Shown: positions 1-4,283 of the stretch, piece after piece
Position numbering within the stretch: position 1 is the stretch's first letter
Layout: each line of letters opens with the position of its first letter
IMG/VR virus record: IMGVR_UViG_2537561979_000002
Location: 1 to 4,283 of that record
Direction: 5' to 3' (one strand)
Length of the DNA: 4,283 bases
Origin: a virus
Taxonomy: Duplodnaviria > Heunggongvirae > Uroviricota > Caudoviricetes
The notes under the pieces: generated by a model
Databases searched by the model: none
What the model was told of the DNA's origin: nothing
What the model saw: only the letters and a program-made list of their open reading frames with translations
Position numbers and translations under genes: made by a program

Positions 1-47
1 AGGATGTGACGTGGAACATTGTCACCGGATAACACGCGGAGAATGTT

Positions 48-704
48 ATGGGGAAACTGAGATACCGTAACCTCGTTCCCGCTGAAGGAATGAGTAACAT
101 GTTTGTCAATATCCGGCTGGCAACCAGCCCGCAGGCAGTGAAGCGCATTGCCGCGCATGTGGGTAAGGAGCTGCGGCGCGTGAACCAGAGCCGGATGCGC
201 GCCCAGAAAGCGCCGGACGGTTCGGTGTGGACACGCCGTAAACGCCGTATATCACGCCTTCAGGAGCGCATCAGCTTTATCTGGCAAAACCAGAACCGCA
301 CCCTGAAAAACTGGCATCACGGTTCAGGAAAATACGGCCAGACCATCACCGGCTGGGATGAAGACCGGAGCGGCATACGTACCTTTTACCGGAGTGATAT
401 CCTCCGTTTCCTTGAAATCAGGACACGCCGCATCAACCGTGACACCACAAAAACGGTGCCGATGTTTGCGAAGCTGCGCACGGCCCGTTATCTGAAAGTG
501 AAGGCGGACGCATCAGGTGTGACGGTGGGCTACAGCGGCGTGGCGGCACGCATTGCCCGCGTTCACCAGTTCGGGGAGCGCGACCGGGTGGCCGCAGGGA
601 TGTATACGGATTATCCGGCCCGTGAACTTCTTGGAATAACACCGGCAGATGAACGACTTATTCAGCGTATCATTATGGACAATATCGCGAGGGCTGTGGC
701 ATGA
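48..704 (+). CDS. S: Phage virion morphogenesis / tail completion protein (P2 gpS-like)
   Basis: ORF of 218 aa in frame 3. The C-terminal part (ARIARVHQFGERDRV...YPARELLGITPADERLIQRIIMDNI) resembles the conserved C-terminus of the phage virion morphogenesis family (P2 S / Mu G type) as I recall it. GGAG at 38-41 lies 6 nt upstream of ATG 48. Its stop overlaps the V start (ATGA at 701-704). The position immediately upstream of V matches P2 synteny. The start is uncertain: in-frame ATGs also occur at 90 and 99, and the product is longer than the roughly 150 aa I remember for this family. Confidence 0.7.
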   Translation: MGKLRYRNLVPAEGMSNMFVNIRLATSPQAVKRIAAHVGKELRRVNQSRMRAQKAPDGSVWTRRKRRISRLQERISFIWQNQNRTLKNWHHGSGKYGQTITGWDEDRSGIRTFYRSDILRFLEIRTRRINRDTTKTVPMFAKLRTARYLKVKADASGVTVGYSGVAARIARVHQFGERDRVAAGMYTDYPARELLGITPADERLIQRIIMDNIARAVA

Positions 705-1282
705 ACGCGGAATTAATGCGCCTTATCAGCAACATCATCAGAACCGGCGTGATTTTCGACGTGAACCCGCAGACCTGGGAGGTCCGGGTGCGCAGTGGCG
801 GACTGGAGACAGGCTGGCTTCGCTGGAGCACCGCGCGGGCGGGCGCGTTCAGTGTCTGGGTGCCGCCAGCCACCGGTGAACAGGTGGCGTTCGTCTGTAT
901 CGGTGGTAATCCCGAAACCGCGATAATCATCGGCAGCCTCTGGAGCGATGATATCCCGGCACCGGGCAGCACACTGAAGGAAATCATCATGACAGCACCG
1001 GACGGTGCGGTATTCCGCTACGATGCAGACGCCGGTGCACTGGAGGTTAAGGGGATTAAAACAGCCAGCATTCAGGCCGACACGCGCATCACCCTGGACA
1101 CGTCGGAGGTGGTGTGTACCCGCAAACTTATCACCGCCACCCTGGAGGTGCAGAACGGCGGCGAGATGCGCGGCAGCATATCCCACAGCGGCGGCAGCCT
1201 GACATCCAACGGTATCACCGTTCATACGCACACCCACGGTGGCGTCAGGACGGGCCCGGGCACCACGGGAGGCCCGCAATGA
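701..1282 (+). CDS. V: Baseplate assembly protein V (baseplate hub/spike, P2 gpV-like)
   Basis: ORF of 193 aa. The N-terminus (IRTGVIFDVNPQTWEVRVRSGGLETGWLRW) fits the gpV OB-fold spike family pattern. GAGGG at 689-693 lies 7 nt upstream of ATG 701. The start overlaps the S stop and the stop overlaps the W start (ATGA at 1279-1282), indicating translational coupling. Size is close to P2 gpV. Confidence 0.88.
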   Translation: MNAELMRLISNIIRTGVIFDVNPQTWEVRVRSGGLETGWLRWSTARAGAFSVWVPPATGEQVAFVCIGGNPETAIIIGSLWSDDIPAPGSTLKEIIMTAPDGAVFRYDADAGALEVKGIKTASIQADTRITLDTSEVVCTRKLITATLEVQNGGEMRGSISHSGGSLTSNGITVHTHTHGGVRTGPGTTGGPQ

Positions 1283-1629
1283 CCGCTGTTTACAGGGGGA
1301 TGAACCCGCAGGGAACCGGCACGCTGAGCGACAGCGAACACCTGAAAAACAGCGTGCGGGATATCCTGACCACACCGCCAGGCAGCCGGGTGATGCGCCG
1401 CGAATACGGCAGCCTGTTACCGGACCTCATCGACGAGCCCATGAACGACACCACGCGTTTACAGTGCATGAGCGCCACGGTGACTGCGCTGGCGCGCCAT
1501 GAACCCCGTATAGCACTGCAGAACGTCGATGTGAACTGGCGGGCTGGCGGACGCGCCGTGGTGACGTTATCCGGCATCATCACCGAAACCATGCAGAACA
1601 TCACATTCAGTATCACCCTGAGGGAGTAA
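1279..1629 (+). CDS. W: Baseplate wedge protein W (GPW/gp25 family)
   Basis: The track ORF 1114..1629 is trimmed to internal ATG 1279 (MTAVYRGMNPQ...), giving 116 aa. This start is preceded by GGGAGG at 1267-1272 with 6 nt spacing and overlaps the V stop codon. The sequence (SVRDILTTPPGSRVMRREYGSLLPDLIDEP) fits the GPW/gp25 signature, and the size matches P2 gpW. Confidence 0.88.
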   Translation: MTAVYRGMNPQGTGTLSDSEHLKNSVRDILTTPPGSRVMRREYGSLLPDLIDEPMNDTTRLQCMSATVTALARHEPRIALQNVDVNWRAGGRAVVTLSGIITETMQNITFSITLRE

Positions 1630-1632
1630 ATC

Positions 1633-2529
1633 ATGCCTTCCGTTGACCTGTCACAGTTACCGGAACCGGCCATCATCGCGCAGCCGGATTTTGAGTCCAT
1701 CCTGGCAGACATTAAAACCATGATGGTGAGCTCCTTCCCGGAAGAATACCGCGCCGCCGTCACCCGTGCCCTTACTCTGGAATCCGAGCCATTGAACATC
1801 ATTTCCCAGGCCATGGCCTTTCGTGAAATGCTGCTTCGCCAGCGCATCAATGAAGCCGCCCGCGCCTGCATGCTCAGCCACAGCCGGGGCAGTGACCTGG
1901 ACAATCTGGCCGCCAACAACAACACCCACCGCCTGGTCATTCATCCGGCCACTGATACCACGGAAGCAGTGATGGAAAGCGACACATCGCTGCGTCTGCG
2001 TGCCCAGTCAGCCTGGGACGGCCTGAGTGTGGCCGGACCGTCCGGCGCGTATGAGTATTTTGCCCGGAGCGCAAGCGGTCTTGTCCGTGATGCGCGCGCC
2101 ATCAGCCCGTCACCGGCCACAGTCACCGTCTCCATCCTGTCAGCAGACGGTGACGGCACCGCCGGTGAGGCGTTACTGAACACGGTGCGCACCGCCCTGA
2201 ATGCCGAGAACGTGCGCCCGGTTGCCGACCGCCTGACTGTGCAGAGTGCTACCATCGTGAACTGGGTAATGGAAGCGAAGCTGTATTTTTATCCAGGGCC
2301 GGAGTCTGAACCCATGCTTGCGGCCGCTGACGCCGCTTTCCGTGCATGGCTGGCAGACCAGGGCCGTATCGGTCAGGACGTGGCCCTGTCAGCCATCACT
2401 GCAGCGCTGCATGTTCACGGTGTCCAGCGCGTTGAGGTCATAAAACCCACGCAGAACATCACCATCAGTGACACTCAGGCAGCCAGATGTACCACATTCA
2501 GCATCAGCGAAGGAGGACGCAATGAGTGA
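1633..2529 (+). CDS. J: Baseplate assembly protein J (P2 gpJ-like)
   Basis: ORF of 298 aa, starting 3 nt after the W stop. AGGGAG at 1621-1626 precedes ATG 1633. Size and position are as in P2 gpJ. The stop TGA at 2527-2529 overlaps the I start (ATGAGTGA). Confidence 0.88.
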   Translation: MPSVDLSQLPEPAIIAQPDFESILADIKTMMVSSFPEEYRAAVTRALTLESEPLNIISQAMAFREMLLRQRINEAARACMLSHSRGSDLDNLAANNNTHRLVIHPATDTTEAVMESDTSLRLRAQSAWDGLSVAGPSGAYEYFARSASGLVRDARAISPSPATVTVSILSADGDGTAGEALLNTVRTALNAENVRPVADRLTVQSATIVNWVMEAKLYFYPGPESEPMLAAADAAFRAWLADQGRIGQDVALSAITAALHVHGVQRVEVIKPTQNITISDTQAARCTTFSISEGGRNE

Positions 2530-3084
2530 CAGGAAAAAACAGACAGCGCACAGCACAGTACATCACTGCTTCCACCGTCCGCAGGGCCATTCATGCGCGC
2601 CACAGAGGCGACAGGAGTACGCATCAGTACCATACCGGTGGACGCCGACACCCTGTGGTCGCCGGACCGCTGCCCTGCTCACCTCCTGCCCTACCTTGCA
2701 TGGGCATGTTCCGTTGACAGCTGGGACCGCAACTGGCCGGAAGAGACCAGGCGACAGGTGATTCGGGACGCATGGATGATACATCGCCACAAAGGGACCA
2801 TCAGTGCACTCCGCCGCATCGTTGAACCACTGGGCTACCTCATCCGTGTATCAGAATGGTGGGAGTTTGACGGCTCGCCCGGGACCTTCACCATTGAGAT
2901 TGGCACACTTGAAACCGGAGTAAGTGAAGAGCTGCATGAAGAAATGGAGCGTCTGATTGCCGATGCGCGCCCCGTCAGCCGCCACCTCGTGGGGCTTAGT
3001 ATCATCCAGGAAATACACGGTGCCATTTACGCCGCTGCCGCAGGTTACGACGGCGACATCATCACCATTTACCCGGAAGACTGA
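2522..3084 (+). CDS. I: Phage tail protein I (P2 gpI-like), reading frame interrupted near the N-terminus (frameshift; possible pseudogene or sequencing error)
   Basis: AGGAGG at 2511-2516 lies 5 nt upstream of ATG 2522 (frame 2), which overlaps the J stop. The gpI-like body, including the conserved N-proximal SLLPP motif at about 2563-2577 and the later LWSPDRCPAHLLPYLAWACSVD region, is in frame 1 and runs to the stop at 3082-3084. Frame 1 has no start codon between the J stop and ATG 2593. The frame-2 continuation from 2522 to 2761 is R/P/H-rich and not protein-like. Adding one A to the A6 run at 2534-2539 would give a continuous protein of about 187 aa (MSDRKKTDSAQHSTSLLPPSAGPF...). Confidence 0.8.
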
Positions 3085-3087
3085 ACC

Positions 3088-4283
3088 ATGAGCACGAGAA
3101 AATTCAGAACCCTTATCACCGACATCGGGCTGGCAAAGCTGGCCGCAACAACGGCGCCTGGCGGTAGACCTGTACGCCTTACGCACATGGCTGTAGGGGA
3201 CGGCAATGGAGAGCTTCGTCAGCCGCAGAAAAACCAGACATCGCTTTACAATGAGGTTTGGCGCCAGTCTGTCAACCGCGTCTTCACCGACCCGGAGAAC
3301 CCGAACCGCCTCATCGCCGAACTGGTCATTCCTCCTGAAACCGGCGGATTCTGGGTGCGTGAAATTGGTGTGTTTGATGATACAGGTACAATGATTGCAG
3401 TAGGAAATACCGCTGAAAGTTACAAGCCCACCAGAGAGGAAGGTTCAGGGCGGGCGCAGATATTCCGTGCAGTAATCACCGTCACCTCCGACGCCGTGGT
3501 GGAACTGGTCATGGACACAACAACAATTCTGCCGACCACGGACTACATTGATGAGAAAATAGCGGAACACGCACGTTCCCGTAACCACCCTGACGCGACA
3601 CTGACAGAAAAAGGATTCACCCAACTGAGCAGCGCCACAAACAGCACCTCTGAAACACTGGCCGCCACACCGAAGGCCGTCAAGGCTGCATATGACCTTG
3701 CAGCCGGTAAAGCACCCGCCAGCCACACCCACCCGTGGAATCAGATAACAGGTGTGCCATCAGCCTCGCTGACGGCAAAAGGCACCGTACAGCTGAGCAG
3801 TGCCACAAACAGTGAGTCAGAGACTGAGGCCGCCACCCCCAAAGCGGTTAAAGCCTTACACGATATGGCTGACGAGCAAGTATACAGGACAGGATGCAAC
3901 CACCGGACGCAAAGGCATCGTACAGCTAAGCAGCGCCACAAACAGCAATTCCGAAACGCTGGCGGCCACACCAAAAGCTGTTAAAGCTGCGTATGACCTT
4001 GCCAACAGCAAAGCCTCGGCAGCCCACACTCATCGCTGGGCTCAGATCACAGACGCCCCTGTTTTTTCGTCTGTTGCCCGCGTCATCATGGGTAAACAAA
4101 GCATAAAAGATATTCTTGATTACTTTGGTTTAGGAGAAGGCTCGACGCTGCCAGTTGGCGTACCCGTTCCGTGGCCTTCGTCAAGACCACCTGAGGGGTG
4201 GTTACAGTGCAACGGTGCCGCATTCACGCGTACAAAATACCCAAAACTGGCGGTGGCCTACCCTGACCTCAGGCTACCAGATT
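3088..4283 (+). CDS. H: Tail fibre protein (P2 gpH-like N-terminus), partial at the 3' end of the window and frame-interrupted near 3871-3877
   Basis: Starts at ATG 3088, 3 nt after the I stop, with GGAAG at 3075-3079. The N-terminal roughly 170 aa (FRTLITDIGLAKLAATTAPGG...ELVIPPETGGFWVREIGVFDDTGTMIAVGNTAESYKP...) closely resemble the P2 H baseplate-attachment domain as I recall it. This is followed by repeats of the motif KGxVQLSSATNSxSETxAATPKAVKA. The frame-1 ORF ends at 3984 after a non-protein-like tail, while frame 2 is open from 3797 to the window end and encodes the third repeat plus a collar-like region (EGWLQCNGAAFTRTKYPKLAVAYPDLRLPD). The gene therefore continues past 4283 in frame 2. 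Confidence 0.85.
3604..4050 (+). repeat. Three imperfect direct repeats within the tail fibre gene (cores about 3611-3702, 3778-3870, 3911-4003)
   Basis: Each core encodes KG(F/T/I)(T/V)QLSSATNSxSETxAATPKAVKAxxDxA. Copies 1 and 3 share a 19-nt identical run (agcagcgccacaaacagca) and are each followed by an HTHxWxQIT motif. Copy 2 is more diverged and lacks that extension. Confidence 0.8.

What the first reader, a model, noticed from the sequence alone, without database searches (positions are those of the whole stretch)
2522..2600. Tail protein I start and body are in different frames, split at an A6 homopolymer
The only ribosome-binding site and start codon (AGGAGG 2511-2516, ATG 2522) are in frame 2, overlapping the J stop in the usual coupled arrangement. 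The conserved gpI sequence, beginning with the N-proximal SLLPP motif, is in frame 1, which has no start codon between the J stop and ATG 2593. The frame-2 product after codon 6 is arginine/proline/histidine-rich junk ending at 2761. One extra A in the run at 2534-2539 restores a full-length gpI. The options are an inactivating frameshift in a decaying prophage, a homopolymer-length sequencing error, or low-level -1 slippage on G AAA AAA C. The last is the least likely: I know of no programmed frameshift in gpI, and I see no obvious stimulatory hairpin or correctly spaced internal Shine-Dalgarno element.
Basis: partly seen in the sequence, partly recalled or inferred. Interest (0 to 1): 0.6.

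Follow-up and report, generated by a model that had tools for sequence, protein, structure and literature searches.

The report
One-base gap in phage gene I
A P2-like prophage baseplate gene (tail protein I) looks broken because a run of seven A's reads as six, and the error-riddled draft assembly it comes from makes a sequencing miscall the likeliest cause, with a real inactivating mutation second.

Summary
AGGAGG (2511-2516) and ATG 2522 are in frame 2 and overlap the J stop (TGA 2527-2529). The conserved gpI body is in frame 1. The two frames meet at A6 (2534-2539).

Adding one A gives a 187-aa protein 100% identical to an E. coli "phage tail protein I" seen on at least 1000 contigs. All 28 complete E. 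coli genomes carrying this prophage, and 10 other fetched loci, have A7 and a single ORF. So there is no conserved two-frame design, and there is no downstream RNA structure. Programmed frameshifting is effectively excluded.

The window is one contig between N gaps in draft scaffold GL872128.1 (GCA_000190975.1). That scaffold has 8 private single-base indels in about 18 kb. They include a second A7->A6 that splits the major capsid gene and an extra C at 3869 that breaks gene H inside this window. Only homopolymer shortenings occur, and they rise with run length. Other assemblies show none.

One other assembly, a Logan assembly of SRR024333, also has A6. It is probably the same or a sister strain, so a real deletion cannot be excluded.

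My estimate: sequencing artefact about 0.6, genuine pseudogene about 0.35, functional slippage at most 0.03. Interest is low.

The parts
1633..2529 (+). Gene J (baseplate wedge protein, 298 aa), frame 1, stop TGA 2527-2529
   Evidence: ORF list. Pfam Baseplate_J E=2.2e-20. Annotated 'baseplate assembly protein' in complete genomes.
2511..2516 (+). Shine-Dalgarno AGGAGG of gene I, 5 nt before the ATG
   Evidence: Read directly from the sequence.
2522..2524 (+). True start codon of gene I (frame 2 in this window). Overlaps the J stop as ATGAGTGA.
   Evidence: The same ATG is the annotated start of the 187-aa 'phage tail protein I' in NZ_CP033635.1, NZ_CP182371.1 and NZ_CP100500.1.
2534..2539 (+). 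A6 homopolymer. It is A7 in every other genome examined except one Logan contig. This is the site of the frame break.
   Evidence: Pairwise alignments place the only gap in J-I here. A-run lengths in all fetched loci are given. All 28 complete-genome matches span 902 nt against a 901-nt query.
2522..2761 (+). Frame-2 reading from the true start: 6 genuine codons, then 73 out-of-frame codons, stop at 2759-2761
   Evidence: Translation. No Pfam family.
2530..3084 (+). Frame-1 body of gpI. The conserved LLPPSA motif is at 2566-2583. The internal Met at 2593 begins the 163-aa ORF that gene callers report.
   Evidence: Translation. Pfam Tail_P2_I E=1.5e-47, with model positions 1-138 on residues 17-152 of the repaired protein. 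Family alignment A1. PDB 6u5b Tri2 PA0619 E=1.3e-37.
3088..3984 (+). Tail-fibre gene H, N-terminal fragment ended prematurely by a second one-base indel (extra C at 3869). The real frame continues to the window end.
   Evidence: 25-mer unique to this assembly. (the 298-aa product is found only in GCA_000190975.1). (removing C3869 gives 397/398 identity to the 514-aa H of L010).

Best explanation
Gene I here is an ordinary P2-type baseplate wedge ('triplex') protein gene. Its real sequence most likely carries A7. The A6 in this record is most likely a homopolymer undercall in a low-quality draft assembly. With A7, ribosomes load at AGGAGG/ATG 2522, coupled to termination of J, and make the 187-aa gpI in a single frame. 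No recoding is involved.

Shown here: the break sits exactly at the A run; A7 restores a protein identical to a very common E. coli protein; all independent relatives have A7; and the source scaffold is full of private one-base indels of the homopolymer-shortening kind.

Inferred: that the A6 is a read or consensus error rather than a mutation, and that the platform was pyrosequencing. The platform claim rests on my recollection of assemblies of that period and was not verified here.
For: 1. The window is 100% identical to L004 7409-11691, which is GCA_000190975.1 scaffold GL872128.1. It is a contig bounded by N runs, and both of its ends are duplicated in the neighbouring contigs.
2. Against the complete genome NZ_CP100500.1, this scaffold shows 8 distinct one-base indels in about 18 kb that no other fetched locus shares. 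The window contig itself has 3 SNPs and 2 indels in 3972 nt.
3. Homopolymer changes are all -1 and depend on run length: 2 of 5 7-mers, 1 of 13 6-mers, 1 of 48 5-mers. Four other assemblies show 0 changes in 137 runs. One of the two shortened 7-mers is a second A7->A6 that splits the major capsid gene into 166 and 191 aa.
4. Where the Logan contig L007 overlaps, it is identical in the flanks but lacks 3 of the 5 L004 indels: the extra C in H and two extra Gs. So this assembly demonstrably carries consensus indel errors.
5. The H product with the extra C exists in no other public assembly.
6. A7 is present in 28 of 28 complete E. coli genomes, 2 IMG/VR contigs, 4 metagenome contigs and draft L003.
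7. The repaired protein equals P0001 at 100% identity and 100% coverage, on at least 1000 contigs.
Against: A second assembly made by a different assembler also reads A6: Logan contig L007 from run SRR024333. It also shares a G4->G3 intergenic deletion with the window's scaffold that 14 other loci lack. A 4-mer is rarely miscalled at consensus level. So this strain or lineage probably has at least one real private indel, and the A6 k-mers were at least the dominant path in that read set.

The platform of either data set could not be checked. Spontaneous -1 deletions at A7 tracts are also the commonest real frameshift mutation, and a prophage gene is under weak selection.
Confidence: 0.6

Rival explanations
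1. The A6 is a real one-base deletion at the A7 tract, caused by replication slippage in this strain's prophage. Translation from ATG 2522 then ends at 2761 after 73 out-of-frame codons. At most a little N-terminally truncated gpI (163 aa, lacking LLPPSA) could be made from ATG 2593, which has only a weak AGGG 6 nt upstream. The wedge needs two gpJ and one gpI, and gpI holds the fibre. So the prophage could not build tails and would be decaying.
For: A6 and a G4->G3 deletion are shared by two assemblies made with different software, L004 and L007. L007 carries no other indel in 4.5 kb. Real decay variants of this gene family exist, for example the V-I fusion proteins P0131 and P0007. The roles of gpI (a heterotrimer of 2 gpJ + 1 gpI, with the gpI C-terminus holding gpH) come from bioRxiv 10.64898/2026.09.14.750843.
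Against: L007 is probably not independent. It is identical to L004 outside H, its tail-fibre-assembly protein has the exact sequence filed under EGB64267.1, an accession 7 numbers from the window's 163-aa gpI (EGB64274.1), though that sequence occurs on 65 contigs and is not strain-specific, and its H haplotype is seen nowhere else, which suggests a graph mosaic from the same or a sister read set. No complete or Illumina-type assembly has A6 (0 of 38). The same scaffold has many other indels, several of them shown not to be reproducible.
Confidence: 0.35
2. A6 is real, and gpI is still made by -1 ribosomal slippage (tRNA-Lys re-pairing on G AAA AAA C) or by transcriptional slippage on the A run. 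This would be a recoding site or a phase-variable switch on tail production.
For: Six A's do allow a single tRNA-Lys to re-pair in the -1 frame, and the shifted product would be identical to the A7-encoded protein (sequence). The A-run length differs between assemblies.
Against: The two-frame layout is not conserved: 38 relatives have A7 and one ORF. More distant homologues lack the tract altogether and start MSNSLLPP. The P-site codon would re-pair with GAA, so this is not a canonical X XXY YYZ heptamer. The 101 nt downstream fold no better than shuffled sequence (z = +0.24). The only SD-like element is the initiation SD, 17 nt upstream. A6 is short for RNA polymerase slippage (general knowledge).
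Confidence: 0.02
3. The 163-aa ORF from ATG 2593 is the real, functional gene I product, and the upstream part is dispensable.
For: Public databases hold many 163-aa 'phage tail protein I' entries. Met25 lies in a conserved FMR motif.
Against: Those 163-aa entries come from contigs that begin 1 nt before the ATG, or from A7 loci where the gene caller chose the internal start: L003, and P0128 encoded in L016 and L018. Homologues from Escherichia to Dickeya, and Pseudomonas pyocin Tri2, all start upstream with LLPP. The Pfam model starts 8 residues before Met25. The strong SD and the coupled ATG are at 2522.
Confidence: 0.03

Closest known systems
Bacteriophage P2 gpI (Pfam PF09684 Tail_P2_I), the baseplate wedge 'triplex' component
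   Same: There is a strong Pfam match (161 bits). The gene order is S-V-W-J-I-H with coupled starts. Homologues share the N-terminal LLPPSA motif and the C-terminal part that holds the fibre.
   Different: This lineage has an 11-residue N-terminal extension (DRKKTDSAQHST) that contains the A tract. In this record the tract is one base short, so the ORF is split.
R-type pyocin Tri2, PA0619 (PDB 6u5b, 6u5k)
   Same: E = 1.3e-37, aligned over residues 13-185 of the repaired protein and 2-174 of the chain, including LLPP at the very N-terminus.
   Different: It is a tailocin component from Pseudomonas and has no N-terminal extension or A tract.
Programmed -1 frameshift sites: dnaX A AAA AAG, and phage tail chaperones G/GT or P2 E/E+E'
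   Same: Both involve an A-rich run where tRNA-Lys could slip by -1.
   Different: Here there is no conservation of the two-frame layout, no canonical heptamer in frame and no stimulatory structure or properly spaced SD. The known P2-type frameshift is in E/E', which lies outside this window (the GpE gene in L004 and L013).
Homopolymer-length errors in draft assemblies
   Same: There are only -1 changes, they rise steeply with run length, there are many private indels relative to SNPs, and the contig sits between N gaps with duplicated ends.
   Different: The platform was not verified. One other assembly reproduces the A6.

Membership tests
P2 gpI / Tail_P2_I (PF09684) | Sequence match to the family profile above the curated threshold | tested here: met
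   The repaired 187-aa protein scores 161.4 bits against a cut-off of 20.6, E = 1.5e-47. The 163-aa ORF scores 154 bits.
P2 gpI / Tail_P2_I (PF09684) | Position between baseplate J and tail-fibre H in a V-W-J-I-H module | tested here: met
   Pfam assignments of the neighbouring ORFs. RefSeq annotation of the same locus.
P2 gpI / Tail_P2_I (PF09684) | Conserved N-terminal LLPPSA motif joined to the start codon in one ORF | tested here: not met
   The motif is encoded at 2566-2583 in frame 1, but the start ATG 2522 is in frame 2. The feature is met once the run is A7.
P2 gpI / Tail_P2_I (PF09684) | Homology to a structurally solved wedge/triplex protein | tested here: met
   PDB 6u5b/6u5k Tri2 PA0619, E = 1.3e-37, near full length.
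Programmed -1 ribosomal frameshift site | The two-frame architecture is conserved in relatives | tested here: not met
   A7 and a single ORF are found in 28 of 28 complete genomes and 10 other loci. Distant homologues lack the tract.
Programmed -1 ribosomal frameshift site | Canonical slippery heptamer X XXY YYZ in the zero frame | tested here: not met
   The zero-frame codons are AGG AAA AAA CAG. The heptamer is G AAA AAA, so the P-site tRNA would re-pair with GAA (sequence).
Programmed -1 ribosomal frameshift site | Stimulatory downstream structure or upstream SD at about 10-14 nt | tested here: not met
   Region 2540-2640 folds at -22.5 kcal/mol against a shuffle mean of -23.2, z = +0.24. 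The only SD is the initiation SD, whose last base (2516) is 17 nt before the first A of the run (2534).
Programmed -1 ribosomal frameshift site | The frameshifted product is detected | not testable with these tools
   This needs a reporter assay or mass spectrometry.
Phase-variable homopolymer (contingency) locus | Tract length varies among independent isolates | tested here: inconclusive
   A6 occurs only in L004 and L007, which are probably the same or a sister data set. All others have A7, and no A5 or A8 was found by the pattern scans.
Sequencing/assembly homopolymer artefact | An excess of private one-base indels, biased to shortening and to long runs, in the same assembly | tested here: met
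Sequencing/assembly homopolymer artefact | Raw reads or an independent platform show the longer tract | not testable with these tools
   There is no access to reads or run metadata. A text search for the accessions found nothing.

The most novel reading that the evidence does not exclude
The A6 allele is genuine, and the prophage still makes a small amount of full-length gpI by -1 slippage of tRNA-Lys, or by polymerase slippage, on G AAA AAA C. The A tract in the lineage-specific N-terminal extension would then act as a mutable or leaky switch on tail and baseplate production.
Probability: 0.03. Interest if true: 0.4.

Novelty: not a real feature. Interest (0 to 1): 0.07.

Why it matters
It matters little biologically. 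At best this is one more frameshifted prophage gene. More likely it is a homopolymer miscall in an old draft assembly.

The practical value is as a caution. In this scaffold the apparent pseudogenes (capsid, I, H, tape measure) should not be read as prophage decay or recoding. Likewise, the 163-aa 'tail protein I' entries in public databases are truncations or start-site miscalls of a 187-aa protein.

Tried and rejected
- Megablast of 2300-3200 against the phage collection found no match.
- The pattern scan of species-representative genomes found nothing.
- A text search for SRR024333, GCA_000190975, GL872128 and GCA_002109875 found no paper, so neither strain name nor platform could be established.
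- The Logan paper gives the assembly rules (k-mers seen at least twice, Minia3 contigs, Prodigal in meta mode), and no statement about platform filtering was found.
I resolved this instead by finding P0128 encoded in the A7 loci L016 and L018.
- I considered that the many 163-aa database entries might mark widespread A6 alleles. I rejected this: they are contig-end truncations or internal-start calls on A7 DNA.
- I considered a collapsed 690-nt H repeat as the reason for the short H. This is not needed, because natural 514-aa H alleles exist in L010. The extra C at 3869 still looks like a merged consensus of two repeat variants.
- I considered a downstream frameshift-stimulating hairpin. None was found.

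Full report
**What is in the window.** The 4283-base window carries the baseplate and tail-fibre block of a P2-like prophage. The ORFs are a gpS-like morphogenesis protein (48-704), V (701-1282), W (1279-1629), J (1633-2529), I, and the start of H (from 3088). Each has the expected Pfam family. The same block is annotated this way in complete E. coli genomes.

**Check of the observation.** All stated elements are present.
- AGGAGG is at 2511-2516 and ATG at 2522, in frame 2.
- The J stop TGA is at 2527-2529, giving the overlap ATGAGTGA.
- The A6 run is at 2534-2539.
- The frame-2 reading turns into Arg/Pro/His-rich sequence with no family match and stops at 2761.
- Frame 1 after the J stop reads ...TDSAQHSTSLLPPSAGPFMRATEA... 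Its first possible start is ATG 2593, which gives the 163-aa ORF 2593-3084.
- Adding one A yields MSDRKKTDSAQHSTSLLPPSAGPFMRATEA..., 187 aa.

**Is the upstream part really gene I?** Yes.
- The repaired protein is 100% identical over its full length to P0001, 'phage tail protein I [Escherichia coli]', recorded on at least 1000 contigs.
- Pfam Tail_P2_I model positions 1-138 align to residues 17-152 of the repaired protein. The 163-aa ORF only starts at model position 10.
- In an alignment of 17 homologues from Escherichia, Salmonella, Enterobacter, Serratia, Dickeya, Pectobacterium and Sodalis, LLPPSA is at least 90% conserved. It lies before the Met that corresponds to 2593.
- The solved pyocin baseplate protein Tri2 PA0619 (6u5b, 6u5k) aligns from its residue 2 and starts MSSRLLPP.
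- The A tract lies in an 11-residue N-terminal extension specific to this lineage. Other homologues start MSNSLLPP.

**Relatives.** Megablast of 2300-3200 found 28 complete E. coli genomes at 99.6-99.9% identity. Every match spans 902 nt against the 901-nt query. The alignment puts the single gap of the J-I region in the A run. A pattern scan allowing A5 to A8 found 2 IMG/VR contigs and 4 metagenome contigs, all with A7. Draft L003 also has A7.

The two-frame layout is therefore not conserved, which removes the main requirement for a programmed frameshift. In addition:
- The heptamer is G AAA AAA, not a canonical slippery site.
- The 101 nt downstream fold no better than shuffled sequence (z = +0.24).
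- The only SD-like element is the initiation SD, 17 nt upstream.

**Where the window comes from.** The 163-aa ORF lookup returned L004, which is GCA_000190975.1 scaffold GL872128.1. The window is 100% identical to L004 7409-11691. It is a contig bounded by N runs at 7329-7408 and 11692-12373. Its first 496 and last 399 bases are duplicated in the adjacent contigs. This is a rough draft.

**Quality of that scaffold.**
- Against the complete genome NZ_CP100500.1 (L013), the scaffold has 11 one-base indels in about 18 kb.
- Of the distinct indels among them, eight occur in no other fetched locus, one is shared with L003 and is probably natural, and two are shared only with L007.
- The window contig has 3 SNPs and 2 indels in 3972 nt.
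- Homopolymer changes are all shortenings and scale with run length: 2 of 5 7-mers, 1 of 13 6-mers, 1 of 48 5-mers. Four other assemblies show 0 changes in 137 runs.
- One shortened 7-mer is a second A7->A6 that splits the major capsid gene into 166 and 191 aa.
- Inside the window, an extra C at 3869 truncates gene H at 3984. That product exists in no other public assembly. Removing the C restores an open frame that is 397/398 identical to the 514-aa H of L010.
- Illumina-type drafts L005 and L010 have no indels outside repeat misalignments.

**The complication.** Logan contig L007, from run SRR024333, also has A6. It also shares a G4->G3 intergenic deletion with L004 that 14 other loci lack.
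- L007 is identical to L004 in J-I and downstream of H.
- It differs at 20 distinct sites within H. Most of the alleles on both sides also occur in other strains.
- It lacks three of the five L004 indels in the overlap.
- Its H protein is a singleton seen nowhere else. Its tail-fibre-assembly protein has the exact sequence filed under EGB64267.1, an accession 7 numbers from the window's 163-aa gpI (EGB64274.1), though that sequence is carried by 65 contigs.

The simplest reading is that SRR024333 is the same or a sister strain, with H threaded as a graph mosaic. If so, the unshared L004 indels are plain consensus errors. A6 and G3 were the dominant k-mer path in the reads. That is compatible with a systematic 7-mer undercall, but equally with a real deletion. 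Platform metadata could not be obtained.

**Database 163-aa entries are not evidence for A6.** Most come from contigs that start 1 nt before ATG 2593. Others come from A7 loci where the caller chose the internal ATG: L003, and P0128 encoded in L016 and L018.

**Function and consequence.** In P2 each wedge is a heterotrimer of two gpJ and one gpI, and the gpI C-terminus holds the fibre gpH (bioRxiv 10.64898/2026.09.14.750843).

With A7 the gene is ordinary and coupled to J. If A6 were real, the coupled start would give a 79-aa nonsense product. Only a weakly initiated 163-aa fragment lacking LLPPSA could arise (AGGG lies 6 nt before ATG 2593). The prophage would then be tail-defective.

**Verdict.**
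- The best explanation is a homopolymer miscall in a poor draft assembly (about 0.6).
- A genuine inactivating deletion comes second (about 0.35).
- Functional slippage or a functional short isoform together are at most about 0.05.
- Either way nothing new is revealed, and interest is low.

Noticed in passing
window 3862-3876 (extra C at 3869); H fragment 3088-3984: There is a second one-base indel in the window. An extra C in tail-fibre gene H (GATATGG[C]TGACG) truncates it at 3984. The change is unique to this assembly. Removing it restores an open frame 397/398 identical to a 514-aa H allele. In 744-aa alleles the two internal repeat units read GGTGA and GCTGA, so GGC looks like a merged consensus of the two.
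   Followed up: yes
window 1-496 and 3885-4283; L004 6833-7328, 7329-7408 (N), 11692-12373 (N), 12374-12772: The window is a single contig between N gaps of scaffold GL872128.1. Both of its ends are repeated verbatim in the neighbouring contigs, so gpS-like and H fragments are each called twice in the scaffold.
   Followed up: yes
L004 2388, 2815, 15065, 15350, 15360: The same scaffold has a second A7->A6 and an extra A in the major capsid gene (split into 166 and 191 aa). It also has T6->T5, T5->T4 and an extra G in the tape-measure region. All of these are private to this assembly.
   Followed up: yes
L007 3318 / L004 13736 (intergenic, just after the tail-fibre-assembly gene): A G4->G3 deletion is shared only by the window's scaffold and Logan contig L007. 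It points to a common origin of the two data sets, or to a real private indel of that lineage.
   Followed up: partly
window 3565-4052; L001 5323-6364: Gene H carries repeated 'QLSSATNS.SET.AATPKAVKA' units (Pfam Phage_fiber_2). It varies between strains by a block of about 690 nt, giving alleles of 514, 744 and 756 aa. The H region is also where L004 and L007 differ, which fits recombination in the fibre gene.
   Followed up: partly
window 1-128: Similarity to several relatives (L002, L003) stops upstream of about position 128 in the gpS-like gene. This is a mosaic boundary close to the contig end. The gene is annotated with different starts (204, 213 and 218 aa) in different genomes.
   Followed up: no
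proteins P0131 (271 aa) and P0007 (223 aa), from other E. coli assemblies: These are in-frame V-I fusion proteins in which W, J and the start of I are deleted. They are genuine decay variants of this baseplate module in other prophages.
   Followed up: no
window 2528-2562 (codons 3-13 of the repaired gene I): The A tract sits in an 11-residue N-terminal extension (DRKKTDSAQHST) found only in this E. coli lineage. Other gpI homologues go straight from MSNS to LLPP.
   Followed up: partly

What the first reader, a model, noticed from the sequence alone, without database searches (positions are those of the whole stretch)
3860..3910. Frameshift inside the tail fibre gene between repeat 2 and repeat 3
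Frame 1 carries the fibre through ...TPKAVKALHDMADE, then decays into a basic low-complexity tail (RTGCNHRTQRHRTAKQRHKQQ) and stops at 3982-3984. Frame 2 reads KYTGQDATTGRKGIVQLSSATNSNSETLAATPKAVKAAYDLANSK... from about 3878 and stays open to the window end. It clearly continues the same protein, matching the GKYTAQDATTARKG linker I recall from P2 H. Removing one nucleotide around 3871-3877 (for example G 3874) joins the frames as ...HDMADSKYTGQDATTGRKG.... This is not a homopolymer context. Two frameshifts in two essential tail genes within 1.4 kb suggest either a cryptic prophage accumulating inactivating mutations or an indel-prone assembly.
Basis: seen in the sequence. Interest (0 to 1): 0.55.

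Follow-up and report, generated by a model that had tools for sequence, protein, structure and literature searches.

The report
Likely assembly-error frameshift in prophage fibre gene
The tail-fibre gene of a P2-like prophage in a draft E. coli TA007 assembly carries one extra base that splits it in two; the extra base is most probably an assembly or sequencing error made where two near-identical repeats meet, so the finding is ordinary.

Summary
The frameshift is in the sequence. Frame 1 of the fibre gene (start 3088) reads to ...KALHDM, then runs out of frame to a stop at 3982-3984. Frame 2 carries the rest of the fibre to the window end.

The extra base is G3868 or C3869, not 3871-3877. The window reads ATGGCTGAC. 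Every relative reads ATGGTGAC (HDMVTSKY) or ATGCTGAC (HDMLTSKY).

The window is one whole 4283-bp contig of a draft scaffold of E. coli TA007, with N gaps on both sides. The neighbouring contigs repeat its ends at 100% identity.

Against five complete prophages that are 99.0-99.9% identical, TA007 alone has nine single-base indels in 18.6 kb, seven of them changes in the length of a base run. They break the capsid, I, H and tape-measure genes. Two overlapping TA007 contigs disagree at a G-run.

None of 27 complete E. coli genomes, three metagenome contigs or the cluster members that reach the site has the extra base.

The site is the G/C difference between two repeat copies of the fibre gene, and the window keeps both alleles. 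The window also lacks the 690 bp between those copies.

Best reading: a consensus artefact at a repeat junction (about 0.75). A real inactivating mutation is about 0.2. Low interest.

The parts
3088..3867 (+). 5' part of the tail-fibre gene (P2 gene H homologue), frame 1, residues 1-260, ending ...KALHDM
   Evidence: ORF list and translation. PF12571 covers residues 4-151 and there are PF03406 repeats. 67% identity to P2 gpH. 99.8% DNA identity to intact fibre genes of E. coli DG341-1, LH50-c and others.
3868..3869 (+). The frameshift site. The window has G and C where every relative has only G (ATGGTGAC, Val) or only C (ATGCTGAC, Leu). One of the two bases is extra.
   Evidence: Alignments. 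The extra base is absent from all 27 complete E. coli genomes that hold this 63-mer and from metagenome and GTDB contigs.
3870..4283 (+). Continuation of the same fibre gene in frame 2 (TSKYTGQDATTGRKG..., a third PF03406 repeat, then the start of the Collar domain). It runs off the window end.
   Evidence: Translation. Pfam hits on frame 2 alone. 100% identical to repeat copy B plus downstream sequence of the relatives' fibre genes.
3868..3984 (+). Spurious out-of-frame tail of the frame-1 ORF (ADEQVYRTGCNHRTQRHRTAKQRHKQQFRNAGGHTKSC, then the stop)
   Evidence: No protein in the 5.8-billion-cluster database joins the in-frame part to this tail. The only similar entry is a 38-aa wrong-frame call on a 527-bp contig.
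3681..3972 (+). About 290-bp repeat unit that occurs twice (copy A and copy B, 690 bp apart) in the 2235-bp fibre genes of the closest relatives. The window enters with copy A's upstream flank and leaves with copy B's downstream flank, so it lacks the 690 bp (230 aa) between them.
   Evidence: Metagenome contig L010 also carries both copies 690 bp apart, one with G and one with C.
3592..4003 (+). Three PF03406 'phage tail fibre repeat' units (3592-3702, 3760-3867, 3893-4003). The frameshift lies in the linker after unit 2.
   Evidence: Pfam; coordinates computed.
3885..4283 (+). Last 399 bases of the contig, repeated 100% at the start of the next contig of the scaffold, beyond a 682-N gap. From the frameshift site to the contig end is 415 nt.
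2522..3084 (+). Baseplate gene I (P2 I homologue) with the second frameshift: A6 at 2534-2539 where all relatives have A7
   Evidence: PF09684 on the 163-aa remnant.
48..2529 (+). Intact upstream tail and baseplate genes: S-like virion morphogenesis (48-704), V (701-1282), W (1279-1629), J (1633-2529)
   Evidence: ORFs. Pfam families on the called genes. Annotation of relatives.

Best explanation
The window is a contig from the draft assembly of E. coli TA007 (GCA_000190975.1, scaffold GL872128.1). It covers the tail and baseplate genes S-V-W-J-I-H of a P2-like prophage. The apparent +1 frameshift in fibre gene H is most probably not in the bacterium's DNA. It looks like a consensus error made where reads from two near-identical copies of a roughly 290-bp fibre repeat were laid on top of each other. 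In relatives, copy A carries G at this position and copy B usually carries C. The contig follows copy A's upstream flank into the repeat and copy B's flank out of it, and at the one distinguishing position in between it keeps both bases (GG+C, or G+GC). An aligner that treats a G/C difference next to a G as two length differences (one G more, one C more) and then rounds a roughly 1:1 mixture would give exactly ATGGCTGAC. A plain single-base overcall (G to GG) at a poorly covered spot is the simpler variant of the same idea. Either way, the true gene should be an uninterrupted fibre ORF. That ORF is either the 744-aa form of the closest relatives, with the 690-bp module restored, or a 514-aa form. 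Shown: the frameshift, its exact position, that it is private to TA007, the repeat geometry, and the other indels of this assembly. Inferred: that the cause is consensus building. I did not see any reads.
For: 1. Provenance. The exact 298-aa product occurs on one contig only, TA007 scaffold GL872128.1. The window equals the stretch between two N runs. Adjacent contigs overlap it by 496 and 399 bases at 100% identity.
2. Privacy. All 27 complete E. coli genomes holding the surrounding 63-mer (60 places) lack the extra base. There is no exact match in metagenome or GTDB contigs, while four in-frame copies occur in metagenome contigs. Cluster members that reach the site read HDMVTSKYTGQ in frame.
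3. Indel-prone region. Against five complete prophages that are 99.0-99.9% identical, TA007 has ten private single-base indel calls (nine distinct). The relatives have none. Seven of the nine are changes in the length of a base run: A7 to A6 twice, G4 to G3, T5 to T4, G to GG twice, and GG to GGG. They break the capsid gene (twice), gene I, gene H and the tape-measure gene (four times), all of which are intact ORFs in relatives. In contigs c2-c4 (9.6 kb) there are seven private indels against one private substitution outside the repeat (P <= 4e-4 even if one mutation in four were an indel).
4. Direct inconsistency. Contigs c3 and c4 cover the same 259 bases and differ by one G in a G-run.
5. 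Position. The extra base lies exactly on the G/C difference between repeat copies A and B. The window is 100% copy B from 3681 to 4283 apart from this base, and it has copy A's flank upstream. The next contig starts 16 nt after the site, and the contig ends 415 nt after it.
Against: I saw no reads, so a real mutation cannot be excluded. I could not verify the sequencing platform with the tools; that this 2011 Broad assembly was made from 454 data is only my recollection. Fibre genes of relatives vary naturally in repeat number (626, 670 and 744 aa), so the short architecture could be genuine, and then only the single base would be in question. At the other copy-discriminating positions (3928, 3958) the contig shows pure copy B alleles rather than a mixture. 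The contig does not break at the repeat borders, as a classic collapsed repeat often would. One indel per 2 kb is high for a consensus error rate unless coverage here was poor or a second related prophage interfered. Over the whole 18.6 kb, the 36 private substitutions, clustered in patches, make the indel excess less extreme.
Confidence: 0.75

Rival explanations
1. The frameshift is a real mutation. The TA007 prophage is defective, and a genuine one-base insertion, possibly created during a repeat-mediated deletion of the 690-bp module, truncates the fibre after 260 native residues. The phage could then no longer make a receptor-binding fibre.
For: The base is in the deposited sequence. The same prophage carries other frame-breaking indels in capsid, I and T, as a decaying prophage would. 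The fibre repeats do recombine in nature, giving lengths of 626, 670 and 744 aa.
Against: The change is private to one draft assembly among all sequences examined. The damage consists only of single-base indels, mostly base-run length changes, with no nonsense mutations, larger deletions or IS elements. There are almost no accompanying private substitutions in the 9.6 kb around the site. Two contigs of the same assembly disagree at a G-run. Homologous recombination between the copies would leave G or C, not both.
Confidence: 0.2
2. The shift is used biologically. Either a programmed +1 ribosomal frameshift or transcriptional slippage produces full-length fibre from a split gene, or the gene is a deliberately split fibre with a separately started C-terminal part.
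For: Nothing beyond both halves being open and homologous to fibre.
Against: No homologue has the shift; all have a single ORF. The site CAC GAT ATG GCT GAC GAG has no shift-prone motif, no stop or rare codon in the A site, no +1 re-pairing option and no long base run (read directly). The frame-2 segment starts in the middle of a repeat linker.
Confidence: 0.02

Closest known systems
Tail fibre protein gpH of Peduovirus P2 (NC_070905.1, YP_010663825.1)
   Same: It has the same N-terminal PF12571 domain followed by PF03406 repeats. Identity is 67% over residues 1-311, running across the frameshift site once one base is removed. The gene order V-W-J-I-H, followed by a tail fibre assembly gene, is the same. 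The P2 linker GKYTAQDATTARKG corresponds to TSKYTGQDATTGRKG here.
   Different: The C-terminal receptor-binding part is unrelated; here it is a PF07484 Collar domain. The repeat number differs. The window copy is interrupted by one extra base.
Intact fibre genes of the same prophage type in complete E. coli genomes (for example WP_103723425.1 in DG341-1 and WP_254539300.1 in LH50-c, both 744 aa)
   Same: 99.7-99.9% DNA identity over window 1-3972, and 100% over 3681-4283 with repeat copy B. The neighbouring genes are identical.
   Different: They have no extra base at the site, A7 instead of A6 in gene I, and 690 bp (230 aa, including a non-repeat insert) between repeat copies A and B that the window lacks.
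Single-base indel and collapsed-repeat consensus errors in draft assemblies from high-throughput reads
   Same: The indels are private, mostly base-run length changes, break otherwise conserved genes, lie partly near contig ends, and sit in a gapped scaffold with redundant contig ends. Base-run length variation and poor contig ends in such drafts are a recognised source of false frameshifts (PMC4746626).
   Different: This site is not a long base run. It is the union of two alleles of a repeated segment, which points to mixing of repeat copies rather than a simple miscount. The platform and the reads were not available to me.

Membership tests
P2 gpH-type tail fibre (Peduoviridae) | N-terminal 'Phage tail-collar fibre protein' domain (PF12571) | tested here: met
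   Residues 4-151, E = 1e-50.
P2 gpH-type tail fibre (Peduoviridae) | Tandem PF03406 fibre repeats after the N-terminal domain, with sequence similarity to P2 gpH | tested here: met
   Three repeats in the corrected protein, one of them in frame 2. 67% identity to P2 gpH over 311 residues.
P2 gpH-type tail fibre (Peduoviridae) | Position after baseplate genes V, W, J and I and before a tail fibre assembly gene | tested here: met
   Gene calls and Pfam families in L004. Annotation of relatives.
P2 gpH-type tail fibre (Peduoviridae) | One uninterrupted reading frame | tested here: not met
   The window has one extra base at 3868/3869. All relatives are uninterrupted.
Pseudogene of a decaying cryptic prophage | The lesion is present in the organism's DNA (read support or independent resequencing) | not testable with these tools
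   No reads are available.
Pseudogene of a decaying cryptic prophage | The lesion is shared by related isolates, or accompanied by the normal spectrum of neutral changes (substitutions much more common than indels, nonsense mutations, deletions) | tested here: not met
   0 of 27 complete genomes and 0 metagenome contigs share it. There are seven private indels against one private substitution in 9.6 kb, and no nonsense mutations or deletions.
Programmed ribosomal frameshift or transcriptional slippage site | The frameshift is conserved among homologues | tested here: not met
   All homologues are in frame.
Programmed ribosomal frameshift or transcriptional slippage site | A shift-prone motif at the site | tested here: not met
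   GAT ATG GCT GAC GAG has no slippery run and no stop or hungry-codon context (by inspection).
Sequencing or assembly artefact | Private to one assembly, together with other private single-base indels that break conserved genes | tested here: met
   There are nine distinct private indels in TA007 and none in five complete relatives. They are also absent from L001, L003 and L010-L012 where those sequences cover the sites.
Sequencing or assembly artefact | Internal inconsistency within the assembly | tested here: met
   Overlapping contigs c3 and c4 differ by one G in a run. N gaps were placed between contigs that overlap by 259-496 bases.
Sequencing or assembly artefact | The site lies in repeated sequence, at a difference between the copies | tested here: met
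   G in copy A and C in copy B of relatives; the window has both; the 690 bp between the copies is missing.
Sequencing or assembly artefact | Reads disagree with the consensus; the platform is indel-prone | not testable with these tools
454 is only my recollection for this 2011 assembly.

The most novel reading that the evidence does not exclude
The extra base is real and is the footprint of an imprecise, repeat-mediated deletion inside the fibre gene. On this reading, a template switch or recombination between repeat copies A and B removed the 230-aa module and retained both the G and the C allele at the junction. That would be a caught-in-the-act example of how fibre module shuffling can inactivate a prophage.
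Probability: 0.08. Interest if true: 0.25.

Novelty: not a real feature. Interest (0 to 1): 0.07.

Why it matters
It matters little for biology. If the frameshift were real, it would only mean that one P2-like prophage in one E. coli isolate has a dead fibre gene, which is commonplace. The practical value is as a caution. In this draft contig, the frameshifts in the fibre and gene I, and those in the capsid and tape-measure genes next door, should not be counted as pseudogenes or as evidence of prophage decay without read-level confirmation. Fibre genes with internal repeats are prone to collapsed or chimeric consensus.

Tried and rejected
1. I searched for other proteins that carry the out-of-frame tail joined to the in-frame part. 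None was found. The one similar entry, P0001 (38 aa), is a wrong-frame call on a 527-bp contig that begins after the site, so it says nothing about the frameshift.

2. I made exact-pattern scans for the frameshift allele in metagenome and GTDB contigs. Both found nothing. I replaced it with a pattern from the window just downstream of the site, which found four in-frame copies in metagenome contigs and none in GTDB representatives.

3. A literature search for TA007 gave nothing on the sequencing platform or the prophage.

4. I compared scaffold gap sizes with the relatives' layout as a test of whether the 690-bp module is really present in TA007. The 682-N gap fits the long form better (expected about +291) than the short form (expected -399). 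However, the other gaps are off by -155 to +576, so I treat this as too noisy to use.

5. I considered a second, related prophage in TA007 as the source of mixed consensus. I could not test this because only this scaffold was accessible. At the other private indel sites the divergent prophage types do not differ, so mixing cannot explain them.

6. I considered a programmed frameshift and a separate downstream gene. Both are rejected because no homologue has the shift and the site has no shift-prone motif.

7. The first Pfam call failed because one test peptide was too short. It was repeated.

Full report
**What is in the window.** The window carries, on the + strand, the late tail and baseplate genes of a P2-like prophage:
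- an S-like virion morphogenesis gene (48-704);
- V (701-1282), W (1279-1629) and J (1633-2529);
- I (2522-3084, interrupted);
- the 5' 1.2 kb of the tail fibre gene H, from 3088.

Frame 1 of H reads through an N-terminal PF12571 domain and two PF03406 repeats to ...ATPKAVKALHDM. It then continues as ADEQVYRTGCNHRTQRHRTAKQRHKQQFRNAGGHTKSC and stops at 3982-3984. The +1 frame reads ...TSKYTGQDATTGRKGIVQLSSATNSNSETLAATPKAVKAAYDLANSK... and stays open to the window end. On its own, that frame hits PF03406 (E = 9e-21) and the Collar domain PF07484 (E = 3e-10). With one base removed, the protein aligns with P2 gpH over residues 1-311 in a single piece across the site, at 67% identity. P2 reads ...DLANGKYTAQDATTARKG... 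at that point.

**Exact position.** Close relatives exist in complete E. coli genomes, with 99.7-99.9% identity over window 1-3972. Against them the window has exactly two indels. One is A6 instead of A7 at 2534-2539 in gene I. The other is one extra base at 3868/3869 in gene H. The window reads GATATGGCTGACGAG; relatives read GATATGGTGACGAG (Met-Val-Thr-Ser) or GATATGCTGACGAG (Met-Leu-Thr-Ser). In every relative gene H is one ORF of 626-744 aa and gene I is intact.

**Where the window comes from.** The exact 298-aa truncated product is on record for a single contig. It is EGB64275.1, 'phage tail fibre [Escherichia coli TA007]', on scaffold GL872128.1 of GCA_000190975.1. The window is exactly the stretch between two runs of N in that scaffold, 80 N before and 682 N after. 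The contig before it repeats the window's first 496 bases, and the contig after it repeats its last 399 bases (3885-4283), both at 100% identity. The next pair of contigs overlaps by 259 bases. The scaffold is thus a chain of redundant, overlapping contigs separated by artificial gaps. One result is a false duplication of the S gene in the gene calls.

**How this assembly compares with complete genomes.** I aligned the five TA007 contigs of this prophage (18.6 kb) with five complete relatives: DG341-1, LH50-c, NRZ14408, TUM1886 and TUM9803.
- TA007 has ten private single-base indel calls, nine of them distinct. The five relatives have none.
- Seven of the nine are changes in the length of a base run: A7 to A6 twice, G4 to G3, T5 to T4, G to GG twice, and GG to GGG.
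- The indels split the major capsid gene (two indels), gene I, gene H and the tape-measure gene (four indels within 600 bp). All of these are uninterrupted ORFs in the relatives.
- The private alleles are also absent from two further E. coli prophages and three metagenome contigs, where those sequences cover the sites.
- One of the G-run differences exists only in contig c3. Contig c4, which covers the same bases, lacks it. This is a direct internal contradiction in the assembly.
- In contigs c2-c4 (9.6 kb) there are seven private indels but only one private substitution outside the fibre repeat. Even with a generous one-in-four share of indels among mutations, this has P of about 4e-4.
- Over the whole 18.6 kb the contrast is weaker. 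There are 36 private substitutions, but they cluster in three patches that look like recombination mosaics.

**The frameshift allele elsewhere.**
- None of the 27 complete E. coli genomes that hold the surrounding 63-mer (60 places) has the extra base. All align at 98.3-98.4% identity (one gap in 60-63 bases); none is an exact match.
- Exact-pattern scans of the metagenome and GTDB contig collections found no copy.
- A pattern just downstream of the site found four copies in metagenome contigs, two with G and two with C. One contig carries both, 690 bp apart.
- Members of the protein's 90% cluster that reach the site read HDMVTSKYTGQ in frame.
- A search with the out-of-frame tail found no protein that joins it to the in-frame part.

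**Why this site.** In the closest relatives the fibre gene is 2235 bp. It contains a roughly 290-bp unit twice, as copy A and copy B, 690 bp apart. Upstream of 3681 the window has copy A's flank. From 3681 to 4283 it is 100% identical to copy B and its downstream flank, apart from the extra base. The window therefore equals the relatives' gene minus the 690 bp (230 aa) between the copies. Merged with the next contig and corrected, it gives a 514-aa fibre. Copy A carries G at the site. Copy B carries C in four relatives and G in one. The window carries G followed by C. So the extra base falls exactly on the one position, inside the interval where the contig switches from A to B, at which the two copies usually differ, and it is the union of the two alleles. 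The next contig starts 16 nt after the site, and the window ends 415 nt after it, about one long read.

**Best explanation.** These facts suggest that reads from both copies were piled together. The G/C difference, next to another G, was handled as two length differences (one more G, one more C), and both were kept in the consensus. Homologous recombination in vivo would leave G or C, not both. A simple overcall of G as GG is the plainer alternative, and it equally makes the frameshift an artefact. I put an assembly or sequencing artefact at about 0.75.

**Rivals.**
- A real one-base insertion in a defective TA007 prophage, at about 0.2. This cannot be excluded without reads. The short fibre architecture is biologically plausible, since relatives vary (626, 670 and 744 aa). 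One indel per 2 kb is a high consensus error rate unless coverage was poor. I could not verify the platform; that this 2011 draft is 454-based is only my recollection.
- A programmed frameshift or a deliberately split gene, at about 0.02. No homologue has the shift, and GAT ATG GCT GAC GAG has no shift-prone motif.

**Comparison with known things.** The gene is a P2 gpH-type fibre. It has PF12571 plus PF03406 repeats, V-W-J-I-H synteny and 67% identity to P2 gpH. Its C-terminal Collar-type part is different. The phenomenon itself belongs with the well-known false frameshifts of draft assemblies at base runs, contig ends and collapsed repeats; PMC4746626 describes the same concern and manual removal of such sites. 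Nothing here is new biology.

**Verdict.** The frameshift exists in the deposited sequence at 3868/3869. It very probably does not exist in the organism. Interest is low.

Noticed in passing
window 2534-2539: Gene I (baseplate, P2 I homologue) is frameshifted by A6 where all ten compared sequences have A7. This is private to TA007 and is a classic base-run length change.
   Followed up: yes
window 1-496 and 3885-4283; L004 6834-6913 and 11197-11878: The window is a whole contig. Its ends are repeated 100% in the neighbouring contigs of the scaffold, which are nevertheless separated by 80 and 682 N. This creates a false second S-like gene call (L004 6385-6833 and 6961-7617) and hides the fact that the fibre gene can be completed by merging contigs.
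   Followed up: yes
L004 1893 and 2319: The major capsid gene of the TA007 prophage is split into 166-aa and 191-aa calls by two private indels: an inserted A, and A7 to A6. Relatives have one 379-aa gene.
   Followed up: partly
L004 14291-14864; L006 15505-18852: The tape-measure gene of TA007 is broken by four private indels within 600 bp, near a contig junction. In the complete relatives, RefSeq annotates the tape-measure gene as 'incomplete; missing C-terminus', although an uninterrupted 1115-codon ORF runs down to the gpU gene. That looks like an annotation quirk rather than a pseudogene.
   Followed up: partly
L005 16610-18844, L001 4001-5881, L003 4001-6013: Fibre genes of otherwise near-identical prophages differ in length (626, 670 and 744 aa). 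The differences come from the copy number of a 300-bp (100-aa) repeat unit and from the presence or absence of a 230-aa stretch between repeat copies A and B that carries a non-repeat insert (...SDALSMAFVKPTTSLGETDLNTLG...GPWSEWVEVTN...).
   Followed up: partly
window 3868; L006 13371 region: The codon at the site is polymorphic Val/Leu (G/C) among repeat copies. In LH50-c's closest prophage both copies carry G, while in four other genomes copy A has G and copy B has C.
   Followed up: yes
P0001 (NCBI 'phage tail protein, partial', 38 aa, on a 527-bp contig): A deposited partial protein, DEQVYRTGCNHRTQRHRTAEQRHKQQFRNAGGHTEGSK, is a wrong-frame translation of this fibre repeat on a tiny contig. 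It is an annotation artefact unrelated to the TA007 frameshift.
   Followed up: partly
L009, at the equivalent of L004 4559-4584: Prophage of strain TUM9803 has a private 26-bp deletion just downstream of the tail protein X gene, and the annotated genes there change.
   Followed up: no
L004 2875-3004, 3829-4004 and 17938-18190: The TA007-private substitutions are clustered in three short patches, which suggests mosaic recombination with another P2-like phage rather than point mutation.
   Followed up: no

What the first reader, a model, noticed from the sequence alone, without database searches (positions are those of the whole stretch)
3604..4050. Three-copy imperfect repeat array in the tail fibre shaft
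The SSATNSxSETxAATPKAVK module occurs three times, at both nucleotide and protein level, with spacings of about 167 and 133 bp. Copies 1 and 3 also share a trailing HTHxWxQIT motif. Such intragenic repeats are substrates for homologous recombination and slipped-strand events, and could change fibre length or swap distal receptor-binding segments between phages. The frameshift in the previous finding sits exactly at the junction between copies 2 and 3, so a repeat-mediated rearrangement may have created it.
Basis: seen in the sequence. Interest (0 to 1): 0.4.

Follow-up and report, generated by a model that had tools for sequence, protein, structure and literature searches.

The report
Known tail-fibre repeat, three-unit allele
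The three repeats are copies of a long-known phage tail-fibre building block (Pfam PF03406) in a P2-like prophage of E. coli; related strains carry 3 to 10 copies, and the nearby frameshift is one extra base, most likely a draft-assembly error rather than a product of repeat rearrangement.

Summary
Three imperfect copies start at 3610, 3778 and 3911 (70-81% nucleotide identity over 77 nt; spacing 168 and 133). Copies 1 and 3 share 142 nt, including HTHxWxQIT. This is far above chance (65/77 matches; shuffles reach at most 41).

All three are Pfam PF03406 "phage tail fibre repeat" modules. They lie between a P2 gpH-type N-terminal anchor (PF12571) and a Collar domain (PF07484). Two unit types alternate: A (56 aa, with HxH) and B (44 aa). 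The window is A-B-A'.

Fibres with the same N-terminus show at least 17 unit architectures with 3-10 copies. Every fully classified full-length fibre measures 514 + 44a + 56b + 130c aa. So the idea that recombination changes copy number is supported.

The frameshift idea is not. An independent metagenome contig carries the same A-B-A' gene intact. It differs from the window by 4 substitutions in 4220 nt and lacks only the extra base at 3868/3869.

The window is one contig of a gapped draft scaffold (GCA_000190975.1). That scaffold has about ten other single-base indels, six of them run-length changes. The frameshift is therefore probably a sequencing error.

Ordinary and already known.

The parts
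3088..4283 (+). 5' 1196 nt of a P2 gpH-like tail fibre gene. The reading frame shifts by +1 at 3868/3869, and the gene runs off the contig end.
   Evidence: ORF and translations. Pfam PF12571, PF03406 and PF07484. RefSeq relatives are annotated 'tail fiber protein'.
3097..3540 (+). N-terminal baseplate-attachment domain (PF12571, residues 4-151)
   Evidence: E 7.3e-51, 172.5 bits against a cut-off of 23. P2 gpH has the same domain.
3613..3780 (+). Unit A1: long PF03406 module, 56 aa / 168 nt. GFTQLSSATNSTSETLAATPKAVKAAYDLAAGKAPASHTHPWNQITGVPSASLTAK. The HxH motif is at 3724-3732.
3781..3913 (+). Unit B: short PF03406 module, 44 aa / 132 nt plus the one extra base. GTVQLSSATNSESETEAATPKAVKALHDM|[L/V]TSKYTGQDATTGRK.
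3868..3869 (+). The single extra base that causes the frameshift: ATGGCTG. Intact relatives have ATGGTG or ATGCTG.
3914..4051 (+). Unit A': terminal long PF03406 module, read in frame +2. GIVQLSSATNSNSETLAATPKAVKAAYDLANSKASAAHTHRWAQIT. The HxH motif is at 4025-4033.
   Evidence: (E 8.5e-21)
3676..3749 (+). Interval that contains the in-register crossover separating this 3-unit allele from the common 744-aa (A-B-C-A-B-A') allele. Within it the two arrays of L001 are identical.
   Evidence: Left of 3676 the window matches L001 array 1 only. From 3750 onward it carries the array-2 bases and is identical to array 2, apart from the extra base.
4157..4282 (+). Start of the Collar domain (PF07484) in the distal part of the fibre
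   Evidence: E 3.3e-10. Sequence match to the T4 gp37 tip, 2XGF residues 27-73.
3885..4283 (+). Stretch repeated exactly at the start of the next contig of the source scaffold, after a 682-N gap (an unmerged contig overlap)

Best explanation
The three copies are PF03406 'phage tail fibre repeat' modules. They form the shaft of a trimeric P2 gpH-type tail fibre, between the baseplate-anchoring N-terminal domain and the Collar/receptor-binding distal part.

Two unit types alternate. The long unit A (56 aa) ends in an HxH motif, which in other trimeric fibres places six histidines around a buried iron ion on the three-fold axis. The short unit B (44 aa) has no HxH.

Because the units share 70-100% identical DNA, in-register homologous recombination or replication slippage adds, removes and reorders whole units without breaking the frame. 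This can happen within one gene or between co-resident P2-like prophages. The result is an allelic series of fibre lengths, and the window's A-B-A' is its shortest member seen.

The frameshift is a separate event: one extra base in the tail of unit B. It is most likely a base-calling or consensus error in a low-quality draft contig.

Shown: the repeat, its family membership, unit-wise variation among relatives, the intact twin allele, and the draft status of the source. Inferred: the trimeric shaft role, metal binding by HxH, the recombination mechanism, and that the extra base is an error.
For: Repeat and statistics.

Family: PF03406 at 126.4 bits (2 copies) and 73.7 bits (1 copy) against a cut-off of 22, flanked by PF12571 and PF07484.

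Synteny: S-V-W-J-I-H, followed by a tail fibre assembly gene.

The same module occurs in P2 gpH (2 copies) and in Mu gpS residues 110-166. tblastn finds it in 390 phage records, including the P1 S gene, where GenBank M81956.1 already annotates 'repeated element a0/a1/b1/b2'.

Unit-wise variation: 5, 6, 6, 6, 7, 8 and 10 Pfam copies in seven intact E. coli relatives whose upstream DNA is about 99% identical. Among 121 cluster representatives there are at least 17 architectures. All lengths of the fully classified full-length ones equal 514 + 44a + 56b + 130c.

Intact twin: P0121/L013 is A-B-A', 514 aa. It has 4 substitutions in 4220 nt and lacks both of the window's indels.

Draft status: the window is a contig flanked by N-gaps. 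Contig ends overlap by 496, 399 and 257 nt. About ten distinct single-base indels separate roughly 19 kb of the scaffold from an intact relative, and six of them are run-length changes (A7 to A6 twice, G4 to G3, G to GG, GG to GGG, CC to C).

The frameshift is private. It is absent from 5,426 complete E. coli genomes and from exact-pattern scans of genome, metagenome and viral contigs. The truncated 298-aa product was found only in the source assembly.

HxH iron sites in trimeric fibres, and repeats as a way of adjusting fibre length: PMC6116203.
Against: No complete E. coli genome in the collection has the 3-unit architecture. The only independent witness is a single short-read metagenome contig.

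The extra base is not a classic long-homopolymer error. It is G to GG relative to the L-type allele, or +C relative to the V-type allele.

It sits exactly at a G/C polymorphic site between B-unit variants, and the window looks like the sum of both. That hints at mixed templates rather than a simple miscall.

The sequencing platform of the source assembly could not be looked up. The structure of the module, its trimerisation and metal binding were not tested here.
Confidence: 0.78

Rival explanations
1. The 3-unit array is an assembly collapse. On this view the source strain really carries a longer fibre, for example the common 744-aa A-B-C-A-B-A'. The assembler jumped from the first A-B pair to the second through the near-identical stretch of about 300 nt. 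The 'GC' at 3868-3869 would be a consensus of reads from a V-type (ATGGTG) and an L-type (ATGCTG) B unit.
For: - The window matches array 1 of L001 left of 3676 and array 2 right of 3750, with 0 mismatches over 3870-4283.
- The extra base falls exactly on the G/C site that distinguishes the two B units of L001.
- A 682-N gap follows the contig. If L001-like sequence were missing, that gap estimate would be off by about 390 nt, which fits the errors of the other gaps. If the contigs simply overlap, it is off by about 1080 nt (my arithmetic).
- The 744-aa allele is by far the commonest: 71 of 121 representatives, one of them seen on 444 contigs.
- No complete genome has 3 units.
Against: - An independent MEGAHIT k141 contig from another sample (L013) has the same architecture with 1 mismatch in the gene and an intact frame.
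- The exact matches shared by the two L001 arrays are at most 80 nt, shorter than k = 141 (spacing of the mismatch sites). A de Bruijn assembler would also normally break at such a repeat rather than skip a loop. The arrays of the L013 strain itself are unknown.
- Overlapping, unmerged contig ends occur at three of the four joins in this scaffold, including two that lie outside the tail-fibre repeat array.
- At the other discriminating sites (3750, 3831, 3928, 3958) the window shows clean array-2 bases, not mixtures.
Confidence: 0.15
2. The frameshift is real. On this view the prophage is decaying and the fibre gene is a pseudogene, inactivated by a spontaneous one-base insertion unrelated to repeat recombination.
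For: - Several structural genes in the scaffold are split: capsid, gpI, fibre and the tape-measure region.
- One indel (G to GG at L011 14291/14570) is present in both overlapping contig ends.
- Related RefSeq prophages also carry a pseudogenised tape-measure gene.
Against: - The ratio is about 10 indels to 55 substitutions, in otherwise 99.1-99.8% identical essential genes.
- Six of the indels are run-length changes, which is the signature of sequencing error rather than neutral decay.
- The nearest relative differs by 4 substitutions and is intact in both genes.
- The truncated product occurs in no other assembly.
Confidence: 0.2
3. One reading: an imprecise repeat-mediated rearrangement (unequal crossover or slipped-strand event between units) deleted units and left the extra base at its junction.
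For: The frameshift lies between the cores of copies 2 and 3, at a site that differs between B-unit variants.
Against: - L013 has identical unit junctions and flanking bases with an intact frame, so the rearrangement, if any, preceded the extra base and did not need it.
- The inferred crossover interval is 3676-3749.
- Every fully classified full-length allele surveyed differs by exact in-frame units. Recombination here is therefore precise.
Confidence: 0.03

Closest known systems
Pfam PF03406 Phage_fiber_2 (phage tail fibre repeat), as in P2 gpH, Mu gpS/gp49, the constant part of P1 S, lambda Stf and Stx-phage fibres
   Same: All three window copies match the full 42-position model well above threshold. 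The same GxxQLSSxTxSxSETxAATPKAVK core is found in P2 gpH, P1 S, lambda-type and Stx phages and in Mu gpS 110-166. It occurs in tandem within fibre shafts.
   Different: P2 gpH has 2 copies, and only one copy of Mu gpS matched in the PDB sequence search. This prophage lineage has 3-10 copies in two alternating unit lengths (56 and 44 aa), with an optional 130-aa inserted unit.
'Repeated elements a0/a1/b1/b2' of the phage P1 tail fibre gene S (GenBank M81956.1). From my own knowledge, not read here: the motif-rearrangement view of tail fibre evolution in Sandmeier 1994, Mol Microbiol 12:343, and Haggard-Ljungquist et al. 1992, J Bacteriol 174:1462.
   Same: Intragenic direct repeats in the constant shaft part of a myovirus fibre gene, overlapping the same peptide motif. 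Element a1 is 132 nt, the same length as unit B.
   Different: P1 joins its repeats to an invertible variable segment (cix sites). No invertase or inversion site is seen here; a tail fibre assembly gene follows directly.
HxH iron-binding sites in trimeric fibres and spikes (R1/R2 pyocin fibre shaft, T4 gp37 tip, P2 gpV apex)
   Same: Units A1 and A' each carry an H-T-H motif in a fibre shaft context. The window's gpV also has HTHTH. PMC6116203 describes octahedral Fe sites formed by three HxH motifs, and repeats as a means of adjusting fibre length.
   Different: No sequence homology between the PF03406 units and the pyocin shaft was detected. Metal binding here is inference only.
Intact E. 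coli prophage tail fibres, RefSeq WP_103723425.1 (744 aa), WP_097481392.1 (626 aa) and WP_254539326.1 (670 aa), and metagenomic P0121 (514 aa)
   Same: Same N-terminus, same unit types, same C-terminus. Flanking genes are 99-99.9% identical in DNA for L001, L002 and L013.
   Different: Unit number and order differ. The window alone has the extra base.

Membership tests
Pfam PF03406 Phage_fiber_2 repeat | Match to the family HMM above the curated gathering score | tested here: met
   126.4 bits (two stretches) and 73.7 bits (one stretch) against a cut-off of 22. Model positions 1-40/42 and 1-42/42.
Pfam PF03406 Phage_fiber_2 repeat | Occurs as tandem copies inside phage tail fibre proteins | tested here: met
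   Three copies lie between PF12571 and PF07484. Relatives have 5-10 copies and P2 gpH has 2.
P2 gpH-type tail fibre | N-terminal PF12571 domain shared with P2 gpH | tested here: met
   E 7.3e-51. P2 gpH: E 3.2e-57.
P2 gpH-type tail fibre | Gene order V-W-J-I-H, followed by a tail fibre assembly (gpG-like) gene | tested here: met
   Window ORFs and Pfam. The Caudo_TAP gene lies directly downstream in the source scaffold and in relatives. P2 has the same order W-J-I-H-G.
P2 gpH-type tail fibre | Forms a homotrimeric fibre attached to the baseplate wedge | not testable with these tools
   Inferred from Mu gp49 and pyocin fibre structures.
HxH metal-binding fibre shaft | Three symmetry-related HxH motifs coordinate a buried Fe ion | not testable with these tools
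   HTH is present at 3724-3732 and 4025-4033. No structure was made.
Phase-variable (contingency) frameshift | Frameshift lies in a simple-sequence tract whose length varies among strains | tested here: not met
   No tandem or simple repeat is present. The extra base is found in no other genome or contig.
Programmed ribosomal frameshift | Two-frame arrangement conserved among relatives | tested here: not met
   All 121 related proteins and 8 fetched loci read through in one frame.
Invertible tail-fibre segment (P1 Cin / Mu Gin type) | Invertase gene and inverted crossover sites flank alternative C-terminal segments | tested here: not met
   No significant inverted repeats in the gene: 16-nt arms at 75% only. 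The neighbours are an assembly chaperone and tail genes, with no recombinase.

The most novel reading that the evidence does not exclude
The unit-number series is an adaptive length-tuning system. It comprises at least 17 architectures with 3-10 PF03406 modules, all on the same N-terminal anchor and most on the same C-terminal tip. On this reading, P2-like prophages of E. coli match fibre reach to the thickness of the host's O-antigen or capsule layer, and the 3-unit allele seen here is the minimal functional fibre. A weaker variant: the GCTG state at 3868-3869 is a real frameshift intermediate between the L-type and V-type B units.
Probability: 0.2. Interest if true: 0.4.

Novelty: already known. 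Interest (0 to 1): 0.12.

Why it matters
It matters little as a discovery. The repeat is a curated Pfam family and near-identical proteins are already annotated as tail fibre proteins. Repeat-driven length change in fibres is an accepted idea.

There are two practical points:
- These fibre genes are hard to assemble. Apparent frameshifts or copy numbers in draft assemblies should not be interpreted without reads.
- The clean lattice of allele lengths (514 + 44a + 56b + 130c aa) on a constant anchor, and mostly a constant tip, is a tidy natural series. It could be used to test how shaft length affects adsorption, or to engineer fibres and tailocins of defined length.

Tried and rejected
- Tandem Repeats Finder found nothing. 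The units are not strict head-to-tail copies.
- Exact-pattern scans for the frameshift junction in genome, metagenome and viral contig collections all returned zero.
- Literature searches for the assembly accession and for the primary descriptions gave nothing readable. Haggard-Ljungquist 1992 (PMC206541) is not held, and Sandmeier 1994 appeared only in reference lists.
- I considered a 454 flow-space averaging explanation for 'GGC': a 50:50 mix of ATGGTG and ATGCTG reads. I could not verify the sequencing platform, the other discriminating sites show no mixing, and the explanation needs a near-exact 50:50 mix. It is kept only as a sub-hypothesis of the collapse rival.
- I considered programmed frameshifting, phase variation and an invertible segment, and rejected all three (see the membership tests).
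- I did not run structure prediction. A monomer model of a trimeric fibre built from a shallow, near-identical alignment would not be informative.
- In one search, my mapping of window positions up to 3867 onto L001 array 2 was off by one, so that part of the table is invalid. One search gives the correct comparison.

Full report
**What the window is.** The 4283-nt window encodes a P2-type baseplate and fibre block on the + strand:
- a tail-completion/virion morphogenesis gene (48-704);
- gpV spike (701-1282);
- gpW (1279-1629);
- gpJ (1633-2529);
- gpI (ending at 3084);
- the 5' 1196 nt of a gpH-like tail fibre gene, starting at 3088.

Pfam assigns PF04865 to gpJ and PF09684 to gpI. In the fibre it assigns PF12571 (N-terminal, E 7e-51), PF03406 (three stretches) and PF07484 Collar.

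**Checking the observation.** The repeat finder gives one family of three 77-nt copies at 3610, 3778 and 3911, with 70% and 81% identity to the middle copy and spacing of 168 and 133 nt. Copies 1 and 3 extend to 142 nt at 75% identity.

The best 77-nt self-match is 65/77. One hundred shuffles gave a mean of 37.8 and a maximum of 41. Differences between copies are concentrated at third codon positions (23/36, 15/23, 11/15). Protein identity (81-88%) exceeds nucleotide identity (69-80%). The copies inside this allele are therefore old and held by selection on the peptide, not fresh duplications.

HTHPWNQIT (3724-3750) and HTHRWAQIT (4025-4051) are present as described. Copy 3 is read in the +2 frame.

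**What the repeat is.** Each copy is a full-length match to Pfam PF03406 'Phage tail fibre repeat' (126.4 and 73.7 bits; cut-off 22). Parsing the relatives shows two unit types:
- unit A, 56 aa / 168 nt, ending ...KAxxxHTHxWxQITGVPSASLTAK;
- unit B, 44 aa / 132 nt, ending ...ALHDM[V/L]TSKYTGQDATTGRK.

The window is A-B-A'. The spacing of 133 rather than 132 nt is due to the extra base.

tblastn finds the same module in 390 phage records. These include P2 gpH, lambda-type and Stx-phage fibres, and the P1 S gene, whose GenBank record M81956.1 already annotates 'repeated element a0, a1, b1, b2' over the matching stretch. Element a1 is 132 nt. P2 gpH has two copies. Mu gpS, present in PDB entries 5YVQ, 8JU3 and 9KI1, matches over residues 110-166. 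This is a known, curated repeat family.

**Relatives and copy number.** Megablast against 5,426 complete E. coli genomes finds the gene's 5' part at 96-99% identity in about 27 genomes. No record covers more than 81% of the query in one place.

Seven distinct intact relatives were fetched (L001/L003, L002, L004-L008). They share the flanking genes and the fibre N-terminus, but their fibre genes are 1881-2706 nt long. They hold 5, 6, 6, 6, 7, 8 and 10 PF03406 copies.

One protein search returned 120 close relatives. With P0121 added, the 121 cluster representatives fall into 21 unit strings, at least 17 of them fully classified, with 3 to 9 parsed units (A, B and a 130-aa unit C that carries an inserted domain). 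All of the fully classified full-length ones have lengths equal to 514 + 44a + 56b + 130c aa. The commonest is the 744-aa A-B-C-A-B-A', with 71 representatives, one of them seen on 444 contigs.

So copy number and unit order vary freely and always in register. This is what homologous recombination or slippage between units predicts. The list is ranked by bit score, which favours long arrays, so short alleles are under-sampled.

**The frameshift.** Compared with L001, L002 and L013, the window has exactly two indels:
- a missing A in an A7 run at 2533/2534, inside gpI;
- an extra base at 3868/3869, reading ATGGCTGACG.

Intact relatives read ATGGTGACG (Met-Val) or ATGCTGACG (Met-Leu) at this site.

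Against the 744-aa allele (L001), the window matches the first array up to 3675. From 3676 to 4283 it is identical to the second array apart from the extra base. It differs from the first array at 3750, 3831, 3928, 3958 and beyond. The in-frame 690-nt difference therefore has its crossover in 3676-3749, roughly 120 nt upstream of the frameshift.

An exact look-up then showed that the repaired V-type protein (514 aa, A-B-A') exists in the 15-billion-protein collection (P0121). Its contig is a MEGAHIT k141 contig of ENA sample ERZ27280595 (L013). It aligns to window 63-4283 with 4 substitutions in 4220 nt and lacks both indels.

The same unit junctions therefore exist with an intact frame. The frameshift is a single added base, not the scar of a rearrangement.

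**Where the window comes from.** The truncated 298-aa product is recorded on only one contig: NCBI GCA_000190975.1, scaffold GL872128.1. The window is one contig of that scaffold. It is bounded by an 80-N gap on the left and a 682-N gap on the right.

The next contig begins with an exact copy of window 3885-4283. The previous contig ends with a copy of the window's first ~496 nt. A third join overlaps by 257 nt. Unmerged overlapping contig ends are thus a general habit of this assembly.

Over about 19 kb the scaffold differs from an intact relative (L012) by 55 substitutions and about ten distinct single-base indels. Six of the indels are run-length changes: A7 to A6 twice, G4 to G3, G to GG, GG to GGG, CC to C. 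They split the capsid, gpI, fibre and tape-measure genes.

This pattern is typical of sequencing error in an early draft. I could not verify the platform. I put the probability that the 3868/3869 base is an error at about 0.7-0.75.

**A residual oddity.** The site shows three states in an otherwise identical ~600-nt context: GTG, CTG and the window's GCTG, which looks like both alleles added together (note).

That, the 682-N gap, and the absence of a 3-unit allele from complete genomes keep alive a rival: the contig may be a collapse of a longer array, with mixed reads at the polymorphic site.

Against it stand three points. An independent assembly (L013) has the identical 3-unit gene. The window shows clean array-2 bases at the other discriminating sites. 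Contig overlaps also occur elsewhere in the scaffold, away from the repeat array. I give the collapse reading about 0.15.

**How it most likely works.** This is inference from named families. The fibre is a homotrimer. Its N-terminal domain docks on the baseplate wedge, as resolved for Mu gp49 (PMC11915804). The PF03406 units build a shaft of adjustable length. The Collar domain and distal tip, folded with the downstream assembly chaperone, bind the receptor.

The HxH motifs of the A units probably line the three-fold axis and bind a metal ion, as in the pyocin fibre shaft, the T4 gp37 tip and the P2 gpV apex. The same paper notes that repeating structures let fibres adjust their length by duplicating motifs (PMC6116203). 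None of the structural statements was tested here.

**Verdict.** The feature is real but already known, and the window holds the shortest observed allele of a recombining unit series. The proposed link between the repeats and the frameshift is not supported. The frameshift is probably a draft-sequence error. Interest is low.

Noticed in passing
window 2528-2534 (gpI, which should start at 2522): Second frameshift. The A-run is A6 where all relatives have A7, so gpI (187 aa in relatives) appears truncated to an ORF starting at 2593. It has the same error-like character as the fibre frameshift.
   Followed up: partly
L011 (GCA_000190975.1 scaffold GL872128.1) 6834-6913, 11197-11878, 14345-14364: Contig ends on both sides of three N-gaps duplicate each other (496, 399 and 257 nt), so the scaffold contains artificial duplications. 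For example, two partial Phage_tail_S genes and two partial fibre genes are called.
   Followed up: yes
relatives L001, L005, L006, L008 (e.g. L001 fibre aa 276-405): [quoted passage not shown] It is present in most long alleles and absent from the window. Its nature (a knob domain?) was not examined.
   Followed up: no
database names of relatives (e.g. P0030, P0037, P0043): Many of these tail fibre proteins are named 'short-chain fatty acid transporter' in NCBI or UniRef records. This is an evident annotation error that has propagated.
   Followed up: no
window 1219-1236 (gpV C-terminus...GITVHTHTHGGV...): An HxHxH motif in the spike apex, matching the iron-binding apex described for P2 gpV. 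Pfam Apex gives a weak hit.
   Followed up: no
window 3867-3870 compared with L001, L004 and L013: Three states (GTG, CTG, GCTG) occur at one site within otherwise identical ~600 nt. The window's state equals both alleles combined. This is unexplained without the reads (note).
   Followed up: partly
L012 21142-23337 and L003 8033-8354: The otherwise intact RefSeq relatives have their tape-measure gene annotated as an incomplete pseudogene. This prophage lineage may therefore be partly defective even in finished genomes.
   Followed up: no
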